Of a stretch of DNA of 64,000 nucleotides, positions 1 through 64,000 are shown piece after piece (position 1 is the first letter of the stretch; every line of letters begins with the position of its first letter). The notes beneath the pieces are model-generated. The model worked only from the letters and a program-made list of their open reading frames with translations, had not been told where the DNA came from and searched no databases. The stretch spans positions 2,688,001 to 2,752,000 of the forward strand of contig CAWEEQ010000004.1 of NCBI GenBank assembly GCA_963808235.1, written 5' to 3'. The stretch comes from an uncultured delta proteobacterium (GTDB lineage Bacteria; Desulfobacterota; Binatia; Binatales; Binataceae). The position numbers and the translations under genes are program-made.

Positions 1-6
1 TCCCAT
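1..6 (-). CDS. First codons of the next kdp-operon gene (probably KdpB), running off the window
   Basis: Minus-strand GGAGGATCTGAAA-ATG (ATG at 6..4) directly downstream of kdpA; identity inferred only from kdpFABC gene order. Confidence 0.4.
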
Positions 7-76
7 TTTCAGATCCTCCGACAAAATGCGCTCGTCTAAGACCAGGGTCCTCGAGTGTCCAGCACACTTGGCGGTC

Positions 77-1894
77 CTAACCGCCGAAGGGGATCGGCCC
101 CAAGTGATCTGCCAGCGGGCCGAGCGCGGCCACTGGCAGGAACAGGAGTGCGCCGACGATCACGATTGTGCCTAAGAGCAGACAGCCAAAGGTGGCAGTG
201 TCGTCGCGCAAAGTTCCCAGACCGAATGGCGTGCTCTTCTTCATGCCGAGAAACGCCGCCATCGCTATAGGTGCCACGATAGGAAGATAGCGGCCGAACA
301 AGATGACCAGGCCGCCTGCTATATCCCACGGCACCGCTTCCGCCGCCGGACTCGGGTTGCTGTTGAGGCCATAGCTGACTCCGAGGCCGTCAAACGCGGA
401 GCCGTTGTTAGCCGATGACGACGAGAACTGGTAGACGATCTGCGACAATCCGTGCGCGCCGGGGTTACTGGTAGCTTTCATTCCCCAACTAGTCGCAGCG
501 AACAGCCCCGACGGTCCCAGGATCAGGATCGGATGAATCAGTAGCGCGATCATCGCCAGCTTCATCTCGCGAGCGCCGATCTTCTTGCCAAGATACTCAG
601 GCGTGCGTCCAACCATCTGCCCGGCCAGAAAGATGCCGATGATTAGGAACAGCAGCAGGTTGATCATTCCCACGCCCTTGCCGCCGTAGATGCAGTTCAG
701 CCACATGCCGACGAAAGGAGATAGCCCGGCTATGGGGTTCAGGCTGTCGTGCTCGGCGTTGACCGCGCCGCACGTCACATCAACTGTTGCTGCCGCGAAC
801 GTCGCACCTGCCGAGGTTCCGAAACGCAATTCCTTGCCCTCGAGATTGCCCAGATGCTGATCGACCGGCAGTCCTGCCACGGCAGGCAGGGTAATGACTC
901 GTTTCCCACCGGGCGCACTGGCGCTCGCGATCGTGAACGTTCGACTTTGCGGATGCGCAGTAAGTCCGGGATTCGGCTTCATGGTGTCGAAGTAAATCGC
1001 CCAGACCACTGTCCCGACGAATAACAACAGCATCACCGAGAAAATGACTATCGAGTGCCGCAGCCGCTTGAGCATCCGGCCGTACATCAGGACCAGCGCC
1101 ATCGGAAACAGCATCATGCAGAAGGTGGTAAAGAAGTTCGCTCCCGCGCTCGGGTTCTCGAACGGATGGGCCGAGTTCATCCCATAGAAGCCGCCACCGT
1201 TGGTTCCCATCATCTTCATGGGCACGAAGGCCGCCAGCGGTCCTACTACGATAGTCTGCTGCTTGGGCTGACCGTTGTCCTGGGTGCCCATCGATGCAGG
1301 TTCGAGCGTATTGACCTGGTAGGTGCTCTGATAAGTCATCGGCATTCCCTGGGCCAGGAACACCAAGCTGATGACGAAGGCTGCGGGCAGGAACATGTAC
1401 AGCACCACCCGCCACATATCGACGAAGAAGTTGCCCACGTGCGGATCGCTTCTGAGCGCGCGAATGATTGCCGTGAGGGCGCACAAGCCGACCGCCGCAG
1501 AAAGAAAAAACATCGCCACACAAAAGAATATTTGGCTGAAATTCGAGAAAGCGACGTCTCCCGAATAGTGCTGGATGTTAGTGTTGGTGATGAACGAGAT
1601 GACGGTGTTGAAAATCGTGCTGGGCGCCAGCATCCCGAGCCCGCGCGGATTGAGCGGCATCAAGGGCTGCAGTGACAAGACAGCGTAGCCGTACACGAAG
1701 AGGACCGTGTTGAACACCAGCAGCGCGACTGTGTACTGCTTCCAGTTCTGCGGCCCGCTATCCAACCGCTTCTCGAACCATCCGAAGATTCGCGCCGGCT
1801 TGTAGTCGCCGTTCATGATTCGCGCCATGTAACGGCTTAACGGGATCGCGAGTACGATCGTGAAAACAATTATGGAGATTGGCAGAAGCCACAT
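77..1894 (-). CDS. kdpA: K+-transporting ATPase subunit A
   Basis: Filter motifs TNTNIQHY, GTNGGGF..NSAHPFENP, NLEGKELRFG, GGKGVG, GRTPEYLGKKI, NNGSAF; many TM helices. Confidence 0.97.
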   Translation of the reverse strand: MWLLPISIIVFTIVLAIPLSRYMARIMNGDYKPARIFGWFEKRLDSGPQNWKQYTVALLVFNTVLFVYGYAVLSLQPLMPLNPRGLGMLAPSTIFNTVISFITNTNIQHYSGDVAFSNFSQIFFCVAMFFLSAAVGLCALTAIIRALRSDPHVGNFFVDMWRVVLYMFLPAAFVISLVFLAQGMPMTYQSTYQVNTLEPASMGTQDNGQPKQQTIVVGPLAAFVPMKMMGTNGGGFYGMNSAHPFENPSAGANFFTTFCMMLFPMALVLMYGRMLKRLRHSIVIFSVMLLLFVGTVVWAIYFDTMKPNPGLTAHPQSRTFTIASASAPGGKRVITLPAVAGLPVDQHLGNLEGKELRFGTSAGATFAAATVDVTCGAVNAEHDSLNPIAGLSPFVGMWLNCIYGGKGVGMINLLLFLIIGIFLAGQMVGRTPEYLGKKIGAREMKLAMIALLIHPILILGPSGLFAATSWGMKATSNPGAHGLSQIVYQFSSSSANNGSAFDGLGVSYGLNSNPSPAAEAVPWDIAGGLVILFGRYLPIVAPIAMAAFLGMKKSTPFGLGTLRDDTATFGCLLLGTIVIVGALLFLPVAALGPLADHLGPIPFGG

Positions 1895-1936
1895 AGGCCT
1901 TAAGTCCTCTTCTTGGATGTCAGCGGGTCGTGATGA

Positions 1937-2017
1937 CTAGAACCACTCAGGCCGAACCATCGCGGTAACCAGGTAGACGAACGCGAGGGCCGCCACGACT
2001 GCGGTTAGATAGATCAT
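1937..2017 (-). CDS. kdpF: K+-transporting ATPase subunit F (26 aa, not in ORF track)
   Basis: Hand translation MIYLTAVVAALAFVYLVTAMVRPEWF matches the KdpF YL..A...PE.F pattern; GGGAGA RBS; immediately upstream of kdpA. Confidence 0.9.
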   Translation of the reverse strand: MIYLTAVVAALAFVYLVTAMVRPEWF

Positions 2018-2397
2018 AGTTGTCTCCCTAAATTTTCTCGCAGGCGACTAAAAACGCGAAACAGAGGCCGAGGCCGAGCAGGCCCAATAGGAATGTTGCC
2101 GGCAACCACACTTCCACGTTCATCGGAATTCCTCCGTGGTTCGAGATTCACGATATAAGCTTTGATGGGGTAGCGAGTTTCCAGCTCGACGAGCGCGGGA
2201 CATGGTCCCTCCGCAAAAGTGGCGAAGCGGCTCGAGCTATCCGGACCGGCCATCGGATGGCCGTCGTCATCTAACACTACAACTCGTTTTTCTGAGACAA
2301 GGAAGTGCCAATTGCATCGGATGCAGTAATAGAGTCGAGCCTTGCGCCCAAACAGCGCGCTATCGCACATCGGCCCAATAACAAACTCGTGCCTCAT
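2014..2397 (-). CDS. Hypothetical Cys/His-containing protein at the head of the kdp operon
   Basis: ORF with H...YYCIRCNWHF...GPCP; its TGA overlaps the kdpF ATG (ATGA); start uncertain (2397 vs 2448). Confidence 0.45.
   Translation of the reverse strand: MRHEFVIGPMCDSALFGRKARLYYCIRCNWHFLVSEKRVVVLDDDGHPMAGPDSSSRFATFAEGPCPALVELETRYPIKAYIVNLEPRRNSDERGSVVAGNIPIGPARPRPLFRVFSRLRENLGRQL
2028..2123 (-). CDS. 31-aa single-TM peptide upstream of kdpF (not in ORF track)
   Basis: MNVEVWLPATFLLGLLGLGLCFAFLVACEKI; strong GGAGG RBS 7 nt before ATG; stop abuts the kdpF RBS. Confidence 0.75.
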   Translation of the reverse strand: MNVEVWLPATFLLGLLGLGLCFAFLVACEKI

Positions 2398-2462
2398 GTT
2401 CGGCACGTGCCGTTCGGAGCTGGAGAATCGATTTCCCCAAAGTTTCATGAGACTGTGCTAAG

Positions 2463-2477
2463 GCATTTTCCGGGCCA
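2463..2477 (-). promoter_or_regulatory. Sigma54 (-24/-12) promoter of the kdp operon
   Basis: Minus strand TGGCCCGGAAAATGC has GG-N10-GC spacing. Confidence 0.6.
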
Positions 2478-2544
2478 TAGCGAAAACCCGCGGAATCAAT
2501 CGCAAAATCAAAATGCACTGCTCGAGCCGCCTCGAGCCCTCTGC

Positions 2545-2574
2545 TTCAAAATGAAATGTGGAATGCATTTTGAA
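2545..2574. promoter_or_regulatory. Inverted repeat, candidate enhancer-binding protein site
   Basis: TTCAAAATG-N12-CATTTTGAA about 70-100 bp upstream of the sigma54 motif; an extra CAAAATG half-site near 2509. Confidence 0.45.
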
Positions 2575-2885
2575 ATCTCGCGCATGGGCTCGACGCATCA
2601 CGCCGTGAGGCGAGGCAATCGCTGGCTGGCGACATTAGATGCGAAGCGTTGAAATGCGGCTGAAAAGTAATTTGCAGCGCAAGGGTGACTTTCGCGACGC
2701 GGCGGCCCGTCACCCCCAATTACGTACGCCAGCGCTGGCCAGAAACTGGATTAAGAATTTGTGATCATTATGGCTCTTGACGTTAACGATCTGCGGGACT
2801 AATGACGGAATCGGAAGAATGAAGGCTTTGGGCAGGTTCTAAAATTCGAGGCGTCGGCAGCCACATGCCGAAGAGAGGAGCTGAT

Positions 2886-4205
2886 ATGAATCGCGCATTG
2901 AGATGCGGAGCACAGTGCGTCGGCCTCCTGACCGCACTGGCAATCATGATCGGATTCTTCAACGCACCGGCGTCAGCACAGGTGCACCCGGGAGACTTCA
3001 TCACTCCGGACAACGCGGCGCAGATCAAGGACCTCGTTACCCCGGGTCAGTACTTGCGCGTGCTGCACGGAATGACGATCAAAGTCGTTCCGACCGAGCG
3101 CATCGACTGGCCGCCGCCATACAAGGATGCGACCGAGAAATATTCGAGCCAGGTGAGACTGACGGCGGACCACCGGAGCCTGCTTGGCTACGTCGCGGGC
3201 GAGCCGTTTCCGCTCATCGACGCCAACGATCCGGACGCCGGGACCAAGGTGATGTGGAACATGGCGTTTCGGCCGATCTCGAGCGACGAGTACGACTTGC
3301 GATGGTTCGATTGCGACAGCGTCTACTGGGGCAGGAACGCGCCCTTCCGTGAAATCACCGACATCGAGGTCGGGCACTACGCTGGCTACAACGAAGTCGG
3401 ACGGACCGAAGTGAATCCTATGCCGATCGATCCGGACTTCAAGAAAACCGGGCGCTACTTCCTGGGTCTGCTCTACCCGGTTCTGTCGCCCCAGGATGCG
3501 CGCGGCACGGGACTGATCAAGTTCCGCTATGCCGATCCAAACATCCAGGACGCCTCGTGGACGTGGACCCCCGGCGCGCGCCGCGTCCGCCGTCTGAACT
3601 ACGCGATCCTAGACAGCGCGACTGGAGCGCAGGCTTATGATCCGAATCACTACGAAGGCTTCAGCGGCAAGAACGAAAACTACAATTTCAGACTGATCGG
3701 CGAAAAGAATATGCTTGCGTCGATCAACATCGCGCACGTGCCCGACGTCCGCTGCCCGACCGACGGTGGGGCGAGTCATTGTCCCGACAACTGGGAATTG
3801 CGGCATGAGTACATTATCGAGGGCAAACCACGACCGGGCCGTTTCAACTCGCTCTACGATCACGAAGTTCTCTATGTCGATTCCGAAGCGGTCTTCGTCA
3901 TGGCGAACGACATCTATGATCGTGGCGGTCAGTTGTTCATTAACTACACGTCGTGGATGCGCTACTCGGATCGTTCGGAGCCAGACGCCAAAATCGCGAT
4001 CTATCCCTTCAAGCGCGAGTTCCAGTCCGGTTCGTCAAGCATCAACCTGCAGAGCGGTTTCTCGACCGTCTGCTATCACCCGTCGCCGGATGCACCGTCG
4101 CGCGATTCGTGGTTCATCAATATGGGCTCAGTCGATCGCGACTGGTTCACGCCCGAACAGATGGCCGCGGCAGCCGAAGGCGGACATGGCGTCAGCGGCG
4201 ACTGA
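2886..4205 (+). CDS. DUF1329 / outer-membrane lipoprotein-sorting (LolA-like) family exported protein
   Basis: Signal peptide; ATEKYS.QV.L, G.PFP.ID.NDP.AG.K..WN, W.W.P..RRVRR, D.YDR.G.L motifs; GAGAGGAG RBS before ATG 2886. Confidence 0.8.
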   Translation: MNRALRCGAQCVGLLTALAIMIGFFNAPASAQVHPGDFITPDNAAQIKDLVTPGQYLRVLHGMTIKVVPTERIDWPPPYKDATEKYSSQVRLTADHRSLLGYVAGEPFPLIDANDPDAGTKVMWNMAFRPISSDEYDLRWFDCDSVYWGRNAPFREITDIEVGHYAGYNEVGRTEVNPMPIDPDFKKTGRYFLGLLYPVLSPQDARGTGLIKFRYADPNIQDASWTWTPGARRVRRLNYAILDSATGAQAYDPNHYEGFSGKNENYNFRLIGEKNMLASINIAHVPDVRCPTDGGASHCPDNWELRHEYIIEGKPRPGRFNSLYDHEVLYVDSEAVFVMANDIYDRGGQLFINYTSWMRYSDRSEPDAKIAIYPFKREFQSGSSSINLQSGFSTVCYHPSPDAPSRDSWFINMGSVDRDWFTPEQMAAAAEGGHGVSGD

Positions 4206-4362
4206 GGTCAGATCGAGGGACAGAACCACGTGGAAATTTAGCTAGACGCGGCCCCAAGTCAGAGATAATGCCGGCGCAGCCAGTGATGGTTGCGCCGGTT
4301 TTCATTTGCGTCGCTCCAATCGTATCGCGCAAGCATAACCCTACCGATACAATCTCATCAGG

Positions 4363-5418
4363 ATGAACGGCGACATCGGGTTCGAACAATGGGCAGCGGA
4401 AGCGATCGCGCGGCAATGGCCTGGAGCGCGGATCGACAAAATCGCGGCGCTCAAGGGAGATCTCTCGACGCGGCGATTCTGGCGCGTCTGGATAGCTTCG
4501 CGCCAGAACAATGGCTCTCCACCGACGGCGATCGTTGTCGACCTGGGCCCCGACGATTTCCCACGCTACGTACGCGCATTAGATCTCTTATCCCATCAGC
4601 CGTCCGAGCCGCCGTGGATTAACGTCCACCGCTTTCTAAGCGCGCTTGGCACACCAGTTCCCGCGCTCTATGATGCAGCTCCCCAGCGCCGCGCTATGCT
4701 GATCGAAGACGTGGGCGAAGTTTCGCTGCACACTGCCGCGCTCCATACCGATGCTGACATCTCGGATCTTTTCCGCCTCGCCACGGAGGAACTGCTGCGT
4801 TTGCACGTCGAAGGAACTCTGAAGATCGACGATCGATGCATCGCGTGCGGAATCGCGTACGAAGGGCGGCTGTTTGAGTGGGAGATGAAGGAGTTCAAGG
4901 AAATCGGCCTCGCGGTGGTCGCTCCCGGAGCGGCGCCGGCATCCATCGAGCCTGAGCTTGCGATGCTCGCGAGGCGATTGGGCAGCTATCCGCGCGTGTT
5001 CTCGCATCGCGACTACCACCGCGAGAATCTTTACGTTCAGAACGAGCGGCGGATTCGAATAATCGATTTCCAGGACGCTCTCATGGCGCCGGCTGCGCAA
5101 GACCTCGCAGTATTGTTGACGACTCGCGATACCGACGATGTAGTCACGCCCGCGATCGAGCGCCGCATCCTGGATTTCTACTACGCGGGGCTGAGCCGGC
5201 GAGGCGTTGTCACGCTCGCGCACGGGGATTTTATTACCAGCTACCGATTGTGCGTGCTGCAGCACGCGCTCAAGATGATCGGACGTTTCGAGATGTTCGA
5301 GCGCGACGGCAAGACAGGATATCGCGCGTTCATCCCGCACGTGCTCATGCAAGCGCGGCGGATGCTGGCTGAAATGCGCCGCGATTTTCCTGAGCTCTGT
5401 GGCGTGCTGAGCGCGTAG
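4363..5418 (+). CDS. amgK: Anomeric MurNAc/GlcNAc kinase (APH-like phosphotransferase)
   Basis: GDLSTRRFWR, HRDYHRENL, IDFQDA, DLAVLL, QHALKMIGRF motifs; adjacent to a nucleotidyltransferase. Confidence 0.75.
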   Translation: MNGDIGFEQWAAEAIARQWPGARIDKIAALKGDLSTRRFWRVWIASRQNNGSPPTAIVVDLGPDDFPRYVRALDLLSHQPSEPPWINVHRFLSALGTPVPALYDAAPQRRAMLIEDVGEVSLHTAALHTDADISDLFRLATEELLRLHVEGTLKIDDRCIACGIAYEGRLFEWEMKEFKEIGLAVVAPGAAPASIEPELAMLARRLGSYPRVFSHRDYHRENLYVQNERRIRIIDFQDALMAPAAQDLAVLLTTRDTDDVVTPAIERRILDFYYAGLSRRGVVTLAHGDFITSYRLCVLQHALKMIGRFEMFERDGKTGYRAFIPHVLMQARRMLAEMRRDFPELCGVLSA

Positions 5419-5437
5419 CGTGAGAGTCTGAAAGCAA

Positions 5438-6217
5438 ATGCGAGCACTGGTACTGGCAGCGGGAATGGGAGAGCGGCTGCGGCCGCTCAGCCTCGAAACT
5501 CCGAAGCCCATGCTCCCGATCGCCGGACGGCCGCTGATTCATTATCCGCTCGCGATGCTGAAGCGGGCGGGAATCACCGAGGTCGCAATCAACGTCCATC
5601 ACCTGGCTGGCAAGATTCAAGATGGACTCGGCGACGGTTCGCGACTTGGATTGCGCATCACGTATGCGCCCGAGCCCGTGCTGCTGGGCACCGGCGGTCC
5701 GCTCAACGGTTTGCGCGAGTACCTCGGCGGGGGCTCATTTGTGATCGCTAACGGCGACACGATTCTGGATCTCGATCTCGGCGCCATGATCGCCGTGCAT
5801 CGCGATCGCGCCGCGCTCGCAACGATCGCACTCTTCAAGCCCGCAAATCTCGACTACTACAGTTTGATCGAAATCGACACCGACGAGCGAATCCGCCGCA
5901 TGCGCCTGCTCAAGCGCCGCAGTCCGCTCGAATTTGACGATTTCCCCAAAGACCTCGCACCAGCCGCCGCGTCAGCGCTTTCATCGTACATGTATTGCGG
6001 CGTGATCGTCGCGGAACCCGCCGTCCTCGACCTGGTACCGGCGCCGCCGCCGTGGAGCCTGATGACGGGGTTGTTCGCACCGATGGTCTCCGCCGGGTTG
6101 CCGGTATTCGGCCGGGTGCATCGCGGCTACTTCCGCACCATCGACGATTTACAAAGTTACGACGCGTTGAAGGCCGAGTTCGCGTCGTCGCCGCCCAAAG
6201 ATTTCTTTGCTGATTAG
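5438..6217 (+). CDS. murU: NDP-sugar pyrophosphorylase (MurNAc-1P uridylyltransferase-like)
   Basis: LAAGMGERLRPL..TPKP, EPVLLGTGG, NGD; amgK-murU synteny. Confidence 0.7.
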   Translation: MRALVLAAGMGERLRPLSLETPKPMLPIAGRPLIHYPLAMLKRAGITEVAINVHHLAGKIQDGLGDGSRLGLRITYAPEPVLLGTGGPLNGLREYLGGGSFVIANGDTILDLDLGAMIAVHRDRAALATIALFKPANLDYYSLIEIDTDERIRRMRLLKRRSPLEFDDFPKDLAPAAASALSSYMYCGVIVAEPAVLDLVPAPPPWSLMTGLFAPMVSAGLPVFGRVHRGYFRTIDDLQSYDALKAEFASSPPKDFFAD

Positions 6218-6221
6218 TCGA

Positions 6222-7160
6222 CTACCAGTGCATGAACGCCGCGATCAGGAACGCAGCTATCATCAGCAAGCCGAACTCCATGTGAAGCTGGACAGAACGG
6301 AACAGTGCGAGGTTGAGCTTCTTCGGCGCGCTCTCTCGCATCACGATTCGAATCTGGTCGAGCGCGCGCGGCACCGTGATGAAAACGACCAGCGCAATCC
6401 ACGGGAGCGTATGCGCGAGCACGGCCGCAATCGTCGTCGCGTAGGCGGCAACATCGAGCGCAACGAGTTCGTAATTGGCGCCAGTGCGTCCGAGCATCGT
6501 CGCAATCGTTCGCTTTCCGTGGCGCGTGTCGCTCTCGATGTCGCGAATATTATTTGCGTGCAAGATTCCGGCGACCATGAAACCGAGCGGTATCGACGCC
6601 CACAAAGCCGTAGCAGAGAAATGCAGCGCCATGACAAAATACGCGCCGAGCACGATCACCGGACCCATGAAGACGAACACGGTCAACTCGCCGAGCGCCA
6701 CGTACGCAAGTGACACCGGGCTCGCGGTATAGAAGTAGCCGGCCGCGATGCTCGGAATTCCGAGCGCGAGGATCGGCCACCCGCAAAGCGAGACCAGGAT
6801 AAGTCCGATCACAGCGCCGATCGCGAACGCTAAGATTCCGCCGCGCCAGACCTGCTCCGGCGTCAGCAGTCCGCGCTGAATTACCATGCTCGGCCCTAGC
6901 GACTCCTCGGAATCGGCGCCGCTGCGGTAATCGTAGTAGTCGTTGATAAGGTTGGTGCCGGCCTGGATCGCGATCGCGCCGACCAGCGCGAGAACCATGC
7001 GGCCCAGGGAGAAATATCCGGCACGCGCCGCAATCGCGACCCCGAGAAACACCGGGATCGCGGCCGCACTCAGCGATGGCGCGCGAACCGCCTGAATCCA
7101 AATCGAGAAGGCGCTCGGGCGCGTTCCGCCTTCGTGTGAAATTACGCCAGCGTCAGCCAT
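6222..7160 (-). CDS. menA: 1,4-dihydroxy-2-naphthoate octaprenyltransferase
   Basis: NLINDYYDY..GAD and ANNIRDIESD...GKRT motifs, LGEL.VF..MGP, multiple TMs. Confidence 0.9.
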   Translation of the reverse strand: MADAGVISHEGGTRPSAFSIWIQAVRAPSLSAAAIPVFLGVAIAARAGYFSLGRMVLALVGAIAIQAGTNLINDYYDYRSGADSEESLGPSMVIQRGLLTPEQVWRGGILAFAIGAVIGLILVSLCGWPILALGIPSIAAGYFYTASPVSLAYVALGELTVFVFMGPVIVLGAYFVMALHFSATALWASIPLGFMVAGILHANNIRDIESDTRHGKRTIATMLGRTGANYELVALDVAAYATTIAAVLAHTLPWIALVVFITVPRALDQIRIVMRESAPKKLNLALFRSVQLHMEFGLLMIAAFLIAAFMHW

Positions 7161-7173
7161 GGTGATCTGGAAG

Positions 7174-9651
7174 CTACACTAAAACGTTCGCGCTCTTGAG
7201 TCTCGCAATTTCTTCGGCGCTGTAGCCGAGCAGATCGGTCAGCACCTCTTCGGTATTCTCGCCGATCGCCGGAGCGCCGCGATAGTCCAGATCGATCGCG
7301 CCGAACCGCACCGGAATTCCCGCCACTACGCGCTCGCCGACCTCGCTATGCTTCAATTTCACCAGCATCCCGGAATCCGCAAACGCCGGATCGTTCATCA
7401 ACTCAGGCGTGCTGTAAACGGGGCCCGCCGCAAGATCGAGTCCGCGGAGCTTGGCAACAAGCTCATCGCGATCGAAGCTGCGCGTGCGTGCGGCAATAGC
7501 CCGCTCGAGTTCCTCGAGATTGGAAAGGCGCCCCGCAACTTTTGCGAACCTTGGATCGGCGGCCATCGCCGATATGCCGAGCGTCTCGCACAGCTTCGCG
7601 AATTCCTCGTCCGCGGCGATCGCAATCGCGATCCACTTGTCGTCGCCAGCCACTGGGAACACTCCGTGCGGCGCCATCGATTCGTCGCGATTTCCCGCCC
7701 CGCCCTGGTCGCGCCCGTTCATCAGAAAATCCATCATTGCCTCGGGCATCATCGTGGTGACCATCTCGGCCATCGACAGATCGAGATACTGCCCCTCGCC
7801 GGTGCGATCGCGATGGTGCAACGCGGCCAGCAGGAAGAACACCATCCCGGTGCCCACCGCGAAATCGGGCCAGGTGCCGCCGATCCCGCACGGAAACGAA
7901 TCCGGATAACCGGTGATATGGCACAGCCCCGCGAATGCCTGCGTCGTCGGGCCGAATCCCACCGTCCGCGCGAACGGTCCATCCTGTCCGAGCGGCGTTC
8001 CGCTCAGCATGATGAGGTCCGGTTTGATCTTGATCAGATCGTCGTAGCCAAGTCCGTACTTGGCCATGTTACCGACCGTGAAATTCTCCGTGACGAAATC
8101 ACTGCGCATGATTATTTTACGCGCGATCTCCCGTGCCTCCGGCTCCACCAAATTCAGCGCAACGCTGCGCCGCGATGTATTGATCGCGTGGAACACTCCG
8201 CTCCGGTTGAATCCGGGCACGCCATCCGTCCCGGTCAGAAATCGCACCAGGTCCGGCGCCAGCGCGCTCTCGATTCGTATGACGTCGGCTCCCAAGGCGC
8301 CCAGCCACGCCGTCGTGTGCGGGACCGCGAAGATCCATCCGAAGTCCGCTATCCGGATTCCTTCGAGCGGCCGCCTTGCCTTCACCCGATCCGTCTTCCT
8401 TCCAAACTCGCTCGATCCCGCTTCGACTCGCTTCGGTCGCCCGCCGAGAATCTGCTGATTGTGCTCGCCAATGCGCGGCGCACCACGCACGATTCGCCAT
8501 GGCGTGCTCGAGAACTTGCAAGGCGCGCCGGGCATCCGCACTTCGCCCGCCGCCGAATTCTCTTGCGCGACGAAAAACCGTCGTGCCTTGTACTGCTCGT
8601 TGCTCGCGACTTCCGCCGGAGTATGAACCGGGAAGCACGGCACATGCTCCGTCTGGGCCTTTTCGAAAGCCTCAGCTCGCGTATGCGAAGATAGCCAGTC
8701 GATTACTCCGGCTTCGACCGCGTCAATGTGCGCAACCCGTCCGAGCACGGTCTGGAATAGCTCGACGTCCATCCACTCGGGACTACCCATCGCCTTCTTC
8801 GCGCCGCGCCAGAACCGATCGGTTCCAACGCTGAAGCTGACCCATCCGTCCTTGCACGGATAAACCCACTGCCCGCTGGTCTTGAAACGCGTAGTCAGTC
8901 GTTGAAACGCCGCCGAGTCGTGCGCCTCATGAGAGTAAAATCCGAGATTGGGCCGAATCATGCTGATCATCGCGAGCCACTGGCTCACATCCACATGCTG
9001 GCCGGCGCCATTAGCCTTTCGACTATATAGTGCGCACATCGCGGCCGCCGCGGCTGTATAGCCAGTCAAATAGTCAGATTGCCTTCCGCCCAGCTTCAGC
9101 GGCGGTTGATTCGGCGGATCGGTCACCTGATGCCAGGGCGTCTCGTAACCCACTCCGCTCATATGAGTCGAGACGAGATCGCCGCCGCGGAGATTTTTGT
9201 ACCGCGATTCGGCGCCGAAAAAAGTCACCGAGACCACGATCAGCTTTGGAAATCGCGCCGTCAGCGTGCGCCAGTCGATCCCGAGACTCTCGTTCAGTTC
9301 GGGACGATTCGGATTGAAGACAATATCGGCGTCGACGAGCAAATCGAACAGCTGATCGCGGCTGCGCCGGTCTTCCAGGTCGAGCGTCACGCCGAGCTTG
9401 TTGGTGTTCAAATAAAGATGAAGCCCGCCGGTTTCGAGGTCGGATATCGAATCGCGAAACGGTCCGAGTGCGCGCTCCTTTGAGCCTGTTTGCGGCGGCT
9501 CGACTTTGATTACTTCCGCCCCAAAATCGGCGAACGACTTCGCCGCCATCGCCGCCGCCAGGAACGGCATCGTATCGAGACTCGGCAGCTCGACGACCCT
9601 CAGATCATCGAGCGCGCGCGGCTGATTCCGGGACTCCTCGAATCGCGCCAT
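7174..9651 (-). CDS. Tandem two-domain CaiB/BaiF (family III) CoA-transferase
   Basis: Two repeats: ADFGAEVIKVEPP...LNTNKLGVTLDL and LGALGADVIRIES...INTSRRSVALNL; C-terminal AP..GE(H/N) motifs. Confidence 0.9.
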   Translation of the reverse strand: MARFEESRNQPRALDDLRVVELPSLDTMPFLAAAMAAKSFADFGAEVIKVEPPQTGSKERALGPFRDSISDLETGGLHLYLNTNKLGVTLDLEDRRSRDQLFDLLVDADIVFNPNRPELNESLGIDWRTLTARFPKLIVVSVTFFGAESRYKNLRGGDLVSTHMSGVGYETPWHQVTDPPNQPPLKLGGRQSDYLTGYTAAAAAMCALYSRKANGAGQHVDVSQWLAMISMIRPNLGFYSHEAHDSAAFQRLTTRFKTSGQWVYPCKDGWVSFSVGTDRFWRGAKKAMGSPEWMDVELFQTVLGRVAHIDAVEAGVIDWLSSHTRAEAFEKAQTEHVPCFPVHTPAEVASNEQYKARRFFVAQENSAAGEVRMPGAPCKFSSTPWRIVRGAPRIGEHNQQILGGRPKRVEAGSSEFGRKTDRVKARRPLEGIRIADFGWIFAVPHTTAWLGALGADVIRIESALAPDLVRFLTGTDGVPGFNRSGVFHAINTSRRSVALNLVEPEAREIARKIIMRSDFVTENFTVGNMAKYGLGYDDLIKIKPDLIMLSGTPLGQDGPFARTVGFGPTTQAFAGLCHITGYPDSFPCGIGGTWPDFAVGTGMVFFLLAALHHRDRTGEGQYLDLSMAEMVTTMMPEAMMDFLMNGRDQGGAGNRDESMAPHGVFPVAGDDKWIAIAIAADEEFAKLCETLGISAMAADPRFAKVAGRLSNLEELERAIAARTRSFDRDELVAKLRGLDLAAGPVYSTPELMNDPAFADSGMLVKLKHSEVGERVVAGIPVRFGAIDLDYRGAPAIGENTEEVLTDLLGYSAEEIARLKSANVLV

Positions 9652-9658
9652 GGCTAAG

Positions 9659-10351
9659 TTACTCGACCCGCTCCGCTTTCAAATTGTCGATGAGGTCGAT
9701 CAACTCAGCCATCGTGCGAATCACGTGGTCCGGTTTGAATTGCGAGTGACTCTGCAGGTAGCCGAACGACGCCGCACCTGTTGCCACCGCAACCGACGCG
9801 CCGTAGCCGGCATTGATCGCCGCCATGATGTCGCGCGGCTCGTCGCCGACATACATGCACGCGCGCGGATGCATCGCGGCCTTCAGCGCCGTCTGTTTGA
9901 GGCTCTGGGTCTTGTCGAGCGCGCGCAGCGACGTCGTTGTCTGCGTCACGACGTGATCCAGGTATGACGCGAGCCCCACCATCGCGAGCTTCTCGACCAG
10001 CCGCTGCGAATCTCCCGGACGGCTGGTGATCACGGCGGTCGCATAGCCGCGCCGCTTAAGCTCCGCCAGCGTTTCCTGCACATGCGGCAGCACTTCGAGG
10101 CGTTCGGTCTTGTCGATTTCCGCGAGAAAGTATGCGTACGCAAGCTTCGCGTACTCGGGCCGCAGATGCTCCGGCACGCCGAGCCACACGTCGTCGGCCG
10201 CGAGCGCCTCGCGAAATCGCTCGTGCGTTAGCGGAGGTTCGTGGCCGAGTTCGTCGAGCGCACTCTTGGCGGCGATATACAGCGGTCCGTGGATATCGAC
10301 CAGGGTGCCGTCGAGATCGAAGAAGACCGCCTTGAATTCGCGCGATGCCAA
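9659..10351 (-). CDS. HAD-superfamily phosphatase (Gph-like)
   Basis: FFDLDGTLVD, VITS, YVGDEPRDI.AA.NAG. Confidence 0.85.
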   Translation of the reverse strand: MASREFKAVFFDLDGTLVDIHGPLYIAAKSALDELGHEPPLTHERFREALAADDVWLGVPEHLRPEYAKLAYAYFLAEIDKTERLEVLPHVQETLAELKRRGYATAVITSRPGDSQRLVEKLAMVGLASYLDHVVTQTTTSLRALDKTQSLKQTALKAAMHPRACMYVGDEPRDIMAAINAGYGASVAVATGAASFGYLQSHSQFKPDHVIRTMAELIDLIDNLKAERVE

Positions 10352-10456
10352 AGAGTTCCTCGCTATTGCCGAAATCGAGCCGTGAGAAATGCCGGGTCAG
10401 CGACTGACCCAGCCCTCTTTGAACCCTTTTGTTTCCGCACTTGTCAAGTTGCGGGC

Positions 10457-12598
10457 TCACTCGCCCGGTTGATACAGCAGCCGGTATTCGCGCCGCCCGC
10501 CGATCACTTTCTTCACGTACTCGCGGGTCTCCTTGTACGCGATATTCTCTACCCACTCGTCATCGTCGCCCGGAGATTCGGACATCCATTTTGCGACCGC
10601 GTGCTCGCCGCCGTTGTACGCCGCCACCGCATGGAATGCGTTGCCGCGGAACATCTCGAACAGGCTCTTCAGATAGGTCGTGCCCAGGTCAACATTGATC
10701 GACGGGTCATAGAGCGGGATCGCGTCCGTACTCATCCCGCGTTCAGCCGCGACTTTTTTCGCTGTTGAGGGAATCAGTTGCATCAAACCGCGCGCATTCG
10801 ACACCGAAGTCGCTTTCGGATTGAACAGGCTCTCCTGCCGCGCCAGCGCAAGCACCAGGTAGGGATCGAGCGCCAACCGCGTCGATGCGGAATTGAAAAG
10901 ATCCCAGTACGCACGAGGATAGCGAACGCGCTCGGCAGTGGCGTGATCGAGCTGCCCGAATTTCTCCATCCGCGTCGAGGCCTGTATCGCGTCGTACCAT
11001 GCGTCGGCGCTCGCGAACCCGGCCAGCACGAATCGCCGCATCTCGCGCGAGTCTCCGCTGGCCTCGAGTGCCTTCAACTCTCCGGGCTCCAATTCTTTGA
11101 GTCCCATCGCACGAAGCGCATTCAGCCGCGCCAAGTGATAGTCGGCAGCGCCCGAAACCGCCGGCGAACCGCTGAACTCCGGATCGGACGCCGACGACGC
11201 CGGAAGATATGGATTCGCCGCCGCGACGCGACGGCTTGCGAGCTCCGGATAGTAGTTGCTGTCGGTACTCTCAGCGAGCTTCACGAATAGCGACCGCGCG
11301 ACATCGGCGTCGCCCGCTTTTTCAAGCGCCCGCGCATGCCAGTAATCGCACATGTCGCGATCGGTCGGTTCCTTCGCATGAGTGCGAGCGGTCAGGAATC
11401 CCGCCGCTGCGCCCCGATAGTCACGCGCGAGATACAATGTCCACGGCGCGCGAAATCGTGCCTCCTCGGCGGCGTCGCTGTTCGGATAGCGCGCCGCGAG
11501 TTTCCGATACTCCGCGCGCGCCGAATCGAGCTTGTGCTCCTCTTCGAAAATCTTGCCGATTCGCAGCATCGCGCCCGGCGCGCGCTCATTCGCAGGAAAT
11601 TCCGCGACCAGACGGCTCAGCGCCTCACGCGCAGGGGCGTAATCATTGTCATGCCAATAAATCAGCGCGAGCGCTTCCAGAGCCGCCGCGGCGTCCGGGC
11701 CGCGCGGTGCGATTTGCAGATACTCCAGGATCGCGCGCTTGGCGCGGTCCGGATCGGGCTTCTGCGCGCGCGCCTGGACCCAAACCAGCTCCGCGCGTAT
11801 TGATTCCTCGGGCGCCATCGCGAGCCCCATTTCCGCCTGTTCGTTCGCCTCAGCCAGGGCGCCTTCGCGGAGCAGCAACGCCGCTTCGCCACGATGGTAC
11901 GTGAGCGACCGCGTATCCACGACTCCCGGATTCGACGCGAGAATCGAACTCACCAGCGAGCGCGCCTCAGCGTCCGCATCGGAGCGCGGATACCTGTCGC
12001 GCAATTCCATCAACTGCGTGTACGCGGCCTGCGGCTTCCCGAGCGCGATCCACGCCCGCGCCTCGACGATTCGCGCGCCCTGCTCTATCGACGGCTCGGG
12101 ATGCCGCCCGAGCAGCCGTGTCGCAACGGCCACCGCCTCAAAACTGCGCCCGAGCTTCACCAAATTTTGCCCGAGCAACAGCTCAGCCTGATCGCGCGTC
12201 ACGCTCTGCGGATACGAACTGACCAGCCGTTGAAGCGTCTCAGCCGACCCGGCCAAATCGCCCTGATCGTGTTGCGCGAGCGCCAGGTAATAGAGCGCAT
12301 AGTCGCCGAGCGCGGGAAAATGATCGGCCGCAAATTTCAGCCGCTCGATCGCGCGCGCATTGTCATGACCCTGGTAGGCCCGATACCCATCAAGAAACGC
12401 AGCCCGCGGATCTGATGACTGCTCGGATGCCGTCGCCGCTGACGGCGTCGAAGCAGACGACGTCGCATTCGCGCTCGGCGCAGCGACTTGAGCGGATGCA
12501 ACCGGCGCATCAGCCCGCGCGGGCGCCGAGGCGCATCCCGCCAACTGCATCCCACACAGCATCACCACCACCATCGCGGACCGCCCATTCACTTTCAT
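10457..12598 (-). CDS. slt: Soluble lytic murein transglycosylase with TPR repeats (probable lipoprotein)
   Basis: C-terminal RQES.F.P.A.S...ARGLMQL, AYNGGE, ETREYVKKV; LAGC lipobox-like motif; TPR repeats; start trimmed from 12715. Confidence 0.88.
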   Translation of the reverse strand: MKVNGRSAMVVVMLCGMQLAGCASAPARADAPVASAQVAAPSANATSSASTPSAATASEQSSDPRAAFLDGYRAYQGHDNARAIERLKFAADHFPALGDYALYYLALAQHDQGDLAGSAETLQRLVSSYPQSVTRDQAELLLGQNLVKLGRSFEAVAVATRLLGRHPEPSIEQGARIVEARAWIALGKPQAAYTQLMELRDRYPRSDADAEARSLVSSILASNPGVVDTRSLTYHRGEAALLLREGALAEANEQAEMGLAMAPEESIRAELVWVQARAQKPDPDRAKRAILEYLQIAPRGPDAAAALEALALIYWHDNDYAPAREALSRLVAEFPANERAPGAMLRIGKIFEEEHKLDSARAEYRKLAARYPNSDAAEEARFRAPWTLYLARDYRGAAAGFLTARTHAKEPTDRDMCDYWHARALEKAGDADVARSLFVKLAESTDSNYYPELASRRVAAANPYLPASSASDPEFSGSPAVSGAADYHLARLNALRAMGLKELEPGELKALEASGDSREMRRFVLAGFASADAWYDAIQASTRMEKFGQLDHATAERVRYPRAYWDLFNSASTRLALDPYLVLALARQESLFNPKATSVSNARGLMQLIPSTAKKVAAERGMSTDAIPLYDPSINVDLGTTYLKSLFEMFRGNAFHAVAAYNGGEHAVAKWMSESPGDDDEWVENIAYKETREYVKKVIGGRREYRLLYQPGE

Positions 12599-12698
12599 CC
12601 GATCTGGGTTAGCGCATGCTCGGAGCCGCTTCAATTGCTTGAGTTTCGGGGTGGCGATGCGCGATAAGTGGATTTGCGCGCAGGAGACAGTGAGATCC

Positions 12699-13826
12699 AT
12701 GTTCAACGGCATCAAGGTGATCGACGCTGACGGCCACGTGATGGAGCCGAACGAACTCTACGACCAATACCTCGAGAGCAAGTTCAAACCCGACCTCGAG
12801 GAACTCAAGAAGGTCGCGGCGACGCGCGCGTCGAAATACTTCTTCGGCTATTTCCATCAGTTGAATACCGGGCGGCCGCTCGGCGTGGCGCAGGTCGACA
12901 AGCCGCTGATGCGCACCGGGCGCAAGCCCCACGGCGAGACGCCGGATGTGCGCGGTGGCTTCGATCCGCAGATCAGAATCAAGGACATGGATCGCGAGGG
13001 AATCGACGTCGGGGTGCTGTTTGCAACGGTCGTGTCGAGCTTCTGCGCGCTCAAGAGCGTCGATTTCGAAGTCGCGATGATCCGCGCGTACCATCGATGG
13101 CTCGCCGACTATTGCTCGGCGTATCCCGACCGGCTGAAGGGCGTCGCCGTGGTGCCGATGCGCGCGCCCGAGCGCGCAGCCGAAGAGATTCGCCGTGTCG
13201 CGAAAGAACCGTGGGCGGTCGGCATCTACCTGTCGTCGCACATGGAAGAGAAGCTGCTCGACCATCCGGGGTTCCATCCAATTTGGCAGGCCTGCGTCGA
13301 TACCGATTTGCCGGCATGCTTTCACGGCGGCACCGCGCGTCCACCGTATGGCCTCGGCACGTTTGAGATGGGCAACAATCTTTTCATCCAGCACTCGGCG
13401 ACCAATCCGTTCGAAGTGATGCGCGGGATTGCGGCGTTCGTCGGCGGCGGCGTGCTCGACACTTTTCCAAAGCTGCGCGCCGCGTTTCTGGAGGCTGGTG
13501 TGGGATGGCTGCCGTTCTGGATGGAGCGGCTCGACGAGCACTACGAGCTGATGCCGGAGTACGTGCCGTTTCTGCATCGCAAACCGTCAGAGGTGATTCG
13601 CAGCGAGAATTTTTTCATCTCATGCGATCCCGACGAGGAGACGCTGCCGTATGTCGTCAACGCGGTCGGCGCGGAGCACATCCTGTACGCGTCGGATTAT
13701 CCGCACTTCGACGGCAGGTTTCCTGAGACTGTGAGCCTGACCGCCGGGCGCAAAGAGTTCGACGCTGGCGTTCGCCGGAAAATCCTGCACGAAAATCCGA
13801 CTCGGCTGTATACACGGCTCAAGTAG
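12699..13826 (+). CDS. Amidohydrolase_2 family protein
   Basis: IDADGHVMEP, DMDREGID, FH, LEAGVGWLP, ASDYPHFD; AGGAGA RBS. Confidence 0.88.
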   Translation: MFNGIKVIDADGHVMEPNELYDQYLESKFKPDLEELKKVAATRASKYFFGYFHQLNTGRPLGVAQVDKPLMRTGRKPHGETPDVRGGFDPQIRIKDMDREGIDVGVLFATVVSSFCALKSVDFEVAMIRAYHRWLADYCSAYPDRLKGVAVVPMRAPERAAEEIRRVAKEPWAVGIYLSSHMEEKLLDHPGFHPIWQACVDTDLPACFHGGTARPPYGLGTFEMGNNLFIQHSATNPFEVMRGIAAFVGGGVLDTFPKLRAAFLEAGVGWLPFWMERLDEHYELMPEYVPFLHRKPSEVIRSENFFISCDPDEETLPYVVNAVGAEHILYASDYPHFDGRFPETVSLTAGRKEFDAGVRRKILHENPTRLYTRLK

Positions 13827-13837
13827 TAGAAACCGAT

Positions 13838-14380
13838 ATGGCTTCAGCCGCATTAGGGATACGCGGCGGACACGTCACCAACCTCCTCAGTCTCGGTATA
13901 GGGTGGTTCGCGTGCGTCGCCGGCGCGGCCAACGGAACGCCGGCGTACGGCATCGCGGTTGCGGCGATGCTGCTCGCGCTGAATATCCTGATCGCCGAAG
14001 ATCCGATTCATGAAGCGCGCGTGATCGTGGAGGTCGGCGCGATTGGATTTCTGATCGACACGACGCTTGGGTTGGCGGGCGTCTTCGTTTTCCATCCGGG
14101 AACGATCGATCCGCGCTGTCCGATATGGCTGGTCGCGCTCTGGATGATGTTCGGGAGCACGTTGACCGCGTCGCTCGCACGGCTCGCCGCGCGCGTTGCG
14201 GTCGCGTCGATCACGGGCGCGATGGCGGCGCCGCTCAGCTATCTAGCGGCGTCAAGGATGGGCGCGTTTGCGATTCCGGGACTCGTCGCGCCGCGGCTGG
14301 TCATCATCGCGATCGTGTGGGCGGTAGTTTTTCCGAGCCTGCTGAAGCTCGCGAATCGGCGCGAGCCTTCGACAATTTGA
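13838..14380 (+). CDS. DUF2878-like membrane protein
   Basis: GWFACV, P.WLVALW..F, GA.AAPLSYLAA.R.GA pattern. Confidence 0.7.
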   Translation: MASAALGIRGGHVTNLLSLGIGWFACVAGAANGTPAYGIAVAAMLLALNILIAEDPIHEARVIVEVGAIGFLIDTTLGLAGVFVFHPGTIDPRCPIWLVALWMMFGSTLTASLARLAARVAVASITGAMAAPLSYLAASRMGAFAIPGLVAPRLVIIAIVWAVVFPSLLKLANRREPSTI

Positions 14381-14381
14381 A

Positions 14382-15548
14382 TCAATCAACTTGGTGATCG
14401 ATCAGCGAGCCGCGTTCGGTTGCCGGAATTCCGTACGGGCCGAAGACGCGCGCGCGATAGTCGTCGTCGCGAGCGGCGCGCATGAGTGCGTCGCGGTCGC
14501 GCAGGATTCGCAACTGATCGCGGACATAATCGACCTGCCTTTCCACTTCGTACTTGCGGCCTTCGACGTAAAGGGAGAACGCGTCGGCGCTCAAATCGCC
14601 GGCGCGGAGCGCGTTGTCGGCGGCGAGTGCGGCGAGGCGTCCGGTGCGCATCGCGAACTCGTTGCCCTGACCCGTTATCGGCGAAAGGTATCCGGCCGCG
14701 TCGCCGACCAGGAGCAGGCGGTCCCTTGCGACGGCGCTCACGCGATATCCCAGCGGCGCCATCGACCATGTTTGGCCGCTGCGCTGCTCGCTCCTGATGC
14801 GCTCATAGAGCCATGGGTCGTGCTGTTTTGCGATTGACTCATAGAATTCGATCGCGCCCAGATGGTCTGTTTGTTTCGCCGCCAGGTCCGCTTCGAGAAT
14901 ATAGCGATATAACCCCGGCCGAATGCGCGAACCGGAGATCATCGCGCCGCGGACTCCATAGAGATGACGGTTCCAGGTATTAAGTGGAGTGCCTTCGAAT
15001 GATTTAAAAAAGACTGCGACGCCGATTTGGGAAAATTCCGGATCCTCGGACTTGAGATTCAGGGTGCGGAGCGATGGCGCATAACGGCCACCCGCGTCGA
15101 TGATCAAACGCGCGCTGATTTCGGAACGATCGAGGGTGCGCGCGATCGCCGAATCGTGGCGGAACTCAACGTCGGTGACCCGCGCGTTCCAGACCAACTT
15201 GCATCCAACCTCTACCAGCCGCTTGCGCAAGGCCGCATTGAACCCGCCGCGATCCACCTGCACGGCATACGGCGGATGCGGCATGGGATGGTAGGTCCAC
15301 GACAGATCGGGATAGACATTGCGAATTCCGGTTATCCGATCGAGGACCCAATCGCCTTCGAACTTGAGCCCGAGGGCGTCACATTCGTACTGAGTTATGG
15401 GCACCAGCACTTCGCCCGAAGTGATGTCCTCGCCATCCTCGCGCTCTTTGCGCTCGAGCGCGATCACCCGGTACCCGGCTTGAACGAGGCGGATGGCCGC
15501 CGCGCATCCAGCAGGTCCCGCCCCAATAACGATCACATCGGCGTCCAC
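14382..15548 (-). CDS. FAD-dependent oxidoreductase (geranylgeranyl reductase/halogenase-like)
   Basis: DVIVIGAGPAG, VDRGGF, IDAGGR, VGDAAGYLSPITGQG. Confidence 0.85.
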   Translation of the reverse strand: MDADVIVIGAGPAGCAAAIRLVQAGYRVIALERKEREDGEDITSGEVLVPITQYECDALGLKFEGDWVLDRITGIRNVYPDLSWTYHPMPHPPYAVQVDRGGFNAALRKRLVEVGCKLVWNARVTDVEFRHDSAIARTLDRSEISARLIIDAGGRYAPSLRTLNLKSEDPEFSQIGVAVFFKSFEGTPLNTWNRHLYGVRGAMISGSRIRPGLYRYILEADLAAKQTDHLGAIEFYESIAKQHDPWLYERIRSEQRSGQTWSMAPLGYRVSAVARDRLLLVGDAAGYLSPITGQGNEFAMRTGRLAALAADNALRAGDLSADAFSLYVEGRKYEVERQVDYVRDQLRILRDRDALMRAARDDDYRARVFGPYGIPATERGSLIDHQVD

Positions 15549-15641
15549 GGTTGGATCAGTCTGTTGCCATGGTGATTCCGAAGCTCAAGCTAGTACAGAG
15601 GTTCTGATTGCGCCAACCTACCATTGGGCGCGCAATTCAAC

Positions 15642-15671
15642 TTGACTGCGATTCTTTGGACTCCTTATAGT
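15642..15671 (+). promoter_or_regulatory. Sigma70-like promoter for the nuoI-like gene
   Basis: TTGACT-N18-TATAGT. Confidence 0.4.
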
Positions 15672-15762
15672 TGGGCTTTGGAGTTCCTCCATACTCAGCG
15701 CCGCACCGATGCGGTGGTGCCGAAAAGCCTTCTGCGAGTTGGGATCTGGTGCTGGTTTATCG

Positions 15763-16470
15763 ATGAAAAGAAGCGAGGAAATGACCTTCTGGGAGCGGAT
15801 CTATATCCCCGAGATCCTGCACGGGCTGGCGATCACCACCTCCCATCTTCTGCGCAACTTCGCGCTGCATACTGCGCACCTGTTTGGATTCAAGAAGGAC
15901 GTTAACGCGACCTCGACGACCCAGTATCCCGAAGAACGCAAACACTACCCGGACAATTTTCGCGGCAGCCATCGGCTGACGCTGCGCGAGGACTCCTCGG
16001 TCCGATGCACCGCGTGCTTTCTGTGCGCGACCGCGTGCCCGGCGGAATGCATCTATATAGAAGCGGGCGAGTCGCCTGATCCGCATATCGAAAAATTCCC
16101 GGTGCGCTACGAAATCGACACCCTCCGATGCATCTACTGCGGGCTCTGCGTCGAGGCGTGCCCGTGCGACGCGATTCGAATGGACACCTACGTGCATCCG
16201 CGCATCTGGGGCTTTGACCGCCACGATTTCGTCGAAACCAAGGAGCAACTGATGCATCGGTCGCGCGTGCTCGCCGAGAAAGGACGCGACGGCAACATGG
16301 ACGAGATGCTGGCTTGGTACCGCCAGCAGGCCGAGGAGCTCTACGATCCGCAGCGCCCCGAGCTGAAGACCTATACCAATCGCGCCGTACCCAAGCACTA
16401 TGCCGAGGCGCCCGACCATATCGACGATCTCACCGTGATCGACCGGCATCGCGCGCGCACTCGAAAGTAG
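15763..16470 (+). CDS. nuoI: NADH-quinone oxidoreductase subunit I-like 2x[4Fe-4S] protein (orphan)
   Basis: TTQYPEE..FRGSHRL, CTACFLCATACP, ID.LRCIYCGLCVEACPCDAI. Confidence 0.85.
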   Translation: MKRSEEMTFWERIYIPEILHGLAITTSHLLRNFALHTAHLFGFKKDVNATSTTQYPEERKHYPDNFRGSHRLTLREDSSVRCTACFLCATACPAECIYIEAGESPDPHIEKFPVRYEIDTLRCIYCGLCVEACPCDAIRMDTYVHPRIWGFDRHDFVETKEQLMHRSRVLAEKGRDGNMDEMLAWYRQQAEELYDPQRPELKTYTNRAVPKHYAEAPDHIDDLTVIDRHRARTRK

Positions 16471-16474
16471 CAAA

Positions 16475-16720
16475 ATGACTCGAGTAACTATTGGGCTGAC
16501 GCTCGCGGGCCTGGTCGTGCTCTTTATCGCGTACGCGAAGGGAGTCGGCGTGATTCACGGCGGCGACGTGGTTGGCCACATGTACTGGGCGACCGCGGCG
16601 ATAACGCTGGTGGCGCTCGGCAATTTTATCGCGGTGGCGCATCTGGCGCGCTCCGAGCGGATGATCCAGGAGCTGCGCGCTCTGTGCGAAAAGAACGGCA
16701 TCGAGTACGGTGAAGACTAG
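16475..16720 (+). CDS. Small two-TM hypothetical protein
   Basis: Two hydrophobic segments; 4 nt after the nuoI stop. Confidence 0.6.
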   Translation: MTRVTIGLTLAGLVVLFIAYAKGVGVIHGGDVVGHMYWATAAITLVALGNFIAVAHLARSERMIQELRALCEKNGIEYGED

Positions 16721-16789
16721 ACTATACTTGGCAAGCTATACTTGAAGTGACCGACAACGCCGCGCGGCAATGGCCGTGGAGGTGATTCG

Positions 16790-18103
16790 ATGACGCAAAT
16801 TGAAGCTGCCCGCAAGGGTATTATCACCCGCCAGATGACCGAAGTGGCGGAGGATGAAGGGCTTAACGCCGAGGATATCCGCGCACTGGTCGCGACCGGC
16901 GAGGCCGTGATCCCGCACAATATTCATCATGAGTTTCGCGCGATCGGAATCGGCAAGGGGCTGCGCACCAAGGTCAATGCGAATATCGGTGCGTCGAATT
17001 TCCATCAACTGATCGAAGAGGAAGTCGAGAAGCTTTACACCGCGGTCCGCTACGGCGCCGACTCGGTGATGGATCTTTCGACCGGCACCGATCTCGACAA
17101 GATTCGGGGTGAGATCCTGTCGCGATGCTCCGTGATTCTCGGCACCGTGCCGATTTACCAGCTTGGCTCCGAGCGCTCGATCATGGAGATGGAGATTGAG
17201 TTCTTTCTCGACGTGATCGAGCGGCAGGCGCGCCAGGGCGTCGATTACATGACACTGCATTGCGGGGTGACGCGCGAGAGCGTGAAACGCCTACGCGGGC
17301 ATGCTCGAATCGAAGGTATCGTGTCGCGCGGCGGCGCGATGCTGGCGGCGTGGATCGAGCGGACCGGCAACGAAAATCCGCTCTACGAACACTTCGACGA
17401 AGTCTGCGCCGTGCTCCGAGAGCATGACGTGACGATATCGATCGGCGACGGGCTTCGCCCCGGGGCGACCGGCGACGCAACCGATCGCGGGCAAATCGCA
17501 GAACTGCTGCTGATGGGCGAATTGGCCGACCGCGCGCGCACGATGGGCGTGCAGGTGATGATCGAGGGTCCCGGCCATGTGCCGCTCGATCAAATCGAGG
17601 CCAACGTGAAGCTCGAAAAGCGGGTATGCGGCGGCGCTCCGTTCTATGTGCTCGGACCGCTGACGTGCGACGTTGCGCCGGGTTACGATCACATCACGGG
17701 CGCGATCGGCGGCGCGGTCGCGTCGGCGGCCGGCACCGATTTTCTATGCTACGTGACCCCAGCCGAGCATCTCCGTCTCCCAGATATCGATGATGTGCGC
17801 GAGGGCGTAATCGCGACGCGAATCGCAGCGCATTCGGGCGACCTGGTGAAAGGGGTGCGCGGAGCGAAACAGTGGAACGATCAGATGTCGCGATTTCGCA
17901 AAGCGCTCAACTGGGAAGGGATGTACGCGATGGCGATGGATCCCGACAAGGCGCGCCGCTACAAGGAAGAAAGCGAAGCGGCGGGCTCGAACGTGTGCAC
18001 GATGTGCGGTTCGCTGTGCTCGATCAATATTGACAACGCGGCGCTGAAGTTCACGCACAAGCGTTCGCTCGCCGAGGCTCCCGCTCATGCCGCCGGCCGA
18101 TAA
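16790..18103 (+). CDS. thiC: Phosphomethylpyrimidine synthase (short ThiC type)
   Basis: KVNANIG, MDLSTG, GTVPIYQ, SRGG, GDGLRPG, EGPGHVP, APGYDHI, CYVTPAEHL, CTMCGSLC. Confidence 0.88.
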   Translation: MTQIEAARKGIITRQMTEVAEDEGLNAEDIRALVATGEAVIPHNIHHEFRAIGIGKGLRTKVNANIGASNFHQLIEEEVEKLYTAVRYGADSVMDLSTGTDLDKIRGEILSRCSVILGTVPIYQLGSERSIMEMEIEFFLDVIERQARQGVDYMTLHCGVTRESVKRLRGHARIEGIVSRGGAMLAAWIERTGNENPLYEHFDEVCAVLREHDVTISIGDGLRPGATGDATDRGQIAELLLMGELADRARTMGVQVMIEGPGHVPLDQIEANVKLEKRVCGGAPFYVLGPLTCDVAPGYDHITGAIGGAVASAAGTDFLCYVTPAEHLRLPDIDDVREGVIATRIAAHSGDLVKGVRGAKQWNDQMSRFRKALNWEGMYAMAMDPDKARRYKEESEAAGSNVCTMCGSLCSINIDNAALKFTHKRSLAEAPAHAAGR

Positions 18104-18572
18104 CAACAATATCCCCGACAACGCGGCGGCGCTCGAACTCGAGCTCGTCGACAATCGGGGCATGGCGCGCCGAATCTCGGATTTTTGCGGCCACAACTTG
18201 GTGGTCTATTTCTACCCGATGGACGATACGCCGGGGTGCACGGTCGAGGCCAAGGAGTTTCGCGACAACTTCGAGCAATTCGAGGATCTCGACTGCGTGG
18301 TGATTGGAGTGAGCACGGATTCCGCCGAGCGGCATCGCGCATTTGCGGAAAAGCATGCATTCCCGTTCATCCTGCTCGCCGACGAAGATGGCAAACTCGC
18401 GACCGCGTTCGGCGTGTTGAAGGGGAAATACGCGGCGCGGTCGACGTTCGTCTTCGACCACGATTTGAGGTTGCGGCGCTCTTTTCACGACGTGACGCCG
18501 CGCGGGCATGCGGCGCAAGTGCTGGAATTCGTACGGACCATCGTCGAATCGCATCGCATGATCGGCGGATAG
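18087..18572 (+). CDS. bcp: Peroxiredoxin, BCP/PrxQ family
   Basis: VYFYPMDDTPGCTVEA, GVSTD, RSTFV. Confidence 0.85.
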   Translation: MPPADNNNIPDNAAALELELVDNRGMARRISDFCGHNLVVYFYPMDDTPGCTVEAKEFRDNFEQFEDLDCVVIGVSTDSAERHRAFAEKHAFPFILLADEDGKLATAFGVLKGKYAARSTFVFDHDLRLRRSFHDVTPRGHAAQVLEFVRTIVESHRMIGG

Positions 18573-18697
18573 ATTAACACCCCCGGTTAGAATCGACCGG
18601 CGCACAAGGGGAATTCGCGCCGGTAGCATGACTCGCCTAAGTGGTTATAGTTGTATAGTGAAACTGACCCCGCTGGTTGGCGGGACGGATAAAATTT

Positions 18698-19936
18698 ATG
18701 GCAAAGACTTCGAAGAATATCCTCGATGAGGCGCGCACCTCGATTAAGCAGATCGATATCGACGAGGCGCGGCGCATGCTCGAGAAGCCGGGCACGGTGC
18801 TGGTCGACGTGCGCGAGGCCGACGAGTGGCGCCAGGGCCACATTCCACAGGCGGTCGCGATTCCGCGCGGTTTCCTGGAACTCAGGGTCGAAGAGAAGAT
18901 TCCCGACCATAAGACCCCGGTGATTCTGCAATGCGCGTCGGGCACGCGCTCGCTGCTCGCGGCGCGCACGCTGCGCGAACTCGGCTACGAGAACGTGTAC
19001 AACATGACCGGCGGCTTCAACGCGTGGAAAGATCGCGGCCTCAAGTGGATTGCGGATCGTGCGTTCAGCGCCGACGAGATCAACCGCTACTCGCGCCATT
19101 TCGTGATTCCCGAAGTCGGTGAAAAGGGACAGGCAAAGCTGCTCGACTCAAAGGTGCTGCTACTCGGCGCGGGCGCACTCGGCTCGCCGGTGGCTCTGTA
19201 CCTGGCGGCGGCGGGAGTCGGCACGATCGGGCTGGTCGATTTCGACGTGGTCGATCTGTCGAATTTGCAGCGGCAGATAATCCACACCACCGACCGGGTC
19301 GGCACACCGAAAACCGAGTCGGCGCAGAAGCAAATCAACGCGCTGAATCCGGGCGTCAAGGTGGTTCGTCACGACGTGCGCCTCACATCCGAGAACGTGA
19401 TGGACATAATCAAGGACTACGACGTGATCGTGAATTGCGGCGACAATTTCCCGACTCGCTACCTGATCAGCGACGCGTGCGTGTTCGCGAAGAAGCCACT
19501 GGTGGACGGCGCGATTTTTCGATTCGAGGGTAACGCGACGGTCTTCTACGCGGCCAAAGGCGGACCTTGCTACCGATGCCTGTATCCCGAGCCGGCGCCG
19601 CCGGACATGGCGCCGTCGTGCGCGGAAGCCGGCGTGCTCGGCGCAGTGCCGGGACTGATTGGATCGATCGAGGCGCTCGAGGCGATCAAGCTGATCGTCG
19701 GCGCGGGAGAGCCGCTGATCGGCAAGATGATTTACTTCGACACGCTGTCGGACAAGGACTACGTGCGGATGCTGAAGATCCGCAAGGATCCTAAGTGCCC
19801 CGTGTGCAGCGAGCATCCAACGCAGACTACGCTGATCGATTACGAGGCGTTCTGCGGAGTGGGCGCGTCGGACAACGGCAGCGAGCATTCGGAGCTGTCA
19901 ACGGTGCAACCGGCAGCGGGAGCGTCGGCGAGGTAG
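18698..19936 (+). CDS. moeB: Rhodanese-MoeB/MoeZ fusion (sulfur-carrier adenylyl/sulfurtransferase)
   Basis: N-terminal rhodanese (DVRE..EW..GHIP, CASGTRS); RYSRH, GAGALG, DFDVVDLSNLQRQ, CYRC, SCAEAG, CPVC. Confidence 0.9.
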   Translation: MAKTSKNILDEARTSIKQIDIDEARRMLEKPGTVLVDVREADEWRQGHIPQAVAIPRGFLELRVEEKIPDHKTPVILQCASGTRSLLAARTLRELGYENVYNMTGGFNAWKDRGLKWIADRAFSADEINRYSRHFVIPEVGEKGQAKLLDSKVLLLGAGALGSPVALYLAAAGVGTIGLVDFDVVDLSNLQRQIIHTTDRVGTPKTESAQKQINALNPGVKVVRHDVRLTSENVMDIIKDYDVIVNCGDNFPTRYLISDACVFAKKPLVDGAIFRFEGNATVFYAAKGGPCYRCLYPEPAPPDMAPSCAEAGVLGAVPGLIGSIEALEAIKLIVGAGEPLIGKMIYFDTLSDKDYVRMLKIRKDPKCPVCSEHPTQTTLIDYEAFCGVGASDNGSEHSELSTVQPAAGASAR

Positions 19937-19990
19937 CTTGAGCGCTTAATTTGCGCGCTCTGGTTTCGGCAGCCTGAAATCTGGTTTGAT

Positions 19991-20033
19991 GGCGGCGGAC
20001 GCAGTCGATAATGCGTCCGCCGCCGATTTTTTT
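19991..20033 (+). terminator. Rho-independent terminator after moeB
   Basis: GGCGGCGGACGCA / TGCGTCCGCCGCC 13-bp stem followed by a T7 run. Confidence 0.75.
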
Positions 20034-20066
20034 GACGCACCTGTTTCCTGCGGAGAGGCTATCTCG

Positions 20067-20768
20067 ATGGCGCTGGGACCGTTTCATGTCGCGGAAAAAC
20101 TTAAGGCGAAGACGGGCTTGAGAGGAACCGCGCTCTTTATGCGCCATGGCGAGACCGCGTGGAATCGCGAAGGCCGGGTGATGGGCCGCAATCCAATCGA
20201 ACTCGACGAGCATGGACGCGCGCAGGTCGAAGCCGCGATACCGTTCGCGCGCCTGATCGGGCCCCAGTTGATCGTCACGAGTCCGCTGATTCGCGCGCGG
20301 CAGTCAGCCGAAATAATCGCGAGCGGTCTGGGCGGCGTTGCGGTGATCGAAGAAGCGCAACTCTCCGAAGTTCAATATGGGCGATGGGAGGGGATGGTGT
20401 ACGACGACCTGATCGACGATCCCGATTACGCGCGCTACAAGGAAGACCCGCTCGCCACGGCGACGCCCGGCGGCGAGACCATCGTCCAGGTGCAAGCGCG
20501 AGGGATCGAGGCGATCGGGCGCGCGATCGCGGCGAACCCGGGCCTGCGAATTCTTTTCGTCTCGCACGGCGACATCATCCGCACCGTGCTGTGCAAACTG
20601 ATGGGCCTGGAGCTGGAGCATTTCCGGCGCATCCGAGTGGATAACGCGACTTTCTCAGCGGTCCAGTTGATGGGCGATTTTGCCGAAGTAAAATTCCTGA
20701 ACTTGCTGCCTGACCCGGGGCGCGCATTCGTAGTACCGTTCAGATCGACCAAGCCCCAATCAGACTGA
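20067..20768 (+). CDS. Histidine phosphatase (phosphoglycerate mutase family)
   Basis: MRHGETAWN, SPLIRARQSA, E..YGRWEG, PGGET, VSHG. Confidence 0.88.
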   Translation: MALGPFHVAEKLKAKTGLRGTALFMRHGETAWNREGRVMGRNPIELDEHGRAQVEAAIPFARLIGPQLIVTSPLIRARQSAEIIASGLGGVAVIEEAQLSEVQYGRWEGMVYDDLIDDPDYARYKEDPLATATPGGETIVQVQARGIEAIGRAIAANPGLRILFVSHGDIIRTVLCKLMGLELEHFRRIRVDNATFSAVQLMGDFAEVKFLNLLPDPGRAFVVPFRSTKPQSD

Positions 20769-20793
20769 CCCGCGCGCGCGAGTGCGGAGATGG

Positions 20794-21979
20794 CTACGGC
20801 GCGGAAGGATCGTAAGAGGCGGTTGCGGAGCGGGAGCCGACTTCGATGCCCTTGCGGACGCGGATATCTGAGCCGGGTTTGCCGGGGACTTCGACGTTCA
20901 GCTTGCGATACCCGCCAGCGGCAGGATCCGGCGCGAGAAATCCGACCGTATATTGCTCGCGCAGCTCGAGGCTGATGTTCTCGCAATCGCGGCGCAGCGC
21001 CTCACCGTCGCCGGCTTCGCGAACGATGTAGGTCTTGGCGCCGGTTTCGGTCGACAGCGCGTGCAGGGTTTCTGAATCAACCCGCTCGGCGTCGTCGCCG
21101 CCCAAAACGAACGGGCCGATCGCGACCGATAGTCCGCTGCTCGACGCGTTAGGATCGCCAATTCCGATCGAGTACACCAGCACGCCCATCCGGCGCGCCT
21201 GCGCGACCACGTCGTTCACGGTCGAGGCGCTGGTGTTGTCCATGCCGTCGGTCACCACGAGCAGCGCTTTCTTGTCGTAGCGGCCGCGCTGCACCATGTT
21301 GAGGCCCTGCATGATCACGTCGAAGAGAGCGGTCTGCCCGTAGGCGTGCAGCAGCGACAGACGGCGCATCACGAGGTCATGATTCATCGTGAACGGCTGG
21401 AGCAAAAATGGACGGCTCGAAAATGCGAACAGGAATACGTCGTCACGCTCGTTCAGATCGCGCAGGAACTCGGCGATCGCGGCGCGCGCCTGTGGAATTT
21501 TTGGCACCATGCTTCCCGACGTATCGACCAGGATTCCGACCGAAACCGGAGTGTTCAGATCCTGGCGGAAAAATTCGATCGGGCGTTGCTGCCCGTCCAT
21601 GAAAAGTTTGAAATCGCTCTTTTGCAGACCGGTGACGTAGGTCCCGCGCGGATCGGTCACGGTCACGGTGACCTGTTCGTAGCCCGGCTGCTCGCGGAGT
21701 TCACGCGTGGGCAGGGTGAGTTCCTGGCCGGTCTGTGGAGCCTGCGGCGGTATCTTCAGCGAATCGCCACCCTGCGCCGCGGGCATCGAGGGCAACTCGA
21801 GCGTCGAGGTGGTTTTGCCCTGGTTCTGCGGTACCACCATCGGAACCGGCAGCGACTTGGTCGACGAGCCTTGCTGCGCAGCAGCCGGCATCACGCCGAC
21901 GACTAGAATCGCGACAATAAACGCAAACGCGGTGATTGCGGATATCTGGTGTTGTTTAGCGCCCGGGGTTGTGGCCATT
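20794..21979 (-). CDS. Exported VWA-domain protein (VWFA-related)
   Basis: VTVTVTD..G..V.GL...DF, MIDAS DTSGSM, GQTALFD, VTDGMD, ELREQY..G; start uncertain (21979 vs 22059). Confidence 0.82.
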
Positions 21980-22259
21980 GCGATCCGAATCCTGCGCCGA
22001 CTCGATGCGCGCGCAACTCTCATGATCCTATTTGCTCGTACTTTGGGCAAGTCGGTCATTTTAGTCGAGTTGATCGCGCGTTAGTCTATATGAGCCACAG
22101 GTTTTGGCGATCTCCTCTACACAGTCTGACGAATTCGCGGCGCCGATGTTTCAGGCGAGCGGAAATCTAAACGTGCGTTAATGAGTGCCTGGCTCAAACG
22201 CTCGGTTTGAGTCAGCAATTCGCGAAGCTTAGGATTGGCTCGCGTGAGCCCGTGAGCGA

Positions 22260-22628
22260 ATGAGCGCGCCACCAAAAGATACCATCGCACCGTCCGCGGA
22301 AATCGCATCGCCTAATGTACTGGTGATGGACAGCGCCGGGATGGTCGTCGAGTGGACGCGCGATGCGGAAGCGATTTTCGGATGGCCGCGCGCGGAGGCT
22401 ATCGGCCAGCGGCTGTCGGCATTGATCATACCGGAGCGTCTTCGCGCCGCGCATGAAGCCGGGCTCAAGTATTTTCTGGGCGGCGGTCCGGGCAAGCTGA
22501 TCGACCGGACGCTCCAGATTGTCGCGATCGATCGTGGCGGCATCGAATTCAACGTCGAACTCCGCATCACGGCGGAGAAGTCCGCCCACGGCTACCGGTT
22601 TGCGAGCTCGGCGCGCCGCGTGGAGTGA
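22260..22628 (+). CDS. Stand-alone PAS-domain protein
   Basis: MDSAG.V.EW...AE.IFGW...EAIGQ.L..LIIP....AAH. Confidence 0.75.
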   Translation: MSAPPKDTIAPSAEIASPNVLVMDSAGMVVEWTRDAEAIFGWPRAEAIGQRLSALIIPERLRAAHEAGLKYFLGGGPGKLIDRTLQIVAIDRGGIEFNVELRITAEKSAHGYRFASSARRVE

Positions 22629-22741
22629 TCCAGCTTAAACGTTCGTTCAAGGCCGCCGTCTTTTCTTGTTTCCCATTCTGATTTCGTCGTAACCTGATGA
22701 ATCCGCCCTGGCCGCGCAGATCCGCAGCCGCTTAAGGAGAA

Positions 22742-23965
22742 ATGATGAAGTTCGGAATTTTCATGGCCCCCTTCCATCGCGTCGGCGAGAATCCGACGCT
22801 CTGTTTCGAGCGCGACATGCAACTGATCGAATGGCTCGACGAACTCGGCTACGAAGAAGCTTTCATCGGAGAGCATCATTCTTCGGGATGGGAAATAATC
22901 TCGTCGCCGGAAATTTTTATGGCTGTCGCGGCGACGCGGACCAAAAGGATCAAGCTCGGCTCGGGCGTCGTCAGCATCCCGTACCATCATCCGTTCAATG
23001 TCGCGAACCGCTTCGCATTGCTCGACCATCTGACTCATGGCCGGGTGATGCTCGGATGCGGTCCGGGAGCGCTGGCCGCGGACGCGTACATGCTCGGGAT
23101 TGACTCGACCACGCAGCGCAAACGCATGGTCGAGGGCGTCAAAGCGATCATCCGGCTTTTCACCGAAGAGGGAAAAATTTCGATCGACGGCTCATACTTC
23201 AAGCTGGTCGACGCGCACTTGCAGGTGAAGCCATTTCAGCAGCCGTATATGCCGATATTCGTCGCGAGCACGATCTCGCCGTCGGGGATGGTCGCGGCGG
23301 GACAGCTCGGATGCGGGGTGCTGTCGGTCGCATCGTACGCGCCCGGCGGTCTCGACGAGCTGATGAAGCGATGGACGATGGCCGAGGAGACGGCGGCCGA
23401 GAATAACAAAACTGTCGATCGCAAGAACTGGCGGCTGGTATTTCCGATTCACCTCGCGGAGACGAAAGAAGAAGCGATGAAAGATATCCGCGACGGCGCC
23501 AACTCGTGGATCCAGGATTACTTTATCGACACGCTCGGCGCGCGGCTGCAGTTCGAGGAATATCCGAATCAGCCGGTCGAGGAGATGAATATCGATCGGA
23601 TGAACGGGCGCGGCGGCATAATCGTCGGCACGCCCGACGATGCGATCGCGCGGATCAAGGAACTTCAGCAGGCGACCGGCGGCTTCGGCGGCGTGCTCGG
23701 ACTCGCGCACGAATGGACGACGCGCGAGAAGACACTGCGCTCATACGAACTGTTTGCGCGCTACGTCGCGCCGCAATTCCAGGGTCCGGTCGCGCCGCAG
23801 GTCAAGTTCTCCAACGAATGGGCTCGCGAAAATCGCGACCTGATGTTCACCAAGGCGGTGGCGGGAATCCTGACCGCGGTGCAGGACTACGCGCAGCACA
23901 AAGAAGAAAAAGGCGAGCCGGTCCCCGAGATGCTGACCCAGCCGATAAACCGGGTGCGTCCGTAA
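22742..23965 (+). CDS. LLM-class flavin-dependent monooxygenase (limonene monooxygenase-like)
   Basis: FGIFMAPFH, ELGYEEAFIGEHHS, IKLGSGV..PYHHP, LDHLTHGR, VGTPDD. Confidence 0.88.
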   Translation: MMKFGIFMAPFHRVGENPTLCFERDMQLIEWLDELGYEEAFIGEHHSSGWEIISSPEIFMAVAATRTKRIKLGSGVVSIPYHHPFNVANRFALLDHLTHGRVMLGCGPGALAADAYMLGIDSTTQRKRMVEGVKAIIRLFTEEGKISIDGSYFKLVDAHLQVKPFQQPYMPIFVASTISPSGMVAAGQLGCGVLSVASYAPGGLDELMKRWTMAEETAAENNKTVDRKNWRLVFPIHLAETKEEAMKDIRDGANSWIQDYFIDTLGARLQFEEYPNQPVEEMNIDRMNGRGGIIVGTPDDAIARIKELQQATGGFGGVLGLAHEWTTREKTLRSYELFARYVAPQFQGPVAPQVKFSNEWARENRDLMFTKAVAGILTAVQDYAQHKEEKGEPVPEMLTQPINRVRP

Positions 23966-23975
23966 CTCAACTACG

Positions 23976-24818
23976 ATGTCGAGCATCGAGGAGGTTCCGT
24001 TTGCGGTTCGCCGGCAGAAGCTTCTCGATCGTGCGGTGACTATTTTCTCGACCGATGCGCGCTTCCCGGCGGGATGGCTCGAAGGAAGTCTCGCCGATGG
24101 ATCCGCGGATCCCTACTCAGACATCGACTTGCATCTATGCGTTAGCCAACAGGCTTGGGACGAGGTTTGGAATAACCGGCGCGTCGTGATCGAGAAAGTC
24201 GCGCCGATCCTCGCGTCGCTCGATATCATGGGCGTGTTCGGGGTCGGATGCTTGATTGCGGGGCCGGTGAAGCTCGACGTCTTCTTCGAGCGGGAAAGCG
24301 GCCTGTCGTCAATGCCGCGGGTCGCCGTGAAGCGGCTTTGGGGCACCGCGGAACTCTACGAGAGGCTCAAGATCGGCGACGATCTGGGAGACGCCGCAAT
24401 CAAGCGCGCACTCGAAACGAATGTGCTCGGATTTTTGCAGGGCGCGACCTGGCCCGTACGACTGCTGGCGCGCCGGCAAGTAAATACATTTCTATTTTGC
24501 GAGATCCTGCTGGTCGAGACCGGGATCGTTCCGCTGATGTTGCTGGAAACCGATCGCCGCGCGTTCCATCGCAACATGTTCACGCGCGCAAAGCTGCTCG
24601 CGCCCGATCGGCGCGAAGAATGTGCGCGGCTGATCGACCGCATCGAAGCGTCGGTTCGCAAAGGCGATCGTGGCGCGATGCGCGACGTACATATCGAAAT
24701 CCACAGAAAAATCTGCGGACTCGCGCGTGCTGCGTTCGAGCGATACGCCCTCGAGTTCCCGCCGCAAGTTGAAGACGAAATGGTAGATTTCTACAAACGC
24801 GAGTGGCCGCTTTCGTGA
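23976..24818 (+). CDS. Pol-beta-type nucleotidyltransferase domain protein
   Basis: LEGSLADGSADPYSDIDL (GS...D.D) plus helical C-terminal domain. Confidence 0.7.
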   Translation: MSSIEEVPFAVRRQKLLDRAVTIFSTDARFPAGWLEGSLADGSADPYSDIDLHLCVSQQAWDEVWNNRRVVIEKVAPILASLDIMGVFGVGCLIAGPVKLDVFFERESGLSSMPRVAVKRLWGTAELYERLKIGDDLGDAAIKRALETNVLGFLQGATWPVRLLARRQVNTFLFCEILLVETGIVPLMLLETDRRAFHRNMFTRAKLLAPDRREECARLIDRIEASVRKGDRGAMRDVHIEIHRKICGLARAAFERYALEFPPQVEDEMVDFYKREWPLS

Positions 24819-24846
24819 CCGGCTCCTGAATGCAAGGAGGCGAGCG

Positions 24847-25236
24847 ATGGCCGACAACGATCGTCTGAAGTATCTGCGGATCGCGCTGGTACTGGTTGGC
24901 GTGATTTTCATCGCCGGAATTTACCCCCTGATGATCATTTGGCCATCTGGCTGGACGTGGCATACCGGTCACTCGGACTACCCAATGATGATTGTCGGGA
25001 TCTATGCGACCCTCGGCGTGTTCCTGATTATCGCGGCGCGCAACCCGCTCGAACATCGAAGCCTCATCTGGTTCACCATCTGGTCGAGCGTCGTCCATGC
25101 CGCGATCATGACGGTTCAATCTTTCGAGGCACCCGAACATCATGGTCACCTGCTGGGCGACGTGCCGGCGCTACTATTCGTAGCTGTATTGCTGGCTCTT
25201 CTAACTCCGCGCGGAGAGCGAGCGCCGGTTGGATAG
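24847..25236 (+). CDS. Small 4-TM membrane protein (DUF6632-like)
   Basis: WPSGW.W, MIVGIYATLGVFL..AARNP..HRSLIWFT.WSS..HA, HL.GDVPAL. Confidence 0.65.
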   Translation: MADNDRLKYLRIALVLVGVIFIAGIYPLMIIWPSGWTWHTGHSDYPMMIVGIYATLGVFLIIAARNPLEHRSLIWFTIWSSVVHAAIMTVQSFEAPEHHGHLLGDVPALLFVAVLLALLTPRGERAPVG

Positions 25237-25289
25237 TCTCAGTCTTCGGTGCTACTCAAGCCTGTAGCCAGCATTGAGGGAGCACATCG

Positions 25290-26456
25290 ATGGACGCTCA
25301 CGCCGAGATATCGCGCGCGATTGATAACTACCGCGACAAAGTGGTCGCGCTCAGTCATGAGATACATGAGCATCCTGAGCTCAAGTTCGAGGAGCATTTC
25401 GCTGCCGATCTGCTGACGCGCGCCGCGAAAGAACTCGGCCTCGAAGTCGAACGCGGGGTTGGCGGGCTGAAGACGGCGTTTCGTGCAGAGTTCGGCGGTG
25501 AGGGACCGACGGTCGCAATCCTTGCTGAATATGACGCGCTGCCCAACGGCCACTCATGCGGACACAATTTGATCGCGGGCGCCGCGCTCAGCGCCGTCGC
25601 GGGTTTGAAGAGCCTCGCGGGTAAGCTGCCGGGGCGAATTATTTTTCTCGGCACTCCGGCCGAGGAAGGCGGCGGCGGAAAGATCATTCTGATCGAAAAA
25701 GGCGTGCTGCATGGCGTCGACGCTGCCATGATGGCGCATCCGACCGACATGGAATGGTGCACGATGCCCGCGCTGGCGACGCAGCACATCAGGCTCAAGT
25801 TTCGCGGCCGCGCAGCACACGCCGCGCTCGCACCGTGGGACGGATCGAGCGCGCTGGCTGCGGTGATCCAGACATTCCAGAGTGTCGATGCGATGCGGCT
25901 GCATCTGCGCGACGGCTCGCGCATCCACGGGATCATCACCGACGGCGGCCAGGCGGTGAATATCATCCCCGAGAAAGCCGAATGCCTGTTCCTGGCTCGC
26001 GGGAAGACCAGCCGCTACACGGAGCAGATTGGCGCAAGGGTGATCCGATGCGCCGAGGCGGCCGCCATGGCGACTGGCACTAGCGTCGAACCGATTATCG
26101 AGGGCGGCTACAAGAACCTGATCAACAACTTGAGCATGGCGCATCGTTACGCCGCCCATAGCGAGGCGCTCGGCACCAAGACTCCCGTGGCGCCAGATAA
26201 TATCCCGACCGGCAGCACCGACATGGGCGACGTGAGCCACGTGATGCCGGCGATTCATCCGTCGTTCGCGATCTCGCGCCACGGCGAGGGGACTTGCCAT
26301 GAAGATGCGTTCGTCGCGCACGCCGACTCGCAGCGCGGATACGACGCGATGATCAGGGTGGCGAAAGCGATGGCGATGACGGCATACGACCTGCTCGCGG
26401 AACCCGAATTGATGGCCGCGACGAAGAAGGAATTTGCCGCCCGCAAAGAGAGTTGA
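25290..26456 (+). CDS. M20 family metallo-amidohydrolase (AbgB/PM20D2-like)
   Basis: HEHPELKFEE, AEYDALP..HSCGHN, GTPAEEGGGGK, GSTDMGDVS. Confidence 0.88.
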   Translation: MDAHAEISRAIDNYRDKVVALSHEIHEHPELKFEEHFAADLLTRAAKELGLEVERGVGGLKTAFRAEFGGEGPTVAILAEYDALPNGHSCGHNLIAGAALSAVAGLKSLAGKLPGRIIFLGTPAEEGGGGKIILIEKGVLHGVDAAMMAHPTDMEWCTMPALATQHIRLKFRGRAAHAALAPWDGSSALAAVIQTFQSVDAMRLHLRDGSRIHGIITDGGQAVNIIPEKAECLFLARGKTSRYTEQIGARVIRCAEAAAMATGTSVEPIIEGGYKNLINNLSMAHRYAAHSEALGTKTPVAPDNIPTGSTDMGDVSHVMPAIHPSFAISRHGEGTCHEDAFVAHADSQRGYDAMIRVAKAMAMTAYDLLAEPELMAATKKEFAARKES

Positions 26457-26477
26457 GATGGGGTGGAGTCGAGAGCG

Positions 26478-26735
26478 TTAGTGGCAACCGCATCCGCCGC
26501 CGCAGCATCCACCGCCTGGGATGCCGCCGCCGCCGGCGCGAGTACCGGAACCTGCTATCGCTTGCGCTGCGGCTGCGACGCCATCGGCGTTGCCGGCGCG
26601 CGCCGCAAAGGTCGACATCTCGCGCGTGAGCGATCCGCCGTTGCAATGCGGGCATCGCGCGGAGTCGTCAGCCGCGCGCACCAACGCCTCGAACGAGCGG
26701 TCGCAGTTGCTGCATCGGTATTCGTAGATCGGCAT
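26478..26735 (-). CDS. FmdB-family zinc ribbon protein
   Basis: MPIYEYRCSNC...CPHC, Gly/Cys-rich tail. Confidence 0.85.
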   Translation of the reverse strand: MPIYEYRCSNCDRSFEALVRAADDSARCPHCNGGSLTREMSTFAARAGNADGVAAAAQAIAGSGTRAGGGGIPGGGCCGGGCGCH

Positions 26736-26738
26736 CGT

Positions 26739-27143
26739 CTACTCGTCGAGCGGCTGCGCATACTCGACCAGCACGCCGCGAGTCGCCTTGGGATGAAGGA
26801 AGCAGATCATGCCGGCGAGTCCGTGGCGCGGCTTTTGATCGATTAGCTGGATATCTTTCCCGCGCGCCGCGTCGAGCTCGCGCGCGACGTCGTCGCTCTC
26901 GAAGCATACGTGATGCAATCCGCCGCCGCGCCGCGCGAGAAACTTGCCGACGCCATTTTCTGCATCGAGCGGTTCGAGCAGTTCGATTTCGCTCTCGCCG
27001 ACTTTGAGCAGGGCCGCGCGAACGCCCTGCTCTTCAATCGTCGCGCTCTTGGTGAGATGCAGGCCGAGCGTGTCGCGCCAGAACTTCAAACTCGCGTCGA
27101 GATTCGGCACGACCACGCCGACGTGATGAATCTTTTTGAGCAT
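26739..27143 (-). CDS. mce: Methylmalonyl-CoA epimerase
   Basis: KIHHVGVVV, EEQGVRAA, EIELLEP, GLHHVCFE, FLHPKATRGVLVE. Confidence 0.85.
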   Translation of the reverse strand: MLKKIHHVGVVVPNLDASLKFWRDTLGLHLTKSATIEEQGVRAALLKVGESEIELLEPLDAENGVGKFLARRGGGLHHVCFESDDVARELDAARGKDIQLIDQKPRHGLAGMICFLHPKATRGVLVEYAQPLDE

Positions 27144-27150
27144 CCCCGCG

Positions 27151-29568
27151 CTAGTTGGCCCTGTGATCGAGGCATAGCTTTTTCTGTAGCTGGTCCCACT
27201 GAGCAAACATCTCACGCGACCCGAGCGTCGGATGCTCGATACGCGTCTGCCTGAGCTTGTCGCACGCACCCGTGTTGTTGCCCTGCTCGCTGTAGACTAC
27301 GGCGATGTTGTACTTTGCTTCGTAGTACAGGGGGTCGGATTCGGCCGCCGTGCCCTCGACGGCGGTCCATAGGTTCACCGCGTCCTTCCAGTCCTTCTTC
27401 TCCTGCGCGATGCGCGCGAGACCTGCGTTAGCATCAGGCGACCCGGGGTCGGCCTTCACGACCTGCTGGAAGACCTTGTCCGCCTCGTCGTTCTGTCCGG
27501 TCGCTTGCAGCGCTTGCGCGTAGATCGACAGCGTACCGGTCAGATTTTTGACCGGGATCTTGCCTGCCCCGGCCATGTCCGCGAAATACTTGTACGCCGT
27601 GATCGTCAGCTTAGCGTTGGCGTTGTAGGCCTTCTCGTCGCCGTTTCCCTTGGCCTCTTTGGCGGCGTTCCAGAAGTCGATTCCGAGTCCCTTGATAAAA
27701 TCACTCTTGGCGGTATTGCCCTTGCTGCGTTCGACCAGTGCGGCCACGTCACGGTTAACTTCATCGTACTTGCCAGTGTGATCGAGCGCCGTGATTCGCC
27801 ACTCGGCGACATCCTGGAACTTAGCGCTCATGCTCGGGTATTGCGATTCGTATCCATTCAAGAGCGGCCCTACCTGCGCGTATTCGACGTGGTCCTGGTC
27901 TTCTTCGAGGATTGAAGCGAGCATGTACGTCGCTTCGCCGCGAATCTCGCGAACCTCCTTCTTGGCAACCGGAGTATTGGCAGCGCGCTCCGCCTCAGGC
28001 CCCATCTTGATTGCCTCGTTCAGACTGTCCAATGCGGCCTTTCTGACCGCGGCGGTATCGAGCTTGGGACCTTTGTTGTCCTTGTTTTCCTTAGTAGCCG
28101 CGGCGTTGCCCTGAAGCTGCTTGTAGTAGCACTCCGCAGCCTTGAACCTTGCGATAAAGGTGAACTCGGGGGCGCCCTTGACCTTGGAATACATCTGGGC
28201 GGCTCCGACAAGATCCCCCTGCCGCTGCAGGCGGTCGGCAAGCGCCACCTGCAACTCGGCGGCATGATCACCGTTCGGATTTTTCTGCAGATACTCCTCC
28301 GCGACTTTCGCCCACTGACTTTCCAGCGCCGTATCCTTCTGACCGCCCTTCTGCCATCGGTCGTGCTGGAGGCTGTACTTCAAAAACACCGCCTGGCTCG
28401 CATCGCCGCCCCCACTCGCTGCGATCTTGCCCAGCATCGCCTCGACCAGGTCGTAGCGCTTCTCACGCTGATAGATATCGGCGGCGAACCTGCAGGCCTT
28501 GGGATATTTCCCGCTGTCGCACGCCGCGGCATAGTACTTGGCCGCGCCGGCTTCATCCTTGCGCGAGAGCAACACGGCGGCAAGCAGCCACTTCTCGAAC
28601 GGATCGTTCGAGTTGCCGAACTCCTCGACCGCGTTGCTGGGGAACTTGGATGCCGCCGAGACGTCGATCGCCCATCCTTCCTTGTCGTTCTCCTTGGTCT
28701 TCATCGCGTCGATGATCTGCTGGTGGTACTGAGCCTTCTTGGCGGGATCGCTGGTGGCTCGTTCGGCGCTGAACAGGGTCTGCAATTGAAGCATGAACTG
28801 GCCGGACCCGCCTTTCCCGCCGCCCTCCCCTGGAGTAATCAGCTTTGCGGCCTCATCAGCTTTGCCCATTTTCGCGTAGGTAGTGGAGAGTCCCTGGCGC
28901 GCCGCGGCGTACTGCTGCGTGCTAGTTCCGTCTTCCATTATTTTCTTGAAGTCGGCGATCGCGTGGTCGTATTCGGAGTGATCGAACTTGCCAAGCTCGC
29001 GTTCGCAGAAGGCGCGGCCGAGCGTATTCTCGCGGATCAGGTTGGGATCGGGCATCGCGAGCATGCTGGCGGTGAAGCCGTCGATCGATTGGTTCAGCAG
29101 CTTCTTCGATTGCTCGGCGTTGTCGTCGAACAGAGTGGTCGCAGCCGTGAACCGCAGCCAGGCAAGCGGATATGCGGCCTTCAATGCCAATTGTTCGGGT
29201 TGGTCGTAGTCGCATTGCCCGCCGTTGTCGATCTGCGCGATGCAATCGTCCTTCTTCTTGGCATAGGTCGTTTCCATCCGATCGAGCATCGATTCGAGCT
29301 GATGGAAGACCGGTATCAGCGAGCCCTTGTCCACCTTGCCGCTCGAAGTGAGCTTGGCAAAGCTTCCCTCCGCAGCGTCGAGGCGGCTGATCACCTGGTC
29401 TGCGGTCGACGCGTTCGACTCGGCCGAGGACATCTGGCCGGAGAGGCTCGAAAGCTCGCTCTCGAGCTGTCCGGCGCTCTGCGCAGCAGCGACCCCACCC
29501 ATCAGCGCGAGGGCGAAAAATGCGGTCAGCATCACCATAAGGCGATGGGAAAAATGCGAACGATTCAT
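27151..29568 (-). CDS. Large exported TPR/helical repeat protein
   Basis: Signal peptide (..AAAQ), repeated TPR-like helices; start trimmed from 29664. Confidence 0.75.
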   Translation of the reverse strand: MNRSHFSHRLMVMLTAFFALALMGGVAAAQSAGQLESELSSLSGQMSSAESNASTADQVISRLDAAEGSFAKLTSSGKVDKGSLIPVFHQLESMLDRMETTYAKKKDDCIAQIDNGGQCDYDQPEQLALKAAYPLAWLRFTAATTLFDDNAEQSKKLLNQSIDGFTASMLAMPDPNLIRENTLGRAFCERELGKFDHSEYDHAIADFKKIMEDGTSTQQYAAARQGLSTTYAKMGKADEAAKLITPGEGGGKGGSGQFMLQLQTLFSAERATSDPAKKAQYHQQIIDAMKTKENDKEGWAIDVSAASKFPSNAVEEFGNSNDPFEKWLLAAVLLSRKDEAGAAKYYAAACDSGKYPKACRFAADIYQREKRYDLVEAMLGKIAASGGGDASQAVFLKYSLQHDRWQKGGQKDTALESQWAKVAEEYLQKNPNGDHAAELQVALADRLQRQGDLVGAAQMYSKVKGAPEFTFIARFKAAECYYKQLQGNAAATKENKDNKGPKLDTAAVRKAALDSLNEAIKMGPEAERAANTPVAKKEVREIRGEATYMLASILEEDQDHVEYAQVGPLLNGYESQYPSMSAKFQDVAEWRITALDHTGKYDEVNRDVAALVERSKGNTAKSDFIKGLGIDFWNAAKEAKGNGDEKAYNANAKLTITAYKYFADMAGAGKIPVKNLTGTLSIYAQALQATGQNDEADKVFQQVVKADPGSPDANAGLARIAQEKKDWKDAVNLWTAVEGTAAESDPLYYEAKYNIAVVYSEQGNNTGACDKLRQTRIEHPTLGSREMFAQWDQLQKKLCLDHRAN

Positions 29569-29635
29569 TTGTCTAATCCCCAAGTACGTGTTTCGAAAAT
29601 GGGTCGCCATAGATAAGGACAACCCATCGATGACG

Positions 29636-30361
29636 TCAAGCCAATTCAAATACTCGCGCAACATCTATTACCGTGGCAAGCGAGGAAATTCGGGCTGTCC
29701 GGGCTGCTATGACAGGGGTCGGCAGCGGTCGCTCGCGATCAATCAATACGGACGCCATTCCAACTGCGCCGGCAGCCGCGAAATCGAGGTGCTCCGAGTC
29801 GCCGATATGCATCGCGTCGCGGGGGCTTGCGCCCACGCTTGAAAGCGCGAACTCGAACAACTCGCGCCGCGGCTTGGCGTAGCCGGCCTCGGACGAAATG
29901 GTAATCGTGTCGAAATGGCGGGTCAGGTCGAGTCCTTCAAGGATGCGATATAACCGGTGATCGAAGTTGGAAATCACGCCCAGTTTGATTCCACTATTCT
30001 TTAGACGTAGCAAGGTCTGCGCCGCTTCATCGTCGGCCACCCAATGAGCCGGGTCTCCGAAGTATGCGAACAGCGTGTCAAAATATCCGTCGAAGTCCGC
30101 AAATTCGCCGAGTGCCGCGAAGGTCTCGGCAACCCGCATCCGCCACCATTCGCGCTCGAGCCGGCGAAGGTCGCCCGGCGGATGCCCCGGCCCGAAAGCG
30201 AGCCCGGGCGCATCGCCGAAGGCACGGCGAAAACCCGCCGAGACCGCCTCCTCTGACGCATCCACCCCGAATTCACGAGCAAGCCGGGCGTAGGTCCGCC
30301 CGATAGGCTCGCGGGGTTCGAACAGGGTCCCCGCAGCGTCGAAGAAAGCAGCCCGAATCAT
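29636..30361 (-). CDS. HAD-IA hydrolase (REG-2/HDHD3-like)
   Basis: FFDAAGTL, GVISNFD, SSEAGYAKP, HIGDS..D. Confidence 0.88.
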   Translation of the reverse strand: MIRAAFFDAAGTLFEPREPIGRTYARLAREFGVDASEEAVSAGFRRAFGDAPGLAFGPGHPPGDLRRLEREWWRMRVAETFAALGEFADFDGYFDTLFAYFGDPAHWVADDEAAQTLLRLKNSGIKLGVISNFDHRLYRILEGLDLTRHFDTITISSEAGYAKPRRELFEFALSSVGASPRDAMHIGDSEHLDFAAAGAVGMASVLIDRERPLPTPVIAARTARISSLATVIDVARVFELA

Positions 30362-30367
30362 TCCCGG

Positions 30368-31243
30368 CTAATTCAAACCGTCCCAGACCTGGATCAACAC
30401 TCCGAAGGCCGAGGTCGGCGAGATGAAGAATTGGCGCTCGCCGCGCCAGTTGCGCTTTTCGTCGACGACCCTGATGCCGTCGCGCTTGAGTAGGTCGCGG
30501 GTCGCGTCGAAGTCTTTCAAGTCGATCGAAATATGATGCATCCCCTCGCCATATTTTGCGATGAACTTGCCGACGAAGTCGTTTCCCGACGTGTTCGGTG
30601 GGCTCTGGATAAACTCGAGCTTGAAGCCGGCGACCTCGATATGCCCGAGCGCAAAGCTACCCTCGGAATTGCTCACGTGCGGCTCGTGCGTAATCTTCGT
30701 ACCGGGGAAGTAGCGGGTGAAGAATTCGTATGCCGTAGTTATGTCTTTCACCGCCAATGACACGTGATCGAAATACGCCTTGCCGTCGGGCGCGGGCTTC
30801 GGATGCGTCTGTTCCCAGTTCGGGGTGTGCCAGAACTGGATCAGCGCGCCGAACGCAGAGCGCGGCGAGATGAATGCGGTCGCAGAGCCGGAGTCGTACT
30901 TTTGCTCGTCGACGATTCGCACCCCGCCCGCTTTCATGTTGGCCGTCAGCGCTTCGAGATTGTCCACCTCGATCGACAGATGATGCATCCCTTCGCCGCG
31001 CCGGTTGATGAACTTGGTGACGAACCCGGGCTTGCCCGGCGGGTCTTCGATCAGCTCGACGACGAATCCGCCCAGATGGAAATCCTGCCAGTAGAACGAT
31101 CCGGCGACTTGCTCGTCGATCGTTTTCGGACTGCGGATCGTGATTGGAAAGTACTTCGCGAAGAACTCGTACGCGCGGTCGATTGATTTCACCGCGATCG
31201 ATACGTGATCGAATCTCATCCGAACTTTTTCAGCCGTAGCCAT
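30368..31243 (-). CDS. Two-domain VOC family protein (Mce-like)
   Basis: Duplicated FDHVS.AVK ... GEGMHH.SI ... FISP.SAFG.LIQ.W. Confidence 0.82.
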   Translation of the reverse strand: MATAEKVRMRFDHVSIAVKSIDRAYEFFAKYFPITIRSPKTIDEQVAGSFYWQDFHLGGFVVELIEDPPGKPGFVTKFINRRGEGMHHLSIEVDNLEALTANMKAGGVRIVDEQKYDSGSATAFISPRSAFGALIQFWHTPNWEQTHPKPAPDGKAYFDHVSLAVKDITTAYEFFTRYFPGTKITHEPHVSNSEGSFALGHIEVAGFKLEFIQSPPNTSGNDFVGKFIAKYGEGMHHISIDLKDFDATRDLLKRDGIRVVDEKRNWRGERQFFISPTSAFGVLIQVWDGLN

Positions 31244-31405
31244 GCCTAAACCTTCTCTCCCTTCTGGTGTATGCGAGATTTCCTCGAGCCTGGGCGGAAG
31301 CGCCACAGTAGCCGGAAGGAATTGCGCAGCACCAGCGGCCATCCGTTGGCGATCTTTCCGGCGTACATGCGAAGCGATTGATCGGCGCGCGACAATGCCG
31401 GCACG

Positions 31406-32061
31406 TCAAAGAAATTCGAGCCTCGCGTCAAGCCGCGCGCCCTCGGTGCGCACCACTATATAGCCGCCGCCCTTGAACGGGCCGGCGTTGAGAATTTTCG
31501 TCGGGCCGATCTCGTCGATGCCCGCCGACTCGTGGATATGACCCGAGATGCAGACCTCGGGCTTCACTTCTTCTATAAAACGCCGCGCCGCGGTGCTGCC
31601 GACGGGCTTACCGCTCATGATTCGATCGCACTTGGTGTCGTAGGGCGGCGTGTGACAGATCATCAGCAGCGGGCGCACATCGCGGACCGCTTGGTAGCCG
31701 GCGCGAAGGGTCGCATAGATTTCCTCTTCGCTCAGTTCCATCGGGGTGCCGAACGGCGTGATATTCGAGCCGCCGCATCCGAAGATTCCGATCCCGCCAA
31801 TCGTAAGACCCTTCCCATGCAGCGCGACCCCTCCTCTTCGAGAAACGGGATCACTTCAAGCCGATCGAGATTGCCCGGCACCGCGAGCACCGACGAGCAT
31901 GCGCGGCGCACGTCGGTCAGCACTTTGCGCGCATCGTCGACTCCGCCGAAGTTGGTGAGATCGCCCGACACGATCACGAGGTCGCAATCGCGCATCGCCT
32001 CGCCCATCCGGTCAAGATTGCGAGTCGCCATATGCACGTCGCCGAAGGAAATTATCTTCAT
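31406..32061 (-). CDS. Metallophosphoesterase (Icc-like), split by a 1-nt frameshift near 31830
   Basis: GDVH, SGDLT, PGNLD in one frame; HTPP, GHIHE, LNAG in another; adding one G to the G4 run gives EEGVALHGKG...GGSNITPFGTP. Confidence 0.8.
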
Positions 32062-32136
32062 CGCAAGTATCGCGTCCGAACCCTTAAGTTATCGACTTAA
32101 TTGTAGCTTTTAAAGAATGCGGCTAAATGAGATCAC

Positions 32137-32904
32137 ATGGCTTCGCGGGACAGATTCTCCTTCGTGCTCTTCAAGCCGCAATCGGCGGGCAATATCGGCG
32201 CCGCGGCGCGCGCGCTCAAGAACATGGGCTTCGACGATCTTCGCCTGGTCGCGCCGGGCACCCTGAATCAGCGCGAGGCAGTAGCGATGGCCGTCCATGC
32301 GGACGACGTCCTGGCCAGCGCGACGACCTATCCCGATCTCGCCGCGGCGCTTGCCGATTGCTCTATCGCTGTCGGCACGACCAGCCGTCGCGGCGGATAT
32401 CGAAGCACCGCGCATCCGCTTCGACAGGCGGCGCTTGAACTCGCGGGGCTCAGCCATTCGAACAAGATCGCGATAATCTTTGGGCGCGAGGATCGCGGGC
32501 TCACCAATCGCGAGCTCAAACTATGTAATCGACTGATTACGATTCCCACCGCGCCCGAATATCCATCGCTCAACCTCGCGCAGGCGGTGGTAGTCGTCGC
32601 GTACGAGCTCATGATGGCGTCGAGTACCTCGGCGAACCGCGCGAGCGCGCCGGAGTTTGTGTCCGCTTCGAGCAGCGATGCGATGCTCGCGCGGATGGCC
32701 GAGGCTCTCATCGCGATTGGCTTCCTCCCTGATGAGAATCCCGACCACATCATGTTTGCGCTGCGCGAGATCTTCGGCCGCAGCGGATTAACGCCGCGCG
32801 AAGTCGAGATACTGAACGGGATGGCGCGGCAGATGCGATGGGCGGCCGAGGGAGGCTCTGAAACGATCGCGGCCAAGCGCCGCGCGGGCAAAAAGCTGCG
32901 TTAA
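32137..32904 (+). CDS. trmJ: tRNA (C32/U32) 2'-O-methyltransferase, TrmJ/LasT family
   Basis: GNIGAAARALKNMG, FGREDRGLTN.EL..C, SLNLAQAV. Confidence 0.85.
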   Translation: MASRDRFSFVLFKPQSAGNIGAAARALKNMGFDDLRLVAPGTLNQREAVAMAVHADDVLASATTYPDLAAALADCSIAVGTTSRRGGYRSTAHPLRQAALELAGLSHSNKIAIIFGREDRGLTNRELKLCNRLITIPTAPEYPSLNLAQAVVVVAYELMMASSTSANRASAPEFVSASSSDAMLARMAEALIAIGFLPDENPDHIMFALREIFGRSGLTPREVEILNGMARQMRWAAEGGSETIAAKRRAGKKLR

Positions 32905-32954
32905 GTCGCAGTCGATATTCGTTTTTCTTTCGGGGGACTGACCGATTTGATCGA

Positions 32955-32970
32955 TGTTTCACGTGAAACA
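32955..32970. promoter_or_regulatory. parS: parS centromere-like site
   Basis: Perfect palindrome TGTTTCACGTGAAACA, intergenic. Confidence 0.9.
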
Positions 32971-33097
32971 TTTGCGCACAAAACCCCAACATATGACTGG
33001 CTTTCTGGAAAATCAGCCGTCATTTGAACCGTGTTGACGCGGTTCCCACCGGCAGCATCGATAGGCGATAATTGCAGCCGGATCTAGATGGCAAGCA

Positions 33098-33385
33098 ATG
33101 GCCGAGATAATAAAATTTGCGGAAATTCAGGAAGCGCGGCGAATTGCCCGCGCGCGCAGGCCCGAGCGCGAGAGTCTCGAGCGTGCGGTCCAGGTGATGC
33201 GCGAGAACCTCGCCGCTGTCGCCGCCGAGATCGTCGATGCTCCGCGTGCCGAGCAGGCGGAGCTGATTACGCGGGTCGAGCGGCTGGCCGCGATGATTCG
33301 CTACGGAATGCGGATGCTCGGCGAGAATGCCGACACCGGACTCGATGGGTCCGCGTGGCGCTATGGACGAAGGACTAACTCTTAG
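33098..33385 (+). CDS. Hypothetical helical protein
   Basis: MAEIIKF start, amphipathic helices; overlaps the start of the next gene. Confidence 0.6.
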   Translation: MAEIIKFAEIQEARRIARARRPERESLERAVQVMRENLAAVAAEIVDAPRAEQAELITRVERLAAMIRYGMRMLGENADTGLDGSAWRYGRRTNS

Positions 33386-34010
33386 AATTACCAGCGTCGA
33401 GCCGGGCGACGAGATCGCGGGCGCGCGCAAAGTCACGATCGTCACGACGCGCGGTAGGATTCCCGTGGTGCTGCATGCGTCGCCTGAGAAGGGGCGCGCC
33501 GCACTATGCGTCGGCGGCGCGATGGGCGGTTTCGACGGTCCTGCGATGCTCTATCCGAGGCTCGGTCTGAATATGCCGCGGAATAATATCACCGTCGCGC
33601 GGCTCGACTACCGCAGCCCCGGCGAATTCGGCGAATGCCTGGTGGACGCGATGGCGGCGCTCACGTTCCTTGGCGGAATCGGTCATGAACGCGTCGCGCT
33701 GATAGGACATTCGTTCGGCGGCGCGGTCGCAATCAACGCAGGCACAATCAGTCCGATCGTCACGACCGTAGTCGCGCTGTCGAGCCAACTCGCGGGCGCG
33801 CACGTCGCCGGCGAACTCGCACCGAAGCCACTCCTCCTGATTCATGGAGATGCGGACACGATTCTTTCGCACGAAAGTTCGCAAGCTCTCTACGATCGCG
33901 CCGGCGAGCCAAAGACGCTCAAGATCCTGCCCGGAGTCGGACACCGCCTGACGGAAGCCGCCGACGAAGTGTTCGATCTGGTCAGTGATTGGATGCTGCA
34001 AAAGACCTAA
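33363..34010 (+). CDS. Alpha/beta hydrolase
   Basis: GHSFGG nucleophile elbow, IHGDAD, GVGH. Confidence 0.85.
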   Translation: MDEGLTLRITSVEPGDEIAGARKVTIVTTRGRIPVVLHASPEKGRAALCVGGAMGGFDGPAMLYPRLGLNMPRNNITVARLDYRSPGEFGECLVDAMAALTFLGGIGHERVALIGHSFGGAVAINAGTISPIVTTVVALSSQLAGAHVAGELAPKPLLLIHGDADTILSHESSQALYDRAGEPKTLKILPGVGHRLTEAADEVFDLVSDWMLQKT

Positions 34011-34079
34011 CCCCTGGCTCATCTAGTGAGCCCGTGGGTATTCACACATCTGGCAGGCGCACTATAGAATCTAACAACT

Positions 34080-35084
34080 ATGGCTGGTGGACATCGTATT
34101 GCGGTGGTTGGTGCTACCGGGGCGGTCGGGCAGACCGTGCTCAAGATTCTTGAGCAGCGCAAATTTCCGGTGCGCGATTTGAAGGCGTATGCGTCGCAGC
34201 GTTCGGTCGGCAAGACGGTGACGTTTGCCGGTGAATCGATTCCGGTGCTGCGCGCCGGTGCGGACGGATTCAAGGATATCGATATCGCGTTTTTCTCGGC
34301 CGGCTCGGAGCAGTCGCGCGAGTTCGCGCCGATGGCTGTGAAGGCCGGCGCGATTGTGATCGACAAGTCGAGCGCGTTTCGGATGGATCCTAACGTTCCG
34401 CTGGTGGTGCCCGAGATCAACGGCGCCGCCGCGCGGGCGCATAAGGGAATAATCGCGTGCCCGAATTGCACGACGATCGTCACCGTGATGCCGCTGAAGC
34501 CGATCCACGATCTCGGGCGTCTGAAGCGCGTGGTCGCGACCAGTTTCCAGGCCGTGTCCGGCGCGGGCGTCAACGGGGTTGCGGAGCTTCGCGAGCAGAC
34601 GATGGCGTGGTCGCGGGGCGAGGAAATCAAGTCAAAGTTTTTTCAGCATCAGATTGCGTTCAACCTGATTCCGCATATCGACAAGTTCGCCGAGGGCGGA
34701 TACACCGGCGAGGAAATAAAGCTAGTCAACGAGATCAGGAAGATCCTCGAGCTGCCCGACCTGCCGGTTTCGCCGACCACGGTGCGGGTGCCGGTTTTCA
34801 CCGCGCATTCGATTTCGGTAAACGCGGAGACTGAGAGCAAAGTCGCGGCGGCGGACGCGCGCGCGGCCTTCGATCGATTTCCGGGAATCCGTCTGTTCGA
34901 CGATCCCGCGCAGAATCGCTACCCGATGCCGATCATCGTGGAAGGACAGGACGATTGCTTCGTGGGGCGGATTCGCGAGGACTTGAGCTGCGCGAATGCA
35001 CTCAACTTCTGGGTGGTCGGCGATCAGCTACGCAAGGGCGCCGCGCTCAACGGCATCCAAATTGCCGAGCTGCTGATCGGATAA
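34080..35084 (+). CDS. asd: Aspartate-semialdehyde dehydrogenase
   Basis: VGATGAVG, SSAFRM..VPLVVPEIN, PNCTT, QAVSGAG, RVPV..HS, DQLRKGAALN. Confidence 0.95.
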   Translation: MAGGHRIAVVGATGAVGQTVLKILEQRKFPVRDLKAYASQRSVGKTVTFAGESIPVLRAGADGFKDIDIAFFSAGSEQSREFAPMAVKAGAIVIDKSSAFRMDPNVPLVVPEINGAAARAHKGIIACPNCTTIVTVMPLKPIHDLGRLKRVVATSFQAVSGAGVNGVAELREQTMAWSRGEEIKSKFFQHQIAFNLIPHIDKFAEGGYTGEEIKLVNEIRKILELPDLPVSPTTVRVPVFTAHSISVNAETESKVAAADARAAFDRFPGIRLFDDPAQNRYPMPIIVEGQDDCFVGRIREDLSCANALNFWVVGDQLRKGAALNGIQIAELLIG

Positions 35085-35119
35085 CGCGCAACCACCGCGA
35101 AGTCGGCGATCGCCCGCCA

Positions 35120-36493
35120 TCACGGCATCGGGATGGCCGCGCTGGTCGGATTCCAGTGTGTGGTGCCGGTCGGACTTCCCCCTAACACGGGCGCTGAAAG
35201 ATCGACGCGAACCAGGAACAGCGGCGGCTGCGGGTCGTGGTCGTTTGCCCAGGCATGAAAAAACGGGTCCGTATCCGCGAGCATGTAGGCCAGATTATTT
35301 TTCACGTCGATTGACAGCGAGTTGGGATCGCCGACGATACCGAGTTGGGTCGGCGTGCTGTCCACGTCGCCCATCGGGATCACGGTGGCGCAAATCGTAA
35401 AGACCGAGGCCGCGTCCGCAGTGGTATCGCTTCCGGGCTGGCCATTGTTGTCGAGCGCCCCGGGCACCGCCTTCGCCGGCAGATGAATCAGTTTCAGATT
35501 CTGACCGAATTCGTCGCTGATAACACCCTGATGAGTGACCCCGTTGACGACCGTCTGACCGCCCGGGCCCTCTCCGGTTGGTTCGAGAAATCCCAGTCCA
35601 GCGAATCTGATGTCCAACGCAGTGGCTGGACTCACACTTGTATCGAGCGTTGCGAAGTTGAAAGCGGTGGCCATGTCGGCTCCGACCTCATCGGATAGCA
35701 ACAGGATGTTGGTCGTGGGATCGAATCCGACTCCGTCAGTTGTAGCCCCGACGCTTTCGAAGGTTACCGGAACCAGCGGGAGCTTCGTGATATTCACGAT
35801 CTGATTTTCTCCGTCGCGCGAGACGAAGAGAATGCCGGTCGTTGTGTTGAGCGAGATCGAATCGGTGCCGATAGTGGTGATCACCGATGCGGCGTTGAAG
35901 ACCGGCGGTTCCACCGAGGTGTCCATCAGACCGACCGTAGAGGTTCCGGTCACGACCAGCAGGTTACGCACCGGGTCGGCGATGATTCCGCCGAATCCTC
36001 CGCTGTTGGTGATCCCGGGACAGGGGATTGTGTTGATCACGGTCTGAGTCGTTGTGTTTATTTCAAAGATGCTGACCGTGTCGTCGGCCAGGCGTCCTTC
36101 CGCATACACACGACCGTTCTTTTGATTGAACGCCCCGCCGGTCGGCTGAACAACGCCCGACAGTTCCAGCAGCTTGAGGACCGGATTCGCCGCACCAATC
36201 GTGAGGTCAACGACCGCCAATTGCGAGCTATTCGGAACCTGTGGTGCGGGCAGGATCGAAGCGTCAGGATTAGTCCGCACTCCTCCGCCGGTCAGCGTGT
36301 AGATCGGCACATAGCCGACGTTGTTCACTGTGTCGATCGCGATGAGCCCCTGGCCGGTCGCGCTGGAAGGTGGCGGTGGGGGCTTGTGGTGCTCGCCAGC
36401 GCAAGAAGCACAAGGATCACACGACGTAGTTAGAAATAGTCCCGACAACGCAAGCATCAGGCAAATGGCCACGCCCGCCCATCGAATGTTCAT
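35120..36493 (-). CDS. Exported beta-rich (YncE/propeller-like) protein, possible lipoprotein
   Basis: Signal peptide ending LTTSC, then DPCASC and a Pro run; repeated D-P/x-x-N blade-like motifs. Confidence 0.65.
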   Translation of the reverse strand: MNIRWAGVAICLMLALSGLFLTTSCDPCASCAGEHHKPPPPPSSATGQGLIAIDTVNNVGYVPIYTLTGGGVRTNPDASILPAPQVPNSSQLAVVDLTIGAANPVLKLLELSGVVQPTGGAFNQKNGRVYAEGRLADDTVSIFEINTTTQTVINTIPCPGITNSGGFGGIIADPVRNLLVVTGTSTVGLMDTSVEPPVFNAASVITTIGTDSISLNTTTGILFVSRDGENQIVNITKLPLVPVTFESVGATTDGVGFDPTTNILLLSDEVGADMATAFNFATLDTSVSPATALDIRFAGLGFLEPTGEGPGGQTVVNGVTHQGVISDEFGQNLKLIHLPAKAVPGALDNNGQPGSDTTADAASVFTICATVIPMGDVDSTPTQLGIVGDPNSLSIDVKNNLAYMLADTDPFFHAWANDHDPQPPLFLVRVDLSAPVLGGSPTGTTHWNPTSAAIPMP

Positions 36494-36751
36494 TGGATGT
36501 CCTCCCCGCAATCGAGACAAATACTGCTCAGCGGAATGCAATTCCTTGCTACCGCATCTAAGCCCCCGCTCAGTGCGCCGAAGATACGCAAAATGGAGCT
36601 ATAGAGGCAAGTGGAGGGGCAAGGTTTCGCGCCTGGAAGCTATCGGTTCTTTCACAGGACCTTCGGTCTGGTCGCTGGGCTGACCTATCGGTCTGGCGAT
36701 TGACAGCAGCCGCGCGCGCATATTACCGTAGCCGCGACTGCATTGATTGCA

Positions 36752-36873
36752 GCCTTATCGAGAGCGGCGGAGGGACTGGCCCGCTGATGCCGCAGCAACC
36801 GGCCCGTGATGGGTGCTGGTGCTAACTCCTGCAGGGGTCTCGGATCGTCCGAGAATCTCCTGGAAGATAAGGC
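36752..36873 (+). ncRNA. SAM-I (S-box) riboswitch
   Basis: GCCTTATCGAGAG-CGGCGGAGGGACTGGCCCGCTGATGCCG-CAGCAACC...GGTGCTAACTCCTGCAG...CTGGAAGATAAGGC; P1 pairing GCCTTATC/GATAAGGC. Confidence 0.92.
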
Positions 36874-36981
36874 GAGTGTATTTAGCCCTCGTCCTATCGT
36901 CTGCGCAGGATTTTTCACCGGCATCGTTGAAACGCGGTTGGCGTTGCGGCTCTCGACGGCGGCGGGAGAAGCGCTAACGTA

Positions 36982-37722
36982 GTGGCGACGAGGAAAACAT
37001 CATTCAGGATACTAATCGTCGGGGTCGGCGGACTCGGCGCGCCGGCGATCTGGGCGCTAGCTCGCGACGGCGCGCGGCGAATCACGCTGGTCGATCCCGA
37101 TCCGGTCGAATTGTCGAACCTCGCGCGCCAGGTAATTTTCCGCGACGACGATATCGGCGCGCCCAAAGTCGAAGCTGCGGCACGCCGGCTCAGCGAAAAA
37201 TTCCCGCAGATTAAAGTTGACAGTCACGCGATCGCGCTGGACGAGTCCAACGCGGCGAGTATCGTCGCGGAGCATGATTTTGTGATCGATGCGACCGACA
37301 GTCCGGTCGCGAAATTTTTGATTAACGACACCTGTATCGAGGCTGGCAAGCCGTTCGCGTACGGCGGCGTGATTGGGATGACCGGGCAGGCGATAACGGT
37401 GATTCCGGGCGCGAGCGCGTGTCTGCGCTGCGTGTTCGAGAATCCTCCCGGCGAGGAGGAGATTCAGAGTTGTCGAGAGGCCGGTATCGTCGGGCCGGTC
37501 GCGGGCGCGATCGGAACGATGCAGGCGGCGGAGGCGATGCGCGCCTCGCGCGCGCAGATGCCCCTTCTAGCAGGAAAAATTCTAACCTATGACGCTGCGA
37601 GTCCCGCGCGCGTCCGCATCACCGTGGTCAATCCGCGGCGCGGATGCGGATGCGGCGCAGAAAAGAAGTTGCGTCGGACGGCGACAGACAGTGCTGGCAA
37701 CCGGGCGAACGAGACGAGTTAA
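36982..37722 (+). CDS. ThiF/MoeB (E1-like) adenylyltransferase lacking the N-terminal RYSRQ helix
   Basis: GVGGLG, DPDPVELSNLARQ, PKV, DATD, CLRC, SCREAG, GCGCG; upstream in-frame stop at 36928. Confidence 0.85.
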   Translation: MATRKTSFRILIVGVGGLGAPAIWALARDGARRITLVDPDPVELSNLARQVIFRDDDIGAPKVEAAARRLSEKFPQIKVDSHAIALDESNAASIVAEHDFVIDATDSPVAKFLINDTCIEAGKPFAYGGVIGMTGQAITVIPGASACLRCVFENPPGEEEIQSCREAGIVGPVAGAIGTMQAAEAMRASRAQMPLLAGKILTYDAASPARVRITVVNPRRGCGCGAEKKLRRTATDSAGNRANETS

Positions 37723-37731
37723 GAGGACACG

Positions 37732-39000
37732 ATGATCTACGTAACGAATCTGAAATGTCGCGAGTGCGGGCAGGAGTATCCGATAAGCCCGCTCCACGTG
37801 TGCGAGACGTGCTTCGGGCCGCTCGAGGTCACCTACGACTACGCGAAGATTCGCGCGGCTATCTCGCGCAACGCGATCGAGAAGCGGGCGCATAATCTTT
37901 GGCGATATCGCGAATTGCTGCCGGTCGATTTCGCGGGCGAACCGGATATCGGTCCCAACTCAGGCTTCACTCCGCTGCTGCATTGTCATCGGCTGGGCGC
38001 GGAGCTTGGGCTAAAGAATCTCTATATCAAGGACGACACGGTCAACCATCCAACGCTCTCATACAAAGACCGCGTGGTCTCGGTCGCGATGGCTAAGGCG
38101 CGCGAGTTCGGTTTCACGACGGTCTCGTGCGCGTCGACGGGAAACCTGGCGACCGCGGTTGCGGCGCACGCGGCGCGCGCGGGATTGCAATGCTACATCT
38201 TCATGCCCGAAGGGGTGGAGGCGGGAAAGATTGTCGGCTCGACGATTTACGGCGCTCGCGTGATCACGATTCGCGGCAACTACGACGACGTCAACCGGCT
38301 ATGCAGCGAGATTGCGGACAAGTACGGGTGGGCATTTGTGAATATCAACCTGCGCCCGTTCTACACCGAAGGCGCAAAAACGTTCGGCTTCGAAGTTGCG
38401 GAGCAACTCGGGTGGCGGCTGCCGGATCATATTGTGGTGCCGACCGCGGGCGGGACGATTTTGCCGAAGGTCGCGAAGGCATTTAAGGAATTCAAGGAAG
38501 TCGGTCTGATCAAGAGCGGCGAGTTCAAGATTCATTCGGCGCAAGCCGCGGGTTCCGCGCCGGTGATACATGCACTGCACAAGCATACGGACCTGATTAC
38601 GCCGGTGAAGCCAGACACGATCGCGAAATCGATCGCGATCGGAAATCCGGCCGACGGATTTTACGTGTTGAAGGCGGTGCGCGAATCGGGCGGATGGGGC
38701 GACGTTGCGACCGACCCGGAGATAATCGACGCGATCAAACTGCTCGCGCGCTCAGAGGGTATCTTCGCGGAGCCGGCGGGCGGCACCACGCTCGCGGTCA
38801 CGCTCAAGCTGATCGCGCAGGGCCGTATCAAGCCGGACGAGACCGTGGTCGTGGCGATCACCGGCAACGGATACAAAACTCTCGAAGCGGTCGCGAGTGC
38901 GATCGATCAGCCGTCGATAATCGATGCGCGACTGAAAGATTTCGACGCGTTGTTCGAGCGGCTCACTGATGGAAAGCGCACTGCCGCAGGCGCCGCATGA
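37732..39000 (+). CDS. thrC: Threonine synthase-like PLP enzyme; context suggests O-phosphohomoserine sulfhydrylase
   Basis: N-terminal CxxC...CxxC, PTLSYKDR (PLP Lys), ASTGN, EGAKT, IAIGNP, TGNGYKT. Confidence 0.8.
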   Translation: MIYVTNLKCRECGQEYPISPLHVCETCFGPLEVTYDYAKIRAAISRNAIEKRAHNLWRYRELLPVDFAGEPDIGPNSGFTPLLHCHRLGAELGLKNLYIKDDTVNHPTLSYKDRVVSVAMAKAREFGFTTVSCASTGNLATAVAAHAARAGLQCYIFMPEGVEAGKIVGSTIYGARVITIRGNYDDVNRLCSEIADKYGWAFVNINLRPFYTEGAKTFGFEVAEQLGWRLPDHIVVPTAGGTILPKVAKAFKEFKEVGLIKSGEFKIHSAQAAGSAPVIHALHKHTDLITPVKPDTIAKSIAIGNPADGFYVLKAVRESGGWGDVATDPEIIDAIKLLARSEGIFAEPAGGTTLAVTLKLIAQGRIKPDETVVVAITGNGYKTLEAVASAIDQPSIIDARLKDFDALFERLTDGKRTAAGAA

Positions 39001-39082
39001 TCATGCAAATGCGTTCGCTGCTTGTTTGGGCGCAGCGGCCAGCATAAGTGTAAGAATTCAAGCAGGAGGTAACTTTCAAGCC

Positions 39083-39361
39083 ATGCCAGTACGGGTCAGA
39101 GTACCAACTCCTCTTAGAAGGTTCACCGCGGGTGTCGATGAAGTGCCGGCCGACGGCGCGTCGATCAAGGCGGTAATCGAAGACCTGGAAAAGCGTCATC
39201 CGGGGATGCGCGAGCGGCTGCTCGACGAAAAAGGCGACATCAGGCGTTTCGTGAATATCTACCTGAACGGCAACGACGTTCGCTTTCTCGACGCGATTAA
39301 CTCGAAGGTCAAGGATGGCGACGACATCTCAATCGTTCCCGCAATTGCCGGCGGACGCTAA
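39083..39361 (+). CDS. MoaD/ThiS/CysO ubiquitin-like sulfur carrier ending -AGGR
   Basis: V.VRVPT.LR, RRFVNIYLN..DVRFL, DGD.ISIVPAIAGGR; AGGAGGT RBS. Confidence 0.9.
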   Translation: MPVRVRVPTPLRRFTAGVDEVPADGASIKAVIEDLEKRHPGMRERLLDEKGDIRRFVNIYLNGNDVRFLDAINSKVKDGDDISIVPAIAGGR

Positions 39362-40370
39362 GCGCGAGCCGCTCGTCGCGGGCGAGCGCGAGATCGTGCC
39401 GGTCGGACGCGCGCGGAGCGTGCTCGATCTGATCGGCAATACGCCGCTGCTGGAAATCAAGCGGCTCACGGCGGGACTGCTGAATCCCGGGGTGCGAATT
39501 TTCGCCAAGCTCGAGGGCTTCAACCCGGGCGGCTCGATCAAGGATCGGCCCGCGAAGAGCATGCTCGAGGTCGGAATTGCCGAGGGCAAGCTGAAGCCGG
39601 GCAAGGTGATCCTCGACTCGACATCGGGCAACACCGGAATTGCGCTTGCGATGCTGGGGGCGACGCTCGGCTATCCGGTCGAGCTGGTGATGCCGTCGAA
39701 CGTGAGCCGCGAGCGCAAAAAGATAATCGAAGCTTACGGCGCGAAGATTCATTTTTCGGATCCGATGGAAGGTTCGGACGGCGCGATCATCATGTGCCGC
39801 GCAATCCTCGAAAAAAATCCCGAGCGCTACTTCAAGCCCGACCAGTACAACAACGAGGCGAACTCGCTGGCGCATTTCCAGACCACCGGCCCCGAGATCT
39901 GGCGCCAGACGCGCGGCCAGGTGACCCACTTTGTCGCGGCGATCGGAACCGGCGGAACGATAATGGGCACGGGCAGGTTTCTGAAGTCGAAGAATCGCGC
40001 CATCAAGGTGATCGCGGTCGAGCCGGACGACGCGATGCATGGGCTCGAGGGCCTCAAGCACATGGCGAGCTCGATCGTACCGGGCATCTACCACGAGAAA
40101 GAGATCGACGAAAAAATTCCAGTCGGCACCGAGGAGGCGTACGAGATGGTGTACGCACTCGGGCAGGCGGAGGGCATCCTGGTCGGGCAGTCGTCGGGTG
40201 CGGCGATGATCGCGGCGCTCAAGGTGGCGCAATCGATTCGCGAAGGCGTCGTGACGACGGTGTTCTGCGACTTCGGCGAAAAATATCTTTCGACCAACCT
40301 GTGGATCGGATGGCAGGAATGGCGCCCCGACAACCTGCAACAACTCAAAGCCAAGTGGAAAAAGAAGTGA
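39315..40370 (+). CDS. cysM: Cysteine synthase B / CysM-like PLP enzyme
   Basis: IGNTPL, KLEGFNPGGSIKDR, STSGNTG, QYNN.AN, GTGGT, GQSSGA; start uncertain. Confidence 0.85.
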   Translation: MATTSQSFPQLPADAKREPLVAGEREIVPVGRARSVLDLIGNTPLLEIKRLTAGLLNPGVRIFAKLEGFNPGGSIKDRPAKSMLEVGIAEGKLKPGKVILDSTSGNTGIALAMLGATLGYPVELVMPSNVSRERKKIIEAYGAKIHFSDPMEGSDGAIIMCRAILEKNPERYFKPDQYNNEANSLAHFQTTGPEIWRQTRGQVTHFVAAIGTGGTIMGTGRFLKSKNRAIKVIAVEPDDAMHGLEGLKHMASSIVPGIYHEKEIDEKIPVGTEEAYEMVYALGQAEGILVGQSSGAAMIAALKVAQSIREGVVTTVFCDFGEKYLSTNLWIGWQEWRPDNLQQLKAKWKKK

Positions 40371-40378
40371 CCCGCGAT

Positions 40379-40624
40379 ATGGAACGTCTTCACGAACGCT
40401 ACTACCTGAGCTATCCGCGCAGCCTGATCAAGGAGCCGATCCTTTACCAGCTGGTAAAGAAATTCGATCTCATCTTCAACATTCGCGGCGCCAGCGTGTC
40501 TGAAGAGATGGGACTGGTCGCGGTTGAGTTCGAAGGCAGCGCCGATCAGATCGAGCGCGCGCTCACCTGGTTGCGCAGCACCGGAGTTACCGTCGAGCCG
40601 ATCGAAAAAAATGTGATCGAATAG
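40379..40624 (+). CDS. Stand-alone NIL domain protein
   Basis: MERLHERYYLSYP..LIKEPILYQLVKKFDL.FNIRGASV...G...VEFEG....IERA..WL...GV.VEP. Confidence 0.8.
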   Translation: MERLHERYYLSYPRSLIKEPILYQLVKKFDLIFNIRGASVSEEMGLVAVEFEGSADQIERALTWLRSTGVTVEPIEKNVIE

Positions 40625-40630
40625 CGTGCG

Positions 40631-41232
40631 ATGGCCCTGACTCACGCGCAAATCGAACGCTACAGCCGGCAGATAATCGTTCCGCGTCTCGGCGGGCGGG
40701 GCCAGGAACGTATCCTCGCGGCCAGAATTGGGATCGCCGGCGAGGCGCGCGATATCGGAACTCCGCTCGCGTACTTAATTGGCGCGGGAGTTGGGAGAAT
40801 CGGCGTTCGGGTTGTCGGCAATCAGAGCGGATTTGATGAGACTATCGCGTCGATGCGGCAGCTCAACTCCGATGTGTCGGTTCGCATCGCTGACAAGTCA
40901 TTTGTGGACGTCGATCTGATCCTGGCCATCATCGGCAGTGACGCGGCGGCGAAAGTTGCGGAAGAGATCACTAGCAGTCGCGAGATGCGCGCACGGTGGT
41001 CGCGCGGCTCGATGCGCCGGGAATAATCGCCGTCATCCCCGACGCGCGCGGCCCGCGAATCGCAGACTCGTCGATTCTCGCGCGATTCGGCACGCGCTTG
41101 GAAGCTGCGGATTTTATCGCGATGCTCGCGACGGCCGAGGCATTCAAGCTGGTCGCCGGCTACGCGGAAAATCCATCGCGGGCGATCATTGAGTTCGATG
41201 GTTACGAGACCAAATCTCGCGTTCTGGCCTGA
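40631..41232 (+). CDS. Degenerate ThiF/MoeB-like protein (inactive adenylation domain), 1-nt frameshift near 40992
   Basis: Keeps QIERYSRQIIVP..G..GQE, YL.GAGVG, LN.DV and AEAFKLVAG; lacks GxGxxG, SNLxRQ and all Cys. Confidence 0.7.
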
Positions 41233-41237
41233 GCCAA

Positions 41238-41921
41238 ATGTACAAACTCTGGATGTTCGACTTCGACAACACGCTCGCGCGCCTCGAACCGGAAGTAGAT
41301 TGGGCGGGCGGCCGCCTGGTGCTCGAACCTTATCTCCGCTCGGTAGGCGCGCCCGATGAACTCTTCGAGCGAATACCGCGCGGCAACCTCCCGCTCTACG
41401 ACGCGTACCGAAAGTTGGTATTCGCCGGCGCGCATGGCTCGCCTCGGTCAACCGAACTCGAGCACGCGTCGGAAATAATCGAAGCGATCGAGCTTGCTGG
41501 AGTCGACCGTGCAAAGCCGCTCGAAGGTGCGCTCGAAATTCTTGCCGCTTTGAAGAAACTTGGCGCATCGGTCGCGATCGTCACGTCCAATTCCTCGCGC
41601 ACCATTCGCCGATGGTTCGAAGTGAATCGCGTTGATTTGAAAATCGACGCAATCGTCGGACGCGACAGTCTGCTCGCACTCAAGCCGGCGCCGGACATGG
41701 TCCTTCGCGCGCTGGAAATTTTGTCGGCTAAACCTTCCGATGCCGCCTTTGTCGGCGACAGCGAAGCTGATCTGCTCGCGGCCCGAAGTTCGGGCGTGCG
41801 ATTTTTCGGAATTGCGGCATCGGAGGCGGCGCGCGAGCGCCTGCTCGCGGCAGGCGGCACGGAAATTTACGCATCACCGACGGCGCTCGCGATTCATCTG
41901 AATCTGCTCGCCGCTCACTAG
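41238..41921 (+). CDS. HAD-superfamily phosphatase
   Basis: FDFDNTL, IVTSN, KPAPD, FVGDS.AD. Confidence 0.85.
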   Translation: MYKLWMFDFDNTLARLEPEVDWAGGRLVLEPYLRSVGAPDELFERIPRGNLPLYDAYRKLVFAGAHGSPRSTELEHASEIIEAIELAGVDRAKPLEGALEILAALKKLGASVAIVTSNSSRTIRRWFEVNRVDLKIDAIVGRDSLLALKPAPDMVLRALEILSAKPSDAAFVGDSEADLLAARSSGVRFFGIAASEAARERLLAAGGTEIYASPTALAIHLNLLAAH

Positions 41922-42011
41922 ACGCCATCGGCGCTTGTGTCCTTCGTCGAGATTAAGTAACTTCTTTGGTTCACCAAGTAATCTATTCGTAAGGGAGCTT
42001 CGTTTTTGCAG

Positions 42012-42555
42012 ATGGATCAAGGGTTTACCTTGTGGTTTACGGGTCTTTCCGGGGCGGGAAAATCGACGCTCGCGAACCTGGTCGCGGCGGAACTGAAGAA
42101 ACGAGGGCATCGCGTCGAGATTCTCGATGGCGACGAAGTCCGCACCAATCTGTCCAAGGGACTCGGCTTTTCCAAAGAGGATCGCGACATCAATATCCGG
42201 CGGATTGGCTACGTGTGTCATCTGCTGGCGCGCAATGGCGTGATCGCGATCTCGGCGGCGATTTCGCCCTATCGCGAAGTTCGCGACGAGGTGCGCCGCC
42301 AACACGATCGCTTTTTCGAAGTATTCGTGCGCTGCACGATCGACAAGCTGGTCGAGCGCGATGTGAAGGGCCTCTACAAGAAGGCGCTCGCCGGCGAGAT
42401 CAAATCGTTCACCGGAGTTTCGGACCCTTACGAAGAACCGCACAAGCCTGAACTCATCGTCGATAGCAGCACGGAAACCGTCGAGCAGAGCCTGGCCAAG
42501 TTGCTCAGTCAGGCTCGAAGAGCTGAAGTACATCAGCAAGGGAGCATCGCGATGA
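42012..42555 (+). CDS. cysC: Adenylyl-sulfate (APS) kinase; true C-terminus probably displaced by a 1-nt insertion near 42509
   Basis: WFTGLSGAGKST, LDGD..R, LGFSKEDRD.NI.R, ISPY, RDVKGLY, FTGVSDPYE.P; alternative frame RLEELKYISKGASR* ends at a TGA overlapping the sat ATG. Confidence 0.85.
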
Positions 42556-43727
42556 GCGTGCGCGACGATGCGATCTCGGCGCACGGCGGCGGTGAGCTGG
42601 TCGATCTGAAAGCGCCGGCAGCGGAGCGCGCGGCGCTCGGGGCTCGGGCGGCAAAGATGCCGGTCGTCACGCTGAATGCTCGCGACCTTGCGGATCTCGA
42701 AATGCTCGCGTCAGGCGCGTTCTCGCCGCTGACAGGTTTCATGGGCGAGGCGGATTACACTCGCTCGCGCGACGAGATGCGGCTTGCGTCGGGACTGCCG
42801 TGGTCGATTCCGATCACGCTGGCTGTCGATGAGGCAACCGCGCGTTCGCTCAAGAGCGGCAGTGAAGTCGCGCTCGCAACCGAAGACGGCAAGCGGCTCG
42901 CGATTCTCAAGCTTGCGGAAATTTACAAAGTCGATCGTCAGAAAGAAGCGCAAAGTGTGTTCGGAACGGCCGAGGACGCGCATCCGGGAGCGAAGAACGT
43001 CACCTCGATGCCGCCCTACTGCCTGGCCGGAGGTGTGACACTGATCGAAGACATACCGGGGCGCACGTTTCTCGAGTTCCCGCGCGAGCCGCGGCAGACG
43101 CGAGCCGCGTTTCGCGAGCGCGGATGGAAAAAGATCGTCGCGTTCCAGACTCGCAATCCGACTCATCGCGCGCATGAGTATATCCAGAAAGCGGCGCTCG
43201 AAATCTGCGACGGGCTGATGATTCATCCGCTGGTAGGCGAGACCAAAGGCGACGACGTGCCCGCCGCGGTCCGGATGGAGACCTACAAAGTTTTGCTCGA
43301 GCTGTACTATCCGAAGGATCGCGCGATGCTCGGCGTGTTCCCGGCGCATATGCGTTACGGCGGTCCGCGCGAGGCGATATTGCACGCGATCGTGCGCCGC
43401 AACTACGGATGCACGCACTTCATCGTCGGGCGCGATCATGCGGGAGTTGGGAACTATTACGGCAGCTACGACGCGCAGAAAATATTCGAGCGCTTCACGC
43501 CCGCCGAACTCGGAATCACGCCGTTGATGTTCGAGAACACGTTTTACTGCAAGCGATGCAACGCGATGGCGTCGTTCAAAACCTGTCCGCACACCGACGA
43601 CGATCGCTTGATCCTGTCGGGCACCAAGGTCCGCGAGATGCTACGCGCAGGCCAGGCGCCGCCGCCGGAGTTCACGCGCCCGGAGCTGGCCGCGATTCTG
43701 GTGCGGGCAATGCACGAAGCGAAGTAG
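42552..43727 (+). CDS. sat: Sulfate adenylyltransferase
   Basis: HGGGELVD, GAFSPLTGFM, FQTRNPTHRAHE, MRYGGPREA, GRDHAGVG, CxxC...CPH, SGTKVR. Confidence 0.93.
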   Translation: MSVRDDAISAHGGGELVDLKAPAAERAALGARAAKMPVVTLNARDLADLEMLASGAFSPLTGFMGEADYTRSRDEMRLASGLPWSIPITLAVDEATARSLKSGSEVALATEDGKRLAILKLAEIYKVDRQKEAQSVFGTAEDAHPGAKNVTSMPPYCLAGGVTLIEDIPGRTFLEFPREPRQTRAAFRERGWKKIVAFQTRNPTHRAHEYIQKAALEICDGLMIHPLVGETKGDDVPAAVRMETYKVLLELYYPKDRAMLGVFPAHMRYGGPREAILHAIVRRNYGCTHFIVGRDHAGVGNYYGSYDAQKIFERFTPAELGITPLMFENTFYCKRCNAMASFKTCPHTDDDRLILSGTKVREMLRAGQAPPPEFTRPELAAILVRAMHEAK

Positions 43728-43770
43728 TCGAGTAAGTCGTCGTCAGGCGGGGGATCAAACGACTCCCGGT

Positions 43771-44166
43771 CTATTGGATCAACCGGAAACCCTTTCGGCG
43801 CGCGGCCCTGCGGTCGAACGTCGCGGTGTATTCACATCCGGCTCGAGAATTCGCCGACGCGATCAAACTGTCAGCAAAGTCAGCACCATTCTGGTACTCA
43901 TGAAGCGCGGAACGAGCGTCGTCGGGACGCTCAATCGACACTTGACTGGTCTGCAAGAGTGCCCCGAGCAGAGTGACAATCGTGGATCGGGAGTACTTGT
44001 ATCCCCGTTCGAGCACCCAGACTAACTCGGCCAAAACCACGTGATTGACAACACCCGGCTCCTCTACTGAGCAATCATTCTCAATAAATTTAACCGCCGC
44101 TCGAAACTGGGCGGGGTCATCTCTAACGAAGTAGCGAATCAGAATGTTGGTATCGATCCCCTTCAC
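43771..44166 (-). CDS. vapC: VapC PIN-domain toxin
   Basis: IDTNILIRY, ELVWVL, DFADSLI, TFD. Confidence 0.9.
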   Translation of the reverse strand: MKGIDTNILIRYFVRDDPAQFRAAVKFIENDCSVEEPGVVNHVVLAELVWVLERGYKYSRSTIVTLLGALLQTSQVSIERPDDARSALHEYQNGADFADSLIASANSRAGCEYTATFDRRAARRKGFRLIQ

Positions 44167-44402
44167 CGTCGGCCGAATCTGCTCCTGATAGCCTCGTCCA
44201 TCTGTTCAATCGTCAGGCGCCGCGGAGCAGGGGCGAGCATTCCCTTGAGTTCCCGGATATCGATATTCTTCGGCACCATCACAACCTTACCGTCAGGTTG
44301 AATTACGAATTCGATTTTGTCCCCCGCTCGGAGCTTGAGATGGTTTCGGACCTTCAACGGGATCGTGGTCTGTCCCTTTCTGGTGATAGTCGATGTGGCC
44401 AT
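44163..44402 (-). CDS. vapB: AbrB/MazE-type antitoxin
   Basis: TITRKGQTTIP..VR..L.L..GDKIEF; 4-nt overlap with the toxin. Confidence 0.88.
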   Translation of the reverse strand: MATSTITRKGQTTIPLKVRNHLKLRAGDKIEFVIQPDGKVVMVPKNIDIRELKGMLAPAPRRLTIEQMDEAIRSRFGRR

Positions 44403-44442
44403 ATTCCTTACCTTGGATGGAATTCCTTACCTAGGGTAAGGA
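44403..44442. promoter_or_regulatory. TA operator repeats
   Basis: Direct repeat ATTCCTTACCT x2 and palindrome TCCTTACC-TAG-GGTAAGGA just upstream of the antitoxin ATG. Confidence 0.6.
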
Positions 44443-44484
44443 TACTACCTGTGAGCTGTGCTGTAAAGAAGTGCCCTGCAACGC

Positions 44485-45381
44485 TCAGCGCTGAAGCGCG
44501 CGCTCCTTGGCGGCGCGCTGCGCGCGTTCTGGATCGCCTGACCACATCCATGCCTGCTCGGTGCGGCTGACTCCGATCAGCACGCCCAAAAATGCGCTCG
44601 GATGGATGAACAGTCCGTTGAGTCCAGCCTCATCGCGGCGATTCGCCGCGAAGCGCGCACCGCGCGCGGTCAAGCGGCTCTCGATCGCGCTCACATCGTC
44701 GGTCTCGACATAGAACATGTAGAGCGAGTCGCCGCGGCGCTTGTGAAAGCGGCCCATCGCGAGGTTGTAGTCGGTTATCTGCGAAATCTCGATACGGTCG
44801 AGGCGCTCTGGTGGATCGAACAGGGTCAAAGTTCCGGTGTAGCCGAATTCCTTGCTCGTGATTGGACTGAACTTCGACGCATCCAGGCCGAAGATGCGTG
44901 CGTAGCGATCCGATGCCGCCTTCCAATCGGCGACGACGTTGGTGACTTCATAGGCCCACTTGATCGCCCCGACCGGCGCGCGTTCATGACGAGTGCTGAT
45001 GACCGTGCGCATCCCGAAGGTCGCGGCGGGATCGAGATAGAGCTGTCCGCTCACTTGCTCGAAACGCACGCCCGATTTTTCCAGATGATGCGCGGCCGCA
45101 TTGACGTCGTCCACCGAGAATCCAACTCCGAACAGGCCGTCCTGCCACCGGGAGACGAAATCCTGGACAGGCCCGGTACCGTCGGCTTCGAGGAGCTCGA
45201 TCAAGGTCGTCCCCGCTTGCATCGTGCTCCGCTTGGCGCGAATCGGCGGCGCGGTATCGCGATGAAGGAGTTCCGCGCCAAGTACTTCGGCCACGGTCCG
45301 CTCGGCTGCGGCGCGGTCAGTCACGGCAATTTGGATTCGGTCAACGCGTTTGAGCATCGTCGATATTTTCTCCTCGCTCAT
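44485..45381 (-). CDS. Two-domain VOC/glyoxalase family protein
   Basis: IELLE..G.GPV..F, GLFGVGFSVDD, RRGDSLYM, FIHPSAFLGVLIG. Confidence 0.75.
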   Translation of the reverse strand: MSEEKISTMLKRVDRIQIAVTDRAAAERTVAEVLGAELLHRDTAPPIRAKRSTMQAGTTLIELLEADGTGPVQDFVSRWQDGLFGVGFSVDDVNAAAHHLEKSGVRFEQVSGQLYLDPAATFGMRTVISTRHERAPVGAIKWAYEVTNVVADWKAASDRYARIFGLDASKFSPITSKEFGYTGTLTLFDPPERLDRIEISQITDYNLAMGRFHKRRGDSLYMFYVETDDVSAIESRLTARGARFAANRRDEAGLNGLFIHPSAFLGVLIGVSRTEQAWMWSGDPERAQRAAKERALQR

Positions 45382-45393
45382 CTCGCTATCTCA

Positions 45394-45840
45394 CTATTTC
45401 ACGGGCGTCGGCTCTGGAACGAGGCGCGCGGTCATCGGATGCGATTCGTGCCGAATCAGAATATCCATGAAGTACTTGTCGGCCATCGCGGCTGCGACCT
45501 TGTCGGTCATATCAGTCGCCCCCTCGAGCCGGACTTTGTCGAATTCCTGGTCGGCAATCTTCACCTTCACGTAGGGATTCGCCGTGTTTCTCTGGACTCT
45601 TCCGAACGATCGATCGCCCAGACGCACATATAGCTGTCCGTCGATAACGACCAGCCACAGCTTCGACCAATGCTCACCCTCGTCCGGCCCGACAGTCATA
45701 ATCTGCAACGTGCTCTGATCGCGGAACGCGTTGGGATCCCATCCGGGAACCGGGCTGTTTGCGGCGCGAGCCGCACCTATCAGCGCGATCCCTAAAACGG
45801 CCGATGCCACGACCAGATTAAAGTTGATTCGGATCTTCAT
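45394..45840 (-). CDS. Exported DUF2255/split-barrel-like protein
   Basis: Signal peptide; T.G...GE....LW.VVIDGQLYVR, NP.VKV, AMADKY. Confidence 0.55.
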   Translation of the reverse strand: MKIRINFNLVVASAVLGIALIGAARAANSPVPGWDPNAFRDQSTLQIMTVGPDEGEHWSKLWLVVIDGQLYVRLGDRSFGRVQRNTANPYVKVKIADQEFDKVRLEGATDMTDKVAAAMADKYFMDILIRHESHPMTARLVPEPTPVK

Positions 45841-45937
45841 TAGCTTGCGCCCTCTGCATGCCATTAGTCTGCCAGGCCTTAAAAAATGGCAAGAGGCCGC
45901 GCAGAGGCATTTTCGAAAAAGTTTTACTTCTTACGTT

Positions 45938-46351
45938 TTACTGGAGAGGTGGCTCGTCGTCCGGAGGTGCAATTACCGGCGAGCCGTGATGCATCACCAC
46001 GAACCATCGCTCGCCGACTCGCTCGAAGACGTTGGTCGCGAGGACTTGCGATTTGGTGGTGCCCTCGTAGCCGCGCTGGGTGAGCACTTCCTCGACGACC
46101 ACAATCGCGAGGTCGCCGCTGATCATCACTTCCATCTCGCCGAGTTCGAACTTCATCTCGAAGGTGTTGTCGAAAATGCGCTCCCAGCTAGACATAATCG
46201 GACCCCATCCCGACAGTTTGCGCCATCCGGGATGGATACAGATGATACGCGGATCGCGCAGCCAGACGGTTTCCATTTTGTCAGCGTCGAGACTCTCGAA
46301 GGCGTCGTAGAAGGCGCGGTTGGCGGCGAGTACTGCTTCGCGGTCGGACAT
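45938..46351 (-). CDS. SnoaL/NTF2-like protein
   Basis: MSDREAVLAANRAFY.AFE..D...M..VW, CIHPGW..L.GW..I..SW, ATNVF, WF.V.HHGS. Confidence 0.85.
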   Translation of the reverse strand: MSDREAVLAANRAFYDAFESLDADKMETVWLRDPRIICIHPGWRKLSGWGPIMSSWERIFDNTFEMKFELGEMEVMISGDLAIVVVEEVLTQRGYEGTTKSQVLATNVFERVGERWFVVMHHGSPVIAPPDDEPPLQ

Positions 46352-46416
46352 GATGTCGTCCCCTGGGACCCTTAGACTAATTTTTCGGACGACTACACGC
46401 CAGCCGAGCGAAATGA

Positions 46417-47185
46417 CTAGGAATGAGGCTCGACGCCGGAGGTCTTTTCGGCGAGTCCGGCGCCAGTGGCTTGGAACCGAATCGCGTCCGCGACGAGCGC
46501 GGCGATTTTGCGCGCGGCTTCGGCGATCGGAATCCCGCCGCGATGAATATTGGAAATCACACTGCGATCCGGCTCGATCGACTTGAGCGTCGGCCGATAG
46601 ATCACGTATGCGCTCAGGCTCTCGGCAGTCGCGAGGCCGGGGCGCTCGCCGACGATCATGCATACCACGTCCGGGTGGAGGATTTGGCCAAGATGATCCT
46701 CGATTCTGACCCTTGCGTTGCGGATGAAGATTGGCTTCAGCAGATTGCATCGCGATTTCAGCGCGCGCTCGAGCGCTTTCAGCAGCGGGACGGAATTTTT
46801 TTCGAGTGCTGCGGATGAGAGCCCGTCGCCGACGCATAGGAGGACGCTCGGTTTCGGCGCCTTGCCGCGTGCCGTTCGCGTCTTCGCTGCGCAAAGATTT
46901 TTGATCCGCGCGATATCGGCGGCGGCGATACGGCGGCCGCGCTCCGGATAGCGCAGATAATCTTCTCGGGTCTGCGCTTCGGAATGCACTTCGATGAGAC
47001 CGTTGCGGCGCGCCCAATCGCGCGGAATCTCGGTCATGACCGCGTCGACGGCGCGCGCATGATCGGCACGCAGAGAGAGCATCGCGTCCGTGGTGTAACG
47101 CGGACCGGCGCGCCCGACGCCGAGCCGCGCGGGCGTCGCGCGAACGCATCGCGTCGAAATCGGTTTTGCTCGTCGACGAATTCAT
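46417..47185 (-). CDS. eutC: Ethanolamine ammonia-lyase light chain (1-nt insertion near 47146; possibly fused to EutB)
   Basis: TPARLGVGRAG, RADHARAVDAV, R..YL.YP..GRR, GDGLSS.A, GERPGL.TAESLSAY, RSVISNI. Confidence 0.85.
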
Positions 47186-48541
47186 CAGCATACGCGCATC
47201 ACCAGCGTGCGCGGTGAGACGGCCCTCGTTCAGAAGCCCGCGCTGCTCGCACCATGCTTCAAACTCGGGCGCGGGACGCATGTGGAGCGCGGCGCGAAGC
47301 GCGGACGCGTCGTGATAGCTGGTCGATTGATAGGAGAGCATCACGTCGTCACCCATCGGCACCGCCATGAAGTAGTTGCATCCGGCGGTTGCCAACAGCA
47401 CCGCGATATTTTCGCAGTCGTTCTGATCGGCGCGAGCGTGATTTGTGTAGCAGGCGTCGGCACCGTGAGGGACGCCGAGGATTTTGCCCATCAGATGATC
47501 CTCGAGTCCGGCACGGATGATCTGTTTGGCGTCGTAGAGGTATTCGGGACCGATGAACCCGACCACGGTGTTGACCAGCAACGGCGAGTAGCGGCGCGCA
47601 AGCCCGTAGCATCGCGCCTCCAAGGTGACCTGGTCGCTGTCTTCGTGCGCGCCGGCGGAGAGTTCACTGCCCTGCCCGGTTTCGAAGTACATCAGGTTGG
47701 GCGAGCGCAGCCGCCCGGTCTCGCGAATCATCGCGTAGCCCTCATCGAGCATCGCGACCGTGATTCCGAATCCGGCGTTGCCCTTCTCGGTGCCCGCGAG
47801 GCTCTGGAACATGATGTCCATCGGTGCGCCGCTTTCGAGCGCGCGCATCTGGGTGCTGATATGGCCCAGCACGCAGTTCTGAGTCGGCGCGCCGGTGCGC
47901 TCGATGATATCGGTGGTGAGATCGAGCAGGCGGCGGATGTTTTCGGGAGTGTCGATACACGGATTGATCCCGATGAGCGCGTCGCCGGTCGCGTAGGCAA
48001 GGCCTTCGTAGGTTGCAGCAGCGATGCCGTCCAAATCGTCGCGCGGATGGTTGGGCTGCAGCCGCGTGGAGAGCCGTCCGGCAAGGCCAAGCGTGGTGCG
48101 CGCCTTGGTCACGACGCGAATCTTTGCGGCGATCGTGATCAAGTCGAGATTGGTCGACAGCTTGGCGACAGCGGCGGCGATCTCGGCGCTGATTCCGCGG
48201 CCGGCCGCGAGGATAGCATCGCCGCTGGTCGTGTCGTCGAGTAGCCACTGGCGAAACTCGCCGACGGTGTTGTTGCGGACGCGGGCGAAGGCGTCTCGAT
48301 CCAGCGCGTCGTCGATAACGCGGGTCACCTCGTCGCGATCGTAGGGCACCACCGGATTTTCGCGCAGATCGTTAAGCGTCAAGTCGGCAAGCACGGTCTT
48401 GGCGGCGATACGCTCTTTCTCGGAGGTCGCCGCGATGCCCGCGAGCTCGTCGCCGGAGCGCGCTTCGTTGGCGCGCGCGAGCAATTCCCTGATCGAGCGG
48501 AAACGATAAGTGGCACCGAACAGGTGCGTTGAGAGTTTCAT
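47186..48541 (-). CDS. eutB: Ethanolamine ammonia-lyase heavy chain (no stop before eutC)
   Basis: RSGDELAG, RLQPNHP.DD, GDA.IGINP, PTQNCVL.H, MYFETGQGS, NTVVGFIGPEY, RAGLEDH, CYTNH, YQSTSYHD. Confidence 0.93.
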
Positions 48542-48927
48542 TGCGTGTTCAGTCGCGCACCGTGGAAATGAAACACGCGAACGGCGCTGATGAGGTCGCC
48601 GCGCCATTCGATCAGTTCGAGCACGTGCGCCGGGTTTGCGCCGTCGACATTGGAATGGCGCCGGTATTCGACCGCGGCGCGATCCTCAGCTTCGGTCACG
48701 GAAATGATCGCGAAGTGCAGCTCGGTGAAGCGAGCGAGGCCGCGGCGCGCATACACGGCGATTTCGTGGCGGCCGTGAAGAGCGAGTCTCCCGAGCTCGG
48801 GATAGATCTGCGCGATCAGCGCGCTCTCGTGGATCGCGTCGGGGGCATAGAGCGCGGCGACCGCAGCCGCATCGCGGCTTTCCCATGCGGATTTCCATTT
48901 TTCGACGCGTGCACTTGCGGTGGGCAT
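48538..48927 (-). CDS. SnoaL-like domain protein
   Basis: W..AW...D...V.ALYAPDA..ES, GR.EI..Y; 4-nt overlap with the eutB start. Confidence 0.75.
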   Translation of the reverse strand: MPTASARVEKWKSAWESRDAAAVAALYAPDAIHESALIAQIYPELGRLALHGRHEIAVYARRGLARFTELHFAIISVTEAEDRAAVEYRRHSNVDGANPAHVLELIEWRGDLISAVRVFHFHGARLNTQ

Positions 48928-49030
48928 AGCCACAAACTAACGCGGAGCGATGAAGAGGGGAAATGGTTGCGCCGAGCTATCATAGAGATCGCCGATCGCG
49001 CGGTGGCGCTACCGAGTCCGGCTCGTCCGT

Positions 49031-51955
49031 CTAATTCGACAGGCCCTTGATCTTCACCTTCTTCGGCTTCTTCTGCTTCGGATCATTACTGGTGATCAGG
49101 ATCTGATCGCGGATAGATCCCTTCTTGGTCGGCGAGAAAACAATGGTCACGTTGTGCAAACCACCCGGGCCGATCACGATCCCGCTCCCTCCGCCAAGCT
49201 CCGTCATGGGCGGGCTATGTCTCGGCGCTGTGACATTGGCGGTCAGCGGTCCCGTGCCGATATTGCTAATTGTGATGCTTCCCGACGCGCTTGCGTTTGG
49301 CGCGGCTTTCAAGCTCAAGAGTTTCCCGCTCACCGAGATCTGCCCGGGACCCGTAGCTGTTGCCGTTGCGGTCGGAGTCGGGGTAGCCGTCGCCGTTGCC
49401 GTCGGCGTTGCGGTCGAAGTCGGCGTCGCCGTCGCGGTTGGAGTTGGGGGCGAAACCGTCAGAGGATGATCATACGCCATCACTCGATTGTTCTGGTTGT
49501 CCGCCACGTAGAGACTGCCCGAGCTGTCCAGCGCGACTCCGATTGGGTCTTTCAGGCTGTTGGAGCTGACCTCAGTGCATGCAGACGACGTGAAACTGCC
49601 GCACGTGCCAAAGACCTTGTCGGCGGTCTTGTCGGTGGCACCCGGCGGGCCGCTGTACTCCAGCACCCGGTCGTTGCTGCCATCGGCGATGTAGAGGTTG
49701 CCCGACTGGTCCACGGCAACTCCGGTTGGAAGGCACAGGCTGTTGGCGCCGATTCCGCCGTTATTGCATTTTCTCGCGGTGAAGCTCCCGCCCTGGCCAA
49801 AGACCGCATCCGCGGCGGTGTCGCCGGCGCCGGTTTCGCCGCTGGTCGCATTGAGCGGGGTGTTGTACTGCAACACTCGGCTGTTACCGAAATCCGCCAC
49901 GTAAAGGTTGCCCGACACGTCCAGCGCGACTCCCACTGGAAGGCACAGACTGCTGGCGCCTAGCCCGCCGTTATTGCAACCCCCGCCCTGGCCAAAGACC
50001 AAATCGGCGGTGGAGTCACCGGCTCCACTTTCGCCGCTGCTCGCATTGAGCGGCGTGTTGTACTCCACTACCCGCTGGTTTTCTTCATCGGCCACGTAGA
50101 GGTTTCCCGATCCGTCCAATGCGACCCCAGATGGAAAGCACAGGTCGATGGTGGTGGGTGTGGTGACAATAGGTGGAATGTCGAAATTGCACGCATTCGA
50201 TGTAAAGCTACCGCCCTGCCCAAAGACTTGGCTCGCGCTGGCGCCGATACTCAGCGGGGCGCTGTACTCGAGCACTCGGCTGTTGCTGGAATCGGCCACG
50301 TAGAGGTTGCCCAACCCATCCACCGCGACCCCCTCCGGAAAGCACAGGCTGCTGGCGCTGACCGCTGTGCCACTGGCGCCGTTGCAAAAATAGGAGATGA
50401 AATCGGGCTGCCCAATCACCAGGTCGGCAGGCGCGCCGTTGGTGAACGAGGCAGCATCGTTCCAGCCCAAGACTCGGCTGTTGGAGTAGTCCGCGACATA
50501 GACTCGATTCGGCGAGACGCTGGTATCAATCGCCACTGCCCTGGGACCGAACAGCCCTTGCGCGTCGGTCAAGTTTTCAAACTGATGGGTGAAATCCAGC
50601 TGGCCAAGCACCAGGTCGGCAGTCGTGTCGGTGGACAGCGGAGTCTTGTACTCCAGCACCCGGCTGTTGGTAGCGTCCGCCACGAAAAGATTGCCTGACT
50701 TGTCCGGCGCAACTCCGACCGGGACGCATAAGTCGTCGGCCGTGCTGCCAGACACGTCGCTGCCGGGAAGCTCAATGTCGAAATTGCATATATTAGAGGT
50801 GAAGTCTCCGCCCTGGCCAAAGACTGCATCGGCGACGGTGTCAGTGGTCAGCGGGGTGTTGTACTCCAGCACCCGGCTGTTGCTCGCATCCGCAACGTAG
50901 AGGTTGCCCGACTCATCCACTGCGAGACCCGCCGGATCGCACAGGTCGCTGGCGGTGGAAGTGGTACCGCCGGTGTCGCCATTGCATGCATCCGAGGTGA
51001 AGCTTCCGCCCTGGCCGAAGACCTTATTGGCACTGCTCGCGGTGCTGAACGGAGCGTTGTACTCGAGCACTCGCTCATTGACGGAATCCACCACGTACAA
51101 GTTGCCCGACCCGTCCACCGCGACTCCGGTTGGATCGCACAAGTCCTTGGCGGTGGGATTACCTCCCGCTGTGTCGGAATTGCATCCGCTCGAAGTGAAG
51201 TCTCCACCCTGACCAAAGACAGTATCGGCAATGGTGTCGGTGCTTAGCGGAGTGTCGTACTGCAATACCCGGTCGTTGGAAGAATCCGCCACGAAAAGGT
51301 TGCCCGACTTATCCACTGCGACTCCGGTTGGATCGCACAAGTCGATGGCGGTGGAATCGCTGCCGCCGGTGTCGCTATCGCATCCCGCCGACGTGAAACT
51401 CCCGTCCTGTCCAAAAACCAGGTGCGCCGGACCTCCCACGCACGGGAAAGTGTTGCTGCAGGCCAAAAACGGATTGGTATACTCCAGCACTCGGCCGTTA
51501 CCTAAATCCGCGACGTAGAGGTTGCCCGACCCGTCCACCGCGACTCCAGTTGGAGTGCAGAGGCTGAGGGCGCTGGCATCGCCGCACTCGGAGGAGATGA
51601 AATCGGGCTGCCCGATCACCAAGTCGGCAGGAGCGCCGTTGCTGAAATTGGCGGCGTCTTTCCATCCCAGCACCCGGTTGTTTTCGGCATCCGCAACGTA
51701 AACTCGGGTTGGCAAGGCGCTCGCGTCGATCGCGACAGCATCAGGACTGAAAAAACCCTTGGCGTCCACCAGGTTGGCCGCCCGATGCGTGAAGTCGAAC
51801 TGCCCCAGCACTCGGTCAGCGGTACTGCCGCTTGCGAGCACTATCGGCGCAGACAGCGCGATCGCGATCACAATTCGGCACGTCTGCAGATACCATTTTC
51901 GCAGGCGTCCAGATTGCGAATTTATCACTCGTCCTCCAGCGATTTCGCGCAACAA
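49031..51955 (-). CDS. NHL-repeat beta-propeller surface protein with Pro/Thr linker and C-terminal Ig-like domain
   Basis: About 11 repeats of LC.P.GVA.D.SGNLYVAD..N.RVLEY...AD.VFGQ; PTPTATATP linker; ISNIGTG.L...F.P...I.SNDP; start uncertain. Confidence 0.85.
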   Translation of the reverse strand: MLREIAGGRVINSQSGRLRKWYLQTCRIVIAIALSAPIVLASGSTADRVLGQFDFTHRAANLVDAKGFFSPDAVAIDASALPTRVYVADAENNRVLGWKDAANFSNGAPADLVIGQPDFISSECGDASALSLCTPTGVAVDGSGNLYVADLGNGRVLEYTNPFLACSNTFPCVGGPAHLVFGQDGSFTSAGCDSDTGGSDSTAIDLCDPTGVAVDKSGNLFVADSSNDRVLQYDTPLSTDTIADTVFGQGGDFTSSGCNSDTAGGNPTAKDLCDPTGVAVDGSGNLYVVDSVNERVLEYNAPFSTASSANKVFGQGGSFTSDACNGDTGGTTSTASDLCDPAGLAVDESGNLYVADASNSRVLEYNTPLTTDTVADAVFGQGGDFTSNICNFDIELPGSDVSGSTADDLCVPVGVAPDKSGNLFVADATNSRVLEYKTPLSTDTTADLVLGQLDFTHQFENLTDAQGLFGPRAVAIDTSVSPNRVYVADYSNSRVLGWNDAASFTNGAPADLVIGQPDFISYFCNGASGTAVSASSLCFPEGVAVDGLGNLYVADSSNSRVLEYSAPLSIGASASQVFGQGGSFTSNACNFDIPPIVTTPTTIDLCFPSGVALDGSGNLYVADEENQRVVEYNTPLNASSGESGAGDSTADLVFGQGGGCNNGGLGASSLCLPVGVALDVSGNLYVADFGNSRVLQYNTPLNATSGETGAGDTAADAVFGQGGSFTARKCNNGGIGANSLCLPTGVAVDQSGNLYIADGSNDRVLEYSGPPGATDKTADKVFGTCGSFTSSACTEVSSNSLKDPIGVALDSSGSLYVADNQNNRVMAYDHPLTVSPPTPTATATPTSTATPTATATATPTPTATATATGPGQISVSGKLLSLKAAPNASASGSITISNIGTGPLTANVTAPRHSPPMTELGGGSGIVIGPGGLHNVTIVFSPTKKGSIRDQILITSNDPKQKKPKKVKIKGLSN
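49350..49460 (-). repeat. Pro/Thr/Ala low-complexity linker repeats
   Basis: PPTPTATATPTSTATPTATATATPTPTATATAT. Confidence 0.8.
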
Positions 51956-52177
51956 CCCAAGTCCCCCTCGGGTGGGCGGAGTAGCAACATATAACGCGGA
52001 GACAGGTCAAGCCAGATGATTCTTTCAGGCCACCGGCGAGTGGAAATGGTTCTTGCGTGCGGCACATTTTTGCCGCCTCGATGACCGATTCCCGCCTTTG
52101 GGCATCAGCCGCTGGATCTGACGGGTCACGGCGATCGTCGAGGAGTGCCTCGTCCGGCTCTGCCGCGGCACATGGAA

Positions 52178-52479
52178 TGTTCAAGAACCTGCCCTACCAG
52201 CTTGAAGTCGCCGAGAACGGCCTTCTCGCTATCGATAAGTTCAAGGCCTCGCCGCACGACCTCGTGCTGATGGACGTGCGGATGCCAGAGATGGATGGGC
52301 TGACTGCGACCCGCGCGCTACGCGTTTGGGAGCACGAGCGCGGACTTGCCCGCACCCCGGTTGGAATCCAGCTACCAGTCACCAATGTCGCCGAGAAAAA
52401 CCAGCAGGTCGCGGTGATGGGATCCTTCATAATTTTTTTGGACCAGATGAGTCCGCGCTTCGGCTGGTCGCCGTTTTAG
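52178..52479 (+). pseudogene. Truncated response-regulator receiver fragment
   Basis: AENG..A......DLVLMDVRMPEMDGLTATR.LR, then diverges; no N-terminal acidic pocket and no T/K-P motif. Confidence 0.6.
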
Positions 52480-52675
52480 CTTCAACGCAAGCTTCCACAG
52501 TTGCCGCGAAATACATGCCGGCTGGATGGATCATTCGCGCTCGTAGTGGTTTACATAGATCCGAACACTCATTATTCTCACCTGCCGAACAACCGGTAGG
52601 CTGCTGAAATGAGGTGGTGGAAGGGGAACGACAGGCTCACTTTGCGCCTTCGAGGAATCTCGTTAAAACGCAAAC

Positions 52676-53332
52676 ATGCCAAAACGACTGCGGAAAACCA
52701 AACTGAAAGTCGTGCGCAGCAGACGCACGAGTCACGCCATCTCCGATACTTATGACCAGATTCTCGCCGTCGCCGAGCAAGAGTTCGCCAACTCGGGGTA
52801 CAACGGCACCTCGCTCGAGGTGATCGCGCGCCGCACCGGCATCCGCAAGGCGTCGCTGTTTCATCACTTCAACAGCAAGCGCAAGATTTTCGACGCGGTC
52901 GTCCGCCGGATTTTCGATCAGCTCGTCTCCATCGGGCGCGAGACCGCTCAAATCGAGAATCCGAGAGAGCACCTGCTCGCGATCGTCGCCCGCCTGCACG
53001 ATTTCATCGCGAGCCATCCGAACCACGCGCGCCTGTTGATGCATCGGGTGCTTGAAGACCCCGCCAGCGTGCGCCGATCATCCGAGGTGTTCATCAAGCC
53101 GCTGGTTATCGAGATGGCGCAACTGGTCGTCCGCGGCGCCGAGATGGGAGTCATCCGCAACAGCGACGGTCCGATAAGTCTGACCCTTACCGCGCTTGCG
53201 ATACCGATCCTTCCGTACTCTTTTGCGCCGGTGGTCGAAGCCTGCACCGGCATCGAGGTGTTCTCGCCCGACAGTATCGCGATCATACGAAGTCAAGTGT
53301 TGCGCCGGATGGAGATACTCCTCAGTCCGTAG
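52676..53332 (+). CDS. TetR/AcrR family transcriptional regulator
   Basis: IL.VA..EFA..GY.GTSL..IA...GI.KASLFHHF.SK. Confidence 0.9.
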   Translation: MPKRLRKTKLKVVRSRRTSHAISDTYDQILAVAEQEFANSGYNGTSLEVIARRTGIRKASLFHHFNSKRKIFDAVVRRIFDQLVSIGRETAQIENPREHLLAIVARLHDFIASHPNHARLLMHRVLEDPASVRRSSEVFIKPLVIEMAQLVVRGAEMGVIRNSDGPISLTLTALAIPILPYSFAPVVEACTGIEVFSPDSIAIIRSQVLRRMEILLSP

Positions 53333-53423
53333 CTGGACAGTCAGGGTCGCGTGCGGCGGAGGCGGACTCGCAATCAAGTTGCGCCCCGCAGCCAACTCCC
53401 GGCAGCTGCGTTTTGCGCTTCGT

Positions 53424-53452
53424 TTGACTTTCGCTGCAACCGGAATTATTGT
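53424..53452 (+). promoter_or_regulatory. Sigma70-like promoter
   Basis: TTGACT-N17-TATTGT, about 140 nt upstream of ATG 53593. Confidence 0.45.
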
Positions 53453-53592
53453 CCCTCGCCGAAACTACCGGTCGGTAGGTAGGACTTCCGGTGGTTTCGA
53501 CAATCCAGCCTTCGACAAGCACTGAATCTGAGAGGTCGAAACTGTCAGGAAAGTCAAAGTTCGGTATCCACGGTTAGCTTAGGGAGGGACGT

Positions 53593-54798
53593 ATGAAAAG
53601 GCAGCTTCTGTTCCTAGTCGTGTCTTGCGGCCTGGCATTGATGACGGCGCCCAACGCGAGTGCGGCCAAGCCGGCCAAGGCACCTGGCTTTTGCGGAAAC
53701 AACTACGCGATGCTGATGACGGGAGACGAACCCAACCCCAATTCCGCCACCGGATCGGGGAACACGGACGGGCCAGGCGGATTTCCCGGAGCGCTCACCG
53801 CCATCGTTGGCGTTGGAGTCATCCAGTTCTCTGCGGGTTGTACTTCAATCAAGGGAGAATTGATCTACAACGACGGCGACATCCAATTCACCGGGAACGG
53901 AACCGGGGTCGGCTTCTTTGCCGGCCCGGCGGCCTGCTACACGGCAGAATCGATATTGGGCGGCGTCGGTTTGCCGTGCTTCGACGGCGGCAACCACTTC
54001 ACCGCCGGAAGTGTCACAACCGCGGGAGAGCCGCCCGGGATGGCGCTGCTGCAATTCACCGCCAACTTCAACTACTTCAACTTGAGCGTCGGCAGCCCAG
54101 CGGGCAGCTTGCCCTTCGCATTCACAATTCATGAGACGACCGGCGACTCCATCCTGGTTGGGAATACGGTTCCGACACCGACTGCACCGGTTCTGACTTT
54201 GACGATGGAGGAGCAGTCGCCGATTGGATCGTTGAACCCGGTCCCCACCACGCTTGGCAAGGTTCCGTACCTGGGCAATTCAGCAATCACTTGCACTGGT
54301 TACGGTGCCGACGATGACGACCTGATCGCCCGGATCGCCAATTCGCAGTCTGGAGGAGTCACGGGAAGCTACGGCACCGCGGTGGGAACGGTGGATATCC
54401 TGTCGAACGGCCAGGCCAACGGAATCTTGAGCTTCAACAGCAATGATAACCTCCAGGTCAGCGGGTTCACGGGACCTCCGTCCAACAACACGGCCTGCGC
54501 ATTCTCGGAGACCCTTGATCCTTTCGATGGACCAGCCGCATTTGCAGACGGCACGAGCAATCTTTTGAGCACCATCACCAGTCCTGCCAGCGATCCGACC
54601 TGCACCAACGCCGCGAACGCTGGTGGCGGATTCACAACCAGCGAGGTGGCGTGGGGCCCGTTCGATAGTAACTCCTATGCGACGGTGACCGGTCTTACTG
54701 AAACGGTTTTCCCATTCATTCCGCCGGGCGAGATGTCAACTTGCACCCATCTCGCTGATTCAGCACAACCCAACGGGAACCATGGAAATGGTAAGTAA
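53593..54798 (+). CDS. Secreted Gly/Thr/Ser-rich hypothetical protein with several Cys
   Basis: Signal peptide (..NASA), beta-rich composition, GGGAGGG RBS. Confidence 0.7.
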   Translation: MKRQLLFLVVSCGLALMTAPNASAAKPAKAPGFCGNNYAMLMTGDEPNPNSATGSGNTDGPGGFPGALTAIVGVGVIQFSAGCTSIKGELIYNDGDIQFTGNGTGVGFFAGPAACYTAESILGGVGLPCFDGGNHFTAGSVTTAGEPPGMALLQFTANFNYFNLSVGSPAGSLPFAFTIHETTGDSILVGNTVPTPTAPVLTLTMEEQSPIGSLNPVPTTLGKVPYLGNSAITCTGYGADDDDLIARIANSQSGGVTGSYGTAVGTVDILSNGQANGILSFNSNDNLQVSGFTGPPSNNTACAFSETLDPFDGPAAFADGTSNLLSTITSPASDPTCTNAANAGGGFTTSEVAWGPFDSNSYATVTGLTETVFPFIPPGEMSTCTHLADSAQPNGNHGNGK

Positions 54799-55094
54799 CA
54801 CCCATCCAGTTGGCTGCGGCTAACCTCCACACTCGCCACCGTCACCCTAACCGGTGACGGCGGCCGAGCCGGGGAAAAATTGCGCAATCAGCGCACTCTC
54901 CAGGTCGCATCGCGAGCGTAGTGCTGCGACGGTGGCCGGCTCGCGCCTCTGACATGCGAATTTCCAGCCTTCACGCTTGCTCTCACGCGGGCATAGCGAG
55001 TCTTCAGGAAGAGTCATTATCGCTGGCGGCGGCCTGTGGTACATTGCGCCCACGACCGCGATTGGCTCAGGTCGCTCCGGAGGGACTCCAAGAA

Positions 55095-55928
55095 ATGAAT
55101 TTCCTGCTCTATTGTGGAGCGGCCACCCAAATCATATTCGTGATTGTAGCGTTCGGCGGCGGCAGCGTGGCGGGTCTCTGCGTCGTAAGAAAACTGGTCC
55201 CGCTGGACCGGCTGCAAAAGAACCACGAAGTAGCGGGCGTGACGTTCGGAGTGTTGGGCGCCTTCTACGGCCTGGTCCTTGCCTTCGTTATTGTGGCCGC
55301 GTGGGAGCGGTTCAATCAGGCTAATACCGACGCGCTCCAGGAGGCGACGGCGTTGGAAAGCCTCTACAAACTCGGCGCGGCCTTTCCCGACCCGATGCGC
55401 TCGCAGCTAGATTCGGTCGTCCTTCAGTACGCGCATCGAGTGATCGACGAGGAATGGCCGCGGATGGCCGACAACACTTTTAATGGCGGAAAAGTCGGCG
55501 CTCACGAGCTGTGGGCGACGGTGCTCGGATATCACACTGCCGACAGCCGCGAGCAAATGCTGCTCGACAAGTCGATCGATGAGCTCGACCGCATCAGTGC
55601 GGCCCGCAGCCAGCGGTTTCTCTTTTACGAAGACGATCTGCCATCGGTAGTGTGGATGGTGATCTACCTCGGATGCCTGATGACGATCGGTTTCAGCTAC
55701 TTCTTCGGCAGCAACGTATTTCGCGCGCAGGTGATGATGTGCGGGTTCTTTTCGATCCTGCTCGGCATGACGATTCTGGCCATTCTGGAACTAGCCCACC
55801 CGTACCAGGGAGTAGTAACAATCTCCAACCAACCCTTCCGCTACGCGCTCTCGCGAATGGAAGCGGCTGGCAGCTACAGGATGGCGCAAGCTGTCTCGCC
55901 GACGAATAACGAAGGTCCAGGTAAATGA
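55095..55928 (+). CDS. DUF4239-like membrane protein
   Basis: FGVLG.FYGLVLAFVIVAAWE, EA.AL, Y...VI..EWP.M, AR..R, L.HPY.G. Confidence 0.75.
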   Translation: MNFLLYCGAATQIIFVIVAFGGGSVAGLCVVRKLVPLDRLQKNHEVAGVTFGVLGAFYGLVLAFVIVAAWERFNQANTDALQEATALESLYKLGAAFPDPMRSQLDSVVLQYAHRVIDEEWPRMADNTFNGGKVGAHELWATVLGYHTADSREQMLLDKSIDELDRISAARSQRFLFYEDDLPSVVWMVIYLGCLMTIGFSYFFGSNVFRAQVMMCGFFSILLGMTILAILELAHPYQGVVTISNQPFRYALSRMEAAGSYRMAQAVSPTNNEGPGK

Positions 55929-56746
55929 GGCGTCAAGCCAGATCTCTGTTGCTTGCCCTGCTCACTCTATCGATAGTTGCGATCTCTATCTCGCCGCCCG
56001 CGACAGCGGTTCAGGATGACGCCGCGCTTCGGGCGGCGATCGCCGGCGCGCAGCGTTCCGACGCAAACAAGGCTCGCGACAAATATCGCCATCCCATGGA
56101 AACACTCACCTTCTTTGGGATTAAGCCTGACATGAAGGTGGTCGAAATCGCACCCGGTGCCGGCTGGTACACCGAGATCCTGGCGCCGTTTCTCAAGGAC
56201 CACGGCAAACTTTACGAAGTAGTGGGAAAGGGAGCGGGCGCCAAGAGCTTCGAGGAAAAGCTCAAGGCCGATCCCTCGGTCTACGGCCAGATCGTCGTAG
56301 TCAGCGCACAGCCGCCGGCTGAAACCGAAATGGTGCCGGCAGGTTCAGCCGACATGGTTCTGACGTTTCGCAATGTTCACGACTGGCTGCCCAAGGGCAC
56401 CGCGGAAGACTACTTCAAGGCTTTTTACCGAGCACTGAAACCCGGCGGAATTTTAGGAGTAACCGACCATCGCGCCGATCCTTCGCAGCCGCAGGATCCA
56501 AACGCCAAGAACGGATATGTGCGCCAGGACTATATGATCAAACTGGCGGAGGAGGCCGGCTTCAAGTTGGCGGGCGCCTCGGAGATCAATGCAAATCCGA
56601 AGGACAATCGAGACCATCCGGTGTGGAATCTGCCGCCAACCTTGCGTCAGGGAGATAAGGATCGCGCCAAGTATCTGGCGATCGGAGAGAGCGACCGGAT
56701 GACATTGAAATTCATCAAGCCAGCGACAGAGGCTCGAGCAAACTAA
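55925..56746 (+). CDS. Exported class I SAM-dependent methyltransferase
   Basis: RDKYRHP.ETL.FFG, VEIAPGAGWYTE, DMVLTFRNVHDW, LKPGG, SEINANPKD, IGESDRMTLKF. Confidence 0.85.
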   Translation: MRRQARSLLLALLTLSIVAISISPPATAVQDDAALRAAIAGAQRSDANKARDKYRHPMETLTFFGIKPDMKVVEIAPGAGWYTEILAPFLKDHGKLYEVVGKGAGAKSFEEKLKADPSVYGQIVVVSAQPPAETEMVPAGSADMVLTFRNVHDWLPKGTAEDYFKAFYRALKPGGILGVTDHRADPSQPQDPNAKNGYVRQDYMIKLAEEAGFKLAGASEINANPKDNRDHPVWNLPPTLRQGDKDRAKYLAIGESDRMTLKFIKPATEARAN

Positions 56747-56790
56747 TCTGCCGCGTTTCGTTCGAAGTAAGTTATGATACCGCTTCTGCC

Positions 56791-57588
56791 ATGAGATCGA
56801 TCCGCGCGTATGCCATTACCTTTGCATTGATCTTGATCGCGTCGCTTGCGCTCGGTGCTGATACTGGGAACTTGAAGCTTGACGTGCTCGGCGACAAGGG
56901 CGCCGGCGCGAAGAATCCCGCACACCTAATCGCCGCGAATGGCAAGGAAGCTGGCCAGGTTATTGCGGGCGCGACAGTTGCGCTGCCGCCCGGCGAGTAC
57001 AAACTCGTGATGCCGATTGTCGGCGGGCAGATTGTCAAAGATGGAATTCGAATCGAGGCTGGGCGGACGCATACCGTGCTGATCGAAAACGTCGCGTCCT
57101 TGCGCGTGAGCGTAAAAGATAAAACTGGCGCCGAGCCTGGCTTTGGCGTGACGGTGACTACCACCGACTCGCCACATGCCAAGGTTGCCAGCTTTCTTTC
57201 CGGCGACACCTATCTTTTCGCGCCGAGCCAGGTAGACGTGCACGTGGACGCTCCGCCGCAGGGTTACGATTGGCACGCGGTGACGCTCACGCCGGGGCAT
57301 AGCGCGGTGCTGACGATGGACGAAGTCGTGCCGGCGGAGCTGGTCGTGCAGACCGTGATGTCGAAGCTTCCGTTCGACAACTCGACTCGGGTAGTCATCT
57401 TGCACGGCGGCACACAGACGAAAGTCGCGGAGAGCGATCCGGGGAGCGAGCATCGGTTCAAACTCGATCCGGGCGACTACGATGTTTACGTGGAGAATCA
57501 TTCCGGCAAGGGCAAGCCGTACGCGACCTCGGCGGGAGTGCATCTTGAGTCCGGCGCGAAGGTGGAACGGACCGTGCCGCTGGACTAA
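56791..57588 (+). CDS. Secreted hypothetical protein with Ig/prealbumin-like beta repeats
   Basis: Signal peptide; LPPGEYKL and LDPGDYDV repeats. Confidence 0.65.
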   Translation: MRSIRAYAITFALILIASLALGADTGNLKLDVLGDKGAGAKNPAHLIAANGKEAGQVIAGATVALPPGEYKLVMPIVGGQIVKDGIRIEAGRTHTVLIENVASLRVSVKDKTGAEPGFGVTVTTTDSPHAKVASFLSGDTYLFAPSQVDVHVDAPPQGYDWHAVTLTPGHSAVLTMDEVVPAELVVQTVMSKLPFDNSTRVVILHGGTQTKVAESDPGSEHRFKLDPGDYDVYVENHSGKGKPYATSAGVHLESGAKVERTVPLD

Positions 57589-57624
57589 TAAGACTAGACA
57601 TCGACGAGAACAAAGAGAGGACCA

Positions 57625-57747
57625 ATGGCAAGCGAACGACAAAAAGAAATCAAGCGGCGGCGCAAACGGAAGAAATCGAGAATCCAGGCGAAGACTCGCG
57701 AGGCTCGGCGAAAGACCAGGAAAGGCGGCCGCAAATCCGCGTCTTGA
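57625..57747 (+). CDS. 40-aa highly basic peptide (not in ORF track)
   Basis: MASERQKEIKRRRKRKKSRIQAKTREARRKTRKGGRKSAS; AGAGAGGA RBS; fills the gap between co-oriented genes. Confidence 0.7.
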   Translation: MASERQKEIKRRRKRKKSRIQAKTREARRKTRKGGRKSAS

Positions 57748-57755
57748 GGTCAGCG

Positions 57756-58571
57756 ATGGCTTACGAAACTATTCTCTACGAGGTCGCCGACGAAATCGCG
57801 ACGATCACGCTTAATCGTCCCGCCAAGATGAACGCGTACACGTCGACGATGGGCGCGGAGATTACCGACGCGATGATTCGCGCCGACAGGGACGATGAAG
57901 CGCGCGTTATAATCCTGACGGGTGCAGGCGATCGCGCCTTCTGCGCCGGCGCCGACATGTCGATGTTCGCGTCCGATATCAAGGCGCGCGAAGAAAAGTC
58001 GGACGGCAAATCGGATTCGCACGAACGGCGGCCGCCCGGCATTTCGCTCCCGCAAGTGATGCGCAATCTCTCCAAGCCCACGATTGCAGCGATCAACGGC
58101 TACGCGCTCGGCGTGGGATGCACGATCCCGCTGCTGCTCGACGTGCGAATCGCGTCGGAGAACGCCAAGATGGGCGTGATTTTTCCCCGCGTCGGCCTGA
58201 TGAGCGAGCTCGGCTCGAGTTACCTGATGCCCCGGCTGATAGGCCTCGCGCGAACCGCCGAGATGATGCTCACCGGGCGCCAGTATCCGGCGGCGGAATG
58301 CCTCGCGATGGGACTCGTGAGCCGCGTGGTTCCATTCAAGGATCTCGCGGCGACCGCGCGTGAACTCGCCGGCGACATGCTGCAATGCTCGCCGACTTCG
58401 CTCGCGTTCACCCGCCGCGCCCTTTACCAGGGACTCGACGGCACGCTCGAGACCGCGATGGCGTTCGAGGGATTTGCGCTCGAGAAGTGCTACGTCAGCC
58501 CGGAGCACAAGGAATACGTGACGGCGTTTATGGAGAAGCGAAAGCCTGATTTCAAGAAGGTCAAGCGGTAG
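57756..58571 (+). CDS. Enoyl-CoA hydratase/isomerase family protein
   Basis: ITLNRP...NA, RAFCAGAD, KPTIAAINGYALG.G, D.RIASE, FMEKRKP.F. Confidence 0.92.
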   Translation: MAYETILYEVADEIATITLNRPAKMNAYTSTMGAEITDAMIRADRDDEARVIILTGAGDRAFCAGADMSMFASDIKAREEKSDGKSDSHERRPPGISLPQVMRNLSKPTIAAINGYALGVGCTIPLLLDVRIASENAKMGVIFPRVGLMSELGSSYLMPRLIGLARTAEMMLTGRQYPAAECLAMGLVSRVVPFKDLAATARELAGDMLQCSPTSLAFTRRALYQGLDGTLETAMAFEGFALEKCYVSPEHKEYVTAFMEKRKPDFKKVKR

Positions 58572-58718
58572 GCCTTGATAAGACATCTTGACCAAATATG
58601 CGCGGAAAGCTAGGGTTTCTGAGTAGATAACTTAGTGAGTATCTTTTATCATATAACCGCATCCGGAAGTTCACGAGTGCGCGAACTGAATTAAAAAATC
58701 AAGAGGCAGGTGACGAAT

Positions 58719-59357
58719 ATGGCACTTCACATCGGAAGCGTTGCACCGGATTTCACCCAGGAATCGACCGAAGGTCCGATCAATTTTCACGAATGGATCG
58801 GCGACAAGTGGGCGATCCTGTTTTCGCATCCCAAGGATTTCACCCCGGTCTGCACCACCGAGCTCGGCACCGTGGCCAAGCTCAAGCCCGAGTTCGACAA
58901 GCGCAACATCAAGGCGATCGGGGTGAGCGTCGACAACGTCGATTCGCACAAGAAATGGATCGGCGATATCGAGGAAACGCAGCATACGAAGCTGAACTTT
59001 CCGATCCTCGGCGACGCGGACAAGAAGGTCTCGACGCTCTACGACATGATTCATCCGGAGTGGAACGACACGCTGACGGTCCGCTCGGTCTTCGTGATCG
59101 ACAACAACAAGAAGATTCGCCTGACGCTGACCTACCCGGCGAGCACCGGCCGCAACTTCCAGGAAATCCTGCGCGCGATCGACTCGTTGCAGTTGACCGA
59201 CAAGTACCAGGTTGCGACGCCCGCCGACTGGAAGAAGGGCGAGGACTGCATAATCGTGCCGGCGCTGCAGGACGAGAAAGTGCTCAAAGAGAAGTTTCCG
59301 AAGGGCTACAAGGTAGTGAAGCCGTACCTGCGCATCACGCCTGACCCGAGCAAATGA
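58719..59357 (+). CDS. 1-Cys peroxiredoxin (Prx6 family)
   Basis: FSHPKDFTPVCTTE, TVRSVF, YPASTGRNF.EILR, ATPADW, KPYLR. Confidence 0.93.
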   Translation: MALHIGSVAPDFTQESTEGPINFHEWIGDKWAILFSHPKDFTPVCTTELGTVAKLKPEFDKRNIKAIGVSVDNVDSHKKWIGDIEETQHTKLNFPILGDADKKVSTLYDMIHPEWNDTLTVRSVFVIDNNKKIRLTLTYPASTGRNFQEILRAIDSLQLTDKYQVATPADWKKGEDCIIVPALQDEKVLKEKFPKGYKVVKPYLRITPDPSK

Positions 59358-59380
59358 ACGCTTGAAAATTGACGAAAAGG

Positions 59381-59413
59381 GAACGGCTCCCGCGTCGGGA
59401 GCCGTTTCTGTTT
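59381..59413 (+). terminator. Rho-independent terminator after the peroxiredoxin gene
   Basis: GAACGGCTCCC / GGGAGCCGTTT stem followed by T-rich tail. Confidence 0.7.
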
Positions 59414-59460
59414 CGCGATGGTTTGACAACGGCGGCGGCGCACCGGAGAATTGAGGTCAA

Positions 59461-59664
59461 ATGGCACGAATAACCGTAGAAGATTGCCTCGATAATATTC
59501 CCAACCGCTTCGAGCTGGTGCTCGGGGCTGCGCGCCGCGCAAAGCAACTCCTGAAGGGTGCGCGGCCGCTGGTGGAATCGGACAATAAGGAAGTGGTCAC
59601 GGCGTTGCGCGAAATCGCGGCGGGCAAGGTGACGATCGAGGAACCCGAAGCGACTTCAGAGTGA
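59461..59664 (+). CDS. rpoZ: RNA polymerase omega subunit
   Basis: [36 protein letters not shown]. Confidence 0.95.
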
Positions 59665-59833
59665 CGGTTTGCGAATGACCGCCGATGCGCGCACGATTTA
59701 TCCGATCGTAACAGCGGCGTAGGCGCGTTGAATCCATTATCGCAACTAGTTGAATAGCCTCGGCGACCACAGTCACTCAGGACTGCACCCGTCTCTATCG
59801 AATCGTGAGCGTTGGCCGAGCTGGAGCCAGCCT

Positions 59834-60958
59834 GTGGCGCGCAAACCTGGCAAACCAATCCGAGCGAAGACTGCGGCGAAGCGTGCCGGAAAGACGGTCG
59901 TCGATTCGCGCGCCGAGGTTCGTCCCAAGCCGACGGTCGCCGAGATTGCGCCAGACTTCGAGTCCGCTGACAACAACGACGCACCGATCGAAGTATCTGA
60001 TTTTCATCCGGTAGATAGCGCGCACGACGACGCGGAAGAAGTCGGCGAAGCGACGCTCGAGACCGAATCGCACGACGGCGCGCCCTCCGCCAAAGATGCC
60101 GGCGCGGTCGTACCGGTCGATCCGCTGAGCCGTTACCTGGCGGAGATTCGCCGATTCCCATTGCTGTCACGCGAAGAGGAGTCGGAGATCGCGCGGCGTT
60201 ACGTCAAGAAAGGAGATCCCGCGGACGCGTACCGGCTGGTCACCGCGAACCTGCGACTGGTCGTGAAGATAGCGTTCGAGTTCGCGCGCGCCACTAAAAA
60301 CGCACTCGATCTGATCCAGGAAGGCAATGTCGGCCTGATGGAAGCGGTCAAGAATTTCGATCCCGAGCACGGGGTCCGCTTTCCGTCCTACGCGGTCTGG
60401 TGGGTGCGCGCGTATATCTACCGCTACCTGATCAATAACTCGCGGCTGGTGAAGATCGGCACCACGCAGGCACAACGCAAGCTGTTTTTTAATCTGCGCA
60501 AAGAAACTGAGCGGCTGGAGCGCGAGGGCTTCAAGCCGCAACCGCTGCTGTTGGCGCATCGCATGGGCGTCAAGGAGAGCGAGGTGCGCGAGATGCAGGA
60601 GCGGATGGGCCAGAGTGAAGTCTCCCTAGATCAACCGGCCGGCGCGAGCGAGGAGACGCGGCTGCTCGATGTGATTCCCGACTCCGGGCACAATCCGGAA
60701 ACAGAAACCGCGAACCGCGAATGGCGCGATTTTGCGCGCGAAAAGGTCGAGCAGTTCGCCGCGCAGCTCGACGGCAAGGAACTCGAAATCTTCAACGCGC
60801 GGTTGCTCGCCGAAGATCCCGAGACGCTGCAGGAGATAGGCGCGCGATTCGGAATCAGCCGCGAACGCGTCCGCCAGATCGAAACCCGGCTCAAAAGGCG
60901 GCTGAAGGAATTTATCGAAGCCGCGGCGCCCGATGTCGACGATTCGGGACCTTCGTGA
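59834..60958 (+). CDS. rpoH: RNA polymerase sigma-32 family factor
   Basis: NLRLVVKIA, DLIQEGN.GL, SYAVWW, RpoH box QRKLFFNLR, TLQEIG..FGISRERVRQIE; start uncertain. Confidence 0.85.
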   Translation: MARKPGKPIRAKTAAKRAGKTVVDSRAEVRPKPTVAEIAPDFESADNNDAPIEVSDFHPVDSAHDDAEEVGEATLETESHDGAPSAKDAGAVVPVDPLSRYLAEIRRFPLLSREEESEIARRYVKKGDPADAYRLVTANLRLVVKIAFEFARATKNALDLIQEGNVGLMEAVKNFDPEHGVRFPSYAVWWVRAYIYRYLINNSRLVKIGTTQAQRKLFFNLRKETERLEREGFKPQPLLLAHRMGVKESEVREMQERMGQSEVSLDQPAGASEETRLLDVIPDSGHNPETETANREWRDFAREKVEQFAAQLDGKELEIFNARLLAEDPETLQEIGARFGISRERVRQIETRLKRRLKEFIEAAAPDVDDSGPS

Positions 60959-61038
60959 TTGCGATACTGACCCATTGCCGCTGACGGGCGCGACGGCAAT
61001 AATGCTCTTGAGGCGGATCGCGCGGGCGTCGAATCGAA

Positions 61039-61770
61039 ATGCGAGAACGCAGTTGCGCGCTGGTGGTGGTGGGTAACGAAATCCTTTCCGGCAAGGTGCA
61101 GGACTCGAACGCGTACTTCGCGGCGCGCGAGTTGCGCAAAATCGGCGTCGCGCTTGCCCGTATCGCTACTATCCCTGACGAACTCGCCCTGATTGCGGCT
61201 GAAGTCTCGCACTGTTCGCGCAATTTCGATTTCGTGATTACCTCGGGCGGAGTCGGGCCCACCCACGACGACCTCACGATGGAGGGCGTAGCGCGCGCGT
61301 TCAATCGGCGCCTGGTGATGCATCCCGATCTCGAGCGCCTCATTCGCGAACATTTTCGCGAGCGCTCGCTCGAGGCGGGCCTCAAGATGGCTGAAGTGCC
61401 AGAGGGCGCGGTTCTCAATGAAGGCGGCGACCTCAGGTTTCCAACCGTGCAAATCGAAAATGTCTACGTGCTGCCGGGAATCCCGCAATTGTTCGAGGCG
61501 AAGCTGCTCGCGCTCAAGAGCCGTTTCGCGACCGACCCGTATTTCATGCGCGCGATCTATTTGAGCGTCGGCGAGGGTACGATTGCCGACGATCTGAACG
61601 ATTGCATGCGCAATTTTCCCGAGCTGATGCTCGGCTCATATCCAAAGATCGGAAACCCCGCGTATCGCGTGAAGCTGACGCTCGAATCGAAGGACGCCGA
61701 ATATCTCGAGCGCGCATTTAATCATCTGATGCGGCTGCTGCCGGCCGAGGCGGTGGTCAAAACCGAATAG
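61039..61770 (+). CDS. CinA N-terminal / molybdopterin-binding (FAD hydrolase-like) protein
   Basis: VGNEILSGK..DSN, TSGGVGPTHDD.T, LPGIP, GSYP. Confidence 0.85.
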   Translation: MRERSCALVVVGNEILSGKVQDSNAYFAARELRKIGVALARIATIPDELALIAAEVSHCSRNFDFVITSGGVGPTHDDLTMEGVARAFNRRLVMHPDLERLIREHFRERSLEAGLKMAEVPEGAVLNEGGDLRFPTVQIENVYVLPGIPQLFEAKLLALKSRFATDPYFMRAIYLSVGEGTIADDLNDCMRNFPELMLGSYPKIGNPAYRVKLTLESKDAEYLERAFNHLMRLLPAEAVVKTE

Positions 61771-61802
61771 GCAATTCAACTCTGGCGGTGGTGGAGGAAA
61801 TC

Positions 61803-62369
61803 ATGAGAAAGGAAATTTTGCGGACAGTAACGATCGCGCTGGCATTGGCGCTCACGATGGCAATCTTCGCGCCGGAGTATGCGTCGGCGCAGCAACCAAA
61901 CACCGGCGCGCCGACGACGGCTGTGGAGCAGCCGCAAGAGGGGGGCGTGAACTGGTCGGGCACCGGCTACGGCGTCGGGGCGTTGTTCGCGAACATATTG
62001 TATGTGCCCTTCAAGCTGACCTACGCGATTCTCGGCGGCATCGTCGGTGGCGGCACCTATCTCGTAACCGCGGGAAACACGCAGGCGGCCGACACGGTCT
62101 GGCGCAGCGCATTTGGCGGTGACTATGTAATTACGCCGCAGATGTTGGCAGGGCAGCAGCCGATAAACTTCAGCGGCCCGACCGGCACCCCGCAGGAAAA
62201 TACCGCTCCGGCGCCCGCGATGAGTTCGACGAATAACGGCACGATCGCACCGATGGCGCCGCTGCCATCGTCAGGTTCGTCTGTCTCGGGTTCGTCTGCG
62301 TCGGCATCGTCGTCAGGGCAGCCGCTCGATCACGGCAGCGGTCCCGCGAACCCCGCGAATATTGAGTAG
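61803..62369 (+). CDS. Exported/membrane hypothetical protein
   Basis: Signal peptide, Gly-rich hydrophobic core (YVPFKLTYAILGG), Ser/Pro tail. Confidence 0.65.
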   Translation: MRKEILRTVTIALALALTMAIFAPEYASAQQPNTGAPTTAVEQPQEGGVNWSGTGYGVGALFANILYVPFKLTYAILGGIVGGGTYLVTAGNTQAADTVWRSAFGGDYVITPQMLAGQQPINFSGPTGTPQENTAPAPAMSSTNNGTIAPMAPLPSSGSSVSGSSASASSSGQPLDHGSGPANPANIE

Positions 62370-62413
62370 GCCGCAGGTTCACAGCTGCGCGCTGGTAAGT
62401 CGGAGAATTTTCC

Positions 62414-62764
62414 ATGCGGAAGATCCGTTTTATCTGGAAGTCCACGTGAACGACCTGCCGCGACGCAAGAAGTTTCTTGCGTAAGGAACTCGGCGCCGAA
62501 CTCGACGAGCGCGACTACGCGAAGACGGCGCTGAGCGCGGTCGAGCTAAAGGATCTGTTTGCGGATCGCGATCCGCGGGATTTTCTGAATCCACGCAGCC
62601 CGGCGTTCAAGGCGATGAATCTCACGGGCAAAAATCTAAGCCGCGAACAGGCAGTGGCGCTGATGGCCAAGGAGCCAAATCTGATCAAACGGCCCATCGT
62701 TATCGCGGGCAAGGAAATGATCGCGGGTTTCGATCGCGACCGGCTGCGAGCCGCGCTGAAATAG
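62414..62764 (+). CDS. ArsC/Spx/YffB-family selenoprotein (UxxC), in-frame TGA at 62447
   Basis: MRKIRFIWKST-U-TTCRDARSFL...N..S..FK...EPNLIKRP......GF; GGAGA RBS; hairpin immediately 3' of TGA. Confidence 0.82.
62463..62482 (+). promoter_or_regulatory. Candidate bacterial SECIS hairpin
   Basis: ACGCAAGA-AGTT-TCTTGCGT perfect 8-bp stem starting 13 nt after the UGA. Confidence 0.65.
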
Positions 62765-62853
62765 CGCCGGCGCAGTATCGGACGCCTCCGCTTAGGCGTG
62801 CAATAGTACCCCGAGCGGTGCTATTTCCTGAACGACATCAGGAGTTTTTTATC

Positions 62854-64000
62854 ATGGCATTTTCCAACGATCTTTTTTTCGCTCCGGCTCATCACTCGCC
62901 GCGATGCTGCGCAAGCGAGAGGTTTCGTCGGCGGAGATGGTGTCTGCTTTCATCGAACGGATCGAGTCGGTGAACCATGGTCTGAATGCGGTCGTGACGC
63001 TGGTCGAGGAACGCGCCGCGCGCGAAGCGGAAGATTCCGACCAGCGTCTTGCGGGCAAGGGCGACGTTCGTCCGCTCGAAGGGTTGCCGATCACGATAAA
63101 GGATTCGGTGATGACTGAGGGCGTCCGCTCTACCGACGGGATGAAGATATTCGAGCATCACGTTCCGAAGCGCGACGCGCCAACGGTTGCACGGCTGCGC
63201 GCGGCCGGCGCGGTAATTATCGCGAAGACCAACCTGCCTGAGATGGCGATGGATTATGACTGCGACAATCCGGTCTTCGGCGCGACCAATAATCCGTGGA
63301 ATCGCGAGCGGGTCCCCGGCGGATCGAGCGGCGGTGAGGCGGCGGCGCTGGCGGCCGGGATGTCGCCACTCGGCCTCGGCTCGGACTACGGCGGCTCGAT
63401 TCGGGTCCCGTCCCATTTCTGCGGCACCGTAGGTTTGAAGCCGACTTGGGGCACGATTCCGGGCACCGGTCATATGCCGCCCGGCGAAGCGGCGGCGCCG
63501 GGAATCGCGCACATGGCAACGGTCGGGCCGATGGCGCGCTTCGTCGACGATCTCACGCTCTCGTACAACATCATACGGGGAGCGCATCCGGGCGCGCTTT
63601 ACACGGTACCGACGAACGAGGCGCATCCCGAGAAAGTCGATCTGAAGAAGATTCGCTGCGCGATCTTCACCGGCGCGGGCGAGGTCCCGGTCGCATCGGA
63701 TATTCGCACCGCGATCGAACGCGCGGGCAAGGAGCTGCAGAAGGCGGGAATCGCGGTTGACGAAGTGAAGCCGCCCGTCGATGACGGCGCGCGAATCTGG
63801 TGGGAATACGCGATGGCTGACGGCAATCAGCTCCTGAACGAGGCGCTCGGCGACAATCTGAAGCTCGCGCGCGAGCGCTTCCGCAACGCCTGGGCGGTCA
63901 CTCCGGGCAAGTCGGCGGCCGAGTACTTCAAGATCTCGATCGCGCGCGACGTATGGCGGGTCAAGCTGGCGGAGTTCATGGAGCGCTACCCGATAATTCT
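62854..64000 (+). CDS. Amidase-signature family protein (partial; 1-nt frameshift near 62895)
   Basis: Hand translation: PLEGLPITIKD, KTNLPE, GGSSGGE, GSDYGGSIRVP; ATG 62854 with AGGAG RBS is one base out of frame. Confidence 0.85.

Follow-up and report, generated by a model that had tools for sequence, protein, structure and literature searches.

A ThiF pair of Binatia with complementary losses: a probable heterodimeric adenylyltransferase for a CysO/MetO-type sulfur carrier

Introduction

In M. tuberculosis, CysO, CysM, MoeZ and Mec make up a thiocarboxylate pathway, and MetO, MetM, MoeZ and Mec are its counterparts in Streptomyces; both systems rely on one MoeZ, which bears a rhodanese domain. 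The MetM/MetO pathway is treated in the available part of a GapMind preprint of 2026 (citing Hasebe 2024), according to which MetM is often misannotated as threonine synthase. The MoeB/ThiF/MoeZ enzymes (E. coli MoeB-MoaD, 1JW9, and ThiF-ThiS, 1ZUD) combine a MoaD/ThiS-type beta-grasp carrier with a trans-acting finger, and the known members are symmetric, each a homodimer whose two subunits both bind ATP and carrier, as stated in the available text of PMC12355090. The background claim of a first-pass annotation of the present locus, that the arginine is donated in trans in MoeB and ThiF, agrees with the accessible part of PMC13139853, where ThiF Arg11 and MoeB Arg14 are described as arginine fingers from the neighbouring subunit; the same text reports that the finger is dispensable to MoeB and ThiF and missing from E. 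coli TcdA.

Asymmetric arrangements of the adenylation fold are also established. The eukaryotic SAE1/SAE2, NAE1/UBA3 and UBA1 IAD/AAD halves join an inactive adenylation-fold subunit to an active one; in UBA1, Arg57 of the inactive half sits at the gamma-phosphate/PPi site. The bacterial antiviral Bil/Bub-type E1s are single polypeptides that have an E2 and a deubiquitinase as partners in defence. For bacterial defence E1s, inactive and active adenylation domains are discussed in the available part of PMC10557695. In yeast Tcd1/Tcd2, the ct6A dehydratase, a ThiF-family heterodimer is formed in which the inactive paralogue gives an arginine finger to the active one; according to the portion of PMC13139853 available, this enzyme is mitochondrial, acts on tRNA and has two full-length subunits, its relatives in other species are homodimeric, and the R59A exchange in Tcd1 lowers activity by only 26%. 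Thus, E1-fold asymmetry has precedents in bacterial defence E1s and in yeast Tcd1/Tcd2, while no earlier description of a pair such as the one reported here was found in the literature searched.

Organisation of the locus

The window (the whole stretch of DNA analysed, 64,000 nucleotides from a soil bacterium of the Binataceae) contains the following genes around two ThiF-family genes, called here ThiF-A and ThiF-B:

34080..35084, + strand: asd, aspartate-semialdehyde dehydrogenase, head of the cluster (Pfam Semialdhyde_dh E 1.7e-33, Semialdhyde_dhC E 1.7e-51)
36982..37722, + strand: ThiF-A, putative active adenylation subunit without N-terminal Arg-finger helix (Pfam ThiF E 8.5e-64)
37732..39000, + strand: ThrC-like PLP enzyme with N-terminal Zn ribbon, candidate MetM-type homocysteine synthase (PALP E 2.4e-72)
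39086..39361, + strand: ThiS/MoaD/SAMP1-like sulfur carrier ending GGR (Pfam ThiS E 9e-15)
39315..40370, + strand: CysM-type cysteine synthase (PALP E 9e-71; cysKM subfamily 350.6 bits, cut-off 344.15)
40379..40624, + strand: stand-alone NIL-domain protein (Pfam NIL E 3e-15 for 40385-40621; ATG at 40379)
40631..40993, + strand: ThiF-B, 5' part, RYSRQ finger helix and degenerate Rossmann half (orthologue columns 1-121)
40994..41232, + strand: ThiF-B, 3' part, dimer helix and C-terminal sheet (reading frame shifted by one base against the 5' part)
41238..41921, + strand: HAD-family hydrolase (HAD_2 E 1.9e-23)
42006..43727, + strand: CysC-Sat, fusion of an APS kinase with an ATP sulfurylase (APS_kinase E 3.5e-60, PUA_2 E 1.3e-51, ATP-sulfurylase E 1.1e-96)

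The asd gene lies upstream of ThiF-A in most Binataceae loci. As in the CysO/MetO systems, of which it is the hallmark, a beta-grasp carrier with a GG end adjoins CysM and a ThrC-like gene, here within one operon; unlike those systems, the locus has an A/B pair without rhodanese in place of MoeZ, an added NIL protein and no Mec/JAMM gene in the 64-kb window, one Prok-JAB being encoded elsewhere in the genome. The carrier exceeds the NCBIfam cut-offs for SAMP1 (61.3 bits against 60) and moaD_arch (53.9 against 49.5), and its tail is GGR in 53 of the 78 sequences read, GG plus one residue being the rule in most orthologues. The ThrC-like enzyme scores above cut-off with two threonine synthase models of NCBIfam; its reading as a candidate MetM-type homocysteine synthase is based on its place beside the carrier and on the frequent misannotation of MetM as threonine synthase.

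Two complementary ThiF proteins

ThiF-A (246 aa, GTG start) matches positions 20-237 of the 238 of Pfam ThiF (PF00899) with 215 bits (cut-off 28.1), and its matches to the NCBIfam ThiF/MoeB/UbaA models begin only at model positions 21-33. It falls below every cut-off of the models for ThiF (TIGR02356), MoeB (TIGR02355, NF004281), MoeZ (NF005902) and UbaA (NF047750), the best equivalog score being 191.3 bits against a cut-off of 275.25, so that by sequence ThiF-A is a ThiF-family member without a named equivalog. In a 19-row alignment, GxGxxG, the ribose Asp, SNLxRQ, a Lys, two Asp, four Zn-type Cys and the SCREAG Cys are invariant, and on this comparison ThiF-A carries all MoeB catalytic residues. 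The RYxRQ finger helix is lacking: R[YFW]xR[QH] was sought in all + frames of 36400-37010 and did not occur, and merely 17 in-frame codons separate the upstream stop from the GTG, so there is neither room nor motif for such a helix. The same holds for relatives, as RYxRQ is found in 0 of 65 Binataceae ThiF-A ORFs and, over the class Binatia, 15 of the 17 genes in the A position lack the finger. The description in the first-pass annotation, of full catalytic motifs with no RYSRQ upstream, is thus borne out by both the Pfam start and the frame scan.

ThiF-B shows the reverse. Its N-terminal piece reaches only positions 1-49 of Pfam ThiF (E 3e-4, 20.4 bits, under the gathering cut-off of 28.1). 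Preserved in the protein as a whole are RYSRQ, the AGVG turn and its dimer helix. The profile of the family (64 rows) matches MoeB 1JW9 (E 9.5e-22) and ThiF 1ZFN (E 3.5e-21) from one end to the other, setting RYSRQ onto the RYNRQ of MoeB; an 18-residue gap replaces the MoeB segment from SNLQRQ through Lys, the P-loop is unconserved, and of the ATP-binding P-loop, the SNLxRQ/Lys segment and the catalytic Asp sought in the alignment none is kept. This profile alignment confirms the earlier reading of ThiF-B as retaining RYSRQ and dimer helix without P-loop or SNLxRQ. The predicted fold is confident (pLDDT 89.7) and Foldseek relates it to the adenylation domains of Uba4, ThiF and MoeB (E 1e-8 to 1e-10, TMq 0.62-0.70), so that profile and model point to the adenylation-domain fold and dimer helix of the ThiF/MoeB family. 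No Pfam domain beyond the ThiF fold occurs in either protein, save overlapping Rossmann-type matches in ThiF-A.

In this assembly ThiF-B is split into two ORFs (40631-41026 and 40996-41232) with frames one base apart, and the first-pass annotation rightly suspected an indel; its position is not 40992, as had been given, since in the contig of run X4, from a strain about 98% identical with 3 other differences over 161 nt, an additional T follows position 40993 and a single frame is kept. A genuine one-base deletion, inactivating ThiF-B in this genome and leaving the pathway to ThiF-A alone or to the complete rhodanese-ThiF encoded at 18677-19933 of the same genome, which could cover carrier activation, is doubtful, the counter-reading being that the break is an assembly error alone. 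The break does stand in the assembly, the other operon genes are all unbroken, and no run with this exact strain was found, the best one containing 0.40 of the sampled words. Against an inactivation, not only does the close strain carry the T, but the two halves show no other damage, share 66-71% identity with orthologues and jointly span all columns of the intact forms but one. Moreover, 3 of the 80 loci of relatives have ThiF-B in pieces, each with 1-3 further fragmented operon genes, which is a mark of assembly indels.

The predicted A/B complex

For the complex of ThiF-A and ThiF-B, three prediction runs gave an ipSAE of 0.91, and none of the 3 controls rose above 0.01; the mark used is attained by 58 of 80 solved complexes and by 2 of 110 mismatched pairs. 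Partner pLDDT is at least 85 and contacts agree between runs to at least 98%. Residues 6, 9-14, 16-18 and 20 of ThiF-B and 40-41 and 43-45 of ThiF-A take part in the predicted interface, in which the RYSRQ segment is set against the SNLARQ loop; of the 201 residues of ThiF-B it holds 43, including 14 of the 33 most conserved (Fisher p 0.0023). The modelling covered the A+B pair, and its outcome is in line with the arrangement expected in the first-pass annotation, though it may reflect memory of the solved MoeB/ThiF homodimers.

Conservation and selection

ThiF-B is intact in 77 of 80 Binataceae loci and was found in all 14 sampled genomes of the family, the unpublished G018 among them; within 1.84 billion representatives its family comprises 83 clusters at E<=1e-30, most of 200-245 aa, the proteins of some families being merely 155-170 aa long. 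Across 64 rows (clusters less than 50% identical to one another) L3, R10, R13, Q14, Q25 and G53 are invariant, and conservation peaks at residues 1-30 (0.75-0.82), against 0.47 for the former P-loop and 0.25 for the former SNLxRQ region. The median dN/dS of ThiF-B is 0.255 (0.13 for columns 1-60, 0.30 for the remainder) and that of ThiF-A 0.21, as calculated from the loci that passed a motif filter (17 and 27 of 29, respectively). Both genes are conserved in well over 100 genomes, which excludes chance, and a sample of 16 loci, drawn from 10 families within the class Binatia, has both in every case. Co-occurrence and arginine conservation, which the first-pass annotation had proposed as checks, were thus both observed. 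Where the four intervening genes are absent (L051-L058, L110), ThiF-A directly abuts ThiF-B.

The motif states of the two genes also change together. Throughout the class Binatia, a finger-less ThiF-A stands beside a ThiF-B without SNLxRQ (15/15), and in the two genomes whose A-position gene bears the finger (G029, G275) the B-position paralogue is fully motif-bearing, with no discordant pair among the 17 genomes read. Retention of RYSRQ by A orthologues, which the first-pass annotation had named as an objection, is hence confined, among the genomes read, to those two, where the neighbouring paralogue is fully active by its motifs. These genomes are related, and the paired loss may represent as few as one or two events.

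Proposed function and alternatives

ThiF-A and ThiF-B are probably the halves of a MoeB/ThiF-type dimer that has lost its symmetry, forming a heterodimeric (A/B) adenylyltransferase that serves a carrier of the CysO/MetO type. ThiF-A would hold the sole working ATP/Mg site of the pair and would adenylate the C-terminal glycine of the carrier after trimming of the residue that trails GG, while ThiF-B, without an ATP site, would provide the second half of the dimer, its N-terminal helix laying the RYSRQ arginine in trans into the ATP gamma-phosphate pocket of ThiF-A, the part played in eukaryotic E1s by the inactive adenylation domain. A thiocarboxylate is presumably made on the carrier and then used by the PLP enzymes, with CysM giving cysteine and the ThrC-like MetM-type enzyme homocysteine. 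The pairing is based on motif complementarity and conservation, purifying selection on ThiF-B, paired loss and the controlled dimer model. We infer that the heterodimer would form in the cell, in preference to A2, and that the ThiF-B arginine would be important for catalysis, as we do the nature of the sulfur donor and what the two PLP enzymes act on.

The claim of the first-pass annotation, an obligate A/B heterodimer for the operon's carrier, is supported as to the pairing (motifs, paired loss and model). The pair may be less than obligate, since MoeB and ThiF are reported to manage without the finger. With the carrier as query, no close orthologue was found in four Binatus species that keep A-B (best 33-38% identity), and the substrate of the pair may extend beyond the operon's carrier.

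Compared with the MoeB/ThiF/MoeZ homodimers, with which both proteins share the fold and presumably the chemistry, finger and active site are here split over two gene products, one subunit having no ATP site. The eukaryotic E1s have a Cys domain, a UFD and an E2, all lacking here (no E2-like gene occurs among the scanned ORFs), and the product would be a thiocarboxylate instead of a thioester relay. As opposed to Tcd1/Tcd2, the active partner is also physically devoid of the finger helix and the context is sulfur-carrier activation in a bacterium, and in contrast to the Bil/Bub-type E1s the locus would encode a two-gene sulfur-carrier enzyme.

Since the finger is reported as non-essential in MoeB/ThiF and is absent from TcdA, in the part of PMC13139853 available, ThiF-A might work without ThiF-B. 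It is accordingly conceivable, though unlikely, that ThiF-A is a finger-less homodimer like TcdA and ThiF-B an accessory protein (scaffold, regulator or carrier chaperone) that binds another partner, be it the HAD hydrolase, the NIL protein, one of the PLP enzymes or the carrier, a contact which its conserved N-terminus would then serve. The persistence of A-B in the four Binatus species would fit such a role, as would the HAD gene that follows ThiF-B in most of the 80 loci and one database protein (P0236) in which ThiF-B is fused to HAD and not to ThiF-A; this is, however, the sole fusion cluster among the 150 listed, and may stem from an indel. Furthermore, the dimer helix and C-terminal sheet of MoeB persist in ThiF-B, the predicted interface with ThiF-A is enriched in conserved ThiF-B residues, and ThiF-B lies next to ThiF-A wherever the intervening genes are lost. 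The pairing of A finger loss with B site death in 17 of 17 genomes also counts against it, as a role unrelated to ThiF-A does not predict this. Finally, a functionless, decaying relic of a duplicated ThiF, as the loss of every catalytic motif and the shortened forms might suggest, is scarcely credible and already contradicted by the conservation data: ThiF-B is under purifying selection, strongest in its N-terminal 60 columns, is whole in nearly all loci and present in all 10 families, keeps residues invariant among distant clusters and is predicted to fold confidently, which disposes of the decay or frequent absence that the first-pass annotation had considered.

Evolutionary origin

In the trees, ThiF-A and the A-position genes of family f6 form one clade (SH-aLRT 99), and all ThiF-B genes, together with the B-position genes of that family, fall to one side of a branch (support 91), the monophyly of the three f6 B-position genes being borderline (p-AU 0.055). 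Complete forms are thereby placed beside both A and B, so by sequence the pair is a case of complementary degeneration after gene duplication. The nearest relatives of ThiF-B are complete ThiF paralogues of the same operon, which makes its origin independent of the eukaryotic E1s; its profile matches SAE1 weakly (E 0.004-0.008), not significantly when taken alone. It is an evenly balanced proposition that Binatia hold a natural, independently evolved bacterial counterpart of the inactive/active adenylation-domain pair of eukaryotic E1s, in a plain sulfur-carrier pathway.

The stages of this process would still be extant in separate lineages: two complete paralogues, in other classes of the phylum and in two f6 genomes, an intermediate in G245, and the complementary pair. 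Should the complete paralogues form heterodimers already, one could retrace how E1 asymmetry arose through duplication and complementary loss, and test each stage at the bench. G245, of the same GTDB family as G029 and G275, has an A without finger and a B with P-loop and without SNLxRQ, and in the equivalent clusters of five genomes from other classes all ThiF genes (10/10) are complete.

Textbooks derive the E1 enzymes from prokaryotic sulfur-carrier activators, which are described as symmetric homodimers, and, to our knowledge, the origin of the asymmetric eukaryotic E1 core has been known through inference only. In the window, a sulfur-carrier operon contains two ThiF genes, one (ThiF-A) with the catalytic motifs and without the N-terminal arginine finger, the other (ThiF-B) catalytically dead and carrying RYSRQ. 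The pair is best explained as a heterodimeric adenylyltransferase for a carrier of the CysO/MetO type, in which the arginine would be given in trans.

Organization of the operon

Genes of the operon and related genes in the window (coordinates, strand, description)
16790-18100, thiC, adjoining the rhodanese-ThiF gene
18677-19933, +, complete ThiF with a rhodanese domain at its N terminus and a finger of its own (RYSRH), adjoining thiC
34080-35084, +, asd
36982-37722, +, ThiF-A (Pfam ThiF)
37732-39000, +, ThrC-like PLP enzyme with Zn ribbon
39086-39361, +, ThiS/MoaD/SAMP1-like carrier ending GGR (tail at 39358-39361)
39315-40370, +, CysM
40379-40624, +, NIL-domain protein
40631-41232, +, ThiF-B
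41238-41921, +, HAD hydrolase
42006-43727, +, APS-kinase/ATP-sulfurylase fusion

The rhodanese-ThiF is probably a thiamine/Moco activator, and a back-up role in carrier activation is possible. Just downstream of the sulfur cluster, a PIN-domain gene (43771-44166, -) and its small upstream partner ORF (44163-44402, -) look like a VapBC-type toxin-antitoxin pair.

Two ThiF proteins with different motifs

The first-pass annotation had described ThiF-A as bearing the catalytic motifs with no RYSRQ upstream, and this is borne out. The protein matches the Pfam ThiF profile over positions 20-237 (E 8.5e-64), and the NCBIfam ThiF/MoeB models only from model positions 21-33. Only 17 in-frame codons lie upstream of its GTG start and R[YFW]xR[QH] is absent from every + frame of 36400-37010; a hidden N-terminus, sought in the upstream frames, was not found. 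Without exception, the 19 aligned A-type sequences keep the P-loop, a ribose Asp, SNLxRQ, a Lys, two Asp, four Zn Cys and the Cys of SCREAG.

ThiF-B had been described as keeping RYSRQ and lacking both P-loop and SNLxRQ, which also holds. It matches Pfam ThiF at positions 1-49 only, while a 64-row profile of its family aligns full length with MoeB (E 9.5e-22) and ThiF. In this profile RYSRQ falls on the RYNRQ of MoeB, the P-loop is lost, and an 18-residue gap faces the MoeB segment from SNLQRQ through Lys. The predicted structure is confident (pLDDT 89.7, pTM 0.87), its nearest solved folds being Uba4, ThiF and MoeB. Conservation is highest over the first 30 residues, and L3, R10, R13, Q14, Q25 and G53 are invariant.

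Integrity and conservation of ThiF-B

The gene is broken in the window, its two pieces together covering every orthologue column except one. The indel previously noted at 40992 is real in the assembly, although its position is behind 40993: in a contig from sequencing run X4, with three other differences in 161 nt, a T behind 40993 restores a single frame. A contig from a second run, X1, stops exactly at 40993, and the site is bridged only by X4. As the sampled words of this exact strain are covered to at most 0.40 by any one run, the break may be either an assembly error or a recent mutation.

The possibility that B is decaying or often absent is contradicted by its relatives. It is unbroken in 77/80 Binataceae loci; in the other three it is in pieces, each time with 1-3 further broken operon genes. 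Its dN/dS is 0.255 (0.13 in the first 60 columns, 0.30 in the rest) versus 0.21 for A, with 17/29 and 27/29 loci, respectively, passing the filters. In the class search, all 14 genomes of the window's family (the unpublished G018 included) match B over profile positions 1-170 or further. Of 24 genomes from the genus, among which G018 and G023 are unpublished, 20 match an N-terminal B query across 113 or more of its 131 residues. As for the others, G004 and G023 are matched over residues 1-57 or 1-58 (74-75% identity), for G022 (82% complete) the sole match is of the canonical type, and G024 (89% complete) is not matched by this query. B is a maintained gene family.

A scan of 1.84 billion representatives with the B profile gave 3731 matches with E<=1e-3, of which 370 reach <=1e-10 and 83 reach <=1e-30; most are of 200-245 aa with full-length coverage. 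Of the best 80 loci in the species collection, one carries the label Stellaceae and one Thermodesulfobacteriota, the rest coming from MAGs named Binatus, Binataceae or "delta proteobacterium". B was also sought outside Binatia and rejected there: in 150 genomes sampled from the phylum, matches are confined to roughly the initial 60-95 positions of the profile, and inspection of eleven of these partial-match genes showed each to be a complete ThiF gene. In other Binatia families the Binatus profile matches only the N-terminus because the divergent B forms are too degenerate. These B-position genes (those at the place of B in relatives' operons; L035-L043) go down to 155-170 aa in some families. 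The Zn cysteines are lost in such short forms and in Binatus B, CxxC pairs are kept in other families, and only the N-terminal ~45 residues are alike among all of them.

The database relatives of B, named "Candidatus Binatus sp.", are annotated as "hypothetical protein", which can now be corrected; no NCBIfam model covers B. One cluster among 150 listed representatives (P0236, 447 aa) has ThiF-B in frame with the HAD hydrolase that normally comes next, and is either a genuine fusion, pointing to contact between B and HAD, or an artefact of an indel. It is the only long form among those 150, none of which joins B to A.

Pairing of A and B in Binatia

The order A-ThrC-like-carrier-CysM-(NIL)-B is found in 16/16 loci, from 16 genomes and 10 families of the class. 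Motif states at the A and B positions go together, as listed here.

ThiF motifs at the A and B positions
15 genomes: A-position without finger; B-position without SNLxRQ, P-loop also missing in 14
G245 (among the 15): A-position without finger; B-position with SNLxRQ lost, P-loop retained
G029, G275: A-position with finger retained; B-position with all motifs retained
Five genomes outside the class, same phylum: equivalent clusters, 10/10 ThiF genes complete

The refuting condition named earlier, that A orthologues retain RYSRQ, fails in 15 genomes, and the exceptions, G029 and G275, have a fully motif-bearing B. No discordant A/B states were seen among the class genomes compared; as the genomes are kin, the paired loss may go back to only one or two events. 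G029, G245 and G275 belong to one GTDB family (f6). A and the f6 A-position genes make up a clade (SH-aLRT 99), and a branch with support 91 separates all B and the three f6 genes at the B position from the other sequences; for those three f6 genes, monophyly is borderline (p-AU 0.055). Our reading is that a complete ThiF was duplicated inside the operon, with complementary loss following in the two copies.

In nine Binataceae loci without the four middle genes, A lies directly next to B, the stop codon of the one near or overlapping the start of the other. Compact asd-A-B-HAD-CysC/Sat clusters, without the ThrC-like/carrier/CysM/NIL block, occur in some Binatus species (loci L051-L058, L110; genomes G002, G005, G007, G013). 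A query with the window's carrier found no close orthologue in four Binatus species with A-B, the best being 33-38% identical, and the single carrier-like gene inspected in compact-cluster species stands alone. One MAG combines the two kinds of cluster, each on its own contig (L058 and L074).

Model of the A/B complex and precedents

The intact A and B of a relative (L009) were modelled together, from alignments with 19 and 64 rows. In three runs the ipSAE of the complex was 0.91 (best of three controls, 0.01), a mark reached by 58/80 solved complexes and 2/110 mismatched pairs, with partner pLDDT of at least 85 and contacts agreeing by at least 98% between runs. The predicted interface includes residues 6, 9-14, 16-18 and 20 of B (the RYSRQ helix), residues 40-41 and 43-45 of A (the SNLARQ loop), two central helices and the C-terminal strands. 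The model sets the finger segment of B against this loop of A, in line with the earlier expectation of a B Arg at the ATP site of A. Its score may reflect likeness to the MoeB and ThiF dimers already solved; the prediction shows that the MoeB dimer arrangement accommodates A and B and is silent on their mutual preference. Of the 33 most conserved residues of B, 14 fall within the predicted interface, which takes up 43 of its 201 residues (p 0.0023).

Full-text searches of openly accessible papers found no earlier account of a bacterial ThiF pair whose active and inactive members are encoded by two genes. In reviews, MoeB and ThiF are homodimers in which both active sites are present (PMC12355090). 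The nearest precedents found are yeast Tcd1/Tcd2 (PMC13139853) and, in bacterial defence, E1s that have inactive domains. The Binatia pair would place a division of labour as in eukaryotic E1 throughout a bacterial class, on two small proteins, with relatives still holding symmetric and intermediate ThiF states. With ~240 and ~200 aa, it offers a simple system to test the contribution of an inactive half and its Arg.

Proposed mechanism and carrier processing

The CysO thiocarboxylate pathway is known. ThiF-A would bind ATP-Mg and the trimmed carrier tail to form the acyl-adenylate, while ThiF-B would complete the dimer and lend Arg13 to the gamma-phosphate site of A. Sulfide or persulfide, possibly through the conserved Cys of A, would then yield the carrier thiocarboxylate, to be consumed by CysM and a MetM-like enzyme, by analogy with the CysO pathway and with MetO/MetM as presented in the GapMind preprint. 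According to PMC13139853, ThiF Arg11 and MoeB Arg14 are fingers from the adjacent subunit, yet not essential, and TcdA is without an Arg finger.

In most Binatia a single residue follows GG at the C terminus of the carrier (GGR in 53/78 tails, plain GG in 7/78), so a peptidase would be needed. No JAMM/Mec gene lies within the window; the genome has a single Prok-JAB gene elsewhere (G000:C4:1107376-1107678), ~1.6 Mb off on the same contig. Whereas NIL is a separate gene after CysM in the window, carrier and NIL share one open frame in 4/5 genomes of other classes of the phylum. As the carrier needs a free GG end, the joint product may be a precursor needing cleavage, or NIL a removable cap. In these frames the carrier takes up about residues 7-124, with NIL immediately after.

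Carrier-NIL frames (locus, coordinates)
L137, 6993-7517
L138, 5266-5877
L139, 8976-9575
L140, 3008-3532
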